In this document: in pieces, positions 1 through 64,000 of the stretch
Layout of the letters: every line of letters begins with the position of its first letter
Numbering within the stretch: the first letter of the stretch is position 1
Assembly (NCBI GenBank): GCA_018992685.1
Contig: JACVGT010000018.1
Location: forward strand, 286,578 to 350,577
Direction of reading: 5' to 3'
Length of the DNA: 64,000 nt
DNA from: Theionarchaea archaeon
GTDB lineage: Archaea; Methanobacteriota_B; Thermococci; Methanofastidiosales; SZ-28-30
Notes under the pieces: model-generated
Seen by the model: only the letters and a program-made list of their open reading frames with translations
Told to the model about the DNA's origin: nothing
Database searches by the model: none
Position numbers and translations under genes: made by a program

Positions 1-727
1 TTTCCAGAAGGTTGGAATGAGAGTCTGGTCCAATCAGTGACACTGTTTCAAACTTGGTGCACGTCTCAGCCTCCTCCAGAATCCCCTGTATATGGTCCAG
101 GGGACGCTCCCTCTTCCTTCCTATGCAATGGGAGACCATGCAGAATGAACACTGTCTCGAACATCCTCGCGACACCTCAAGTAAGAAGCTTCTGTAAAAA
201 GCTTGAGTATATTCGCCCCACTGGATAGGTTGGTGCACAGGGTGATACTCCAGCTGAGAGAATCCTGCCTTCACTCTGTCTTCACATCCGGTAAACACCC
301 CCTCAATATCTGAGAGCTCACCGTCCCTGTACTGATTCAAAAACTCTTCCAGGGACTGCTCAGCATCCCCCACAAATATATAGTCAATCACTCCCTTCAG
401 TGGGAACGGGTTGTACGCAGACCTCCCTCCCAATATCTTCATCTTGTCTGGAAATTTCTGTGCTATCTCATAAACAGTAAAATAGTCCATTTCAAAACTG
501 CAGGAAAAAGCAATAATATCAAAATCAGCCAGAATAGAGTTAGATTCAATACTTTTCGGGAAATCCGTAAAAAATCGCTCACACTGGAATCCTTCCTGTT
601 CATTGATAAAATTGTAGGCGAAGAGGAATCCTAGATTGCTGTTACCTGCTTTGTACACATTAGGATATACGAGAGCTATTCGGTGCTCTCCCTTCTTCCT
701 TATGACACCGTACTCCAGAAAGTGCAT
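1..727 (-). CDS. Radical SAM protein (B12-binding-like N-terminus, TIGR03960/YgiQ-like); runs off the left window edge
   Basis: Manual translation from ATG 727 (or 736): MHFLEYGVIRKKGEHRIALVYPNVYKAGNSNLG...LEVSRGCSRQCSFC with a CxxxCxxC motif. Not in the ORF track because it is truncated. Confidence 0.85.
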   Translation of the reverse strand, partial: MHFLEYGVIRKKGEHRIALVYPNVYKAGNSNLGFLFAYNFINEQEGFQCERFFTDFPKSIESNSILADFDIIAFSCSFEMDYFTVYEIAQKFPDKMKILGGRSAYNPFPLKGVIDYIFVGDAEQSLEEFLNQYRDGELSDIEGVFTGCEDRVKAGFSQLEYHPVHQPIQWGEYTQAFYRSFLLEVSRGCSRQCSFCMVSHCIGRKRERPLDHIQGILEEAETCTKFETVSLIGPDSHSNLLE

Positions 728-764
728 GCTCCACATGTGCCTCTATCCATAAAAACTCCCCTGT

Positions 765-818
765 TGCAATATCGATTACCGAAAAGTTTATATACTATTG
801 ATTAGCAATATTGATTAG
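765..818 (+). promoter_or_regulatory. BRE/TATA promoter flanked by three direct repeats (putative TF sites)
   Basis: GAAAAGTTTATATA at 781-794; repeats GCAATATCGATTA (766-778), CTATTGATTA (795-804) and GCAATATTGATTA (805-817). Confidence 0.55.
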
Positions 819-906
819 ACCTCAGTTGTCTCCTACCTCAGGGGTCTTGCCGGGGCTTCGGCCCCGGTTCACACTCTCCAAGAGCATCACTCTCTTTTTT
901 CTTTTT
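817..906 (+). ncRNA. Candidate structured small RNA
   Basis: Lies downstream of a TATA box with no ORF. Stem AGACCTC/GGGGTCT (817-847) has a C/U-rich loop, hairpin GCCGGGGC-TTCG-GCCCCGGT (849-868) follows, then an oligo-T tract (893-906). Confidence 0.5.
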
Positions 907-973
907 GAAGAAAAGAAGAACTAGATTCTCCTGGATCCGCGTCACTGACCTCTTGAAGAAGGCGCGAATTCTC

Positions 974-1414
974 TCACCTCTTCTTTCTGAAGAAAAGCCA
1001 ATTCTTGTCCGGTCTGAAAGCGATGAGGCAGTACAGCCCTTTCAGCTTTTCACCCATGATGTTAATAACGATTTCCTTTTCTTCCCATTTCTCAGTGATA
1101 TATGTACCGCTATCCCAGATTACCACTGTTCCTGCCCCGTATTCTCCTTCAGTTATCGTTCCTTGAAATGTTGCATATGCTACAGGATGGTCCTCTGTTT
1201 GTACAGCCAATCGTCTGACACCTGATACGAGAGGCGGTTCCTTGGGGATGGCCCAGCTCTTGAGGACACCCTCCTTTTCCAGCCGCAAATCGTAATGGAG
1301 ATGAGAAGCCTCGTGTCTTTGAATGACGTACGTATTCCCTCTCCGTGCAGAGTTCCCTAAAGGTTCAGGCGTTTTCCTGAAATCCCGTTTTCTCTTGTGC
1401 TCTTCTAGACTCAT
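974..1414 (-). CDS. Stand-alone LigD 3'-phosphoesterase (PE) domain protein
   Basis: [41 protein letters not shown] and [12 protein letters not shown] are hallmark LigD PE motifs. Confidence 0.92.
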
Positions 1415-1830
1415 GTGATCACAGCGTTCTCACTTCTTGTTCAGGTACACTCTCATGGGCACCCAAGTATTTACACGTTTTGAATGTCATACAACAAATG
1501 AGCTGGGAGGGAGCGTTCCTGAACAGGTTCTTTGAGGGGGGCTGCTGTGTCATTGCAGCGCAGCTTCTGCAGTCGGGACATGAGAGAACCTCGTCCAGTT
1601 TTCAATCATATTGAAAATACTGGAATCCATACAGAAGTTCTACAATCTGACGCTAGAGCAATGAATGATTCCTTACCGAGACTCTCAATGACATTACGTT
1701 GTGCAGAAGTGGAAGAAAACCCTTATAAAGTACTTTCTGCATTAAAAACACGAGGAAAAGGATGAGAGACGGGTGTCTTCAGAATGTGAGACTGGAGACG
1801 CTTCTGCCTCTCCTCAAGGGAGGTGTGAAG

Positions 1831-1929
1831 ATGAGTAAAAGAGAACACAACCCGGGCATGAAGCACTTTCTGATCGAAGTGCTTGTCATTGTTCTGGCGT
1901 TATGGCGTGGGAATACACATTTAGCCTGA
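1831..1929 (+). CDS. Small hydrophobic peptide, 32 aa (MSKREHNPGMKHFLIEVLVIVLALWRGNTHLA)
   Basis: RBS GGGAGGTG just upstream, TATA-like CCTTATAAAG at 1721-1730, oligo-T tract at about 1939-1953. Confidence 0.5.
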   Translation: MSKREHNPGMKHFLIEVLVIVLALWRGNTHLA

Positions 1930-2446
1930 TGGCTAGGTGTTTTCTTTTTTTTTATATTGATGATTCTTCAGAGGTTTCTTGCAGCTCATGAAAAGGCTGC
2001 GCCAGGTTCAGGAGAGAATGCCCCTCTTACACCCTCCCAGCAAGACAAATAAAACCCCGTAACCAATTCTGCAGCTTCATATTGTACAAGAATAAGCAAG
2101 ACTGAGAAAACACAACAAATTCGAAAGAATGTGTATAAAAATCTCATTCTCAAGCCCGTTTTAACATGGTTATAAAATTCGCACATGAAAACATTTATAT
2201 GAGGGAGGAGGTATGCAGCAGTAGAAAGTGCATCGTGTCGCAAGAGGGCATAATCAACAGATCGAATTCCGAGAACATGAAGAAAGATCGTTTTTTCGAT
2301 CCGGATGTAAAAGGAGAGGGTACAAGGAAGGGGATTTTGTCAGGAAAAGCTTAAGGATGGTAGGGAGGTGACGTTCCACTTCCCTATCAACAAGCTGCTG
2401 CAGGAACTTCCACTCTCACTAGCCCCGTGCGTGCCTGGATCAACAG

Positions 2447-3241
2447 TTATTCAGCCTTAATCTCAACCCTGATTTCTTCCCGGTCGAGGACAATTTCATA
2501 TCCATCTGTCCTCCAAACGAGCTTTATCACCAGTACAAAAGTGACCTCGTTGGCCCCCTGGGGAAGCGCAGCATCCAGAGTGAATCCCTTTGCCAGCAGG
2601 TCATTCAACCACAGTACGTCAGTTATTGCATATTCAAAACAGTTCCCCACTGGTTCGATATCCACCCTGTAAACTTCAACATGTTCATAATCTGTGCAGA
2701 ATAGAATGTAGAGATTTTCCATCTTTCTGCTTTCTTCATTTTTTATGTATACACTGATAGGGACTTTTTCATGCTCCTTTGCAGAAATCTTGCCTGGGAG
2801 CAGCCCCGCCTCTATTTTGTCAATGTTCACCACAGGCTTTCGCAGGACAAATTGAAATGAGGTCTTGGCTGTCTTCTGATTCTCATCTGCATCGAAGTAC
2901 TTCACCTTTATCACCGCCTCTACCTCATCATAGGTTCGCGTTTCTTTGAGGATATCGACAGCCTCAAGAGTCGCCTTAATCTCCTTAGCCATGCCCTTCT
3001 TTATTTCGGACAGTTCTTGCTGCTCAAAGGTGAGCATGGCAGGTATGTTGCTCTCCAGTTTCACCTGGAAAGCCGTGGCACTTCCTTCATTGGTTACAGT
3101 TATTGAGAGCTCATAAACATCTGAGACAATGAGCTCTTCAGGGGGACTTTCCACACTGACAGCGATTTCGGGGGAATCTCCCTGGAACACACACCCTGAC
3201 AAGAGGACTGCAATGATGAGTGTAACACCTAGCCATTTCAT
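2447..3241 (-). CDS. Hypothetical lipoprotein with Ig/CARDB-like beta domains
   Basis: Signal peptide with lipobox LLSGC; ITVTNEG beta-sandwich pattern. Confidence 0.7.
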   Translation of the reverse strand: MKWLGVTLIIAVLLSGCVFQGDSPEIAVSVESPPEELIVSDVYELSITVTNEGSATAFQVKLESNIPAMLTFEQQELSEIKKGMAKEIKATLEAVDILKETRTYDEVEAVIKVKYFDADENQKTAKTSFQFVLRKPVVNIDKIEAGLLPGKISAKEHEKVPISVYIKNEESRKMENLYILFCTDYEHVEVYRVDIEPVGNCFEYAITDVLWLNDLLAKGFTLDAALPQGANEVTFVLVIKLVWRTDGYEIVLDREEIRVEIKAE

Positions 3242-3359
3242 GTCCCGTAGTATGCTGGAACGTATAAAAAGCTTTCACCCGTCAGTCCACCCACCGGAGG
3301 TAGCATCTGCTCTCAGAGTCCATGACAAATGATTTAAAGCATGACCCATCCACCATACT

Positions 3360-4040
3360 GTGACAGAAACAGTCCTGGGCGTCGTGGCCCATCCAGATGA
3401 TGAAATCGGAATGGTAGGCACGTTGAAAAATCATGCAGACCGTGGAGACACTGTGGTCCTGGCCTGGATGACAGCAGGAGAGAACACCACCATGCTAAAA
3501 GGGACACCTGAAGAAAAGGCTGCAATTCGAAAAGACCAGGCAGCACGTGTCTCTTCTATTCTGGGAGTACGAACACGCTTTCTGGGATTCCCAGACTCGC
3601 AGGTTCCCCATACGGTGGAGGCTTCCAAGCAAGTCGCAGAGTTTATCAGGGAGATTAGGCCCTCTATCGTCATAACCTGGAACGATTTCTGGCAGTCAGG
3701 AGCTGGACATCCGGATCACCGGAATACCTGTTGTGTGGTGAGAGATGCAATTACCTATGCACGATTCCCCGGCCAGCAGGACGCGTACAGGGATTTTATC
3801 AGCCTGTACCTGTACTACAGTCCACGGTGTCCTCTTCCAGAAGTTTATGTAGATGTCACCCGCCAGGAAGGAATCTTTGAACAGGTAGTGGATGTATACT
3901 CCAACGTATATGGGGGGTGGCCAGTCACAGAATGGAAATACCTCAACCTAAAATTCTTTGGCATTCAGGCAGGATGCATGCTGGCTGAAGTATTCAATGT
4001 AGTGCAGAACAGGAAGTCTGCTTCAGAATACCTTGAGTAA
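3360..4040 (+). CDS. PIG-L family deacetylase
   Basis: AHPDDE and GHPDH motifs; GTG start about 25 nt after the TTTAAA box. Confidence 0.9.
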   Translation: MTETVLGVVAHPDDEIGMVGTLKNHADRGDTVVLAWMTAGENTTMLKGTPEEKAAIRKDQAARVSSILGVRTRFLGFPDSQVPHTVEASKQVAEFIREIRPSIVITWNDFWQSGAGHPDHRNTCCVVRDAITYARFPGQQDAYRDFISLYLYYSPRCPLPEVYVDVTRQEGIFEQVVDVYSNVYGGWPVTEWKYLNLKFFGIQAGCMLAEVFNVVQNRKSASEYLE

Positions 4041-4110
4041 TCAACAGATCACATCCCGGAGTCTCTCTGGTTCATGAATAACCTTTAAAATGTCCAGTGG
4101 AAACCCTACT

Positions 4111-5340
4111 ATGGAGACAGTCCGTCGTGTGGGAAAGGATGAGACTCTGCAAGTTGCAGGCCCAGCGCGAGTCACCGTAAGAACAGGCAGGATTCGCATC
4201 AATGGGGCCGAAAGAAGTAAGTACATCGTGAGAGAGGGCCGTTCCTGTGTCGTGGAAGGCGTTCTGGAATCAGAAGTTAGTATTGTACTGGGTTCGGGGG
4301 CACGGGTGGAAAGATGTAGTCCCACGGCAGCTCCTCGCATCTGGCTCAAACATGCTCATGAGATACTCCAAAGAAAAGGAGTAGTCATGATTATAGGAGC
4401 TCCTGACACCGGCAAAACTACATTTGCCTCTTTTCTGGCCAATCAAGCACTGGAAAAGGGGATATCAGTCGCTGTCATTGATTCTGATATTGGCCAGTCT
4501 GACATTGGTCCTCCCTCAACGATTGGGCTGGCCTTTGTAAGAGCCAGCATTACTCACCTTTCAGATGTTCCCGCTGATGAATTCTACTTCGTGGGTACCA
4601 CATCAGTGAAGAACGTCTGTGACATGGTTGTGGGGCTACAAAGAATGGTGGAAAAGGCCAGGAGGGAGGCTGATGTGGTGGTCATCGATACCTGTGGATA
4701 TGTTTCTGGTGACACGGGAAGACGGCTCAAGGACCTGAAGCTTCAGGCCATCTGTCCAGACTTTGTAGTTGCACTGCAGCGAAACAGAGAGTTGCACCCA
4801 ATCCTGAGGAGCTGGAGAGGGAGTGTGATAGAGGCAGAAATCCCCAGAGAAGTACGAAGAGTTCCCAGACACATTCGAAAGGAGATAAGAGAATCCAAAT
4901 GGAAAACAGCATTTGAAGGCGCCCAGGAACGCAACATTGACCTGGAAGAAAAGATGTTGCACAACACGTATTTGCTGTCAGGGACCCCCACCGACACCAG
5001 GATATTCCAGAAACTGCTGCAGTGTCAGGTCATTCATGCAGAAGAGATTCCTGAGGGGTTCTTGATCGTCAAGGAGGATATGTTCCATGAGTATCAATCA
5101 CCTTCCGTGTCGGTGACAGCTGACACGCTGCGTGTCCTGGACGCTGGATGGGAAGAAAACCTGGTAGTGGGGCTGATGGATAGAGGGAGATTTGTAGATT
5201 TAGGCATTATGAAAAAGATCAACTACAAGACCATGATGGCAGTCATTTCCTGCAGGGAACACTCATTCGATGCTATTAAATTCGGCAGAATAAAGGTGGA
5301 TGAATCGGGACGTGAAATAGGGTTTATACCCTGGTGTTAG
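4111..5340 (+). CDS. Clp1/Grc3-type polynucleotide 5'-hydroxyl kinase
   Basis: Walker A GAPDTGKTT, DSDIGQSDIGPP, IDTCGYV and R...R..RE lid. Start placed at ATG 4111 after the TTTAAA box (ORF open from 4090). Confidence 0.9.
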   Translation: METVRRVGKDETLQVAGPARVTVRTGRIRINGAERSKYIVREGRSCVVEGVLESEVSIVLGSGARVERCSPTAAPRIWLKHAHEILQRKGVVMIIGAPDTGKTTFASFLANQALEKGISVAVIDSDIGQSDIGPPSTIGLAFVRASITHLSDVPADEFYFVGTTSVKNVCDMVVGLQRMVEKARREADVVVIDTCGYVSGDTGRRLKDLKLQAICPDFVVALQRNRELHPILRSWRGSVIEAEIPREVRRVPRHIRKEIRESKWKTAFEGAQERNIDLEEKMLHNTYLLSGTPTDTRIFQKLLQCQVIHAEEIPEGFLIVKEDMFHEYQSPSVSVTADTLRVLDAGWEENLVVGLMDRGRFVDLGIMKKINYKTMMAVISCREHSFDAIKFGRIKVDESGREIGFIPWC

Positions 5341-5347
5341 AGAGTCT

Positions 5348-6406
5348 TTATGCAGAATTGGAGACCTGCTGCATCCTGCTGCTGACCTCATCCAGTTCAG
5401 CTACGTCTGTCCTGGTAAGACTCCATCCCAGAGCTCCTGCGTTTTCTAGAGCCTGCTTTTCGTTCTTTACGCCTACAATGGGGACTGCTCCCTTGCATAT
5501 GACCCAGTTCAAAGCCACTTGTGCAGGCGTCTTGTGATGTGCTGCGGCAATGTCCCTCAGCACGTCCACGAGATGTTGAATCTGAATGATCTCGTGAGGT
5601 CCATACTGGCATGCCTTTGCTGCAGAACACGATGGCATGGCCAGAGAATATGCGTAAAGGGCCAGGCGCTCTCTCAGACTGAACTTGTGCACAGGAGGGT
5701 TTTCTGCAGTATATTTGCCTGTCAAGACTCCCATTGCCAAAGGACTGTAAGCGATGAGAGTGATACCCTGCCGGCGGGCCACGTTGAGCAACTCCGTGTA
5801 CTCTGGCTCACGACTGAGGAGGCTGAATTCCACCTGGTTCGAAGAAAGACTCATTCCTCGTTCTGAGAACAAATCTGCAGCCTGGAGCATCTGATGCTGG
5901 CCACAGTTAGAAATGCCCACGGCTCTGGCTTTTCCCATCTCCAGAGCCTCAATCAGTGAATCCATCCAGGCCTCAAAAGAAACTGGAGGAAAGTGTTTAT
6001 GAAACTGATAGAGATCAACCCTCTCCATATCTAATCGATTCAGACTATTCTCCAGGGCCGCAAGCAGGCTGGACCTTCGCAATCGCCAGGGAGATGGCAA
6101 GAACTTTGTACCAATCACTAGTGGCTCAGGACATGTGTGTGCGAACTGTCCCAGCAGCCGTTCTGCCTGTCCCCATCCATAGGCTTCTGCTGTATCAAAG
6201 AAGGTAATACCCTTTTCCACACACACCCTGAATGCAGTCTCCAGGTCCTGTCTGGTATAGCTCTGGCCGTATCCCCAGATCATGTGGTCACCCCAGGACC
6301 AGGTTCCAATGCCCAGTGGAGACATTACAATGTCAGTCCTACCGAGCTGGACACAAGGAACGTCTGGTTTCCCAGGTTGACTCCTTTCGGCTGGTGTCGT
6401 CCTCAT
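5348..6406 (-). CDS. Aldo/keto reductase
   Basis: LGIGTWSWG, FDTAEAYG, IGISN and AYSPLAMGVLTGK motifs. Confidence 0.93.
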   Translation of the reverse strand: MRTTPAERSQPGKPDVPCVQLGRTDIVMSPLGIGTWSWGDHMIWGYGQSYTRQDLETAFRVCVEKGITFFDTAEAYGWGQAERLLGQFAHTCPEPLVIGTKFLPSPWRLRRSSLLAALENSLNRLDMERVDLYQFHKHFPPVSFEAWMDSLIEALEMGKARAVGISNCGQHQMLQAADLFSERGMSLSSNQVEFSLLSREPEYTELLNVARRQGITLIAYSPLAMGVLTGKYTAENPPVHKFSLRERLALYAYSLAMPSCSAAKACQYGPHEIIQIQHLVDVLRDIAAAHHKTPAQVALNWVICKGAVPIVGVKNEKQALENAGALGWSLTRTDVAELDEVSSRMQQVSNSA

Positions 6407-6437
6407 TTCTTGTCCCTCCTTCTAACAGGATCTCTTC

Positions 6438-7076
6438 CTAGGTTCTTTCAACAGGGACTTTGGGAACTCTGAACACGTCGAACTTGTCTCCCATGGCCCG
6501 ACACTCGATTTCCTGTATATCAAAGGTGTGTCCAGTAATCCACTCCATAAGGTACTGAAGTCTTCCCACACACGTTGCACACATGGGTGTATCAGACGTA
6601 ATCCCTTTGCTCTCAAAATTGTCCTTATCGATGAGCAGGAAGCAGGTTTCCTCTTCTCTGACCTCCATACGGGGGCTGTACTCTGGAGAAGGCTGCCTTC
6701 GATCATATTCCTCTGCGAATTTTCCCAGGGCAAGACTGATACGCTTCTTCCCAGGGACAAAGCGAGTGGAAAGTTTGAGTGCTTTCGAAATGGTGGGGCG
6801 TTTTGTGACACCGATACGAATGAATTCTTTCCCGATACGCAGCTGAAGGCTGCGGGCACCTTTTCGACCAAAGAGTTCAAGAAGAGCAAGATATAATCCG
6901 TGAAGATCCTCAAGAGGAATCTCAAGGTTGTCATTGTCCGGTGGAGGAGATGTAATATACTGTTCCAGGTGGGCAAAGTTCAATAATGATTTTACCCCAT
7001 TGACTCCAATAACACTCTCCAGCGTTTCCAGCCACAGCTTTAGAGTTATGTTATCAGTTTTTGCTTCTTCGGGCAC
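6438..7076 (-). CDS. V4R (4-vinyl reductase) domain protein
   Basis: C-terminal PMCATCVG...EIECRAMGDKFDVF V4R signature. Confidence 0.8.
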   Translation of the reverse strand: MPEEAKTDNITLKLWLETLESVIGVNGVKSLLNFAHLEQYITSPPPDNDNLEIPLEDLHGLYLALLELFGRKGARSLQLRIGKEFIRIGVTKRPTISKALKLSTRFVPGKKRISLALGKFAEEYDRRQPSPEYSPRMEVREEETCFLLIDKDNFESKGITSDTPMCATCVGRLQYLMEWITGHTFDIQEIECRAMGDKFDVFRVPKVPVERT

Positions 7077-7495
7077 AGATTTTCACCTCGTTAATGCTTC
7101 TGGCTCATGACCCTGTTGAAGAGATGAGCTCCTATTCCGTCTGACCGCTCGTCCCATGTCCTTCCTCCTCCCAAGATGACCAAGCGATCGACCTGTGCTA
7201 TTGTTACGCAATAACATAAAAGGTTATCTATCAAACGACAGGTTGATGCTAAGATTTCGTCCTCTTGCCGTAGATATCTGAGCTACACGAAAGAAAATCC
7301 AGTTTCTCCGGAAACTCATGGAACTACGACGATTTCTGATCTGTTCACTTCATTGCCTGAAATATTGCCCGGAATTCAACAGGGAGATGGCCCTAGTTCA
7401 TCAGTGTTCCCCCTCAGGGATACGATGTCACCTGAGCTTCACGTTCAGAGCAGTCTTATGACATTACGTGCATCTCATGAAGATCAAGAACTGGA

Positions 7496-8638
7496 CTACT
7501 GGCTTGCAGCAGTCAAGATCTCCAGGCACCCTTGAATATCAACTTTTCGAGGATTTGAATCATTAGAATTGTTTTGAACAGATCTCCGGGCAATCTCTGG
7601 AAAATCATCCTCGGGAATATGCAGACTGGAAAAGGGAGGAATACACAATTCCTGTGACAGGGATTGTATCTTCTGGACAAGAGCTCTTGCAGCACGTGTG
7701 TCATTGGGATCTGTGACTCCTAATGCTCGAGCAATAGATGCATATCTTTCTTCTGAGACAGAAAGGTTGTATCCCATTACCACAGGGAGGAACATGGAAT
7801 TCGCCACACCATGAGGTACATCATACAGCCCGCCAATTGTTTCAGCTATGCAGTGTACTGCTCCCACGTCACTGTTCCCGAAGGCCATCCCTGCCAGCGT
7901 ACTTCCCATCATCATGGATTCTCGTCCTTCTCTCTGAGATTGGTTCCTGTAGACAGCAAGAAGAGAACCAGAGATGAGAGTTATGGCTTCCAAGGCCAAC
8001 GCATCTGTGATTACCGTCCGCGGAATCACTGTGTACGCTTCCACCGCATGGGTTAGGGCATCCATTCCAGTGGAGGCAATGAGTGGCTGAGGGAGAGAAC
8101 ACAGCACGTCAGGATCAACAAGGGCTATCCCGGGATACATGTCAGGACCCTTTATGCTCATTTTGAACCGTCTCCTGACGTCAGTGATAACAGATACCCA
8201 TGTCACTTCGCTTCCTGTGCCGCAGGTTGTGGGAATGGCTATCATGGGGAGAGGAGGATTCTTGTATTTCTGTCTGCCTTCATAGTCTTCAATTGAACCA
8301 GGGTTGGTACCAAGCAGAGCAACAGCTTTGGCTGCATCCAGGGAACTTCCTCCGCCCATTCCAATGACAAGGTCAGGGTGGAGCGAGCGGACTACTTCAC
8401 CTCCTGCGTTGATGGTGGTGGATTTGGGATTCGGTTCTACAGAGTCGAATGTATCCACATGAAAGGAATTCTCGAGTTGGGAAAAGACGGGTTCTGCAAT
8501 GCCAGAGGAGATTATTCCTTTGTCTGTCACAATCAGAAGAGTAGAAGCACTCATATCTTTGATAATGGCGTTCAGTTGAGAAAGAACTCCACATCCGAAC
8601 ACAATCTTTGTTGGCATATGGAACTGCATGCGCGTCAC
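7496..8638 (-). CDS. Iron-containing alcohol dehydrogenase
   Basis: GGGSSLDAAK, PTTCGTGSE, DALTHAVE and His ligands (AVH, PHG). Confidence 0.95.
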   Translation of the reverse strand: MTRMQFHMPTKIVFGCGVLSQLNAIIKDMSASTLLIVTDKGIISSGIAEPVFSQLENSFHVDTFDSVEPNPKSTTINAGGEVVRSLHPDLVIGMGGGSSLDAAKAVALLGTNPGSIEDYEGRQKYKNPPLPMIAIPTTCGTGSEVTWVSVITDVRRRFKMSIKGPDMYPGIALVDPDVLCSLPQPLIASTGMDALTHAVEAYTVIPRTVITDALALEAITLISGSLLAVYRNQSQREGRESMMMGSTLAGMAFGNSDVGAVHCIAETIGGLYDVPHGVANSMFLPVVMGYNLSVSEERYASIARALGVTDPNDTRAARALVQKIQSLSQELCIPPFSSLHIPEDDFPEIARRSVQNNSNDSNPRKVDIQGCLEILTAASQ

Positions 8639-8803
8639 CTCATCTAGTAACCCTGGGATACTAAAGAAAGTTTCTCTCCACTACAGGAATGAACGAGAAA
8701 GGGGTGCCCGGTTGGATAGTGTAGGGAGTCATAGAAGTGAATAAGGAAAAAAAAGGATCAGCAGGTTGAGTGCTGGTGGTTTCCCAAGAACACCAGAATC
8801 CTG

Positions 8804-9205
8804 CTAGGTTCCCTTTTTCAGAAATTTCGACCTTTTGAGATACAGGAAGCCAATCGATATGACAGGCACAACGAAGCCGATGGCTGCTGTTTTCTGTATT
8901 GTGTAACCCCAGATATCAAAGACGATCGTTACAGCACCGATCAAGAGGATCGCCCAGAATCCCCACTTTTTTCCCCGCCACAGTCCATATGCTGCAAAAA
9001 GCCCTGAAATTCCCAAAAAGAAGAACATCGCATGGAGCACAAGAGCTGTCGCCGCAGAAACAGGTACATCCAGAAATTGGTCAATTCCTCCTGAGAGACC
9101 GGCACCTGCAAATAGGAGCCTGCCGCAAGCCTGCAGAAAATTGAGAAGAGAGACCAAGAGACGGCTTTTCCCTGTGTTTTCAACGTTTTTCACATTTGTT
9201 TTCAT
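8804..9205 (-). CDS. Small 4-TM membrane protein
   Basis: Four hydrophobic segments, AAYGLW..KKWG; RBS GGTGA upstream. Confidence 0.75.
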   Translation of the reverse strand: MKTNVKNVENTGKSRLLVSLLNFLQACGRLLFAGAGLSGGIDQFLDVPVSAATALVLHAMFFFLGISGLFAAYGLWRGKKWGFWAILLIGAVTIVFDIWGYTIQKTAAIGFVVPVISIGFLYLKRSKFLKKGT

Positions 9206-9483
9206 TCACGTCACCCTGTGTGTCTTTCAACAGTAGGTGTAAGGGAATCCATCTTTAAAAGGATTCGTGGAACGGGGGTCGGCGACGATTTCTTGTACAG
9301 GAGAACCCTCCTTCATGATATCACGACTTTGGGCAGCCCGAGATAAGAAAGAAAAGGGAAAATAGTGAAAGAGAACAAGGCGGCTCTAGTCGATCTAGTG
9401 GCTGCTTCTGCCTCGGACTGGAACCCTGCAGCGGTCTGAACGTAGCTGAACCCCACAGCGTAAGATCAGCTCTGGAGGGACTG

Positions 9484-11112
9484 TCAGGTGAGCATTTTGA
9501 TCTTGTTGTCAAATACTTCTTCAAAAAAGGCAAGTGGCATGGTTCCTTCGTACAACATAGTGTCATGGAAGAACTTGTCAGTAAATGATGAACCCATCTT
9601 GGCTTTCACTCGTCCTTTCAGGTCCTTCAAAAGGTTCTTTCCAAGGAGGTACGATAAGGGATACGTGGGTAACATTGAGTACCATGTGACTTCACCCTGC
9701 GCTGCTGGCCGTTCCATACCAAAGTCCATCAGAAAAGCTACTGCCTCATCAAATCCCATCTCACCACGTGACAGGCTCACATCAACAATGATGCGGACAG
9801 CCCTCCACAGGACATCCCTCGACTGAATGAATTGGAGTTCTAGTGTGTCACAGAATCCCAGGTTCATCATCAATTCTTCACAATAGTGTGCCCAACCCTC
9901 AACCATTTCAGGACCGCTACATACCATTTTTGCATCGAACCCTGAAATCAGGGCCCATCTTACTTTGTCAGGATGCGTGCAGCTGGAAAACAGCTGGACA
10001 TGATGGCCAGGATATCCCTCATGGACACACCCATTAACTATGAATGGTTCATTATGCTCTCTCAGAAACGCTGGATCATCATGAGGGGTAACACGCAGAT
10101 ATCCCACGCGTTCATCTCCAACCACAGGAGCCGGGAAACATGCTGCCAAAGGAAGGATGTGTCTCATATGGACAGGCATGACATCGACTTCGTATTGTTC
10201 GCCTTCAGGAAGGGTTAGAACGTCATTATCGACAATGAACTGTCTGCTCTTTTTCACGTACGTACGGTACAGTTCCAGGATATCCTCGAACGTGGGAGGA
10301 TGTCCCTCTTTTATGAAATTCGTTACATATTCACTGGATTCTCCTGGAGCGATTCTTGATGCCAGTTCAGCCAGTCTGTTCTTCTCCTCGTGGTACCATT
10401 TCCAGCCGAGGGCTAGAATTTGATCTCCTGTATAAGGCAGCTTCCGCAGTGATAATAGGGTATCATAGTCTTTCCTACTGATAACCCAGGATGCTCCTGA
10501 TGGCGACAATCCTTTCAGGAAGGCACTGTGTTCTCCGATATGTTCTTCAACGGTACGTGCCCGTTCTTCTATCTCTTCAGCATCTCGTGAAGGAATTTCT
10601 TTTGAGGCTGCCTCGATAATATTCTGTAAGAGTAGGATGAGTCTTTCTGCTGACTTAACGGCCACATCCTGCCAGAAGGGGACGGGCGTAATGACACGCG
10701 TTCTGAATTCGGTTATGAACTGAGGAGATCTCTCTAACCTGGCCAGTATGGGGTAGAACCGGTCGGGGGTTCTCCTTGTGAACAGAGCAGTCAGGGCATC
10801 AGAGACCTGAAGGGCACAATCGGGATTTTTCTTGTAGTGCTGTAACACTTCATCTATGAAAAGAGATATCTTCAGTTGATGAATAGCCAATCTCCTGGTT
10901 ATTCTGTCATCAAAGCTCATCTGAGACTCATTAAGATCCTCAAATTGATGTAAAAATTCTCTATCCTGTTCAATATGTTTCTCATAGTCAGTAAGTGTTC
11001 CAGAAGGCATTAGTGTATCGTATTCAGTATATCCCAGGAGGGATGCTGAGAAGGGAAATCGCTCAAGGCGGGTCTTGAAAAAACCTTCCTCGATTTCTTT
11101 GAGATGATTCAT
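9484..11112 (-). CDS. DUF885 family protein (putative zinc metallopeptidase)
   Basis: HEGYPGHHVQ, EGWAHYCE and YLLG motifs typical of DUF885. Confidence 0.9.
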   Translation of the reverse strand: MNHLKEIEEGFFKTRLERFPFSASLLGYTEYDTLMPSGTLTDYEKHIEQDREFLHQFEDLNESQMSFDDRITRRLAIHQLKISLFIDEVLQHYKKNPDCALQVSDALTALFTRRTPDRFYPILARLERSPQFITEFRTRVITPVPFWQDVAVKSAERLILLLQNIIEAASKEIPSRDAEEIEERARTVEEHIGEHSAFLKGLSPSGASWVISRKDYDTLLSLRKLPYTGDQILALGWKWYHEEKNRLAELASRIAPGESSEYVTNFIKEGHPPTFEDILELYRTYVKKSRQFIVDNDVLTLPEGEQYEVDVMPVHMRHILPLAACFPAPVVGDERVGYLRVTPHDDPAFLREHNEPFIVNGCVHEGYPGHHVQLFSSCTHPDKVRWALISGFDAKMVCSGPEMVEGWAHYCEELMMNLGFCDTLELQFIQSRDVLWRAVRIIVDVSLSRGEMGFDEAVAFLMDFGMERPAAQGEVTWYSMLPTYPLSYLLGKNLLKDLKGRVKAKMGSSFTDKFFHDTMLYEGTMPLAFFEEVFDNKIKMLT

Positions 11113-11611
11113 GCTTCTGTGTGCCTTGTTTCAACATTTAAAGGTACCTTTTGAGATTCATGTAATTCCAGTTGCAGGAGAATATCTCAAAGACACTCTT
11201 GAACCTTTACGTTTGATGAACGTTAAACCCAAAGTCTTTTTCAATCTGAACCTCGTATCAACCACGTGTACCCCTCTATTTTGACATCTCCATGCACGAT
11301 CTAACGATATGAAAAGCACGGAATGTGGCTATCCGATCGATGTAGCTTAAGAATATCGGTCATTCAAACGCTTTCGGGTGAGATACTGCAAGACCGAGCG
11401 AATATACTAATACAATCTAATGAAAGAGCTCGCTGAACGCGGTTTACTTCTAAATCAATGCAATGCATCTTTTTGGAGAAGGTTACAAAAATTCTCATCC
11501 CAAATTACTTATAATTTGCCACAAGAGAAAAGGATGACAATCCAGAAGCGAAATTGTCCCAAGAGATGAAGAGAACGTGAAATAGTGAGATCACATGAGC
11601 AGGTGAGTCAA

Positions 11612-12595
11612 ATGGGAATGAAGGAATATATCATAAAAAGGATACTATTGGTAATTCCCATTGTGATGGGAATCTCATTCATCGTTTTTGTGTTAATGTA
11701 TTCTTTGCCGGGAGATCCCATCGATGTCATTTATGGGATAACACGTGGAATGAGTCGTGAGCAGATACTTCATATCAAGGAAATCTACGGATTTGATAGA
11801 CCATGGTATATCCAGTATTTGTGCTGGCTCAGGGAATTTGCATCAGGAAACCTCGGGTTCTCACTCTTATCGGGAAGACCTGCCTCTGAAGAAATCATGA
11901 TGAGAATCCCCAATACTTTAGCATATCAAGTGAGTGCTTTGATTCTTTCTATAGCTCTGGCTGTACCAGCAGGTGTTGTATCTGCGGTTAAGCAGTACTC
12001 GAAAATCGACAACGTTGTCATGACAGGTGCTCTGCTGGGTGTTTCATTTCCCATATTCTTTTTGGGGTTGCTGCTGATCTTTCTGTTTGCCTTGGTACTG
12101 AAATGGTTTCCCAGTGGAGGGGCGCACTCGGTACAATACCTGGGAAAAGACGTTCCACAGACTTTCAGCTACTATCTCGACTACCTCAAACACATGACAT
12201 TACCCACCCTTACACTAGCTGTTGCGACAACTGCATATACTGCACGACTGGTGAGGTCCTCAATGCTCAGCGTCTTACGGGAGGATTACATAATAACGGC
12301 ACGCTCAAAAGGGCTGAAAGAACGAATAGTAATCTATAAGCATGCATTGAAAAATGCAATGCTTCCGGTCATCACTGTCATTGGATTGAGGCTTGCATTT
12401 ACCATTGCTGGAGCACCCATAACTGAAACAGTGTTTTCCTGGCCTGGGCTCGGCAAGTATTTTGTCTACGCTATACAGCGCAGAGAGTACTTCATCGTTA
12501 TTGGAGTGACTATTGTCTTGGCAATTCTTATCATGGTGGCGAACATTCTAATTGACATCTCCTATAGATGGTTGGACCCGAGGGTAACGCTTTAG
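11612..12595 (+). CDS. Peptide/nickel ABC transporter permease (OppB/DppB-type)
   Basis: YIIKRILL, PGDP and EAA motif EDYIITARSKGL. Start at ATG 11612 or 11618. Confidence 0.93.
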   Translation: MGMKEYIIKRILLVIPIVMGISFIVFVLMYSLPGDPIDVIYGITRGMSREQILHIKEIYGFDRPWYIQYLCWLREFASGNLGFSLLSGRPASEEIMMRIPNTLAYQVSALILSIALAVPAGVVSAVKQYSKIDNVVMTGALLGVSFPIFFLGLLLIFLFALVLKWFPSGGAHSVQYLGKDVPQTFSYYLDYLKHMTLPTLTLAVATTAYTARLVRSSMLSVLREDYIITARSKGLKERIVIYKHALKNAMLPVITVIGLRLAFTIAGAPITETVFSWPGLGKYFVYAIQRREYFIVIGVTIVLAILIMVANILIDISYRWLDPRVTL

Positions 12596-12637
12596 ATACA
12601 GATGCTGACTCCTCAAAATGTTGGTTTCATGAGGTGT

Positions 12638-13579
12638 TCACCTGTCTATATAGTCAATGGGGCAGTAGAAAATGCCATGTCCATCATGGTAATCACTGAT
12701 AATTCCCTGTTCTTTCAAATAGGACATTATTTTAAACATTCTAAATTCTTTTGCAGGGTCTTTTGGATATCTGACATCTGCCAATAGGTAGTTTCCTATT
12801 TTGAAGAAAAGCGTAGAAGTAGGGAGATGAGAAAACAGGCCTACGATGTATTTTTCGTAGTGCGTTTGAAAACACATGGTAATGCTGCTGTAAATATCAT
12901 ATCCTCGGGGATAATAGCATGACAGTATGGTACAATAGTCTCTTAGAGTTTTTTTCCATTCCAAATATTTTCTCCAGCTTATCGGAAATCTCTTTCTCAG
13001 GTTGCTGAAATTCTTCCTCAAGTCTTCGTAGAAGTAATGATACAGAATCCAATCTTCTTCATCCCATTGAGGGGATTGGGGTGTCACATCTAGGCAGGAT
13101 CTTTCGATAGTTCCTCTCTGCTTCAATAGGGTGTCGATTGAATGAAAGGATTTTTCCCATGTAGTATTTTTGATGATGGGCGTAAAGATTTGTCCCAGGA
13201 GCCCTTCTCCTACTGTTCGTATGTATCCGGGGAATTCTCTAAAATCTGTTGGTTCATCGTATAGTGCAAGAACGTTCCAATCCCCCTGATAGACGGATAG
13301 ATACGTTAATCCGGGATAGTCTGAACATTCGTTGAAGATTCTGTATTTGTCTTCGAACAAGAGAAGTGCCCCTCTTTTTTCTGAACTAGGCTTCAGGCGC
13401 GGTTTTGAGGGTGTGATCACCCCTTCTTCTTCAGCCTTGTGTGCATAGTTACTCACTGAGGTTACTGGACGGTTAACGAGCTTTGCCACTCTCTTGTTGG
13501 AAATCCAGGGATCATCGTATCTCAACTGGTAGATCTGATGCTTCAGATTTTGTATTTCCTCTTCGGAGAGTCTCGTCAT
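12638..13579 (-). CDS. Hypothetical protein with N-terminal HTH (divergent Lrp/AsnC-like regulator)
   Basis: DPWISNKRVAKLVNRPVTSVSNY helix-turn-helix-like segment; second WDEEDWIL..DLRK repeat; RBS GGTGA. Confidence 0.6.
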   Translation of the reverse strand: MTRLSEEEIQNLKHQIYQLRYDDPWISNKRVAKLVNRPVTSVSNYAHKAEEEGVITPSKPRLKPSSEKRGALLLFEDKYRIFNECSDYPGLTYLSVYQGDWNVLALYDEPTDFREFPGYIRTVGEGLLGQIFTPIIKNTTWEKSFHSIDTLLKQRGTIERSCLDVTPQSPQWDEEDWILYHYFYEDLRKNFSNLRKRFPISWRKYLEWKKTLRDYCTILSCYYPRGYDIYSSITMCFQTHYEKYIVGLFSHLPTSTLFFKIGNYLLADVRYPKDPAKEFRMFKIMSYLKEQGIISDYHDGHGIFYCPIDYIDR

Positions 13580-13868
13580 AATATCACCATGTAAGGTTGT
13601 GATGAGTTCCTAATCAAGTATTCTACAGCAAAAGGTAAAAAAGGGTTTGGTAAATCCCACTTGATGTGCCACACACTCTCATGCAATAGCGAATCTGGCT
13701 GATGTAGTTCCATCACTCTATTTCTTGAACTCTCATTCTGGTAAGATGTAATTCTCGAGCGACGTTAGAACTAAAGACTCATGAACTACAACCTGACTTT
13801 GAAGCAGGTCCATTTCTCACAGCAGGAGTACGTCTGATCACTAATACATCACGCTTCTCAAGCTGTGG

Positions 13869-14383
13869 TTAGCACTGCATAGACTCCGCAATCTTGATCA
13901 TCTCAACCATTACTGCTTCTTTACCGCCCGAAAGATCAGCAATGAGAGAGATGGCCACGTTATCACAGTCCCAGCGAAGACTGTATGGGCCGGGAATTGA
14001 AAACCAGCCTTTGATCCCGTTCACAGTGACTACTGTTTCGCCCGGATAAGGGTGATGCTCCTGTTCATCATTGTGCCATTCCGATAAGGTGATCCTTCTT
14101 CCATTCGAATCTTCATATATCAATGTTATCTTGTCTTTACTCACATGAGCGCCCAGAAATGTGAAATCAGCGGGCAGATATTCTGGTTCAATTATTTCAA
14201 ATGGAATCCCTTCCTGGGCCCTTTCGACACTTATGAGTTCATCCCGCATGACCAGCGATGGAGACGGTGTGTAACATGGCGCCAGAGAAGACTCTGGCAT
14301 TCTCTTCACCAGTAAAGAGATACTCACGATCAGGAAAATGCTAATTAGTCCAACGAACATCCATTTTACTTTCATGTCATACA
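13869..14383 (-). CDS. Membrane-anchored DUF4367-like protein
   Basis: N-terminal TM helix; PEYLPADF, VTVNGIKG and MIKIAESM pattern. Start approximate (ORF open from 14429). Confidence 0.65.
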
Positions 14384-14438
14384 TCTCATGTCTTGATAAC
14401 TCTTTGCTGCCGGTGGCTTCCACATGCAAGAAGGCATG

Positions 14439-15006
14439 TCAGTAAGGCCAATAAACGACCACTGCTTGTCCTTCCACATCATATCGTTGACCTACACAGT
14501 CGTTAAAGCCAGAATAGAAATCCACTCCACAGTAGTACCAGTCTGTTGACGTTGGAAAGTCGTCGTAATCTGATCGCAAGTGGAAAACTCCATCTGACGG
14601 TGGACACGTGGGAGTTGAACTGCATTCAGCATTAAACATTATCGAAACGTATCTATCATTGGCATCATCCCAGGCGAGGTGTTCTTGGTGAATGTCCGCG
14701 TAAATGCTACAGGAGGGATTGGTTTGTGTACATCCCGTTTCAGCACAGTCGTTGTCAGGATTTAGTGCCCAGTACCATGTATAACTACCGGTCCACACGT
14801 AAAACCAGGCATAGTAAGTCCCCTTCACTTTCAGACGTTCCTTGAACTTCCGATATTCTGGATCCAGGTGCCCCCCCGCCTGGCTTCACTTTCAGAATCT
14901 CCATTCTGGGATCGAGAGGTTCTGGTACATATATTGGCTTCATTTCCATGATTCTATGAATATTTTCATGAATCAATGCCTCAGGAACTTCTGCACGGAT
15001 GATCAT
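14439..15006 (-). pseudogene. Cys/aromatic-rich protein gene split by a frameshift at a G7 tract
   Basis: ORFs 14785-15021 and 14439-14828 join as ...LKVKPGGG-HLDPEYRKFKERLKVKGTYYAWFY... if one G is removed from the tract (C7 at 14871-14877 on +). RBS GGAGG precedes ATG 15006. Confidence 0.65.
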
Positions 15007-15087
15007 TCTTATCGCCTCCATTTCTCTTATATTTATACTATTTAGTTAATGAAATATATAAACTTTGCGGATAGGATCTGAAATGTG

Positions 15088-15357
15088 GAATTCTAAAGCG
15101 GAATGATCGAGATAAGATACAGTTTCAGGAATTCAAGCATAATTTGAGGAAGTCAGTCAATCCAATTGCAAAAAAAGTATCATATGGGGGTACACAAAGC
15201 GTATGAATGGCTGGAAAGACTCCATGAGTGCTTTACAGTGTTCACAGAATATTTCCCTAATAGGCTTCCCATGTATGATTCTTTCCTCTTCATGTTTGAA
15301 ACTGATTACGAGGATTTTTTGTTGACTGTTCAACCTTCTGGGAGAGGGTATCAGTAG
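15088..15357 (+). pseudogene. Decayed fragment paralogous to the C-terminal half of the 12638-13579 protein
   Basis: NDRDKIQFQEFKHNLRKSVNPIAKK/YHMGVHKAYEWLERLHECFTVFTEYFPNRLPMYDSFLFMFETDYEDF aligns by eye with DEEDWILYHYFYEDLRKNFSNLRKRFPISWRKYLEWKKTLRDYCTILSCYYPRGYDIYSSITMCFQTHYEKY; frameshift in an A7 run. Confidence 0.65.
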
Positions 15358-15375
15358 ATGGCTCAAAAATTGTAA

Positions 15376-15492
15376 TGGCACGGTGCCACTCATTGAGTAA
15401 TTTCACATCAAAATGAGCCCAAATTCCAAGAAAATACAGCCAAGTGAATGGCACTGTGCCAAAATATACACAAAATCAATGGCACTGTGCCA
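15376..15492. repeat. Three copies of palindrome TGGCACNGTGCCA
   Basis: Copies at 15376-15388, 15449-15461 and 15480-15492, each preceded by AA. Confidence 0.9.
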
Positions 15493-15624
15493 ATCAAAAT
15501 TCTTTAGATAACTGAATTCAAAAGTTTTAACAATTCAAATTATCGTGCGAGCTTTTGCAGGAGCAGAGTTACTGAAAGTGAGAATGAAAAGAGGAAAAGT
15601 TGTTAGGGATCAAAACAAGTTAAA

Positions 15625-15701
15625 TGGAGCCCCGAGCGGGATCCGAACCCGCGACCTCCCGCTTACCAAGCGGGCGCTATACCAGGCTAAGCCATCGGGG
15701 C
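15625..15701 (-). tRNA. tRNA-Thr(GGT)
   Basis: GCCCCGATGGCTTAGCCTGGTATAGCGCCCGCTTGGTAAGCGGGAGGTCGCGGGTTCGGATCCCGCTCGGGGCTCCA folds as a cloverleaf with anticodon GGT and encoded CCA; TTTAAATA box upstream. Confidence 0.97.
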
Positions 15702-15806
15702 GTATCTCCTTCTTCACCTAAAGACTATTTAAACATTGTGTTCCGAAAGCAAGTATCGTATGGAGCTCACCTCAAGCAATAGGCATCAAACCCCAATCAC
15801 CATTTC

Positions 15807-17078
15807 TCAATGGCCCATTCTCTCTCTGATCTCATCGATATACAACTGCAGTTTTCTGTACTGGAGTGGTTCCAGCGGTTTCGGATGAGCCAGATCATTT
15901 CTGATCTCGTTCATTTCTATTAATCGTCCCTTTATCCATCCAATGCTGACAAAATATTGCTCAAATAAATCCCAATTGTTAAATCTCTGAGCCCGGTGTA
16001 AGATTATAGACAAGTAATTAGGAAAATCAGTGTAGTGCAGCAGCGAATAAACTGTTTTTTTCCTGATTCGAGCATCATGCTGACGTGCCTTTAACCGTTC
16101 TAGAGTATCAGGTGGAATGCGCTCCTCCCATTGTTCAGATCCTTTCTGCAGCACGTTTTCCAGAAATGCCCTGAATTCTTCCTCAAACTCGGCCAGAACA
16201 GTATAGGCCTGCGGGTTGCTGTGAATACCCTGCTGCACATTCTCAGCAAACTCCTCTAGAACCGGAGCCAAAACATATTCCCGTAAGAATCGCTTGTACG
16301 CCTTTCTATCCTCAACGGTAAAGTGAAGTGGATCTCTATAATACTTGATGATGCTTTTTTCCTTCATTTCTTCCAGGATCCCGGAAATATCTTCCAAGGA
16401 TATACCGCATTCCCTCAACTTGCGGAAAAAGATCCTCTCCTCCCTGGGTTCATGCAGCAGCAGTACCCGAAATATGTTCAACTCCTTGGAAATACCTCCC
16501 AGATACTTATCAAAGGACAGAATACGTTCTTCATTCATGTAATACTTCTCAAAATAAACATACACGTCAGGTGGAGTGACCACCGCCCAGTTCACGGGAC
16601 CTGAAGCTGTATATTGATGGACCTTCCTGGCAAATCCAGCGTCCATCAGGAGAGACTTTAAGACCACCACGAGGTCTTGGATCACAGGAAGCGGTGCCAC
16701 CAGTCTAACCTCTGGATGAACTGAAGGAAGATGCCTCCCCTGTGATAGCAGGTGTCCCAGGTATTTCAGGACCACATATGAGCCTTCCACGTTGAGCTTC
16801 TTGCAGTGCTCAAAAATGTCCCCAGCCCTCTCATGCAGCAGGTCAGCTGCGATCTGCTCCCCCTTTGCCGTACATCTCAGTACCTGTACTTTCCCCCACG
16901 TGTCCTTCTCCAGCAAATCATAGCCGTGCAGTATGCCTGTTGGCCCTGAAACATCTGCAGCGAGGACGCCTTTTCCAGATACATTCTGTTTAACAAACAC
17001 ATCTACCAGGCAGTCAAGCACCTTATCAGTATCAAACCCGTACCTGTCGAGCGTCTTCCGCAGCGTTCTGAGGTTCAC
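15807..17078 (-). CDS. Hypothetical protein with C-terminal Swt1-like HEPN domain
   Basis: EFEEEFRAFL...YTDFPNYLSII...NWDLFEQYF...EIRNDLAH, an RxxxxH HEPN motif. Confidence 0.7.
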   Translation of the reverse strand: MNLRTLRKTLDRYGFDTDKVLDCLVDVFVKQNVSGKGVLAADVSGPTGILHGYDLLEKDTWGKVQVLRCTAKGEQIAADLLHERAGDIFEHCKKLNVEGSYVVLKYLGHLLSQGRHLPSVHPEVRLVAPLPVIQDLVVVLKSLLMDAGFARKVHQYTASGPVNWAVVTPPDVYVYFEKYYMNEERILSFDKYLGGISKELNIFRVLLLHEPREERIFFRKLRECGISLEDISGILEEMKEKSIIKYYRDPLHFTVEDRKAYKRFLREYVLAPVLEEFAENVQQGIHSNPQAYTVLAEFEEEFRAFLENVLQKGSEQWEERIPPDTLERLKARQHDARIRKKTVYSLLHYTDFPNYLSIILHRAQRFNNWDLFEQYFVSIGWIKGRLIEMNEIRNDLAHPKPLEPLQYRKLQLYIDEIRERMGH

Positions 17079-17244
17079 GGACTGGAAACTGAATCACAGG
17101 TTATAAGGATTTCCCTGTACGCCTCCCGATTACACCTTTACTTGTAAACTGCCTGCAAAACCTCTGCCATGACAAATTTTTTTGTCAAAAAATCAGAGAA
17201 ATTAGTCAAAAAAGCTTTTATTCTTCCATTTCGTACTGGATACC

Positions 17245-17793
17245 ATGAAAGATAGAGAGGACATCATGCTGAATTCCCTGAATCACCGTGTGAGAAGAGA
17301 TATTCTTCGACTCATCAAAGGCAAAGGGAGTGCCACCTACACGCAAATCCTGGACAGAGTGGAATCACCCACAGGAAAGCTCAATTATCATCTCAAACAG
17401 CTGGCAGGGCTCATTGAAAAGACAGCATCTGACGAATATGAACTGACACCACTCGGGGAGAAAGCAGTGGAAATCCTGGAGGCCATCCAGACAGACGGGC
17501 TGGATGAATACTTCAGCGAGGTCAGTGAGGCACAGACCCAGAGCATATCTCCTCTGATGAAGGGATTGTTCAGGGGAGGTATTGCAGTAGCTGTCTTCTT
17601 ACTGGGATTCTGGACGTTCATGGGGTACCTCATGTATACCACAGGTGCACCGCTTGCAGTGTGGGTTATCCTGGTCATTCTGTATGCCCTGGGAGTTGCA
17701 CTGCTCTTGTTCTTGGTTACCGTGTACAAGACTGCTCCTGAATACATTGAACGGGTAGAATCCCGTATATTCAGGGGAAACCATGAGAAATAG
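17245..17793 (+). CDS. ArsR-like wHTH regulator with two C-terminal TM helices
   Basis: LNHRVRRDIL...TGKLNYHLKQL...YELTPLGEKA followed by two hydrophobic helices. Confidence 0.85.
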   Translation: MKDREDIMLNSLNHRVRRDILRLIKGKGSATYTQILDRVESPTGKLNYHLKQLAGLIEKTASDEYELTPLGEKAVEILEAIQTDGLDEYFSEVSEAQTQSISPLMKGLFRGGIAVAVFLLGFWTFMGYLMYTTGAPLAVWVILVILYALGVALLLFLVTVYKTAPEYIERVESRIFRGNHEK

Positions 17794-18493
17794 CTCTCTT
17801 TTCAATATGGTTGTAGTACTGGTAATGGTCACAGCAGCAGCTCCTGGGTTGACCTTCATCACGGTATTTGCACATGAAGGAGGACATGGACTCCTCATAG
17901 TTCCTGCCATCATACTCAATGGTCAGATACCTGATATACCAGCAGAAGAAAGTGAGCAGAACTGGAATCCTTTTCTAAATTTCCCGGCAGGAGTACTCTT
18001 GTTCCTCCTGAGTTTTCCTCTTGGGGTTGTGGCAAATGGGCTCATTTCGTGGCGTGCTTATGAGAATGCCCGCCCTTTCAGGATTCTGAGTCAATCTTTG
18101 CCCAGGACTCTTGTCATGGGTGTTTTCCTTTCTTTGTGCATCATGAACTTCAAGAGCGTGCTCAGCAATGTCTTTGGACAGGATTTTTCCTTCGTGTGGG
18201 AATTCCTTCACGTCCCCTATCAGGAGGATGTATTCAGATTCTTCCTCAAAGCAGGAGCATTTCTGGGGCTTCCAGCATACATGGTGATAAAAGAGAAGGC
18301 TAACAGTACGTTTGTGACAGCTGTATCTGCAGGCACGTTTTCTGGGTCATATCTAACTGGCAGACTGCTCTTTGAACCGTTGCAGGACGAGATGATGGCC
18401 CATTTCTGGTGGTTGTTTATTGCAGGGCTGCCCGTATTCGTGGTAACGGCTATCGTCCTGTGGATTCGGATCAGGACCCAGAGGTGTCCTTAA
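17783..18493 (+). CDS. Polytopic membrane protein with HExxH (M50/site-2-protease-like)
   Basis: FAHEGGHG next to the first TM; several TM helices; NVFGQD as a possible third-ligand motif; overlaps the upstream gene. Confidence 0.6.
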   Translation: MRNSSLFNMVVVLVMVTAAAPGLTFITVFAHEGGHGLLIVPAIILNGQIPDIPAEESEQNWNPFLNFPAGVLLFLLSFPLGVVANGLISWRAYENARPFRILSQSLPRTLVMGVFLSLCIMNFKSVLSNVFGQDFSFVWEFLHVPYQEDVFRFFLKAGAFLGLPAYMVIKEKANSTFVTAVSAGTFSGSYLTGRLLFEPLQDEMMAHFWWLFIAGLPVFVVTAIVLWIRIRTQRCP

Positions 18494-20129
18494 GGAATTC
18501 ATGAACTCTCAAAGCCATGTTCCTGTTTCTCAGGACAGCCTGCAGTTCCTCCACCGAAGATGTTCTCATGTTCTCCACAGAGCCGAAGTGCTTCATCAAC
18601 ATTTTCTTTCTCTTTTCTCCAATTCCTTTGATATCATCCAGGATGGATCTTTTCATCTTCTTTCGCCGTAGCGTCTTGTGATAGGTGATGGCAAATCGAT
18701 GCGCTTCATCTCGCACCTTTATCAGCAGTTTCTTGGACACCTGTGACACTTTCCCCTGGGGAGTGAATACCTCCTCTTCCTTCTTGGCCAGAGCCACCAC
18801 AGGAATGTCCAGTCCCAGGTCTCTCAGGGTCCTCAACGCGACACTCAGATGCCCCTTCCCTCCATCTATCAACAGTAAGTCCGGCAGAACTGTGGTATCC
18901 TTGAACCGTCTCTGCAGCACTTCCTCAATCATGGCATAATCATCAATCCCTGGAACCTGGATTTTGTAATGCCGGTAGTCCTTCTTTGACGGGTTCCCAT
19001 TCAAAAAGCATACCTGAGACGCTGTGGCCTCCTGTCCCATAATGTTGGAAACATCATACCCCTCAATTCGCTCAGGAACCTTACTCAGTCCCAGTTCGTC
19101 CCGCAGAAGTTCAAGTTCGCCATACACGTACTTCAGATGGATTTCAGCATCCTTTTCCACCATTCGTAATAGCCTCTTTCTTTTCCCCCTCTTGGGTGTA
19201 AGAATCCTCACTCTTTTACCTCTCTTCCTTTCAAGAAAGTCCACGAAAGCCGGGTCCAGTCCTGTCTGCAGCACGATCTCGTCGGGGACGAGCCTGCTGG
19301 CATAAAACTCACTCAGGAACTCTTCAATGTCTGATTCCAGAACATACTGGTGCTTACCAATAATTCTCCCTTTTCTCATAACCATGACAGTGAAACATTT
19401 CGTCTTTTCACCTCTGACTGCAATGACATCAATGTCTCCCAGAAAAGGATGGTTGATGTACTGGGTCAGCCGGGATTTCTCCAGAGCAGAAATTCTGTCT
19501 CTGATCAGGGCGGCCTTCTCAAAGTCCAATTCCTGGGAAGCATGTTGCATCTCTATTTCCAGTTCTGCTGTCAAATCGTCGATTCGCCCTTCTAAGAACA
19601 TGATCAACCGCTTGACGTTCTGAGCATATTCCTCACGAGTGATTTTGTTTGTGCAGGGGGCAGGACACAGCCCAAGGTGATATTCAAGACATTCTCTCTT
19701 CTTGTGGGTCTTGCACGTTTTTAATGGAAAGAGCCTTCTCATGAACTTCATGGTCTTCCGCAAGGCCTTGGCACTCTGAAACGGCCCAAACACTTTCCCA
19801 TCGGTGACATCCCTGGTCACCATGACGCGGGGGAATTCTTCATTGGTGACCTTCAGGTAGGGATACATAGTGTCATCTTTTAGTCTAATGTTAAACCGCG
19901 GTTTATACTCCTTTATGAGGTTGGCTTCCAGAAGCAGGGCATCTACCTCGTTTTCGCAGACTATGAACTCAGTGGCTGTGGTGTGGGCGACGATGTCTTG
20001 TGTTCTGGTGTCCGGGTTCTTCTGGGAGTACATGGTGAGTCTGTTCTTCAATGATTTGGCCTTCCCGATATAGATGACTGTGTCCTTCTCTTTCATCAGG
20101 TACACGCCCGGCCTGTCTGGATAATCCAT
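18471..20129 (-). CDS. uvrC: Excinuclease ABC subunit C
   Basis: PGVYLMK..IYIGKAKSL GIY-YIG domain, UVR domain, IEGYDVSN, DGGKG, RDEAHRFA and C-terminal HhH. Confidence 0.97.
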   Translation of the reverse strand: MDYPDRPGVYLMKEKDTVIYIGKAKSLKNRLTMYSQKNPDTRTQDIVAHTTATEFIVCENEVDALLLEANLIKEYKPRFNIRLKDDTMYPYLKVTNEEFPRVMVTRDVTDGKVFGPFQSAKALRKTMKFMRRLFPLKTCKTHKKRECLEYHLGLCPAPCTNKITREEYAQNVKRLIMFLEGRIDDLTAELEIEMQHASQELDFEKAALIRDRISALEKSRLTQYINHPFLGDIDVIAVRGEKTKCFTVMVMRKGRIIGKHQYVLESDIEEFLSEFYASRLVPDEIVLQTGLDPAFVDFLERKRGKRVRILTPKRGKRKRLLRMVEKDAEIHLKYVYGELELLRDELGLSKVPERIEGYDVSNIMGQEATASQVCFLNGNPSKKDYRHYKIQVPGIDDYAMIEEVLQRRFKDTTVLPDLLLIDGGKGHLSVALRTLRDLGLDIPVVALAKKEEEVFTPQGKVSQVSKKLLIKVRDEAHRFAITYHKTLRRKKMKRSILDDIKGIGEKRKKMLMKHFGSVENMRTSSVEELQAVLRNRNMALRVHEFLKDTSGS

Positions 20130-20202
20130 GTGATATGCTTTGCTTTGCACCAGATAAATACTCGGTTGTCAGCGCATGAACCCTGAGAAATTCAAACGGC
20201 AG

Positions 20203-20979
20203 CTACAGTTCTTTCTGCTGACAGCATTCAACAAGTGTTTCAGCTGCCTGCATAGGATTGTCTGTCCTGAATTCTGACGAAAAGAGTCGGAACAAAAGCT
20301 GTACATACCTTTCCATTTCTGTGAGTTGCTCTTGCTCAGATATATCCTGATTGAGCTGAGGGATCTGAAAATCTGTCTTTAAAGAATGGGAGACAATCCA
20401 GGAGGCTGCAACAAAAATGAAGGCGTGCTGGATGAGGAACCTGCTCTGGGAAGACAGTCTCTGTATGGTGAAAACGATGCTTAGATATCGCCATATGGAT
20501 TGAGGATTGTCACTCTCCGTGGTGCGGTGCAGTATTTCATGGGTGAGGAGTTCCAGCACCTTCTGATCAGATTGGTGCCCAAGTGGAATGCTGAGTGGAG
20601 TGCTTCTGGGCCATGGACGAAAGAAGGACATCACAGGAAACACGTCCAGAATCCCATCATAGAAGATCCACAACTCTTCCATCAAGGAAATGATTCTCTT
20701 CTGGTTGGAATCCCACACTCGTTCAAGGTGTTGTTTGAATTCACGCAACTCTTCACTGAAGGCAGGCCACTCTGCAGAAAAAGAGTCCCGAAAAGAGGTT
20801 ACTTCCCGTCGGATGGGAAGGGAAATGCTGGAGAGCACAGCATCCAGGGATGTGCTGGAGACGAAAAGGCTTTCTACCTCTCTTGACCACAGATGGGATT
20901 TCTCTGATGAGAGCTGGTTTCTGGCATATCCCAGAAAATTGAGTGGTTCTGATACGTGAAAGATCAGTCGTAGTGTCAT
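20203..20979 (-). CDS. Hypothetical protein with HExxH motif (possible zinc peptidase)
   Basis: LLTHEILH. Start moved to ATG 20979 to avoid overlapping the methyltransferase; co-oriented with the RiPP operon. Confidence 0.55.
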   Translation of the reverse strand: MTLRLIFHVSEPLNFLGYARNQLSSEKSHLWSREVESLFVSSTSLDAVLSSISLPIRREVTSFRDSFSAEWPAFSEELREFKQHLERVWDSNQKRIISLMEELWIFYDGILDVFPVMSFFRPWPRSTPLSIPLGHQSDQKVLELLTHEILHRTTESDNPQSIWRYLSIVFTIQRLSSQSRFLIQHAFIFVAASWIVSHSLKTDFQIPQLNQDISEQEQLTEMERYVQLLFRLFSSEFRTDNPMQAAETLVECCQQKEL

Positions 20980-21034
20980 GGTATCATCACATTGGAGGTA
21001 CGAACTGAACCCTCGTCTTTGTTGTTGGGCCAGT

Positions 21035-21829
21035 CTATCGTTTTCGAGCAATGGCCTGTAGATGGTTTCCAACTGGACCGAACCCTTCTTCATTCAGGGT
21101 GATCTCGTAGGTCAGGATCTTTCTCCTGAATTCTGCATCGGTTTCAAGTCTCTCTCCCAAGTCTTCAAAATACGCTGCCCCGAGCGTGAGAAACACAGGT
21201 TTTCCCACCACTTTTACGAGATCCGCACCTGCTCTGTCAAATTCCTCCTTGAAAACTCGTGGAGTAAAGGTATACGTGCGCGTACCCCTCTTATCCACTG
21301 CAACTCCTTTGTCCAGAATGGTTTCTCCTTCACCAAAGCCATGGAGAACAGATTGTCTCATGAAAAACATATATCTATTGTCTACCCCAATTTCAATGTA
21401 GGAACCGGGCCTGGCCACTCTCACCAGCTCTTTTATTGCCTGGAAGTGATTTTCTGCACAGTAGGAGACAGGGTCACCCTCTGACAACACGAAGTCAAAG
21501 TGGTCTGAAGGGAAGTCCAGAGCCGTGATGTCCCCTTCTGTTACAAAGATGCGGTCAGTCAGTCCTTCCTTCTCGATTTTTTCAGAGGCTTCTGAAAGCA
21601 TTTCCGGAGAAACGTCCACCAGGTACACAGTATATCCTTCCCTGGCAAGCTGTATACTCCATTTGCCCGTTCCTCCTCCTGCATCAAGAATAACACCCTG
21701 TTCGGGAAGATAGTCCGTGATGTACTTCCAGGTAAGGGCATCATAGATCCCCCAGGATCCTCCAGAAAACATCTTGTCATATGACTCGGCCAGTCGACTG
21801 TAGGTTTCTCTTGCATTCTCTCCTTTCAT
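21035..21829 (-). CDS. Class I SAM-dependent methyltransferase
   Basis: ILDAGGGTG motif I, VDVSPEML, GDITALDF. Confidence 0.93.
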   Translation of the reverse strand: MKGENARETYSRLAESYDKMFSGGSWGIYDALTWKYITDYLPEQGVILDAGGGTGKWSIQLAREGYTVYLVDVSPEMLSEASEKIEKEGLTDRIFVTEGDITALDFPSDHFDFVLSEGDPVSYCAENHFQAIKELVRVARPGSYIEIGVDNRYMFFMRQSVLHGFGEGETILDKGVAVDKRGTRTYTFTPRVFKEEFDRAGADLVKVVGKPVFLTLGAAYFEDLGERLETDAEFRRKILTYEITLNEEGFGPVGNHLQAIARKR

Positions 21830-21833
21830 GCCA

Positions 21834-22088
21834 TCACTCCAAGAGCTTTAACTCCCTGAATCTGGACAACGTTTTCTCGACGTCCTCCTCCACAGTACTT
21901 CTGTCACTCTCCTCATCTGTGAGCATGTCCAGAAGGTCTCCTTCTGTCATCCCTTGCTGACAGGCTTCCATGATGGCAAGAGCTGTCTCATTAAATCTGT
22001 AGATTTTACCTGTTCCCATGTGAATGATGTATGTCTCATCAGGTTCCTGCCTGATCAACACCTGGGAACTAACCTTGGGCAGACTCAT
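21834..22088 (-). CDS. PqqD family RiPP recognition element (RRE)
   Basis: 84 aa; GKIYRFNETALAIMEAC...VEEDVEKTLSRFRELKLLE PqqD pattern; RBS GGAGG. Confidence 0.88.
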   Translation of the reverse strand: MSLPKVSSQVLIRQEPDETYIIHMGTGKIYRFNETALAIMEACQQGMTEGDLLDMLTDEESDRSTVEEDVEKTLSRFRELKLLE

Positions 22089-23379
22089 GGGCATTCCTCC
22101 TTTCATACATATACTCTAAATAGGGCGTCACAAGTTGCTTTATGTCAATACATGCCGGAGTAGAGAGATCCTCATTGACCAGCAGTGATTGATATCCGCA
22201 ACCGCCTCCGCAGACCAGTGCCAGTTCACATTCCCTGCAGGTATCCATAGAGAAGATTGTCCTGTCTCTCCATTTCTGCATGTTCCCATTGAATGACAAT
22301 TCCGGCGTATACACTCCAATACGATGTTCTTTCCAGCCCAGCATGGCTCGACAGGGGTACACATCTCCAAACGGGTCGAATACGTACCGGTTGGTTACTG
22401 CAGCGCAATTCCAGAAGGATGGCCAAAACCGGGGGCGCTCAGTGTACAGAGACGCCAGTTTCACATAAGGTGACGCCTCGAAAAACTGGAGGTCTTCCTG
22501 CAGTGCCACATCCAAGACCTGCCTGTAAATCGAAAACAGCTTCTCAGAATTCTCAATATCCGGAATCTGATCACACAAGTGGATCATGGCAAAGTGGACG
22601 GTGGGGTCATCAATCCACCCCCTCTCTCTGTAAAAGAGGGCAAGCTCGTGTATCTGTGATAGAACCTCTGGATCGCTGTTGGTTCGAAGTAGTAATGTGA
22701 TCCCCATATCCCTGGCTTTCTCTATGTTCCTGACAATAATGTCGAAAGTCCCCTTTCCACTTCTTGAAATGCGTCGCCCATCATGAACAGATCGAGGGCC
22801 ATCCAGCGTGATCTGAACAAATTCTATGTTCAATGACGAAATCTCGGGGAGAAAAGAATGTAACTCCACACCATTGGTGAAAAGTGTGAACTTATACCCC
22901 AGATCATCCCCTTTGCGTAATATGTATTTTACAATATCAGCATTCTTCATCATCAGGGGCTCTCCCCCTGTCAGGGTCAGAGGTTTCTCCCGTGAACATT
23001 GTGCATTCAGCTCTTCCATGGCGGTAAATGCCTTGTCCACTGTGGATTCATCTATCACCGTGTTCATCATCTGAGGGCTCTTTACCCATACTTCATAGCA
23101 GTAGGGGCACCGTAGATTACAGTCATATGTTACCGCAATCGTGCTGTCTGCACACAGGGCTGTCTTCTTCATCAAGAAACTGCAAAAAGCCTGGGCTTTC
23201 TCTGCCTCCTCTTCCGGACGTAAATTCGTAAAAAAGGGTTTCAACTCCTCAGTGACTGTACCTTCAAGTAATTGTTCTCCAGTTTTCTTATCCACAAAAA
23301 AGACTGCACCTGACAATCCATTGAGCAGTACGTACTTGTCCTTCACTGCAAATACCATGGTATACTGGCTCTTTCTGAT
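22069..23379 (-). CDS. Radical SAM/SPASM peptide maturase 1
   Basis: CNLRCPYC, GGEPL and SPASM C..VFDPFGDVYPC...CRECELALVCGGGC...C. Start is ATG 23358 or an in-frame ATC at 23379 after RBS GGAGGTGA. Confidence 0.93.
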   Translation of the reverse strand: MRKSQYTMVFAVKDKYVLLNGLSGAVFFVDKKTGEQLLEGTVTEELKPFFTNLRPEEEAEKAQAFCSFLMKKTALCADSTIAVTYDCNLRCPYCYEVWVKSPQMMNTVIDESTVDKAFTAMEELNAQCSREKPLTLTGGEPLMMKNADIVKYILRKGDDLGYKFTLFTNGVELHSFLPEISSLNIEFVQITLDGPRSVHDGRRISRSGKGTFDIIVRNIEKARDMGITLLLRTNSDPEVLSQIHELALFYRERGWIDDPTVHFAMIHLCDQIPDIENSEKLFSIYRQVLDVALQEDLQFFEASPYVKLASLYTERPRFWPSFWNCAAVTNRYVFDPFGDVYPCRAMLGWKEHRIGVYTPELSFNGNMQKWRDRTIFSMDTCRECELALVCGGGCGYQSLLVNEDLSTPACIDIKQLVTPYLEYMYERRNAHESAQG

Positions 23380-23576
23380 GGACTCACCTCCTTTCTGTTC
23401 TGGCAGCCCGTCTTAAAAAGGTTTTCTCAATCCCTCAATTCCTGTCGCGTCCTCCATGACTGCGACTGCCACAGAGACTGCTTCCACCACGAGTCCACGT
23501 TTAATAGTCCAAAAATCTCTTCAAAAAAAGTAAAAAGAATAGGAAATGTTTGCGCCTTTGTAGTGCTGTATCACGC

Positions 23577-23654
23577 CTAATCTGCGATGAAAGCGCAGCA
23601 CATGCACTGGTCGATCTCTACAGAAATCTCTTCAATCTTAGCGTTCGTGTACAT
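23577..23654 (-). CDS. RiPP precursor peptide A1, 25 aa: MYTNAKIEEISVEIDQCMCCAFIAD
   Basis: Manual translation; RBS AGGTGA, own BRE/TATA (GAAAAGTTTATAAG, 23687-23700) and downstream T-tract; paralog at 23961-24059. Confidence 0.88.
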   Translation of the reverse strand: MYTNAKIEEISVEIDQCMCCAFIAD

Positions 23655-23898
23655 GGATATCACCTGCTCTCCCTATTTTTTCTTTTCTTATAAACTTTTC
23701 GGATAAGAATAGATAGGCTAAAGGACGCATAAGACACTTTGAATTTTCCAAGAGATATATAATCCAGGCCCAGAATAGCCTAAAAGGCAGTACAATATCC
23801 TGATAGCGTAACTGTCTGGCTTTGCCCCACTTGAACATCACGTCCGTTGACTTTCATCAGCTTGCCCTGACAGTACCGATCATTGAACTTGGAACCAC

Positions 23899-23950
23899 AA
23901 AAAAGAAAGAAGGAAAGAGAAAGAAAGAGAAAGAAAAAAAGTGAAGAAAA
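23899..23950 (-). terminator. Oligo-T terminator of precursor A2
   Basis: Long T/C tract on the minus strand immediately after the TAA at 23961. Confidence 0.6.
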
Positions 23951-23960
23951 TCGGAAAAGC

Positions 23961-24059
23961 TTATGCAACGACTCCGATGTTGTCTATGGGGGCAGCAGCG
24001 CAGCACATGCACTGGTCGATCTCCATAGAAATCTCTTTGATTTCAGCTTTTGTGTACAT
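23961..24059 (-). CDS. RiPP precursor peptide A2, 32 aa: MYTKAEIKEISMEIDQCMCCAAAPIDNIGVVA
   Basis: Manual translation; identical AGGTGATATCCATGTACAC start context to A1, own BRE/TATA (GAAAGATTTATAAG, 24092-24105). Confidence 0.88.
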   Translation of the reverse strand: MYTKAEIKEISMEIDQCMCCAAAPIDNIGVVA

Positions 24060-24266
24060 GGATATCACCTACTCCCTTTTCCCCCTTGAGACTTATAAAT
24101 CTTTCGCTTAAGTTTAACGAAGGCGAGTGGTGTAGCAGTAGATGGTAATATGAATACGGATATTTCATTTGAGGTTATACCACGCTGATTCCCAGACACA
24201 TTCTCCTTTTCAATCTGGACAAGGCTTCTAGTGGCGTAAAAACTCTTGAAAGGGTTGCCAGAAAAG

Positions 24267-25508
24267 TTATTCTCCGATCTTCATGCCCTCTTTTATCAAG
24301 AGCATGGCTGCCAATACTGCTGCAACAAGGCACACTGACGTGATCTGGAAAGTCATCCTTATGTTGAATAACTCTGCAGCATACCCATAAATCAAAGGAG
24401 CCACGATGCTGGCCACCCCTCGCACTGATCCCAGTGTCCCGAAATATGTGCCGCGCAGTTCTGCTGGAACGATATCCACAATCAAAGCGCTCATGACCGG
24501 GCGAAACATCCCATCACCAACTCCAATCAAGGCCCACAGGACTATCATCCAAATCAGTGTGGGAGAATACGCCATGGCCGTGTTGAAGACAATGATGAGC
24601 GTCAATCCTAGACCGATGAAAGCTTTTCTTTTCCCCAGCTTGTCTGAAATCCATCCTCCAAAAGGCTGGACGACGGCAAAGGTAATCCAGGAAACGGCAA
24701 CGATGGGCCCCAGCAGTTCATTTCCCGCCCCAAACACCTGGGTCGCAAACAGGGGAACATACACAGGGTAGACACGCAGGGCAAACGTAAAGAAGAATGA
24801 GTAAACCATCAATCCTAGGGTGCTTTTCTGTAATGCCATGGTACGGGCGCTCTTTATGAATCTTTGAAATCTGGTTGCAGATGAGGCAGGCAGTGGTTTT
24901 TCCTCTTTTCGTTCAACAGTTTCCTTGAGGAAGAATGCAAGCACCAAAGAGGAGACAAAGAAGCACGCAGATGTAATGTAGAACAGCTCTCTGAACCCAA
25001 ATCCCCACGATATGATCGCGCCTCCTCCAAAGAGAGCTGCAGAATACACAATGCTCTCTACTGAGGAATAGAACCCAAACAGGGTTGCTCGCCCCTTTTC
25101 AGGAGCAACATCTCCCAGCATAGCACTGAGAACAGGCTGAGAGCTTTCAGAAACAACCGTACGAGCAGAATGAATGACTGCCAGTCCCAGAGCATTACGA
25201 ATGGCAAGATAAAACGGGGTCAGAAAACTCACCAGGAAAGACAGGCCTACAATGAGCTTTTTCCTTCCATATCGGTCTGACGTATGTCCCATGAAGGGGC
25301 GCAATACCAGCGAACCCAGGCTGGCCAGCGAGAAAATGATTCCCAAGTTTCGGAAGCTGATACCTTGCTCCACAAAATAGACTGCGAATATTGGATTCAA
25401 GAACCCTGCGCCAACCATGGAAACTCCGCCCGCCAGGAGAAGGGCCGGGATATTCGTTGATTGGGAGAGCAATTTCCAGACTTTCTTGATTTCCAGGAAT
25501 GCTGACAT
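24267..25508 (-). CDS. MFS transporter (putative exporter)
   Basis: About 12 TM; motif A GHTSDRYGRK and GWISDKLGKRK. Confidence 0.93.
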   Translation of the reverse strand: MSAFLEIKKVWKLLSQSTNIPALLLAGGVSMVGAGFLNPIFAVYFVEQGISFRNLGIIFSLASLGSLVLRPFMGHTSDRYGRKKLIVGLSFLVSFLTPFYLAIRNALGLAVIHSARTVVSESSQPVLSAMLGDVAPEKGRATLFGFYSSVESIVYSAALFGGGAIISWGFGFRELFYITSACFFVSSLVLAFFLKETVERKEEKPLPASSATRFQRFIKSARTMALQKSTLGLMVYSFFFTFALRVYPVYVPLFATQVFGAGNELLGPIVAVSWITFAVVQPFGGWISDKLGKRKAFIGLGLTLIIVFNTAMAYSPTLIWMIVLWALIGVGDGMFRPVMSALIVDIVPAELRGTYFGTLGSVRGVASIVAPLIYGYAAELFNIRMTFQITSVCLVAAVLAAMLLIKEGMKIGE

Positions 25509-25797
25509 GTGAGTTCCTCCTTCGATGTCCCTTCTCTATGAGGATTTCTTTATAAGGTTTGCCCCCTACTTTTCATTCATTCTGACTTCTCTCAGAATAC
25601 CTGCACTTTCAGAAGGACTTTAATGAAATGAGAGCGTGGTCTGAGTTCATCGTGGTAGCGCGTGATGACACGTTCTCTGGTCATGGTGTCATCAATCCGA
25701 ACCTGGAAGTATGACCCACCCTGTTCTGATGTCTGGAATAAAGAATCTGAAAAAGAATGAAAAACTCATATCAAATAGATGCGAATAAGTGAGGGTC

Positions 25798-26835
25798 TTA
25801 CCATGATGAAAGAGGATCCGGGTCACCAGTTCTGCCTGATGCTGCATATGCATCTGCTCTGCATCCTCCGGTGCACAGTGAAAGATAGCCACAGTCACAG
25901 CATTGCTGGGGGACATGTGAGAATGTCCTGCATTTCCAGATGAAATCTGATGTGCTCCAAATGGTTCTCAGTGACACTTTTTTTAGGTCACCTTCTTCTT
26001 TGCCCATGGCCCCACATGTACGCACCGTTCCCTGGGGGGAGACTGCACACCATGTTATCCCTCCCTGGCAGCCTACTACATCAAATTTCTGGTAGATTTC
26101 GAGCATGGAAGGAATCCCCTCATCTCCAAGACAACACAGGGGGAAAGGAGACTGTATGGACGCTCTTTTCACATCGCAGTGAAGGAGGAAGTCCATCAAC
26201 TCAGAAATATTCTGGCTGTTAAACTGCAGTGTTCGGTCAGCACATCTGCCCGTGAGAACCAGGCGAGTCATGCTGAGACTTGCTTTCAGTGATTGTGCGA
26301 CTTCATCAACATGAGACAACTCCTTGAAATTCAGGCGGGTTAGTGCCAGGTTAATATTGGTGGGAACTCTGTGCTCTGCCAGCTCCTGGAGTCCCTTCAC
26401 AGCTTTCCGGTAGGCTCCTGGAACACCTGCGAGAACATCATGTGTTTTCTCAGTCCCGTGGAGCGAAACCTGCACTGAGGTATTCAGATGATGCAGCATC
26501 TGTGCTTTCTCTTCGGTCAGAAGGGTCCCATTGGTGACTACACACGTCTTCATCTTGCAGGTTCGTGCATATTCTATGAGCTCGAATATATCTTTCCGCA
26601 ACAGGGGCTCTCCCCCGGTGAAAAAAAGCATCTTGACATCAGCTTCTCTCAGGCGGTCCAGAATTACCGTCATGTTAGTATCATGGTGGCTCTTGTGGTT
26701 CTTATCCCACACATTATAGCAGAACTGACACAAATTATTGCATCGGGACGTCACTTCCAGTTCCACCGTTATGGGGGAGGAAAGAGCCCTACCCAGCTCA
26801 TGAGACCCCTTTCTGAACTCATCGGGAGACTTCAT
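25798..26835 (-). CDS. Radical SAM/SPASM protein 2 (PqqE/MftC-like)
   Basis: CNNLCQFC, TGGEPLL, CQGG...SPQGTVRTC...CCDCGYLSLCTGGC. Start placed at ATG 26835 after GGAGG (the ORF-track 27150 extension overlaps the upstream gene). Confidence 0.9.
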   Translation of the reverse strand: MKSPDEFRKGSHELGRALSSPITVELEVTSRCNNLCQFCYNVWDKNHKSHHDTNMTVILDRLREADVKMLFFTGGEPLLRKDIFELIEYARTCKMKTCVVTNGTLLTEEKAQMLHHLNTSVQVSLHGTEKTHDVLAGVPGAYRKAVKGLQELAEHRVPTNINLALTRLNFKELSHVDEVAQSLKASLSMTRLVLTGRCADRTLQFNSQNISELMDFLLHCDVKRASIQSPFPLCCLGDEGIPSMLEIYQKFDVVGCQGGITWCAVSPQGTVRTCGAMGKEEGDLKKVSLRTIWSTSDFIWKCRTFSHVPQQCCDCGYLSLCTGGCRADAYAASGRTGDPDPLSSW

Positions 26836-27673
26836 GCAGAACCTCCTGATACTGTGATGCGTCAGCACGTGCTCTGTCAGCATTTGTATACCGATGCTTG
26901 AACAGTACGCGGTTGTTTCGAATGAAATATAAGGACATGTAACCAGAGAGGGGCTGCTCTTTGATACATGGCGTGCCGCCGATTTCTGAGATATCCGGGG
27001 AGGTTTTTTGAGATTTCGAGGATTCGTGTTCATCAGTGGGCACCAGGACAAATACGTCACCTGCATCAGGAATGTAATCAAGAAGATGACACAGATCACG
27101 TTGTGCCCGCACGTGGGTGAGATTTTCAATCTGAGAGCTGTGGCTTTCAAATGTGTGAGGAAGTGTTGTCTTCAAAGCAGAAAACATACTTGTGACGTAA
27201 TGCAGATGGACTGCTTCGGTCCTGTACTTGTGCAGGCTGAAAGGAATCAAGAACGTCGGTACCTGGATGGAATTCTCTTGAGAAAAGACTTCGAGGGCAT
27301 GTATCTTGGCTTGCACAGCCTCAACCCTCCCATGGGAAATCCACCCGTCAGGAGAAAACATGCACCCTGTAGAGAATACGTTCTTGGGCAGCTCTTCCCC
27401 CGTTACTGCACTGGATAGGAGTAAGAATAGAGGGACTGAGGTACTCCATCCATCTACAGCGTCGCTATCCACTGAGACCAAGAAATCGTAATCATTACAG
27501 TCAAAAACCTTCCCAATCAATTGAGAAACTGCGCGCAGTTGGAATTGCCATTCCGGATAGAAAATGGTGGACGCATCCAGGAAGATCTTCCCATCACCTG
27601 TCATTCTCTGCACAGAGAGAGTCCGAGGAATTCCTCTATTCTCAGCTAGTACAAAAATGACTGTAGAGGTCAT
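26819..27673 (-). CDS. Lon-protease (S16)-like Ser-Lys catalytic domain protein without AAA+ module
   Basis: VDGWSTS...FSTGCMFSPDGWISH...VQAKIHA resembles Lon_C DGPSA...TG...G.V..K; ATGA overlap with the upstream gene. Confidence 0.6.
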   Translation of the reverse strand: MTSTVIFVLAENRGIPRTLSVQRMTGDGKIFLDASTIFYPEWQFQLRAVSQLIGKVFDCNDYDFLVSVDSDAVDGWSTSVPLFLLLSSAVTGEELPKNVFSTGCMFSPDGWISHGRVEAVQAKIHALEVFSQENSIQVPTFLIPFSLHKYRTEAVHLHYVTSMFSALKTTLPHTFESHSSQIENLTHVRAQRDLCHLLDYIPDAGDVFVLVPTDEHESSKSQKTSPDISEIGGTPCIKEQPLSGYMSLYFIRNNRVLFKHRYTNADRARADASQYQEVLHEVSR

Positions 27674-37479: not shown

Positions 37480-38127
37480 TATGTAGATTCAGGGGTATGG
37501 CTTCTTATCACGCCTCTTCTCCAATCTCAGTCATTTGAATTGATGGGTTACTCTTAGGAGGTATATACATTACAGACTCCACCGGCTTCTCCCTGGATCG
37601 CTATGGCAAGAGACGGGTTGAAATGAAGGTACTGTAGGCGGAACAGACAGTCAAATTCCATGCAAAAGTGAAGCACTATCCCTGGCATGGAATCACTGCT
37701 TTGGCTAACGCCACTGTTGCTCATCGTCCTGCCCGCGATTCACGCTAATGCGATTTCTTTACGCACAAGATCTTCCAGAGATCGTTCTTAGTGAAAAAGG
37801 ATATGACAGTGAGGAATGTCTCTGACTCGGAATCAAGAGGGGCTTCGGCTCCTTGATCAAACAAAGAGAATCCTGCGGTAACTCTCTTATTCGGCAGAAA
37901 GCGAGGAAGGACTTCTATGAAGCAATCTACAGGCAATTCCCGGGATGGCTGAAGGTGTTTTTGGCGATACAGAGGGTGGATACAACAACAGGACACGATG
38001 CCAATTTGGCCTCACTCGTCGGATCCATGTGATGCTTCTAGCTATTGTTCAGAATCTCAGGACATATACAAATGTCATTAAATTATTGAGAGGAGGGATG
38101 ATTTATCAGGCGACTCCCTTCTTCTAG
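37480..38127 (+). mobile_element. Degenerate IS5-family transposase remnant
   Basis: Frameshifted fragments TDSTGFS (about 37572), EKGYDSE (37793-37813, cf. DKGYD) and YRQF...AEGVFG...RTRC...VMLLAIVQNLRTY. Boundaries approximate. Confidence 0.6.
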
Positions 38128-38199
38128 AGAAAAGCCTTTTAAGCTCCTCTATCAATTCTAATCCAGATTGGATAACAGTAGGTGATTATGGGTGATCCC

Positions 38200-41055
38200 A
38201 TGGATATCGTAGGAATAACATTTGAAGGAGAAGCGAAAGAATACATAAACATTAATGCCATGAAAATCAGCAAATGGATAGATCCTAATTTTTCTGCAGA
38301 TGGCAGAAATCCCTCTCTAGATGTCATATTCCGTTTGACTGTTGAACATGAGTCTGGAAGCGGGGGATTCAAAAAGCTAAGGGAAATCCATGTATATTTC
38401 CGGAATAAAGACTTTGAGGATATTATTGTCGATGACGTCCCAAAAAAAGATGAATCAAAAAAGAATTACAACTCCAGTAAAAATAGAAGACTCGAGCAAG
38501 AAATTAGCCCTCTAGAGGGACTCATGCCGACGATTGCCCTCAAGAGCGTCTTGAAGGATGAGGAGAAAAAGCGGATAACAGTTATTCTTGAAGATTATAG
38601 GATAACCAACGAAACTAAAATCCAGAATATCAAGTTCTCATTAAGATCAAAGTCAAGTATTGCCTTTGTTGACAATGGATCAGACGGAAAGAAAAATCAA
38701 TGGTTCTATGACTGTCTGATCGAACCTTATCTGATTCAGACGCTGAAGTGGCAAAAGGAAGAATTTATGCCCCCAGTAGAATCGCTTGAGATATGGTTGC
38801 AAATTCCGAAAGAGCTTTATGAATCTCTATCTATAATCGATGTTCAGCCGGTGGGTCATTTCGAACAGATGTTTTTGCTTGGAGAAGACCATGCAAGGAA
38901 ATTCAGGGATGCCGGACAGCCGTTTGCACATAAAGAAACTCTCTGTATCAACTGGATATTCTCGAATGTTAGTATTTCGAGCCCCCCTGAGGAAATTGAA
39001 GTCACTTGCGGTTTGAGGCACTTCAAAGAAGAAAGTGAATTTGTTGAACGCTTCGAGAGCAATCCAAGAGATGTTATTCCTATACTGAGAGAAATTCTGT
39101 ACACCTGCAAAGTGAAAACACTCGACTTCAACTACATTATTTCTGGAGTTCGTGACGGGAACCTTAAAGAGATGCTGAAGATCTTCGACATGATGGTATT
39201 TCGAAGATATTGGGGATCAATGAAGAAGAATCTCGATCTATTGCTCCCTTTACTGGAACACTTTAGGGATATGCCATATGGAGAAGAACTGTATATGCGA
39301 TACAATGTTTTCCATGCTTTGATTGGTGTGGAAAATTCTGAGGATTTTTCCTCTAAGTTATTGACAATGCTTGAACAGGCTCGGGAGCTCGAGAATATTT
39401 TGGACCCCACCTATCTGACACTCCTACAGGATTTCACGAAAACTATAGAAATATCACAAAAATCAAAGTATAAGATTGATATCATTACTGAAATTGACAA
39501 ACTATACTATAAGTGGATTAATAATCTTGTTTATTCAGATAAATATATTCTCACTGAGATTGTACGCAACTTAAGAACTGTTGTTGAAAGAGAGTATGAG
39601 GAGAAATTATTGTTACCTGAAATTAAAGCAGAAATAAAGACCAGTCACTTAGCATTCTCAGATCAAGTTGGGTTCATGCTCACTATTCAGAATCTGGGTG
39701 CAGGAGAAGCGAGAGGAGTCTGCTCAAGATTGATTCAAAGAGATGATTACGGCATAATCGTTGGAGAGACAGAGTCGAAAGCAATTCTGATGAATCGGAT
39801 GAGGCCTTTTGAGCCGGAAGTGATGATAGAACCCAAGACTACTAGTAAGGTTACAATTTCGTATGAGATTCTGTATAAGGATGAGCTTGAGAGAGAAGCC
39901 AAAAAGCAATTTGAAGGAACATTAGACTTCATTGAAGACGACATGTCATTCAGGAAAACTGAGAATCCATATATAATTGGTGATATCGTAAGAGAACCAA
40001 GTATGTTTTTTGGCCGAGAAGAGCTTATCCAGAGTATTATCAGTGACTTTAAAGGAAAATACCAGATAAATCCTATCTTTCTATATGGCCAAAGAAGAAC
40101 GGGGAAAACTTCCATTCTATATCACCTGAAGAAGAAACTGAATGGTGAATTTGCCCCTGTATACTTCACTGCACTCGAGATTTTCGGTGAAAAACTCTTC
40201 TGTGAAGAGCTAATGGAAAAAATAGTAAAAGAACTTGGATTCACTGACATGACCACTCCCGATATTGAGGATGATTCTTTCCATGTGTTCATGGACAAGT
40301 TTTACCCCGAAATAAGGAAAAGACTGAAAGGGAAGAAAATAGTCTTGATGATTGACGAATATCAGCGGATTGATGAACTAATCGCGGAGGGCTCCTACGG
40401 GGAGAGTGTTATTGATTTCCTCACTGCCCTAATACATGATGCAGAGATCAAGACCATAATCTCCGGATTCATGCATCCCGATGAACTTTCGAGTAACAAA
40501 TGGATAGAAATGATGAGATTTTTTACAACAAAGAATGTGAGCTTTCTAAAAAGGGAGGATGCGATCGAACTCATCAAGCAGCCTACCATGAAATTGATGA
40601 GATATGATGACGCATCTATTGAAAAGATTATTTCACTAAGTGGGTGTCATCCTTATTTCGTTCAGCTAATATGTCATACAATGGTAGAATATCATAACGA
40701 AGAGAGAATTAATCTGATGGGATACAACGACATAAATAGCCATCTTTTTGACTACTTTGAGAAAGGATATAATGTGTTTGTTGACATCATCAATAACCAA
40801 ACTACCGATGATGGACGTAAAATCCTTCGTGCAATACAGAATGTCATGGAAGAAAAGAGAGAGATATCCATTCATGAGAATGATATCAAATCTTATTTAT
40901 TCAACAATAAAAAAGATATAAGAAAGGACATAGTTGAAAAAGAACTTTTTCATCTAGAGAGAAAAGGGATTATAAAAAGAAGTGCAGAACATCCAGACTA
41001 TTATGAATTTACAATAGACTTATATAGACGCTGGACTAAATGGGAGATATCTTAA
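38200..41055 (+). CDS. Large STAND-like ATPase: unknown N-terminal domain + helical + Ig-like + ATPase + wHTH
   Basis: LTIQNLGAGEARGV, ENPYIIG, MFFGRE, GQRRTGKTS, MIDEYQ, GCHPYFVQ; paralog of 33215-35713. Start 38182-38200. Confidence 0.88.
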   Translation: MDIVGITFEGEAKEYININAMKISKWIDPNFSADGRNPSLDVIFRLTVEHESGSGGFKKLREIHVYFRNKDFEDIIVDDVPKKDESKKNYNSSKNRRLEQEISPLEGLMPTIALKSVLKDEEKKRITVILEDYRITNETKIQNIKFSLRSKSSIAFVDNGSDGKKNQWFYDCLIEPYLIQTLKWQKEEFMPPVESLEIWLQIPKELYESLSIIDVQPVGHFEQMFLLGEDHARKFRDAGQPFAHKETLCINWIFSNVSISSPPEEIEVTCGLRHFKEESEFVERFESNPRDVIPILREILYTCKVKTLDFNYIISGVRDGNLKEMLKIFDMMVFRRYWGSMKKNLDLLLPLLEHFRDMPYGEELYMRYNVFHALIGVENSEDFSSKLLTMLEQARELENILDPTYLTLLQDFTKTIEISQKSKYKIDIITEIDKLYYKWINNLVYSDKYILTEIVRNLRTVVEREYEEKLLLPEIKAEIKTSHLAFSDQVGFMLTIQNLGAGEARGVCSRLIQRDDYGIIVGETESKAILMNRMRPFEPEVMIEPKTTSKVTISYEILYKDELEREAKKQFEGTLDFIEDDMSFRKTENPYIIGDIVREPSMFFGREELIQSIISDFKGKYQINPIFLYGQRRTGKTSILYHLKKKLNGEFAPVYFTALEIFGEKLFCEELMEKIVKELGFTDMTTPDIEDDSFHVFMDKFYPEIRKRLKGKKIVLMIDEYQRIDELIAEGSYGESVIDFLTALIHDAEIKTIISGFMHPDELSSNKWIEMMRFFTTKNVSFLKREDAIELIKQPTMKLMRYDDASIEKIISLSGCHPYFVQLICHTMVEYHNEERINLMGYNDINSHLFDYFEKGYNVFVDIINNQTTDDGRKILRAIQNVMEEKREISIHENDIKSYLFNNKKDIRKDIVEKELFHLERKGIIKRSAEHPDYYEFTIDLYRRWTKWEIS

Positions 41056-41076
41056 AAGAATGCTGGAGGGGAAAAA

Positions 41077-42213
41077 ATGAGCGAAAATCCTTTCAACTTC
41101 ACCAGACCTGCTCAAGGAGATAATTTCTACAATCGTAAAGAGGAAACAAAAAGAGCATTTGGATTTATAAGAAGTTCTCAGAGTTTCTCAATTATCGGTG
41201 AAAGAAGAATTGGTAAGACTTCTTTTCTACAATACATTCTTTCCGAAGGGGCATTCAAGAAGAACGATGCAGATTTCCGTGAGTGGATTATAGTGCATCT
41301 CAGTCTCGGTAGTCTATTCGAAGTCTCCAAGGAAACCCTTGTTCAAACCATTATCAAGAACATAGAGGAGAAGATCAAGATTGGAACAAAATCAGGAAAT
41401 GTCTTTGGAGAGCTCAATCAATGCATGAGAGAATTGGCACTTAAGGAAAAGAAAATAATCATTGCACTCGACGAATTTGAGATTGCTGAAAATATTCTCG
41501 ATTATCACTTTTCCTACTGGCTGAGATCTGTCCTTGAGCATCCGAATCTTCTCGCAATCACTTCAAGCAGGACTACTGTGGCAGAAATATCTCCAAATGG
41601 CAAAGCATCACCCCTTTTCAATATTTTTGGAAATTTATTCTTAGATCTTTTTTCAGAGAAAGAGGCAAGGAGAATGATCTCAGATCTGTTCTCTCGAGAA
41701 AACAAAAATATCGAACAAGAGGAAATTTCCTACTTGACTGAGTTGTCAGGAGGAAATCCGTATTTCATCCAGTTCCTAGGATTTAACTATTATGAGGAAA
41801 AGAAAAGGGAAAAGAAAGTTGACCAAATTGAATTCCAGAGCAAAATGTTTGGCCTTCTTAAAAGTCAGTTCGCCAGTTATTGGAAAAGTCTAGATGAGAA
41901 GGAGAGAGATTTTCTTGCCAATCCAAAGGGCACAAACAACCCAACTGGGCATATACTAAAGAGAAAAGGTTTTCTGATAGAAGAAAAGGGGAAGTGGAAA
42001 GTATTCTCACCTCTCTTTGAGAAATTTCTACAATCAGAGAAGGAGGAAATAATGAGAAAAAAGTACCCATTCGCAAAGATAATGTCTCTTTCAGCGCTCT
42101 TAATGTCCATATTCCTATCTCTCTCATTTTTCGTGGACGTCGATGTTATCTTGGCCACTATGATCATCATTGCAATTATCACGATACCCGTCTACTACCT
42201 CCGCGGGAGATGA
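41077..42213 (+). CDS. STAND-like ATPase, short type, with two C-terminal TM helices
   Basis: ENPFNF, FYNRK, IIGERRIGKTS, ALDEFE, SPLFN, GGNPYFIQ; paralog of 32218-33213. Confidence 0.88.
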   Translation: MSENPFNFTRPAQGDNFYNRKEETKRAFGFIRSSQSFSIIGERRIGKTSFLQYILSEGAFKKNDADFREWIIVHLSLGSLFEVSKETLVQTIIKNIEEKIKIGTKSGNVFGELNQCMRELALKEKKIIIALDEFEIAENILDYHFSYWLRSVLEHPNLLAITSSRTTVAEISPNGKASPLFNIFGNLFLDLFSEKEARRMISDLFSRENKNIEQEEISYLTELSGGNPYFIQFLGFNYYEEKKREKKVDQIEFQSKMFGLLKSQFASYWKSLDEKERDFLANPKGTNNPTGHILKRKGFLIEEKGKWKVFSPLFEKFLQSEKEEIMRKKYPFAKIMSLSALLMSIFLSLSFFVDVDVILATMIIIAIITIPVYYLRGR

Positions 42214-43124
42214 TTCGAGTGATAAGTTCGACCGCCCGACAGAATAGCTCACACCTCCTTCCACTGGTGGCAGCATTTCTGAGTGTTTCAATGTCTGTTG
42301 CTTTCAGCCGATTTTCTTTGCAAAACCTTGCTCTTGCAAGTGTCATTGGCGTGGAATGTATCTTAACCATGTTGGCGGTGATCGCAACATATTTTCTCGT
42401 TTTTTATTCAATCTCTGAGATTCTCAACTCGAATCTTGTCCTAAAACACCAACTCACGGTAATTTTCTTCTACTCAATTCTAATAACTTTTATCGGAATG
42501 GGCAATATGAAAGGGACATTTATAAAGATATTCTTATGGTTAATTGTGGCAGTGGTTTTTGCAGCCCTTTGGAAGGTGGGGATAGTGAGAATACAGAATT
42601 GGTATGTAGCTGTTCTTCTCCCGATTCTTGTATCCTCGACCATATTCTCTTTCGGCGCCTCACCTGAATTGCTCGCTGAAGACAAGAACATCTGGCTTGA
42701 AGATGTCGAGTGGAATGACTCTGTTCACGCTTGTATTTGCATTCGGCTCAAAGTTCAGGATTATGAAGCAAGTGACATCAGAATAGAAATTCTTGCTTCA
42801 AATGGGGTTGTCCTAGATGAAGGTGAAAATCCATTAGTGAAGTTTGCGAATTTGAGAAACAACGAGGAGAAAATAGTCAGATGGAAGATCATGTTCGATG
42901 GAGTGAGAAACCATTCGATTCCTCTTTATGTTGTTTGTAGCGAGAAGGTCTCCAACAAGAAGATAGAGATTTATCTTAAGCAGGATGAATGGATGATCAA
43001 AATAGTGAAACCTGGACTCTGGGAAAATATCAAAATCCTCCTGCTGAAGAAACATTTTTCTTTTGTTGTTTTCTCTTCATTCATGAATGAATGTCTTGGA
43101 GCGGTCTATGCTCCAGCCTTATGA
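42210..43124 (+). CDS. Membrane protein with C-terminal Ig-like domain
   Basis: About 5 TM helices, then a beta-rich domain (ASDIRIEI...NLRNNEEKIVRW); ATGA overlap with the ATPase gene. Confidence 0.65.
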   Translation: MIRVISSTARQNSSHLLPLVAAFLSVSMSVAFSRFSLQNLALASVIGVECILTMLAVIATYFLVFYSISEILNSNLVLKHQLTVIFFYSILITFIGMGNMKGTFIKIFLWLIVAVVFAALWKVGIVRIQNWYVAVLLPILVSSTIFSFGASPELLAEDKNIWLEDVEWNDSVHACICIRLKVQDYEASDIRIEILASNGVVLDEGENPLVKFANLRNNEEKIVRWKIMFDGVRNHSIPLYVVCSEKVSNKKIEIYLKQDEWMIKIVKPGLWENIKILLLKKHFSFVVFSSFMNECLGAVYAPAL

Positions 43125-43360
43125 GTTGAAGAGAACGTCTGGAAATCAGAGAATCTGCGGAACTTTCAACAAGAATAGGGAATCTGAAGTATAGAATTAT
43201 ATGGGGTCACAATGAATGAAGTTTATGGTTGAATTCTTCAAATTCGAGATTCACGAAAAAAACACATCAAAACCTTTTTAAACTATCTCTTCAATATAGG
43301 AAATCCTCCAAAAACACATTATTCTAAGAAATGTCTGACATTCAAGAACCAGGTGGTACC

Positions 43361-44578
43361 ATGATTCACATTTGGGATGAAACGCTACGAGATGGAGAAC
43401 AGACTCCAGGTGTCGTACTCACCAGGGAAGAGAAAATAGACCTGGCAAAGGCATTGGATGATGTTGGTGTCTCAGTTATTGTCTGTGGGTTTCCCGTAAA
43501 CTGTGAAATTGAGGCCCAGATTGTGAAAGCAATTGCAAGAGAGGGGTTGAAAGCAAAAGTCGGTGCTGTAGCCAGAGGATTGGAAAGGGACATAGACGAG
43601 TGCTTGACCTGTGAACCAGATGAAATTGTCACCTTCGTCCCAACATCCGATATCCACATGAAGTTCAAACTCAGAAAAACGAGAGAAGAAGTTGTTGAGA
43701 TGATCGAGACCGCTGTCCAGTATGCAGCAGACCACGGGATCACGGTGAATTTCGTGGCAGAAGACTCCACTCGCAGTGACTTTGACTTCCTCGTCCACTG
43801 CTTCAAGACAGCCCAAGAGTGCGGGGCCAACCGAATTGCCGTAGCAGACACGGTGGGGACAATGTATCCTACCAAAATGAAAGAACTGATAGAAAAGATA
43901 AAGGAGCATATATCGGTCCCCCTATCTGTCCACTGCCATAATGATCTGGGACTGGCGACAGCTAACACGCTGGCTGCCATAGAGGGGGGAGTAACCTATC
44001 CTCAGGTCACCATTAATGGATATGGTGAAAGAGCTGGAAATGCAGCCTTGGATGAGGTTGTCATGGGCATTGAACTTCTCTTGAAAAAGAAACACCAGGT
44101 CAACGTTGACAAGATATACGAATTGGCTCAGCTGGCTGAAAAATATATCATGGTTCCCATCCATCAGCAAAAACCGCTAGTGGGCAGGAAAGCCTTCACT
44201 CATGAAGCGGGTATCCACGCTCACGGCATTCTGAGAGAGCGCAGAACCTATGAAGTGGTGGATCCTGCTATCCTGAACCGGAAAACCCAGTTCGTCATTG
44301 GAAAACACACAGGTGACGCCTTACTGCAAGAAAAACTCAAGCAACTGGGAATTGAGAGGGACCCCAGGGCAAGGCGGCGCATTCTCAACATGGTAATTGG
44401 ATACCTGGAGATTTACAAATCTGATAAGATAGAACAGTTCGAACTGGCCAAGAGAAGCATAGAGAATATTACCAGAGGTATAACTGACAAAGAACTCGCA
44501 AAGATCATCCAGTTCATTGAGAACATAGATGTTCTGCGACAGATAGCAGGTGAAGAACCAGAGCTTCAGCTCGAATGA
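43361..44578 (+). CDS. LeuA-family Claisen condensing enzyme (homocitrate/isopropylmalate/citramalate synthase) lacking the allosteric domain
   Basis: DETLRDGEQTPG, HCHNDLG, GERAGNA, HEAGIH. Confidence 0.92.
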   Translation: MIHIWDETLRDGEQTPGVVLTREEKIDLAKALDDVGVSVIVCGFPVNCEIEAQIVKAIAREGLKAKVGAVARGLERDIDECLTCEPDEIVTFVPTSDIHMKFKLRKTREEVVEMIETAVQYAADHGITVNFVAEDSTRSDFDFLVHCFKTAQECGANRIAVADTVGTMYPTKMKELIEKIKEHISVPLSVHCHNDLGLATANTLAAIEGGVTYPQVTINGYGERAGNAALDEVVMGIELLLKKKHQVNVDKIYELAQLAEKYIMVPIHQQKPLVGRKAFTHEAGIHAHGILRERRTYEVVDPAILNRKTQFVIGKHTGDALLQEKLKQLGIERDPRARRRILNMVIGYLEIYKSDKIEQFELAKRSIENITRGITDKELAKIIQFIENIDVLRQIAGEEPELQLE

Positions 44579-44707
44579 TGCCAGGAAATGGACCCAGGTT
44601 TTCGAGAACCTGTACACCCCTTTTCTGTTCTATTGAGTGGGAATTGCCTGCTGAATGGTGATCCTGGTGATCCAAAAGCTTTTTATAACCATGCGAAAAG
44701 AGAGTTC

Positions 44708-46246
44708 ATGATTATCCAGGCACAGATCGGTGCATGTGGGACATGCATTAACTCTGATATATACAATGATATAGATGATGTGTACTTCATTTCTCATTCT
44801 CTTGCTCCGGAGAGAGGTATCCTCAAAAAGCAGCCCGTGGAGGACACACCTTCTGCTGACATTGGCATAATTGATGGACCCATCTGTCTCCAGGGGAGAG
44901 AGGAGAGTCTCCAGATAGCTGAATTGGTCAGAGAGAAGAGTAAGATCTTGCTGGGAATCGGAACCTGCGCTGTGGGCAGTCCGACAATCGGAGGGTTTGT
45001 TACAGAAGACTGTTCCAGAATGCTTCCCTTTTTCTGTCCCTTCTTGCGAACCCGGCACCCCAAGATCGAGAATCATGTGACATTTGACTACAAACTTCCC
45101 GTGTGCTCAGCAAACCAGGAAGGACTCAAGAAATTCGTCAAAGCTGTCAAAGATGATGACACCAGTTATCTGAAGTACTTTAAGGCACCAGAAGCCAATA
45201 ATGTCTCAGTCATTACAGAATCCGACCTGTGTATGGGATGCGGCACCTGTGGCATGGCATGCCCGACTCGGGCAGTTTCCTTCGTAGAGCAGCGACCCAG
45301 AATCGATCTTGACGTGTGTATCAAGTGCGGTGCGTGCTTTATCCAGTGCCCACGCAGCTTCTTTGACATTGGAGTGCTCTCCCAGGTCATGTATAAGAAT
45401 CAGGCGGATCCTCAACTGGGATTTTTCCAGAAAGCATACAGCGCTCGAACGAAGAATGAGGCCATTCAGCACATGTCCCAGGATGGCGGAATTGTCACTG
45501 ATCTCCTCTGTCATGTACTGGAAGAGGATATTGTTGATGCAGCTGTGGTATCAATTTCCCGAAATGAATGGAACACGCTTCCTGCAGTGGTTACCACCCC
45601 TGAGGAAGTTCTCCAAGCAGCGGGTACCAAATACACGGTGGTGCCCAACCTCACAGGGATAAAAGAGGCTGCGGACAGAGGGTTTGATCGCATAGCCTTT
45701 GTAGGTGTCCCCTGCCAAATCCAAGGAGTGGGTAAAACCAATGCCTATCCCCTCGGGGACAGATACTACCACTCCAAGATCGCACTGGTCATCAGTATTT
45801 TTTGCATGGAGAATTTCTTGTTTGGGAATCTCCGTTCCATTGTGGAAGGAAAGACAGAAGTTCCTTTAGACTACGTCAACAAGATGGGGATCAGCAAAGG
45901 ACGATTCTGGGTGAGATCTGTGGATGGAAACAGGTACAGGACTCCTGTCAAGTCCATTGAACCCTATGCCCAGAAAAGCTGCTCGTTTTGCCTGGACTTC
46001 TGCGGGGAATTGAGTGACATATCTGTGGGGAGCGTGGGAAGTCCCGATGGGTACAGTTCAGTCTTCGTCAGATCTGAGAAGGGTCTTACGATATTCGACG
46101 GGTTCAGAACCCAGATTGAATGTGAAGATATCTCAGAGGAGGGATTGAAGGCTATCAGGGACTTGGCTTCCATCAAGAAATCAAAGAATGCAAAACTCAT
46201 ACAAGAAAGAATGGAGAAAAAGGAGAGAGTTACCTGTTGTTTTTAG
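44708..46246 (+). CDS. FrhG-FrhB-like fusion (F420-reducing hydrogenase gamma-like + ferredoxin + beta subunit)
   Basis: N-terminal ACGTC...IIDGPIC...GTCAVG..GG, 2x CxxCxxCxxxCP, then QDGGIVT, AAGTKY, VGVPCQ, IFCMENF and SDISVGSVGSPDG. Start placed at ATG 44708 after the TTTTTATAA box. Confidence 0.85.
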   Translation: MIIQAQIGACGTCINSDIYNDIDDVYFISHSLAPERGILKKQPVEDTPSADIGIIDGPICLQGREESLQIAELVREKSKILLGIGTCAVGSPTIGGFVTEDCSRMLPFFCPFLRTRHPKIENHVTFDYKLPVCSANQEGLKKFVKAVKDDDTSYLKYFKAPEANNVSVITESDLCMGCGTCGMACPTRAVSFVEQRPRIDLDVCIKCGACFIQCPRSFFDIGVLSQVMYKNQADPQLGFFQKAYSARTKNEAIQHMSQDGGIVTDLLCHVLEEDIVDAAVVSISRNEWNTLPAVVTTPEEVLQAAGTKYTVVPNLTGIKEAADRGFDRIAFVGVPCQIQGVGKTNAYPLGDRYYHSKIALVISIFCMENFLFGNLRSIVEGKTEVPLDYVNKMGISKGRFWVRSVDGNRYRTPVKSIEPYAQKSCSFCLDFCGELSDISVGSVGSPDGYSSVFVRSEKGLTIFDGFRTQIECEDISEEGLKAIRDLASIKKSKNAKLIQERMEKKERVTCCF

Positions 46247-47000
46247 GCAATTTCGGTATCAACCAGGAAAGGAACGAATCTTCGCTTCTGGTCTGCATGT
46301 AGACTTTTCCGGGTCCCTGAAATTCTGCTACTAATCCTTCGCCACTGAATAGTGTGGATTTCAGTCCTCCAACACGCCTGACATTCCACTGGACAATGCT
46401 GTCAAACGCTACAATATGCCCCGTATCCAACACAAGCCGTTCTCCTGAGCCCATGTTCACTTCATGCAGCGCTCCGTAAGAAGACATGAACATGTATCCT
46501 GTACCTTCCAGTTTCAGAAGGAATAACCCTTCTCTGGCAAAGAAGGTCTTGGTGCCGCCAAATTTGGTGTCAACGGTCAACTGCGGATCTGAAGCCATGT
46601 AGCATCCTGAAGTGACAAAAATGGTCTCGGATTTGAGCTCACGGTAGATGACGTCACCTGATAGGGGTGGCGCCAGCCCAATAGTCCCTGGTCCACCTGA
46701 TGCCGTATACGTATTCATGAAAAAACTTTCTCCACCCAGCATGGACCGTTTCAGAGCGCCAAAAACGCCTCCTTTTGCTTCTGTTAAAAGCTGGAGATTG
46801 GAAGACATGTACACCATGGCTCCACCTTCTGCTGTAATACTCTGTCCAGATTTTAAGTGCACTTCGGCAAGAGAATAACTTGGTCGGTACAGAATCTGGT
46901 AATCCACCATCCCAGAGAATTGTTCTGCCAGGGAAGCACCACAACTCGCACAAAAAACGCTCCCTTCCGGATTCTCAGTACCACAATGTTTGCAATACAT
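46230..47000 (-). CDS. Zinc-ribbon + TIGR00266/AIM24 family protein
   Basis: MYCKHCG...FCASCG ribbon; AEGGAMV, GGESFF, SGEGLV, QTRS. Confidence 0.9.
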   Translation of the reverse strand: MYCKHCGTENPEGSVFCASCGASLAEQFSGMVDYQILYRPSYSLAEVHLKSGQSITAEGGAMVYMSSNLQLLTEAKGGVFGALKRSMLGGESFFMNTYTASGGPGTIGLAPPLSGDVIYRELKSETIFVTSGCYMASDPQLTVDTKFGGTKTFFAREGLFLLKLEGTGYMFMSSYGALHEVNMGSGERLVLDTGHIVAFDSIVQWNVRRVGGLKSTLFSGEGLVAEFQGPGKVYMQTRSEDSFLSWLIPKLPKNNR

Positions 47001-47114
47001 GAGAAGTAACCAGTCAGCATCTATTTAAACTAACCCATTTTCCTGTGAGAAACAAAGATTTATAAAACGTTCTTCGCATAACAAAAAAAGCCGCAAAAGA
47101 CGTGTGGTGGTACG

Positions 47115-49694
47115 ATGATGGATCAATACAACCCTCGAGAGATGGAACCAAGAATCCAGAAATTCTGGGAAGACTGTAGCATATTCAGATTTACGAGAGA
47201 CTCTAAAGCACCAGTCTATTCCATAGATACTCCTCCCCGTACGCTGTCTGGCACTATCCACATGGGACATGCCATGAGCTACTCCCAGATGGAGTTCATT
47301 GCCCGGTACAAGAGAATGCAGAAGTACAATGTATTCTTTCCCATGGGATTTGATGATAATGGGCTGGCCACTGAACGGTACGTGGAACAGAAGTACAATG
47401 TCACATCAAAAGAGATGTCACGGGAAGAGTTCATCAGCCTCTGTCTGAAAGAGACTGTCATTGGTGGAAGGTATTTCAGGGATGTGTGGACCTCACTGGG
47501 GATTTCCTGTGACTGGACAACCTTGTACTCCACCATTGACGAACACTGTAGACGAGTCGCCCAGAAGAGTTTCATAGAGTTATACCCCAGCGGAAAGCTA
47601 GAACGAAAAGAAGACCCCATAACCTGGTGTCCTTTATGTGAAACCGCCATTGCCCAGGCAGAATTGGAAGATAAGACAGAAGAAACCTTTTTAACCACCA
47701 TACGATTTGGATGTGACGGGGTTGACCTTCCCATTGCCACCACAAGGCCTGAATTCCTGGCTGCCTGTGTGGCCGTAGTGGTACACCCCGAAGATCGGAG
47801 GTACAAGAATCTTCCAGGAAAAAAGGCTACTGTCCCTTTATTTCAACAAGAAGTTCCTGTAATTGCTGATTCCAGAGTAGACATGCGCTTTGGAACTGGT
47901 ATCGTCATGATCTGTACCTTTGGGGACAAGACGGATGTGGAATGGTGGCGGGACTACCAGCTGGATACGCGCATCATCATTAATAACGATGGAAGCTTGA
48001 CTGATATGGCTGGTGCATACACGGGGATGACCCTTGTAGAGGCCAGGAAGCTGATTCTGAAGGAACTGAAAGAGAAGAACCTCATAGTAGCCCAGGAAAG
48101 AATTGAACACACCCTGAATGCTCATGAAAGGTGTCATACTCCTGTGGAATTCATCATAGCAAACCAGTGGTTTGTAAAAGTCATGGATCTGAAAGAAGAG
48201 CTCATAGAGAAAGGAAAACAGATACAGTGGTACCCCGAATTCATGGGGAAGAGATATGAATCCTGGGTTGAAAATCTCAGGTGGGACTGGTGTATTTCCA
48301 GACAGAGGTACTACGGGATACCATTTCCGGTGTGGTACTGCAGGAAATGCGGAAAAATCATTCTGGCTGAGGAAAAGGATCTTCCGGTAGATCCGGTGAA
48401 TGACGTTCCTCCTCATCCCTGCGAATGCGGATCCACAGAATTCAACCCTGAGACAGACGTACTGGATACCTGGTTCACCTCGGCGCATACTCCTCAAATT
48501 GCCGCTCGATGGTCAGAACCTGACTCCATGATGGATGAACTGTTCCCCATGAGTCTGCGCAGTCAGGCCCACGATATTATCAGAACCTGGGCATTCTACA
48601 CTATTGTAAAAGCTTTTCTCCACCATGACTGTGTTCCCTGGTTTAATGCAATGATTTCAGGACACGGACTGGATGAACATGGGAAGGGAATGCATGCTTC
48701 ACGAGGAAATGTAGTTTTGTGCATGGACATGGTCAAGAAGCACTCTGCTGATGCTGTGAGATGGTGGGCTGCAGAAGCCAAACTGGGTGAAGATTTGCTG
48801 TTCAAGGAAAAGGACGTAATCAAAGGGTACAAACTCTGCGTAAAATTATGGAATGCGTCAAAACTGGTTTCTCTTCATCTTGATTCAAAGCCAGAAGATG
48901 CTGAATTGAGAGACGTGGATGCCTGGCTCCTGGGGAGGCTGGATACGCTCATCAACGAGGCAACAGTACATCTGGACAGCTACGAATACAGCAGGGCAAA
49001 AAATGTGATAGAACAGTCCTTCTGGCATGAATTCTGTGACAACTATCTGGAACTGGTAAAATATCGGCTGTATGGAGAAAAAGATAAGGCTGCTGTCTAT
49101 GTACTGTACTATTCTCTGCTCACATATCTGAAATTGCTGTCACCGTACGTAGCCCACATTACTGAGGAGATCTACCAGAATGTGTATCGTCAATGGGAAG
49201 AAGAAGTGAGCATCCATGTATCTTCATGGCCCAATCCTTTTGGAATCCCTGAAAGCAAACAGGGACAGACTCTTGTGGATGTTATTGCTGCATTACGGAG
49301 ATGGAAATCGGACATGGGGATGCCCTTGAACAAAGAAGTGTCCAGAGTGAAGCTGTATTCAGACACAGCCATCGAGGATGTCGGTGACATCAAAGGGGCC
49401 ATGAACATTGAAACAGTTGAAGTTACCAGCGAATCTCCCGCCTGGAAGGAGAAAATTGTCAAGGTGAGTCCTGATTACAGTGCTATTGGACCGCTATTCG
49501 GGAGAGATACTAGTAAAGTGGCCTCACTCCTCGAGATGCATGCACTTGAATTGGAACACACACCACAGATGGAGAAGGACGGATTCTTACTGAAGCGGGA
49601 GTACATCGGATCAATCCAGAAGGAATTCTACGTTGGAGAGAAGCGAGTGGAGGTACTCTCTGCAGGAGATGTTATTATCGAAGTTGAGGTCTAA
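47115..49694 (+). CDS. valS: Valine--tRNA ligase
   Basis: IDTPP, HMGH, ATTRPE, WDWCISRQRYYG, QAHDII; the KMSKS position reads GMHAS. Confidence 0.95.
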   Translation: MMDQYNPREMEPRIQKFWEDCSIFRFTRDSKAPVYSIDTPPRTLSGTIHMGHAMSYSQMEFIARYKRMQKYNVFFPMGFDDNGLATERYVEQKYNVTSKEMSREEFISLCLKETVIGGRYFRDVWTSLGISCDWTTLYSTIDEHCRRVAQKSFIELYPSGKLERKEDPITWCPLCETAIAQAELEDKTEETFLTTIRFGCDGVDLPIATTRPEFLAACVAVVVHPEDRRYKNLPGKKATVPLFQQEVPVIADSRVDMRFGTGIVMICTFGDKTDVEWWRDYQLDTRIIINNDGSLTDMAGAYTGMTLVEARKLILKELKEKNLIVAQERIEHTLNAHERCHTPVEFIIANQWFVKVMDLKEELIEKGKQIQWYPEFMGKRYESWVENLRWDWCISRQRYYGIPFPVWYCRKCGKIILAEEKDLPVDPVNDVPPHPCECGSTEFNPETDVLDTWFTSAHTPQIAARWSEPDSMMDELFPMSLRSQAHDIIRTWAFYTIVKAFLHHDCVPWFNAMISGHGLDEHGKGMHASRGNVVLCMDMVKKHSADAVRWWAAEAKLGEDLLFKEKDVIKGYKLCVKLWNASKLVSLHLDSKPEDAELRDVDAWLLGRLDTLINEATVHLDSYEYSRAKNVIEQSFWHEFCDNYLELVKYRLYGEKDKAAVYVLYYSLLTYLKLLSPYVAHITEEIYQNVYRQWEEEVSIHVSSWPNPFGIPESKQGQTLVDVIAALRRWKSDMGMPLNKEVSRVKLYSDTAIEDVGDIKGAMNIETVEVTSESPAWKEKIVKVSPDYSAIGPLFGRDTSKVASLLEMHALELEHTPQMEKDGFLLKREYIGSIQKEFYVGEKRVEVLSAGDVIIEVEV

Positions 49695-50681
49695 ATGAAG
49701 GCTGCTGTCTACTACGGGCTTGATGATTTCAGAATTGAGGAAAGACCCCTCCCCAGAATCGGTGAGTATGAAGTTCTGGTTAAAGTCAGAGCATGCGGGG
49801 TGTGCGGTACTGATGTTCACAAAGCAGTGCACCACACCGTAGAGGATGGGACTATTCTAGGGCATGAAGTGGCTGGAGACATCATTGAAACAGGTAGGGA
49901 GGTCACAAAATTCGAAACAGGTGAAAAGGTAGTTGTTCCCCACCATACACCCTGTTTCGCTTGCTCTTATTGTCACCATGACCATCACACCCTATGTGAC
50001 CAATACACAAAAACAAATATTGATCCTGGTGGATTTTCGGAGGTTATCAGGGTTCCCCAACCCAATGTGGAGAGAGCTATGCTGTCTTTTGACCACATAG
50101 ACTATGAAGATGCTGCCTTTGTGGAACCGTTAGCCTGTTGCATCCACGCCTGGGATCGATTGGTGGTGTTCCCTGGCGACACCGTCCTGATTGTGGGAGC
50201 AGGTCCTATTGGACTCCTTCATCTGGAACTGGCGAAAACACGCCAAACTGAGGTATTGGTGGCAGATATCAAGGCATCCAGACTGCAACAGGTGGAAAAA
50301 AGAGGTGGTATTCCCCTTCAGGCACGTGAGATAACGGGATTGGAAGCTGACATTGTAGTTGTGGCCGCTGGAACCACAAATGCGTACGAACTTGCCCTTT
50401 CAAGTGTGAAGAAGGGTGGCCAGATCAGTTTTTTTGCAGAGTGCCCTCCTGACTCGCAGATTGCACTGGACCCCAATGTGGTCTATAGCAAAGAGCTCAC
50501 ATTCACGGGGAGCTACTCTTCAACCCCCCGTGGTCACTGGAAAGCCTTGAACCTTATCGAGAGTGGAGTGCTGGACGTCAAACAGTTGATATCTCACCGG
50601 TTTGGATTAGAGGATCTGGGAAGAGCCATCAAGATGGCCTCTAGAGCTGAGGATTGCCTCAAAATAATGATTAAACCGTGA
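49695..50681 (+). CDS. Zinc-dependent MDR alcohol/polyol dehydrogenase
   Basis: CGTD, GHE, CxxCxxC...C, GAGPIG. Confidence 0.93.
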   Translation: MKAAVYYGLDDFRIEERPLPRIGEYEVLVKVRACGVCGTDVHKAVHHTVEDGTILGHEVAGDIIETGREVTKFETGEKVVVPHHTPCFACSYCHHDHHTLCDQYTKTNIDPGGFSEVIRVPQPNVERAMLSFDHIDYEDAAFVEPLACCIHAWDRLVVFPGDTVLIVGAGPIGLLHLELAKTRQTEVLVADIKASRLQQVEKRGGIPLQAREITGLEADIVVVAAGTTNAYELALSSVKKGGQISFFAECPPDSQIALDPNVVYSKELTFTGSYSSTPRGHWKALNLIESGVLDVKQLISHRFGLEDLGRAIKMASRAEDCLKIMIKP

Positions 50682-50685
50682 TACT

Positions 50686-51708
50686 ATGAAAGTTGCCATG
50701 TTTTATGGGCCTGGAGATGTCAGGTTGGAAGAAAGGGATATACCTGAGATTGAAGCCGACGAAGTTTTAGTAAGAATAAGGGCTGCTTTAACCTGCGGAA
50801 CTGATATCAAGACCTACAGGAGGGGACATGCACTGGTACCTCCTCCTTCCCCGTTCGGGCATGAGTATGCGGGAGACGTTGTTGCAGTTGGCGAAAGAGT
50901 TGAACGAGTAACAGAGGGGATGCGGATTGTGGCTGCCAATTCTGCCCCATGCGGACACTGCTTCTACTGCAAGAGAGGAAGAGAAAGCCTCTGTGAAAAT
51001 TTGTTCTTTGTATGGGGCGCTTTTGCTGAGTACATTGTAGTTCCAGGCAGGATCGTCCAGAAGAACCTGCTGGAAGTGCCTGAACATGTTACTTATGAAG
51101 AAGCTGCTCTGACAGAGCCATTAGCCTGTGTCATTCACGGTGTCGAAGCCTCCAACATACAGATGGGCGATACCGTGGTGATCAATGGGGCAGGTCCTAT
51201 TGGATTATTCTTCACTGCACTGGTAAAACAGAAAGGCGCACGGGTGATTCAGACTGATCTGGTAGAGGAAAGACTCTCTGTGGCAGAGCAACTGGGTGCT
51301 GATCACATTATTAATGCCCAGGAAGGAGAGGAAGCCACCATCCACAACGTGAAAGCACTCACGGAGGGCAGAGGAGCAGATATCGCAATTGAAGCTGTAG
51401 GTTATCCAAAAATCTGGGAGACTACCATCAAGATGACCAGAAAGGGAGGGACTGCTACGCTGTTTGGCGGATGTGAAAAAAACACCACCATTACGGTGGA
51501 TACAACATCGCTGCATTACAATGAGATAACAATGAAAGGAGTTTTCCATCACACTCCTCACTACATCAGAACCGCCCTCAATTTACTGTCGTGGGGATCT
51601 CTTGATACTCAAGTTTTTATTACTGAGAAGATGCCCCTGTCCCGCATAGATGAAACACTCAAGAAAGTAATGGCTCAGAAGGGAGTGAAAATTGCCTTGA
51701 TTCCCTGA
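50686..51708 (+). CDS. Zinc-dependent MDR alcohol/polyol dehydrogenase (paralog)
   Basis: TCGTD, GHE, CGHCFYC...C, GAGPIG. Confidence 0.93.
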   Translation: MKVAMFYGPGDVRLEERDIPEIEADEVLVRIRAALTCGTDIKTYRRGHALVPPPSPFGHEYAGDVVAVGERVERVTEGMRIVAANSAPCGHCFYCKRGRESLCENLFFVWGAFAEYIVVPGRIVQKNLLEVPEHVTYEEAALTEPLACVIHGVEASNIQMGDTVVINGAGPIGLFFTALVKQKGARVIQTDLVEERLSVAEQLGADHIINAQEGEEATIHNVKALTEGRGADIAIEAVGYPKIWETTIKMTRKGGTATLFGGCEKNTTITVDTTSLHYNEITMKGVFHHTPHYIRTALNLLSWGSLDTQVFITEKMPLSRIDETLKKVMAQKGVKIALIP

Positions 51709-51922
51709 GTGTCCTCAGAAGAACCAACAGTAGTCACGATCTAGATCAACCATACGAAAGAAGTATCCCATAACGTGAAGAAAAGTCTGCCGGAGAGCTA
51801 CCAGTTAGAGGATGGGGCAGTCTTGGACGAAAAAAGAGATTATCCCACGAATTAAGTTGAACGTTTCAATAATGAAAACATTTATATTCTTTAAAAAAAT
51901 CTCACCCTGAAAAGGTGCTGTC

Positions 51923-52485
51923 ATGAATATAACCTATCTCAGTCATGCCTGTTTCGAGCTCAAAGACGCCAAAACCATCCTCATTGATCCATTCTTCAAA
52001 GACAATCCGAATGCTCCTCCCTACTCAGGGAACCCTGATCTGATCCTGGTTACCCATGAGCACCACGACCATAACGACGCAGGACAATTCATTGCTACCG
52101 TAGTATGTCCTGAACCCTGCAGAAAGAAGTTCAAGAACCCAGTGACCATGAAAATCGGGGAGAAGAAAACAGTGGAAGGCGTCCCTCTTGAAATGGTGAA
52201 TGCGTCCCATCATCAATCCTCCTACCCCACAGGATTCATCATCCAGGTGGAAGGAAAGCGCATCTACCACATGGGCGATACCTACCTCGATGGAGTCAAG
52301 CCACATGGGCCCATAGATGTCCTGTTCATCCCCATTGGTGGATACTACACCATGAATATCGAAGAAGCTCTCACAGCACTGGACATTGTCAGATACAGGC
52401 AGACCCTCAGGCATTCAAGAAAAAAGCAGAAGAGAAGGGATTCTCAGTAAAGGTGTTCAGATTTGGCGAAACTGCTCAGTTCTGA
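51923..52485 (+). pseudogene. UPF0173 metallo-beta-lactamase-fold hydrolase with internal deletion/frameshift
   Basis: THEHHDH, HMGDT, PIGGYYTM. The expected P..xIPMHY segment is missing near 52390, and a plausible C-terminus (QIQADPQAFKKKAEEKGFSVKVFRFGETAQF*) continues in another frame to 52485. Confidence 0.75.
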
Positions 52486-53656
52486 TTCCGCAGGACATGC
52501 ACTTTCAGGAGGCATAATTGCTTTGGGCTTGGCCCATTTTTTAACCCATTTCTTGGAATTCGCCCTTCCTGCAGTCTACCCCCTGATTAGAGAGGAGTTT
52601 TCTTTATCATATTCAGACGTGGGAGTAATTTCAAGCAGTGTCGTTATTACCCTTTTCATTTTTCAAACCCCCATAGGACATTTGTCAGATAGAAAAGGAA
52701 GAAAGTACCTTCTGATGGCATTCCTGGCCCTGCTCATTTGTTCCACGTTTCTCACAGGACTTTCATTCTCATATGTACATTTGTTGCTGTTCCAGGTTCT
52801 GGTAGGAATGGGTGCCAGTGCTTTTCACTCAGCAGGAATGGCCATGGCGTCAGACATTGCACCTCACAGGCGAATGGGGAGATACATGGCAGTTCAGGGA
52901 TTTGGAGGAACCTTTGGAGTAGCATTGGCCCCCCTGATAGTGAGTTTTCTGGGAAGTATTCTGGGGTGGAGACACGCAATCCAGGGTGCAGCAATCCTGG
53001 GAATACCAGTTCTCCTGTACATATCTCGATTGCTTCATTATACGGGGAGTCCCTTGGACTCTAAGGAGAAGGACCGTGTTGTTCTTTCCAGAAAAGTCAT
53101 ATTTCTCATATTGATGGGATTTGTATTGCAGGGATTCGTGTTCAGAGGAATTGCTTCCTTTTTCCCCACGTATCTGGTTGATGTGTACGGAAGCTCTCTC
53201 AAGCTGGCAGGCTCCTTGACCTTCCTTCTGTTTCTTGGAGGAGCTTTCGCAGAGCTCGTGGGGGGCGAGTGGTCTGATAAAACAGAGAAGCTCAATGTAG
53301 TAGTTTTTTCCTACGGTGTAAGATGTGTTCTCCTGTACCTGATCAACACCCTGGATAACCCAGATGCTCTCGTGGCTCTGGTCATAGGATTTGGATTCTT
53401 TCAGGGGATGTCCATACCTGCTGTGGCCTCCCTCATTAGAGACATGAGCCCCCCGGGTTCAGCAGGGAAATCATATGGAGCAGTCTTCAGCATCGCGACA
53501 CTAACAGGGTTCTTTTCTCCTTTGATAGTTGGATATGTAGGTGATCTGTACAGTCTGAAGGTGTCGTTCTCCATTCTGACTCTCGCACTTCTGTGTGCCT
53601 TCGCGTTTGTTGTGATGGCCAGGTACTTCCGGTTCAAAGACGCACATGCCACATGA
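52463..53656 (+). CDS. MFS transporter (FSR-like)
   Basis: AHFLTH, GHLSDRKGRK, about 12 TM. True start probably about 52513-52522, after GGAGG. Confidence 0.88.
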   Translation: MAKLLSSDSAGHALSGGIIALGLAHFLTHFLEFALPAVYPLIREEFSLSYSDVGVISSSVVITLFIFQTPIGHLSDRKGRKYLLMAFLALLICSTFLTGLSFSYVHLLLFQVLVGMGASAFHSAGMAMASDIAPHRRMGRYMAVQGFGGTFGVALAPLIVSFLGSILGWRHAIQGAAILGIPVLLYISRLLHYTGSPLDSKEKDRVVLSRKVIFLILMGFVLQGFVFRGIASFFPTYLVDVYGSSLKLAGSLTFLLFLGGAFAELVGGEWSDKTEKLNVVVFSYGVRCVLLYLINTLDNPDALVALVIGFGFFQGMSIPAVASLIRDMSPPGSAGKSYGAVFSIATLTGFFSPLIVGYVGDLYSLKVSFSILTLALLCAFAFVVMARYFRFKDAHAT

Positions 53657-54658
53657 CTATATGGATCGGAAATACTGGGGGTCGATTTGTTGAGAACCCA
53701 GGACCAGTCGGCACCGATTATCTGTCCTTTCCAGTCTCCCCCTGGCTTCAACAATATCACCTTCCACAAAAACGTCGCAGTACAACCCTTCGTACGAAAT
53801 GATTTCCTCCACCGGGTGTTCCCCTTCACGGACTTCCAGTGTTTCAACCAGGTATCTGGCAGGAAGAAACATAGATTCAGAGCTGTCAGTGATCACAGCT
53901 CTGATTGTAGCTGGTCCCAGGCCAGTGTACCTCGTGTCACCATAGGTCTCTGTAATCTCTTCATCCGTCCTCGTAGGGTGGAGGGAGAAGTAGGTACCAT
54001 CAAAAAACCCGTAGTTCCACTTCTTGGCTGCAAGACGCTCTGCCTGCTTTCTGTCAATGCCAAAAATATCCATTTTGTGCTGAATCCATTCATCTCTCTT
54101 CTCCCCACCCAGTGATGTGACATGGGGCAGGCGAGGCAGCACCTCTTTCACCAAGAGTGCATTCCTTCTTCCATAGACGATCAGGTCAATATCAGAAAAT
54201 ACTGGACTGTGTAACCCAATGAGTATGGATCCCGTTATCCCAAGGTAGTTCAAAGGGATTGATGTTTCACTCATAATCTCTGCAACAAACGCTGCTACCT
54301 TTTCCTCCAGTCTATCCTGAGGGAAGTCAAGAAGCTGACTTATTCGCTCTTCTGGTGCATAGTACTGGCCAATCCTGTCTTTGGGAACCATGGACATTTC
54401 TATGTTGCGCACCGGACAATAGTACACGTAGTGAGGAAAGTCTTTCTTCAGATTGTCAATCGTCTGCGAAACAGAAAAAACGTGGTAAAACGGGAGCTCA
54501 CGCCTGAAATAACAGGCTCCTTTTTTCCACTTTCCCTGTGTGGTGGGTGAATATTTTAGATAGGCCGTGATCTTATCAGGGGGATGCAGGTATCCTGCCA
54601 CGCAAAAAAACATTCCGTCTCTCGTCTCAATGAAATCTCTGTCCTTGGGCTTTCTCAT
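53657..54658 (-). CDS. Predicted nucleotidyltransferase (COG1665-like)
   Basis: DRDFIET, YLHPPD..AYLKY and GITGSIL...SDIDLIVYG Pol-beta NTase motif. Confidence 0.85.
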   Translation of the reverse strand: MRKPKDRDFIETRDGMFFCVAGYLHPPDKITAYLKYSPTTQGKWKKGACYFRRELPFYHVFSVSQTIDNLKKDFPHYVYYCPVRNIEMSMVPKDRIGQYYAPEERISQLLDFPQDRLEEKVAAFVAEIMSETSIPLNYLGITGSILIGLHSPVFSDIDLIVYGRRNALLVKEVLPRLPHVTSLGGEKRDEWIQHKMDIFGIDRKQAERLAAKKWNYGFFDGTYFSLHPTRTDEEITETYGDTRYTGLGPATIRAVITDSSESMFLPARYLVETLEVREGEHPVEEIISYEGLYCDVFVEGDIVEARGRLERTDNRCRLVLGSQQIDPQYFRSI

Positions 54659-54767
54659 GAAAGAAGCTTTGCATGGAGTTATTAAAAGGTGAGCATGGGG
54701 AGAGACATCCCCCCTGAGGGTATGACGTGGTGGTTCTCATCCACCACGAGAAGAGACACCACTTGTC

Positions 54768-55679
54768 CTATGTTGTCTGCATGTACAGGTACATCACTGC
54801 TTCCCAGTTGTATTCTCTGTAGTCACCACTATCTTCAATCTCAATGAACAATAGCTCGGCATGCTTCAGCCCAGTCAATCGCTCAATCTCTGCAATTGCT
54901 TCGTCAAGATTCCCTGTCAAATCAGCAAAGCCCCATTGCACTGCCTGATTGCCCATCCATGTCAGTCCATCTGCATGCGTTTCCACCTGTTCTGTGGTGA
55001 GGTTTCTTCCTCTTGCCACCGTAAAGACAAATCGATAGAAGGCATCATACACGGAGTCAGTAATGTACTGTCGTTCATCCTCATCGAGGTCTCTCCAGTC
55101 GGCTCCTGCATCTTTGTGCTCACCCGTTTTGAAGACCTCAATATCGAATCCAAACTGGCTGTAGTAGCCAGAAGCATCAACATGCACATAAATGACGCCA
55201 ATACTGCCCACCTCTGCGTCAGGTCGCACCACAATCCTGTCGCACACAGACATGATATAATATCCACCTGATGCAGCCACGCCTCCTGTGTAGGCAACCA
55301 CAGGCTTTCGGTATTGTAACCGCTCGATCTCATAGGTGATCTGAGTCACAGCTGCCACCGATCCCCCAGGCGAATCCACCCACAGGATCACTCCTTCTAT
55401 TGAGGAGTCTTGTTCCACTTCCCGCAGTTTTGCCGCAAGAGGCATTACATCTTCAGAATCCAGTATCCCCTCAATACGAATTACTGCTACTTTGCCATCA
55501 GTTGGACCTTCTCTGAAGGACTGCTCAATGGATTGCTGCTCTCCACTATATTCCTCCTGTAGAGAGGTATAATCGGACCCAGGAATGAGAGGTTCTCTCA
55601 CGGAAGGTTCCTGAGTGAGCTGCTCTGCACACCCAGCCACCAGTACTATAGCAAATAATAGTATCACCAATTTCTTCAT
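54768..55679 (-). CDS. sppA: Signal peptide peptidase SppA (S49), lipoprotein
   Basis: LVAGC lipobox, DSPGG, AASGGY, GSIGV, KTGEHKD. Confidence 0.92.
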   Translation of the reverse strand: MKKLVILLFAIVLVAGCAEQLTQEPSVREPLIPGSDYTSLQEEYSGEQQSIEQSFREGPTDGKVAVIRIEGILDSEDVMPLAAKLREVEQDSSIEGVILWVDSPGGSVAAVTQITYEIERLQYRKPVVAYTGGVAASGGYYIMSVCDRIVVRPDAEVGSIGVIYVHVDASGYYSQFGFDIEVFKTGEHKDAGADWRDLDEDERQYITDSVYDAFYRFVFTVARGRNLTTEQVETHADGLTWMGNQAVQWGFADLTGNLDEAIAEIERLTGLKHAELLFIEIEDSGDYREYNWEAVMYLYMQTT

Positions 55680-55848
55680 ATTTTCACCATTGTATTCTAC
55701 CAGTTCTCTCATATAAACCTAGTGACAGTTCCTCGGTCCGCCTCCGCAAGGCTGCCAGGAAGTACTTGCCTATTAGAACCCCCCTTTCTCTCTTTCTGTT
55801 CCTACAAAACCTTTTATAGGAACGTACAACTGAGTTTGTGGTGATGAC

Positions 55849-56517
55849 ATGTCGATTGGTGATGAGAAATCCATTTACTATTTTGATTACTGTGGTGAGT
55901 CAAACACGGAACAAGTCCTTCAACTGGTGAAGGAAAGAGCAAAGGAAATGGAAATTGAAAAGATTGTGGTAGCTTCGGAGACAGGCCTCAGTGCTCTGAA
56001 AGCAGTAGACCTCCTGGACGGATTCAGTATCATTGTGGTTACCTCAGCTCTGGGAAGCAGAGTGGAGAATACCGGGCTGGGAGACCTGCTCATTGGGATA
56101 TCAGATGCCACCATTTTCCAGAACCTTCAGAAGACCTGTACTGTCATACGGGGGACAGACCCTTTCCACAACATTAATGCCCCCTTCCGGGAGATGACCA
56201 ATGAAAAAATCATTAGAGCTATTCTGCACTGTATCTCTTCTGGTGTGGGAGTATGCATGTTGAGTGTGATGATGGCCACTGATCAGGGAGTGCTGACCAA
56301 AGGTGAACGGGTCATCTCGTGTGGAGGATCATTCCTGGGACTGGACACTGCCTGTGTGGTGCGTGCCTCCAACTCTGTGGATCTCTTCACAGAAGATGGG
56401 CTGATTGTGGAGGAAATCGTCTGCAAGCCCAGGAACCCCAAGTATGAGTGGCCTATCAGTCAAGACCGGTGGAGAGGAGATCTCAACCAGTACAGAAGGT
56501 TTATGCGGCAGGAATAA
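55849..56517 (+). CDS. Pyruvate kinase alpha/beta (PK_C) domain protein, COG1751-like
   Basis: YFDYCGESNT, IVVASETG, MATDQG, GLDTA, EIVCKP. Confidence 0.85.
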   Translation: MSIGDEKSIYYFDYCGESNTEQVLQLVKERAKEMEIEKIVVASETGLSALKAVDLLDGFSIIVVTSALGSRVENTGLGDLLIGISDATIFQNLQKTCTVIRGTDPFHNINAPFREMTNEKIIRAILHCISSGVGVCMLSVMMATDQGVLTKGERVISCGGSFLGLDTACVVRASNSVDLFTEDGLIVEEIVCKPRNPKYEWPISQDRWRGDLNQYRRFMRQE

Positions 56518-56611
56518 TTCAGAACTGGGAGTGTAAAGGTGATTTAAGGCATGAGGGCTCTCAGGCAGTCCCAGCAAGGTCCGATAATTCTGATTATGGG
56601 TGGCTCCAGGA

Positions 56612-57229
56612 TTAACGGATACTCTGCCAGATGTCTGGTAGGTCTGAGTAGCATCTGAGGTCCTGGGCATCCCTTCCCACGGGACACTCCAGCACGCATG
56701 TGAAGCATTTGACACACTCTTCATGACGGAAATAGGAATCAAGTGCCCCCGTTGGACATTTGTCCACACACATTGTGCACGTCACGCAGGGGGCAAAATC
56801 CAGGGGCTGACTCGGGAGTACAGGCATGGTGGTCAAGATAGTGGTCAACTGGACCCGTGGTCCGAATTCTGGGGTGATCACAAGAAAGTTCCTGCCAATG
56901 GTTCCAAGGCCCGCCTTTACAGCAAGCTCTCTATGGGGGATTATATCCTTGCCGGGGAGGTCCTCCTGAGAAAAAAGAGCGCCCCAGACCCCAAATCCCC
57001 TTTCACAAAGGAACTGTCTTCCCTGTATGTTTAGAAGATCCATGATCGTGTTTAGGTTCTGTATGGGGTCAGATTGGCTCTTTTTCAACAGCTTGAGAAC
57101 GGAAACACCTATGACGACTGCAGAAGAATACTCAGGGAAGTACTCCCTGCAGCTGCAAAATCCCACGAGGTCGGCTCCCTCCTTCCTGAGGAATCGGTTC
57201 AATTGCTCAGTCTCCGTCTCCGTCTCCAT
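56612..57229 (-). CDS. QueG-like (epoxyqueuosine reductase family) 4Fe-4S protein
   Basis: GADLVG, HRELAVKAGLGTIGRN, FGPRV, CxxCxxCxxxCP x2. Confidence 0.8.
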   Translation of the reverse strand: METETETEQLNRFLRKEGADLVGFCSCREYFPEYSSAVVIGVSVLKLLKKSQSDPIQNLNTIMDLLNIQGRQFLCERGFGVWGALFSQEDLPGKDIIPHRELAVKAGLGTIGRNFLVITPEFGPRVQLTTILTTMPVLPSQPLDFAPCVTCTMCVDKCPTGALDSYFRHEECVKCFTCVLECPVGRDAQDLRCYSDLPDIWQSIR

Positions 57230-57328
57230 TATCTCACATATCCACACTGCCTTATAAACGCTTTATTAAAGTGAGCAGATCTGAGGAAAAGTTGATAAGG
57301 TTGCCCCGCAAGTGAGGATGGTGATTCT

Positions 57329-58411
57329 TTGAATGATGTATACGAAGCATTGAGGGTCAAGATGAACATGTGGCCCATACGGACTCCAAAGACTGACGAA
57401 ATCATGGAGATTCTTCGAATATTATATACTGAAAAGGAGGCAGGCTTCTTGGCTGAGACATTTTCTGCCCCCTATCAGGATGCAAAGACCTGCCAGGAAA
57501 TTTCCATTGAGGCCAAAATGCCCCCGGATGATATCCTAGAAATCCTCGACAACCTGGCAGACAGAGGGTTGGTGTTTCGGTTCCCTCACTGGAAGACAAA
57601 AGAGGTGTATTATGCTCTTCTACCTCTGGTCCCAGGACTTTTCGAGTTCTATTTTTCGGGGCTTGCCAATGAAGAGCAGAAGGAGAAACTGGCCCACCTA
57701 TTTGAGAAGGCTTACAAGAGCGGGCTGGCCATGGAAGCTGGACCAAGTGACTACCCCTGGGAACGAGTAATTCCTATCGAGAAAACATTACAGGTATCCC
57801 AAGAAATTCTGCCGTTTGAAAGAGTCACTGAATTCATAAAAACCTCACACAAGATAGCTGTAATTCCCTGTGCATGCCGAACAAAGCACCCCTGTGGGCA
57901 TCCTCTTGAAGCGTGTATCGTTTTTGATAGCTCAGCAGACTTCATGGTGGGAAGGGGTATAGGTAGCTACCTGAGTGTCGAAGAGGCCTTGACGCTCCTG
58001 GAAGACATGGAAAAAGCGGGACTAGTACATACGACTACCAATTCTCAGAGGAGACCTCAGTTCATCTGCAATTGCTGCACATGTTCGTGCTTGATTCTGC
58101 GTGGGCTGACTGAAATGCACAACCCGAGAGCCTTCGCTGTGTCGAACTTTGTTGCTGAGAGAGATGATGACACCTGTACCTTGTGCAGAACATGCATAGA
58201 GATCTGTCCCTTTGACTGCTACTTCTATCACTATGACCACGGTGATGAACCTGAAAAAATCGGATTCAATCCTGAACGATGTGTGGGGTGTGGGTTGTGC
58301 AGCTCTCACTGCCCCGCAGGAGCCATCACCCTAGTGAAAGTGAGAAGTGAAACACCTGAAGAAACAGCCAGAGATGCCTGGCTGAGAGTCGAAAGCGAGA
58401 GGGTTCACTGA
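57329..58411 (+). CDS. 4Fe-4S dicluster protein with N-terminal wHTH-like region
   Basis: CACR...C...C, ICNCCTCSC and two ferredoxin motifs; RBS GGTGA before TTG. Confidence 0.85.
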   Translation: MNDVYEALRVKMNMWPIRTPKTDEIMEILRILYTEKEAGFLAETFSAPYQDAKTCQEISIEAKMPPDDILEILDNLADRGLVFRFPHWKTKEVYYALLPLVPGLFEFYFSGLANEEQKEKLAHLFEKAYKSGLAMEAGPSDYPWERVIPIEKTLQVSQEILPFERVTEFIKTSHKIAVIPCACRTKHPCGHPLEACIVFDSSADFMVGRGIGSYLSVEEALTLLEDMEKAGLVHTTTNSQRRPQFICNCCTCSCLILRGLTEMHNPRAFAVSNFVAERDDDTCTLCRTCIEICPFDCYFYHYDHGDEPEKIGFNPERCVGCGLCSSHCPAGAITLVKVRSETPEETARDAWLRVESERVH

Positions 58412-58546
58412 AGAGAGACACCGAGTGCTCGGTGGAGTAGCTCAAGTACCTACGGGAAGACCAGCTCAAAAATAAGAGTGTCTCAGATATAATACAGAAT
58501 TCATTCACGAACCCATCCACAAGCACTGGAAGTAGGCAGGCTCACT

Positions 58547-59005
58547 TTACCACTCTTCGATTCTTTCAAGAATGACGCTGTGCAGCTGATCTCTATTCTC
58601 ACGGGTGACCTCAAGAATCTCTGCACAGCCCCATGAAGAAAATGCATCCACCAACTCCTTCCTTACAATGATGATGGCAGGTTCTTTAATGTAGTTGAAA
58701 ATATCATGCATTCGTTCCATTTCCAGGTACCCGATTTCATCATATACCAGAATGCTGCCACCCCTTTCAAGGCTATCAATTACGAACTGCAAGGACTCCA
58801 CATTGAAGAAGAAGCCTCTGAACTTCAGACCTGGTCCTTGTTCTGAGCAGAGTATCCTCTTTTCTCCCGTCTTCACATCTTCAACATAGTACCCGGTTTC
58901 AAACCGATCACTTATCACACCATAAAAATCCTTGTTCGATTCTTCCACAACCGTTCTCAGTATAGTCGTCTTCCCAATCCCTCTCTCTCCTGTGATCACG
59001 ATCAT
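58547..59005 (-). CDS. Nucleoside-triphosphatase (THEP1/NTPase_1-like)
   Basis: MIVITGERGIGKTT and LVYDEIGYLE; ATGA overlap with ecfT places the start at 59005. Confidence 0.85.
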   Translation of the reverse strand: MIVITGERGIGKTTILRTVVEESNKDFYGVISDRFETGYYVEDVKTGEKRILCSEQGPGLKFRGFFFNVESLQFVIDSLERGGSILVYDEIGYLEMERMHDIFNYIKEPAIIIVRKELVDAFSSWGCAEILEVTRENRDQLHSVILERIEEW

Positions 59006-59673
59006 GAGCTCCACCACCCTGTTCCCACCACTGCACCAGCCAAGAAAAGAATCCAGACATAATCTTGCCACGTGAACACAGATTCTTTCCTGAATGTCCT
59101 CTTCCTGTGTACACCAAAACACCTCCCCTCCATAGACAGAGTCAAAGCATCTGCTCGCTCCAGAGCCGAATATATCCACGGAAAAAAGGTGTACTTCACA
59201 CTGTTGAGAAGAGAGGGCACCCCTTCCAGGTCAATCCCCCGTGCCATCTGTGCCTTCTTTATCGTCATGGATTCAGTACTGAAAAGTGGAATTAGCCTGA
59301 AGGTCAACACCATGGTCATGCCGTACCGATAGGGCAGTCCACAATTCATCAGAGCATGGGCAAACTCATTGGGATCCTCCCAGGAAAACAACATCCCCGA
59401 AAACACAATGCCTAGGAATCGTAGTACAATGCGCAAGGCATATTCCACCTTGTAGGAAAGGTCTCCTTCTATAAAGAACGCATTGATGCCGAAAATAATC
59501 ACTGCAAACATGATAACGAAGCGACTCACCCGAAATCGAGTAACGTACAGCACAAACGGGATGACGAAAAGCCCTGCCAGAACCACCAGATCATCAATTA
59601 AGAAGAGAACGACACAGTACACCACCACGGTAAGAAACTTGGTGAGAGAATTCAATCTACAGTGTAATCTCAT
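59002..59673 (-). CDS. ecfT: ECF transporter transmembrane T component
   Basis: LNSLTK, FRLIP, AQMARG and SMEGRCF motifs. Confidence 0.9.
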   Translation of the reverse strand: MRLHCRLNSLTKFLTVVVYCVVLFLIDDLVVLAGLFVIPFVLYVTRFRVSRFVIMFAVIIFGINAFFIEGDLSYKVEYALRIVLRFLGIVFSGMLFSWEDPNEFAHALMNCGLPYRYGMTMVLTFRLIPLFSTESMTIKKAQMARGIDLEGVPSLLNSVKYTFFPWIYSALERADALTLSMEGRCFGVHRKRTFRKESVFTWQDYVWILFLAGAVVGTGWWSS

Positions 59674-60982
59674 GCAGGTTCCCTCCTCTCAGTTCAAATA
59701 CCCGAGTGCAAAATGCCTTGGCAATCCATGGATCATGGAGTACGATAACACATGTCTTTCCCCTCAGTAAATCCATGATCTTCTGGACATTCTCATAGTC
59801 CTGACCAATGAAGGGCTCATCCAGTAAAATCACTGAAGGTCCATAGGAGAGAACTGACACAATGTTGAGCCTTCTCTTCTCACCGTAGCTCAACCGGAAG
59901 GGGTTCCTGTCCTGGTAGTCTTGCAATCCCGCATCAACAAGAAGGGGGGTAATGTCACAATCCACAGAGAAATTGGTTGCTGCAAAGCACGCCTCCTTAT
60001 GCACAGTGTTCTCAAATATCTGGTGGTTGGGATTCTGGAACACCATTCCAACGTCCCTGGCAATTTCTGCCGTTTTCTTACCTTTTATACTCTTCTTGTT
60101 CACGAGGATATCCCCTTCATAGTCCAGAAAATTCATGAGGCACATCAAGAGGGTGGTTTTTCCTGACCCGTTTGCACCCATAATGCCTACCACCTCGTTT
60201 TCACGCACTACCAAGTTGACACTCCTGAGAATCGGGCTGTCATACGAGAAAGTCACATTCCGGAGCTCCAGAACGGGCTCTCCTACTCCTCTTGGATATC
60301 CTGAATATATGACATTCATGGGGGTTTCAATTCGGGTGAGAGATCCATTCTTCATTTCGTAGAGACAGTCTGCATATTTGTAGATGTGTTTCCACTTATG
60401 TTCAATGACGATTGCTGAAATATTCGTCTTTCCCTTGATTTTGGTTATGACTCGCATGATTTCCTTGGTGGTCTCTACGTCCAGATTAGAGGTGGGTTCA
60501 TCAAAGATGATGACTTCTGGCTTCATGGCCAGGATGGAAGCAATAGCCACCTTTTGCTTCTCGCCTCCCGACAAAGAGTTAGTCTCCTTTGTTTTCAGGT
60601 GATTTCCTCCCACAATGCTCAGTGCCCAGTCTGTTCTCTGCTCAATTTCTCCAGGTGAGAAACAGAGATTTTCCAGCCCAAAAGCTATTTCATCCTCAAC
60701 ACTCAGGGTACAGATCTGCGCTTCCGGGTCCTGCTGCACGATTCCGATGCTCTGGGCTAGTTCAAAGAGATCCACCTGGTCAATGTTCCTTCCGGAGTAC
60801 AGAATTTCACCCGTGTGGACACCAACATCTCTCAGGAACCCTGCAATGCTCAGAGCTAGTGTGGACTTGCCGCTTCCACTCTTGCCTGTGACAACGATAA
60901 GCTCTCTGTCCACAGTCAGATTGATGTTCTCCAGGATCCACCTGTCAGTGTACCTGAACCTGTAATTCCTCATTTCTATCAT
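59657..60982 (-). CDS. ECF transporter fused double ATPase (A-A')
   Basis: GKSGSGKST, QDPEAQ, LSGGEKQ, second GANGSGKTT, QNPNHQ, LSYGEKR. Confidence 0.93.
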   Translation of the reverse strand: MIEMRNYRFRYTDRWILENINLTVDRELIVVTGKSGSGKSTLALSIAGFLRDVGVHTGEILYSGRNIDQVDLFELAQSIGIVQQDPEAQICTLSVEDEIAFGLENLCFSPGEIEQRTDWALSIVGGNHLKTKETNSLSGGEKQKVAIASILAMKPEVIIFDEPTSNLDVETTKEIMRVITKIKGKTNISAIVIEHKWKHIYKYADCLYEMKNGSLTRIETPMNVIYSGYPRGVGEPVLELRNVTFSYDSPILRSVNLVVRENEVVGIMGANGSGKTTLLMCLMNFLDYEGDILVNKKSIKGKKTAEIARDVGMVFQNPNHQIFENTVHKEACFAATNFSVDCDITPLLVDAGLQDYQDRNPFRLSYGEKRRLNIVSVLSYGPSVILLDEPFIGQDYENVQKIMDLLRGKTCVIVLHDPWIAKAFCTRVFELRGGNLHEITL

Positions 60983-61932
60983 AGTATCTCTATTCTCACA
61001 ATATCCTGCACCCAGTAGCTCCCTTCATACCCTTTTGCTATCAAGCGTCTCTCTCTGGTGATGATGAGTTCTCCAATTCTGTCCAGTGAAAAATCTACGG
61101 TATATCCATCTTCTGCAATAATCCTCACTGTCGTTCCTTGGGGACGTGCCTTTTCCACAATAAGAGACACTGGGATACCTGTATACTGGGTTTCTGGTTC
61201 ATACTTATACTGCCCAACCATTTCTGCTTCCACTGTGGTCTCATACAGGGAAAAATCTTCGTACATGAAGGAGTATGCCTGTTCAACGTCACCTGTCACC
61301 TCAATCTTCCCGGAAGTCTTATAGACGAACGTATAGTAGTACACACCACCCACCATGAAGGCTGCGCATACCACAAGTGTCAGAGCTTTTCTCATGCTGT
61401 ATTCCTGTTCTCTCCCTTCCACGACATTCAGCACATTATAGGCAAAAACGCCTGCAAATGCCACCCCTGACACAAATGAAATGAGAGCAACCAGTGTGAA
61501 GAAATGAATGGCATTGTATGGAGCAAAGAACAACTGGAAGATGAATACATTGGCTGCAGTTGCTATTCCTCCCGCAACAGCAAGGGTATACACATTTCTC
61601 TTCCTCAGGACAAGGAACAGCAAATCAGCAAGAACTCCCTGAATGCCACTGAGCAAGATGACGAAAATGCCCAGTTTGCCGCCAGTAAACAACTCCACAA
61701 CCCCTTTGAGAACCCCAACCATGGTGCAGGTTCCTTCTTTTTTCACCAGTCCAAAAGCCAGGACAATCCAGAAGATGTGAAGCCCTGCCAGGAATTGTCC
61801 TGCCCCGAATGGCACACCCAGAAATCGGTTAACCAGATTGCCCAAGTATCCAATATAGGTGGAACTCACCCCTCCCAGAGCTGATATGATGGCTATTTTC
61901 ACCAGGTCTTTCGTCTGGAAATAGTATTTCAT
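60979..61932 (-). CDS. ECF S-component fused to a molybdopterin-oxidoreductase-like (Oxidored_molyb fold) domain
   Basis: FQTKDLVKIAII S-component start with about 6 TM, then IEVTGDV...YTGIPVS...IIAEDGY...WVQDIVRIEI. Confidence 0.8.
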   Translation of the reverse strand: MKYYFQTKDLVKIAIISALGGVSSTYIGYLGNLVNRFLGVPFGAGQFLAGLHIFWIVLAFGLVKKEGTCTMVGVLKGVVELFTGGKLGIFVILLSGIQGVLADLLFLVLRKRNVYTLAVAGGIATAANVFIFQLFFAPYNAIHFFTLVALISFVSGVAFAGVFAYNVLNVVEGREQEYSMRKALTLVVCAAFMVGGVYYYTFVYKTSGKIEVTGDVEQAYSFMYEDFSLYETTVEAEMVGQYKYEPETQYTGIPVSLIVEKARPQGTTVRIIAEDGYTVDFSLDRIGELIITRERRLIAKGYEGSYWVQDIVRIEIL

Positions 61933-62702
61933 AGCGGAATCACCTCATACGTAATCTCATTCCCAACCCTTACGATAATAAAATGATGAACCCCCTGTCT
62001 AGTCAGTGGTGATCCAGCTCCCCCAGATATGAGAACCCTGGTTTCATTAACATTCTCTTCATACAGGTGGTGTATGTGGGAGCAGAAGACATAGTCCACA
62101 TGGTATTTCTGTACAATCTCAAGGAATTCCTCCGGTTGGATCATACAGTACGTCCCTTGAGGATCCAAGGGCGGCACATGCATGAACACAAATGTATGTT
62201 CAAACCCTTTCCTGAGTTGGTTCTCCAGGAATTCAAGCTGTGATTCATTGAGAACTTTTTTCGAGTTGTCCAGGATCACAAAGAGAGAATTCTGATACGT
62301 GACAGCATAGACCCTCTCTCCGAGGTACGATGTGTAGTACGAGGAGTCATCATGATTCCCGCACACATACAGGATGGGTGATCTCAGCACTGATACTGTC
62401 TCCAAAAACGCATCAAAATCCTGCGGTGTTCCCTCCACCACAAAATCGCCTCCCCCTACCACAAAGAGAGGGTCCAGTTCATTTATCTTTGCGAGCAGTG
62501 TGATGAAAACCTCTGGTGATTGAGAACCTTCAGCAGGTCTGGTATCACCGAAGTAGACAAATGTATAAGGATATGTATTGCCAAACAGGCCTTCTCCCTC
62601 ATAGACAGGATACGGGTTCTGTGTTCTCTGAACGTGATCTCCCGCCACCATGATCAGTACTGCTGCACCTGCCGCAATCACCATCATGTGCCATCTCTTC
62701 AT
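61929..62702 (-). CDS. Secreted or membrane-anchored metallophosphoesterase
   Basis: GDTR, GGDFV, GNHD, HVPP, SHIH; N-terminal signal. Confidence 0.92.
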   Translation of the reverse strand: MKRWHMMVIAAGAAVLIMVAGDHVQRTQNPYPVYEGEGLFGNTYPYTFVYFGDTRPAEGSQSPEVFITLLAKINELDPLFVVGGGDFVVEGTPQDFDAFLETVSVLRSPILYVCGNHDDSSYYTSYLGERVYAVTYQNSLFVILDNSKKVLNESQLEFLENQLRKGFEHTFVFMHVPPLDPQGTYCMIQPEEFLEIVQKYHVDYVFCSHIHHLYEENVNETRVLISGGAGSPLTRQGVHHFIIVRVGNEITYEVIPL

Positions 62703-62775
62703 CGATATGCTGATCTAAGCATGACGTTATAAATATAACGTCCGATATGTCCGGGTAATCATAACGTTTATAAAG
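62703..62775. promoter_or_regulatory. Divergent promoter with two ModE-like 24-bp boxes
   Basis: CGATATG-N10-CATGACG (62703-62726) and CGATATG-N10-CATAACG (62743-62766); palindrome GACGTTATA-AA-TATAACGTC (62723-62742); a TATA box on each strand abuts the boxes. Confidence 0.65.
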
Positions 62776-62804
62776 ACCTCGAACCATGAAATGCTGGTGA
62801 TCAT

Positions 62805-63596
62805 ATGAAAAGACTGGGAATAATGCTTGTCCTGTCGATCCTGGTACTGGGATGTGTTGGACAGGAAAGTGAGGTACCAGAACCTGAGTACACGGTGGAC
62901 GTGACAGGGCTGGCCCAAGGTACAATCACGCTTGCTGACTTGAAGGAGAACCCTTCAGAGTTTACAGCCGTCCTGGTGAAGTCTACTGGTACAGAGATCG
63001 AAAATACTTGGAAAGGAAGGCTTCTCACTGAGTTATTGGCATTGTACAACGTAAATCCAGCATATATTTCCTTTGTGGCTGAGGATGGATACATGATCAC
63101 ACTCCAGATGGAGGACCTGAACAATGCATACCTGTGCTACGAGATGGATGGAAAGGAGCTCACTCTGGAGGATGGTGGACCAGTACGACTGGTAATTTCT
63201 GACCAGCCAGGAAAGTTGTGGATGTCATACCTGAAAGAGATCAAGCTGATAGGAAAGGAGAATGCACTCATTATCCATGGAAAGACTAAAGTAGTCCTAG
63301 CTCTTACAAAAGAAGATTTTGAGCGCTTTGACAAGAAAACAGTGGAAGCCGAATTCAAAGGAGAGATAAAAACCTACAGTGGTATTTCTCTGACGATGTT
63401 GTTGAATCAGGCCCGATATGAAGATGATGCATCTACTATCAGATTTGTAGCGAGAGATGGCTACGTCGTTGAACTGGATTTCACTGAGGTATACAGCAAT
63501 GAAGATATTCTGGTGACAGAGGACTTCACCTTGGTCATGCCGGGATATCAATCAAAGTACTGGATGAAAGACCTAGCGGAGATAGAGGTACTATGA
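62805..63596 (+). CDS. Lipoprotein with two molybdopterin-oxidoreductase-like domains
   Basis: LVLGC lipobox; WKG..L..LL...FVAEDGY...GGPVRLV...WMSYLKEI and a second YSG...FVARDGY...WMKDLAEI repeat. Confidence 0.8.
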   Translation: MKRLGIMLVLSILVLGCVGQESEVPEPEYTVDVTGLAQGTITLADLKENPSEFTAVLVKSTGTEIENTWKGRLLTELLALYNVNPAYISFVAEDGYMITLQMEDLNNAYLCYEMDGKELTLEDGGPVRLVISDQPGKLWMSYLKEIKLIGKENALIIHGKTKVVLALTKEDFERFDKKTVEAEFKGEIKTYSGISLTMLLNQARYEDDASTIRFVARDGYVVELDFTEVYSNEDILVTEDFTLVMPGYQSKYWMKDLAEIEVL

Positions 63597-64000
63597 AGAG
63601 GATTTTCCTATTTCTTCTTATGATTCTGAGTCTTGGATGTATCCATCAAGTCTCCTGGACCTTTCACGTAATAGGTGATGAGGTAACTGAATATACACTG
63701 AAAGGGATTACTTCAATGGATGCCTCAATGATTGAGGAGACACTCATTGAGAAGGAAGTCAAGAAAGTTAGGTGGGAAGGCGTCCTAGCCAGGGAATTCG
63801 GGGAGGGTGATACCATTAACTTCATTTCTCAAGATGGGTATGTGGTCAGCATCCCCTACAGCGTAGATGTGATTCTGGCATACAGGAAAGAAGGGAATCC
63901 CATTGGCGAGGAAGACGGGGGTCCCTTGAAGATCATTGTCGACCCTACCTATGGGTGCAAATGCAACTGGCTCAAGTATCTGAGAATTGTAGAATTCGTG
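63593..64000 (+). CDS. Lipoprotein with molybdopterin-oxidoreductase-like domain; runs off the right window edge
   Basis: Manual translation MKRIFLFLLMILSLGC...RWEGV...FISQDGY...GGPLKIIV...GCKCNWLKYLRIVEF; ATGA overlap with the upstream gene. Confidence 0.8.
   Translation, partial: MKRIFLFLLMILSLGCIHQVSWTFHVIGDEVTEYTLKGITSMDASMIEETLIEKEVKKVRWEGVLAREFGEGDTINFISQDGYVVSIPYSVDVILAYRKEGNPIGEEDGGPLKIIVDPTYGCKCNWLKYLRIVEFV

Follow-up and report, generated by a model that had tools for sequence, protein, structure and literature searches.

Tandem short peptide genes beside a CteB-like radical SAM/SPASM enzyme in Theionarchaea, putative precursors of a thioether-type RiPP

Background

In the SCIFF ranthipeptide system of Clostridium thermocellum, the maturase CteB (PDB ID: 5WGG and 5WHY) is encoded beside a short Cys-containing peptide, CteA; a SCIFF precursor comprises about 45 residues and six Cys. 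PapB, which forms the Cys-X3-Asp β-thioethers of freyrasin on the six repeats of PapA, links Cys with Asp or Glu a few residues away, according to the accessible parts of two reports (PMC10177961, PMC10739248). In Methanococcus voltae, ranthionine cross-links are installed by CrpC (TIGR04463), an archaeal SPASM radical SAM enzyme for which an RRE is predicted; the proteins CrpA and CrpB have a common N-terminal leader-like part and then diverge, and the screen in that study was confined to proteins of 100 aa or more (PMC13692751, accessible text). Archaeal radical SAM RiPP clusters have been predicted in number, with essentially no characterised products, as far as the available portion of PMC12144867 states.

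The window, i.e., the whole 64,000-nt stretch of Theionarchaea DNA that was analysed, comes from an uncultured archaeon of sediments and contains two genes, A1 and A2, whose peptides most likely serve as substrates from which the neighbouring enzymes build a small cross-linked natural product. The adjacent radical SAM/SPASM enzyme resembles CteB in its RRE-like N-terminus, its CX3CX2C motif, its seven SPASM Cys, and the short Cys-containing peptide encoded beside it, although the two proteins are only about 18-20% identical. Unlike SCIFF precursors, the peptides of the window family are 25-35 aa long, with two or three Cys directly after a putative 16-aa leader. The cluster is archaeal and extends the CteB/CteA arrangement by a stand-alone PqqD protein, a methyltransferase, an HExxH protein, and an MFS transporter. 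Nothing is overturned, as the logic is that of the known ranthipeptide and sactipeptide pathways, among which the cluster is a new rather than an unusual example.

Genes A1 and A2

The features of the two genes are as follows.

23577-23654, minus strand: putative precursor gene A1, 25 aa, MYTNAKIEEISVEIDQCMCCAFIAD; stop codon TAG at 23577-23579
23660..23702, minus strand: predicted A1 promoter and ribosome-binding site; BRE/TATA CCGAAAAGTTTATAAG at 23702-23687, GGTGA at 23664-23660
23523..23536, minus strand: A1 oligo-T tract (T5 and T7), putative archaeal terminator
23961-24059, minus strand: putative precursor gene A2, 32 aa, MYTKAEIKEISMEIDQCMCCAAAPIDNIGVVA; stop codon TAA at 23961-23963
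24065..24106, minus strand: predicted A2 promoter and ribosome-binding site; CGAAAGATTTATAAG at 24106-24092, GGTGA at 24069-24065
23895..23958, minus strand: A2 T-rich/polypyrimidine 3' region, putative terminator; T7 run at 23940-23934

Both reading frames were recovered on the minus strand where the first-pass annotation had placed them. Its description of the genes as unannotated fits the absence of both peptides, with either start, from a collection of 15 billion proteins in which the radical SAM protein of the same contig is present. The longer frames in the ORF listing begin at GTG (A1 ORF 23577..23663, 28 aa; A2 ORF 23961..24068, 35 aa); the bounds used here start at the ATG preceded by GGTGA. 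Each gene had been proposed to possess its own BRE/TATA element and oligo-T tract, and both are present at A1 as well as at A2, together with an SD motif: a BRE/TATA of the form CGAAArrTTTATAAG, GGTGA 5 nt before the ATG, and T5-T7 runs past the stop codon. We take the BRE/TATA and GGTGA elements to function as in the archaeal consensus, and transcription would probably terminate at the oligo-T tracts, judging from their sequence.

The duplication is sharply delimited. The window contains exactly two copies of a 26-nt stretch, GAGATCGACCAGTGCATGTGCTGCGC (at least two matches in 0 of 100 shuffles), which is absent from the rest of the 3.03-Mb genome. Alignment of the two loci starts some 15 nt upstream of TTTATAAG and reaches the Ala codon that follows CMCC, past which they have only T-rich 3' sequence in common. 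The combined promoter and SD motif has seven matches in the genome, of which only A1 and A2 belong to the peptide family.

The peptide family and selection on it

Fourteen complete copies were found at seven loci, and the protein library adds 11 sequences. A profile search of 1.84 billion proteins returned 12 matches with the same leader and varied tails, nine of which had already been called by others as proteins beginning with MY. Stop codons or frameshifts in homologs had been named in the first-pass annotation as evidence against the genes; all 14 complete copies keep the frame, the pattern MY-x14-CMC, the BRE/TATA, the SD motif, and the oligo-T tract, and T-rich 3' regions are present at all copies. 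The peptides contain two or three Cys, the third being missing in 7 of the 23 aligned sequences; the library peptides include a two-Cys subfamily with EVEQCMC.

Across these 23 peptides, only Met1, Tyr2, Cys17, Met18, and Cys19 are invariant. The QCMCCA segment, previously regarded as invariant, is so within the genus, whereas across the family the invariance is limited to C-M-C. Glu9 is near-invariant, and positions 13 and 15 are Asp or Glu in 23 of 23 peptides; an acidic residue always stands four positions before each of the two invariant Cys. Residues 1-19 are conserved as a whole, while the tail is hypervariable. From two to five tandem paralogs with different tails are found per locus. 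The tails of A1 and A2 had been said to diverge completely, but in both a hydrophobic stretch is followed by Asp.

The acidic residue precedes the Cys in this family (D/E-X3-C), i.e., the order differs from that in PapA, and the peptides contain a single motif pair instead of six repeats; no statement that PapB accepts the D/E-X3-C order was found in the accessible text of PMC10739248. The peptides also differ from the large repeat protein CrpA, as described in the available part of PMC13692751, by their length of 25-35 aa, and their C-M-C(-C) motif lacks the five-residue Cys period of CefB-type substrates. The curated SCIFF precursor model (six Cys in about 45 residues) is not matched by A1 or A2, which have no NCBIfam family at E ≤ 0.1; against Pfam, the 23 peptides gave nothing meaningful (one chance match in 1 of 23, E 0.085).

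The substitutions cluster at third codon positions. In agreement with the selection on the peptides that had been proposed, dN/dS (NG86) is 0.02-0.2 over codons 1-21 wherever dS can be computed. Between window A1 and a G002 copy, codons 7-21 differ by eight synonymous and no nonsynonymous changes, and in the comparison of G000 with G002 the synonymous sites are saturated (pS 0.74-0.98; pN 0.06-0.11). The ortholog of A1 in the sister species (G001) is MYIRSEIEEISMEIDQCMCCAVIVD. The A2 tail is identical in that species, with four synonymous and no nonsynonymous differences between G000 and G001 (NG86), which indicates that the tails matter. A1 and A2 are thus real coding genes under purifying selection. 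Concerted evolution of the leaders was considered and set aside as too weak: A1 is closer to its paralog (55 and 57 against 50 of 63 nt for the ortholog), but A2 is not.

These data bear on the simplest objection, according to which the repeat is a duplicated promoter or a non-coding RNA element that is open in one frame by chance. The frames are indeed very short and were recorded by no gene caller. The third-position pattern, the 0:8 ratio in codons 7-21, the retention of frame, start, and CMC in every complete copy, the library proteins called independently from MY, and the lack of an Rfam match at E ≤ 1 for positions 23300-24400 nevertheless make the probability of this explanation practically negligible.

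The family is narrowly distributed. The peptides were found in 3 of 133 genomes of the phylum, all of one genus, and the radical SAM orthologs above 50% identity occur in 3 of 41 genomes, the same three. In the DNA pattern scan of genome contigs, 17 of 21 stretches were chance matches without the leader (about 26 chance matches being expected), as were 35 of 38 stretches from metagenomes. Many further tail variants are present in sediment metagenomes, which suggests diversification as in prochlorosin-type libraries. The literature search, which covered article texts, retrieved no description of the peptide family or of Theionarchaea RiPPs; the radical SAM orthogroup might appear in the supplementary tables of PMC13692751, PMC10288494, and PMC12144867.

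The putative radical SAM/SPASM maturase

The gene adjacent to the peptide genes encodes the candidate modifying enzyme.

22069..23358, minus strand: putative radical SAM/SPASM maturase (Pfam PF04055), 429 aa; RRE-like domain at the N-terminus

The interpretation of A1 and A2 as precursor genes, put forward in the first-pass annotation, gains support from the neighbourhood: genes of a single CteB-like radical SAM/SPASM orthogroup adjoin the peptide genes at all five loci with visible neighbours (window, G001, contig C79 of G002, L057, and L068; 53-78% identity), and a PqqD gene is present at three of the five. The same neighbourhood could be read in another way. The operon follows directly on the small ORFs, in which Cys and Met codons stand side by side, so that the unmodified products of these ORFs might act as Cys/Met-sensing attenuator leader peptides of the downstream SAM-dependent operon, if they are not simply stand-alone small proteins. 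Such a role is very improbable: promoter and oligo-T tract are separate for each ORF, up to five copies stand in tandem, the L068 copies lie downstream of the radical SAM gene, and an attenuator would not need the amino-acid-level purifying selection seen on the acidic leader and on the orthologous tails. To our knowledge, leader-peptide attenuation is not established in archaea.

The maturase matches the SPASM model TIGR04085 with 52.9 bits (cut-off 27). Its radical SAM motif (Cys80, Cys84, and Cys87, CX3CX2C) and the seven SPASM Cys (Cys318, Cys336, Cys374, Cys377, Cys383, Cys387, and Cys403) are invariant in 79 sequences. CteB is its top solved relative in the sequence search (phmmer, 2.7e-19), in the profile search (1.6e-40, residues 14-431), and in the fold comparison (Foldseek, 1e-19, full length), and the N-terminal β3-helix domain of the model aligns to the N-terminal domain of CteB. 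The spacings of the SPASM Cys (18/38/3/6/4) equal those of Cys344, Cys362, Cys400, Cys403, Cys409, and Cys413 in CteB, whose auxiliary cluster 1 has three Cys ligands (PMC10177961, accessible part). This spacing implies, as far as it can be read from the sequence, an auxiliary cluster 1 with an open site in the window enzyme as well.

The best NCBIfam matches are mostly maturases of Cys-rich peptides (CefB, TIGR04463, Clo7bot, PapB, and SCIFF), but the enzyme falls below every curated family cut-off. The highest score, for the CefB model of Cys-every-fifth peptides (NF038107), is 145.6 bits against a cut-off of 600, followed by TIGR04463, the family of CrpC (124.4 against 525). The PapB model NF047865 (2.7e-30) identifies a homologous radical SAM/SPASM enzyme with 105.7 against 340, and the SCIFF maturase model TIGR03974 scores 94.3 against 425. 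On the sactipeptide side, the StsB model NF045574 matches with no better than 4.7e-15 and SkfB with 2.1e-5.

The same genes and the same enzyme-substrate pair could be involved in a chemistry other than thioether formation, e.g., a C-C or ether cross-link, epimerisation, or the conversion of Cys to formylglycine as in anSME, with CMC serving only as a handle for the auxiliary cluster. Apart from the missed cut-offs, the cyclophane formers DynA, YhhB, and FxsB as well as anSME are also significant matches, thioether formation gives no reason for the invariance of Tyr2 and Met18, and the accessible text of PMC10288494 cautions that radical SAM chemistry is unpredictable unless the identity to a characterised enzyme is very high. 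We consider non-thioether chemistry unlikely, though well short of negligible, since among solved structures CteB clearly ranks first in all three comparisons (sequence, profile, and fold), two Cys are among the only invariant core residues, and the seven-Cys pattern with a three-Cys auxiliary cluster 1 is that of the thioether enzymes CteB, PapB, and Tte1186 in the portions of the literature available.

Accessory genes

Four further genes on the minus strand surround the maturase and the peptide genes.

21834..22088, minus strand: stand-alone PqqD-family RRE, 84 aa, overlapping the 3' end of the radical SAM gene
21035..21829, minus strand: predicted class I SAM-dependent methyltransferase, 264 aa (Pfam Methyltransf_25/11)
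20203..20982, minus strand: HExxH protein of a new family, putative zincin-type leader peptidase, 259 aa
24267..25508, minus strand: MFS transporter, putative exporter, 413 aa (PF07690, 3.9e-48)

In split lasso systems, which pair a PqqD-like RRE (B1) with a protease (B2), the RRE hands the leader over to the protease. The PqqD protein matches PF05402 with 43.7 bits (cut-off 23.4), has orthologs, and is closest among solved structures to the lasso RRE TbiB1 (PDB ID: 5V1U). It is thus nearest to the RREs of split lasso B1/B2 systems, with a score of 26.9 against a cut-off of 70 for NF033530, but no lasso cyclase and no B2 transglutaminase-type protease is encoded among the 14 neighbouring ORFs. 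Its match to the PqqD-like N-terminal part of the daptide PqqD-HExxH metalloprotease is weak (13.5 against 300); in the window, the soluble-looking HExxH protein is encoded separately, two genes away from PqqD. The complex of the radical SAM enzyme, PqqD, and A2 predicted with alignments received a score that was not specific relative to a control with the radical SAM enzyme replaced, and it is counted neither in favour of binding nor against it.

The methyltransferase has generic matches only in NCBIfam and PDB and is conserved in the G001 and G002 clusters. No family in Pfam (a chance match only at E ≤ 10) or NCBIfam accommodates the HExxH protein; its 15 homologs are all named 'hypothetical', in records from Theionarchaea or Methanofastidiosia. 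HExxH is present in 15 of 15 sequences, and His147, Glu148, His151, His185, and Glu247 are invariant, with His185 and Glu247 as candidates for the third metal ligand. The AF2 model (pLDDT 91) has its best structural matches in the catalytic domains of M1 and thermolysin-type enzymes, with Z scores of 8.8-5.9 that lie in the grey zone of the tool; Foldseek against PDB returned nothing at E ≤ 0.001, and ESM Atlas yielded unnamed clusters only, with Peptidase_M78 as a weak lead (0.87). In G001 and on the metagenome contig L055, too, a peptide gene comes after an MFS gene. At L057 and L068, the surroundings of the radical SAM gene lack PqqD, methyltransferase, and HExxH genes, and these functions may therefore be optional or encoded elsewhere.

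A stand-alone PqqD, a radical SAM/SPASM enzyme, and a very short peptide are also what a pathway following PQQ or mycofactocin logic would contain, and the peptides might give rise to a small molecule that acts as a cofactor or binds metal, instead of a bioactive peptide for export, or might themselves form a Cys-Met-Cys metallophore, with the N-terminal part and CMC as the functional unit and the tail dispensable. The conservation of residues 1-19, including invariant Tyr2 and near-invariant Glu9, beside a variable tail would fit, as would C-M-C if it supplies soft sulfur ligands. The proteins themselves point elsewhere: PqqD scores 20.6 against a cut-off of 46 for the PQQ model TIGR03859, the PqqE and MftC (mycofactocin) models do not rank within the top 25 of 76 matches of the radical SAM enzyme, and no other PQQ or mycofactocin pathway family was found among the neighbours of A1 and A2. 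Tandem paralogs with different tails, purifying selection on the A2 tail, a putative exporter conserved beside the peptide genes, and the restriction to one genus, which is unlike a core cofactor, likewise argue against a cofactor or metallophore precursor, and we judge this origin to be quite improbable.

Proposed pathway

Taken as a whole, it is reasonably probable that A1 and A2 are separately transcribed precursors of a thioether-type (ranthipeptide- or sactipeptide-like) RiPP and constitute a new precursor family restricted to Theionarchaea. Residues 1-16 (MYxKxEIxEISxEIDQ) would form a short acidic leader, bound by the N-terminal RRE-like domain of the radical SAM enzyme, by the stand-alone PqqD protein, or by both. 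The CteB-like enzyme might bind a Cys thiolate of Cys17-Met18-Cys19 at the open iron of auxiliary cluster 1 and form one to three sactionine or ranthionine bridges, with residues of the variable tail or the acidic positions 13 and 15, four before a Cys, as potential acceptors. Methylation would fall to the methyltransferase and leader removal to the HExxH protein, perhaps with guidance from PqqD; the MFS transporter would export the product. Owing to the hypervariable tails, each paralog would give rise to a different product. We infer the link between enzyme and substrate, the thioether chemistry, and the cleavage, methylation, export, and biological role of the product from this arrangement.

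No acceptor is conserved across the tails. A tail Asp is found in all seven copies from the genus, but as a conserved acceptor it fails in the tails of L057 (…APIIFIGSAGF), L068, and P0006/P0008. An α-carbon acceptor, as in sactipeptides, would fit tails without a conserved acceptor side chain. A bolder and rather doubtful variant places the rings within the conserved part: [D/E]13-x-[D/E]15-x-C17-M18-C19 might itself be the warhead, with two interlocked 'reverse' Cys-to-Asp/Glu thioether rings, in which the acceptor stands before the donor, around the invariant Met and the tails setting target specificity. If true, the family would stand as a new RiPP class limited to Theionarchaea, and its product would be the first radical SAM peptide natural product of archaea to come with a dedicated family of HExxH leader peptidases. 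The invariance of Met18 finds no explanation in a simple thioether model.

Whichever acceptor is used, the family provides a compact, well-delimited test case, with a putative leader of 16 aa, a three-residue invariant motif, and one CteB-like enzyme, and the HExxH family, undescribed before, could represent a novel kind of leader peptidase. The natural sequences vary between two and three Cys and carry a wide range of tails. Standard gene calling overlooks such peptide genes.

Putative precursor genes and their predicted transcription units

Two small genes, A1 and A2, encode putative precursor peptides beside a radical SAM/SPASM maturase gene (rSAM), in the following order:

24267-25508, minus strand: MFS transporter
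23961-24059, minus strand: A2, 32 amino acids, starting at the ATG after a GGTGA box
23577-23654, minus strand: A1, 25 amino acids, starting at the ATG after a GGTGA box
22069-23358, minus strand: rSAM/SPASM
21834-22088, minus strand: PqqD, overlapping the rSAM stop
21035-21829, minus strand: SAM methyltransferase
20203-20982, minus strand: 259-aa protein
next after the 259-aa protein, minus strand: UvrC

Both ORFs reported by the first-pass annotation were found, and its description of them as unannotated is fair, since no Rfam family matches the A1/A2 region and neither peptide occurs in a collection of 15 billion proteins in which the contig's rSAM protein is present. The in-frame GTG three codons 5' of each ATG is part of the GGTGA box. 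A1 and A2 share an identical 26-nt stretch coding for E-I-D-Q-C-M-C-C-A (two matches in none of 100 shuffles), with no further occurrence in the window's genome (G000; 3.03 Mb, 45 contigs). The duplicated unit extends from about 15 nt 5' of TTTATAAG as far as the Ala codon that follows CMCC; 3' of it, T-rich sequence is the sole similarity between the two loci. At 23889-23958, 3' of A2, pyrimidines run on for about 70 nt (minus strand, CTTT/CTCTTT-like), a stretch skipped as a repeat in the read comparison.

Unit architecture was compared at all 14 complete copies, seven of them aligned. Each carries CGAAAnnTTTA(T/A)A(A/T)(A/G) starting about 45 nt 5' of the ATG (TATA part about 40 nt), GGTGA 4-5 nt 5' of the ATG, and at least one T5-T11 run within about 60 nt 3' of the stop; judged by their consensus, these are presumably BRE/TATA, Shine-Dalgarno and archaeal oligo-T terminator elements. 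No similarity was found in the DNA surrounding the 14 copies. The proposal that each gene has its own promoter, start context and terminator within unduplicated flanks thus holds, as sequence motifs, at every copy.

Relatives and selection on the peptides

Relatives were recovered by three routes: orthologous rSAM loci, a degenerate DNA pattern and a peptide profile. In the two other genomes of the genus, the rSAM locus of G001 encodes A1' MYIRSEIEEISMEIDQCMCCAVIVD and A2' MYIKSEIEEISMEIDQCMCCAAAPIDNIGVVA in the gene order of the window, and that of G002 encodes MYAKSEIEEIHVEIDQCMCCATMAPIIDINNPLSL. The pattern, written for IDQCMCC, gave four real stretches among 21 on genome contigs, in records titled Theionarchaea or "uncultured Thermococci archaeon", and three among 38 on metagenome contigs (L055, L057 and L068); the other 17 genome-contig stretches were chance matches lacking the leader. 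A seven-peptide profile searched against 1.84 billion proteins yielded 12 matches at E <= 0.001, including a subfamily with EVEQCMC and two Cys only. Peptides were found in 3/34 genomes of the order and 3/133 of the phylum, counts that are not independent because the three genomes are kin, belonging to the single genus in which the rSAM orthologs occur as well.

In four further sediment metagenome runs, contigs match the leader-plus-CMCC part alone and then give way to unlike sequence, which indicates that further tail variants probably exist in nature. Variants from these runs in the A2 leader are synonymous third positions (24039, 24033, 24027) or fall in codons 8 and 12 (24037, 24036, 24026), which are also variable in the peptide alignment.

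In the alignment of 23 peptides, M1, Y2, C17, M18 and C19 are invariant, E9 and Q16 nearly so, and positions 13 and 15 are always D or E. The MY-to-CMC spacing is fixed at 14 residues, and each acidic position precedes a Cys by four residues (E13...C17, D15...C19). Of the "QCMCCA" core first described as invariant, C17-M18-C19 is confirmed; the third Cys, missing in 7/23 peptides, and the Ala are conserved at genus level only. Tails of 4-14 residues are unalignable between paralogs and conserved between orthologs. Judged from the alignment, the peptides follow the classic pattern in which the leader is conserved and the putative cores are diversified.

Nei-Gojobori counts on seven complete genus copies bear out the suggested selection on the peptides: dN/dS over codons 1-21 is 0.02-0.2 wherever dS is computable, indicative of purifying selection. 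Between G000 and G002 copies synonymous sites are saturated (pS 0.74-0.98; pN 0.06-0.11). Over codons 7-21, window A1 and the G002 copy G002_C13b differ by 8.0 synonymous differences in 7.7 sites and by no nonsynonymous difference in 37.3 sites; the 11-codon A2 tail shows four synonymous and no nonsynonymous differences between G000 and G001. A1 and A2 are very probably translated genes under selection.

Gene neighbourhood

G001 is collinear with the window throughout the stretch from a HEPN-like gene (15807) to a penicillin amidase gene (31586). Contig C79 of G002 retains peptide-rSAM-PqqD-methyltransferase with a different gene upstream; L057 has peptide and rSAM only, L068 has rSAM followed by five tandem peptide copies downstream, and L055 an MFS gene with a peptide gene after it. 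Since the other neighbours vary, the invariant core consists of the peptide(s) and the rSAM orthogroup. This orthogroup is sharply bounded (29 cluster representatives at 53-84% identity, next proteins at 37%) and bears only the names Theionarchaea, Candidatus Methanofastidiosia or "uncharacterized".

The five-precursor array of L068 (6186-9725) stops at a transposase-like ORF of 491 aa, and within the array is a fragment similar to the terminal part of another L068 ORF, which suggests rearrangement by a mobile element. At 15807-17793, a protein of 423 aa that matches Swt1-like HEPN weakly, below cut-off, is divergent from a DUF7347/HTH_20 winged-helix regulator, a pair conserved in G001.

The predicted maturase

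The Cys of the CX3CX2C motif (C80/C84/C87), like seven further Cys in SPASM, never vary among 79 rSAM sequences, and the SPASM domain model scores above its cut-off. All specific NCBIfam maturase models remain far below theirs (best CefB, 145.6 vs 600; TIGR04463, 124.4 vs 525; PapB, 105.7 vs 340); the enzyme is outside every curated maturase family. Its top solved relative is CteB (phmmer 2.7e-19; profile 1.6e-40 over CteB residues 14-431), also the top Foldseek match of the rSAM model (pLDDT 93) at 1e-19 over the whole length. The Cys spacings 18/38/3/6/4 are identical to those of CteB C344/C362/C400/C403/C409/C413. PMC10177961 gives CteB three Cys ligands on auxiliary cluster AC1 and four on AC2, and describes the substrate chalcogen as bound at an auxiliary-cluster iron in PapB and Tte1186. 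In the model, residues 1-66 fold into three strands and then helices, the expected layout for a RiPP recognition element (RRE), and align to the CteB N-terminal domain. Radical SAM chemistry is unpredictable at such identity levels, according to PMC10288494; this caution, like the absence of a curated family assignment, counts against the mechanism proposed below.

Within 23359-23400 (minus strand), five orthologs share a strong GGAGGTGA box about 27 nt 5' of the annotated ATG (23358), followed after 4-5 nt by ATC, ATC, ATC, ATA or ACG and then by seven conserved IRKSQYT-like codons with mostly third-position changes. In the window and G001 the frame offers no canonical start. Translation of rSAM may therefore begin 8 codons before the annotated ATG, at a near-cognate codon.

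PqqD, methyltransferase and HExxH protein

PqqD passes its Pfam cut-off, with lasso-type RREs as the nearest matches, and the methyltransferase is a generic class I SAM enzyme whose family matches indicate no specific target. The 259-aa protein belongs to no family in any library tried; its 15 relatives all come from the taxa of the rSAM orthogroup, with HExxH, H185 and E247 invariant. The best structural matches of its model (pLDDT 91) are catalytic domains of M1 aminopeptidase, thermolysin, LasB and M48 peptidase (Z 8.8-5.6), and Foldseek gave nothing significant. With moderate confidence, it is considered a zincin-type leader peptidase. As rSAM has its own RRE-like domain and no PqqD lies near it in L057 or L068, the stand-alone PqqD may act for the HExxH protein or the methyltransferase rather than for rSAM. 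Such a role would resemble that in the lasso B1/B2 pair and in the fused PqqD-HExxH protease of daptides, an NCBIfam model that is matched only weakly.

Proposed mechanism and known systems

The leader would be bound by the RRE domain(s) and a precursor Cys thiolate coordinated at AC1; H-atom abstraction would lead to thioether closure, followed by methylation, leader removal and, finally, export. In one possible topology Cys is linked to a tail residue as an alpha-carbon sactionine, which would account for the absence of a conserved acceptor in the tails. In another, its partner is the acidic residue that precedes it by four positions, giving a reverse-order ranthionine. PapB connects Cys with Asp or Glu across 0-6 residues (PMC10739248), where no statement on the reverse, acceptor-before-Cys order was found. 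The proposed mechanism leaves the invariant Met18 and Tyr2 without explanation.

Comparative sequence data give good support to A1/A2 as a real system, probably of ranthipeptide/sactipeptide-like kind. It would work like the CteB and PapB pathways, outside their curated families; the same applies to the archaeal CrpC system (PMC13692751). The literature searched yielded no description of the precursor family, its strict restriction to Theionarchaea-like archaea, individually promoted tandem precursors or the HExxH protein family, each of which thus appears to be undescribed.

Other radical SAM/SPASM genes

The rSAM/SPASM paralogs are greatly expanded in G000, G001 and G002, which contain 35, 44 and 37 matches, many of them arranged as tandem pairs or triplets, vs 0-8 in the other 38 genomes searched. 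At 25798-28737 (minus strand), upstream of the MFS gene, two such genes (450 and 355 aa) surround a family-less 293-aa ORF, an arrangement collinear in G001; in NCBIfam they best match AhbD, NirJ and mycofactocin-type models, in each case far below the cut-off, and no precursor was identified for the pair. On the same strand, upstream of this pair, lies a 779-aa penicillin-amidase-family protein (29247-31586; PF01804, 2.9e-227), an Ntn-hydrolase whose position near peptide-modification genes could be meaningful or a matter of chance. Outside the window, three paralogous small ORFs of G000 (29-35 aa; C19 ~17841, minus; C3 ~57020, plus; C7 ~100449, minus) end in WKExK(M/L)xCL and adjoin further rSAM/SPASM paralogs; these ORFs are candidates for the precursors of a second peptide family.
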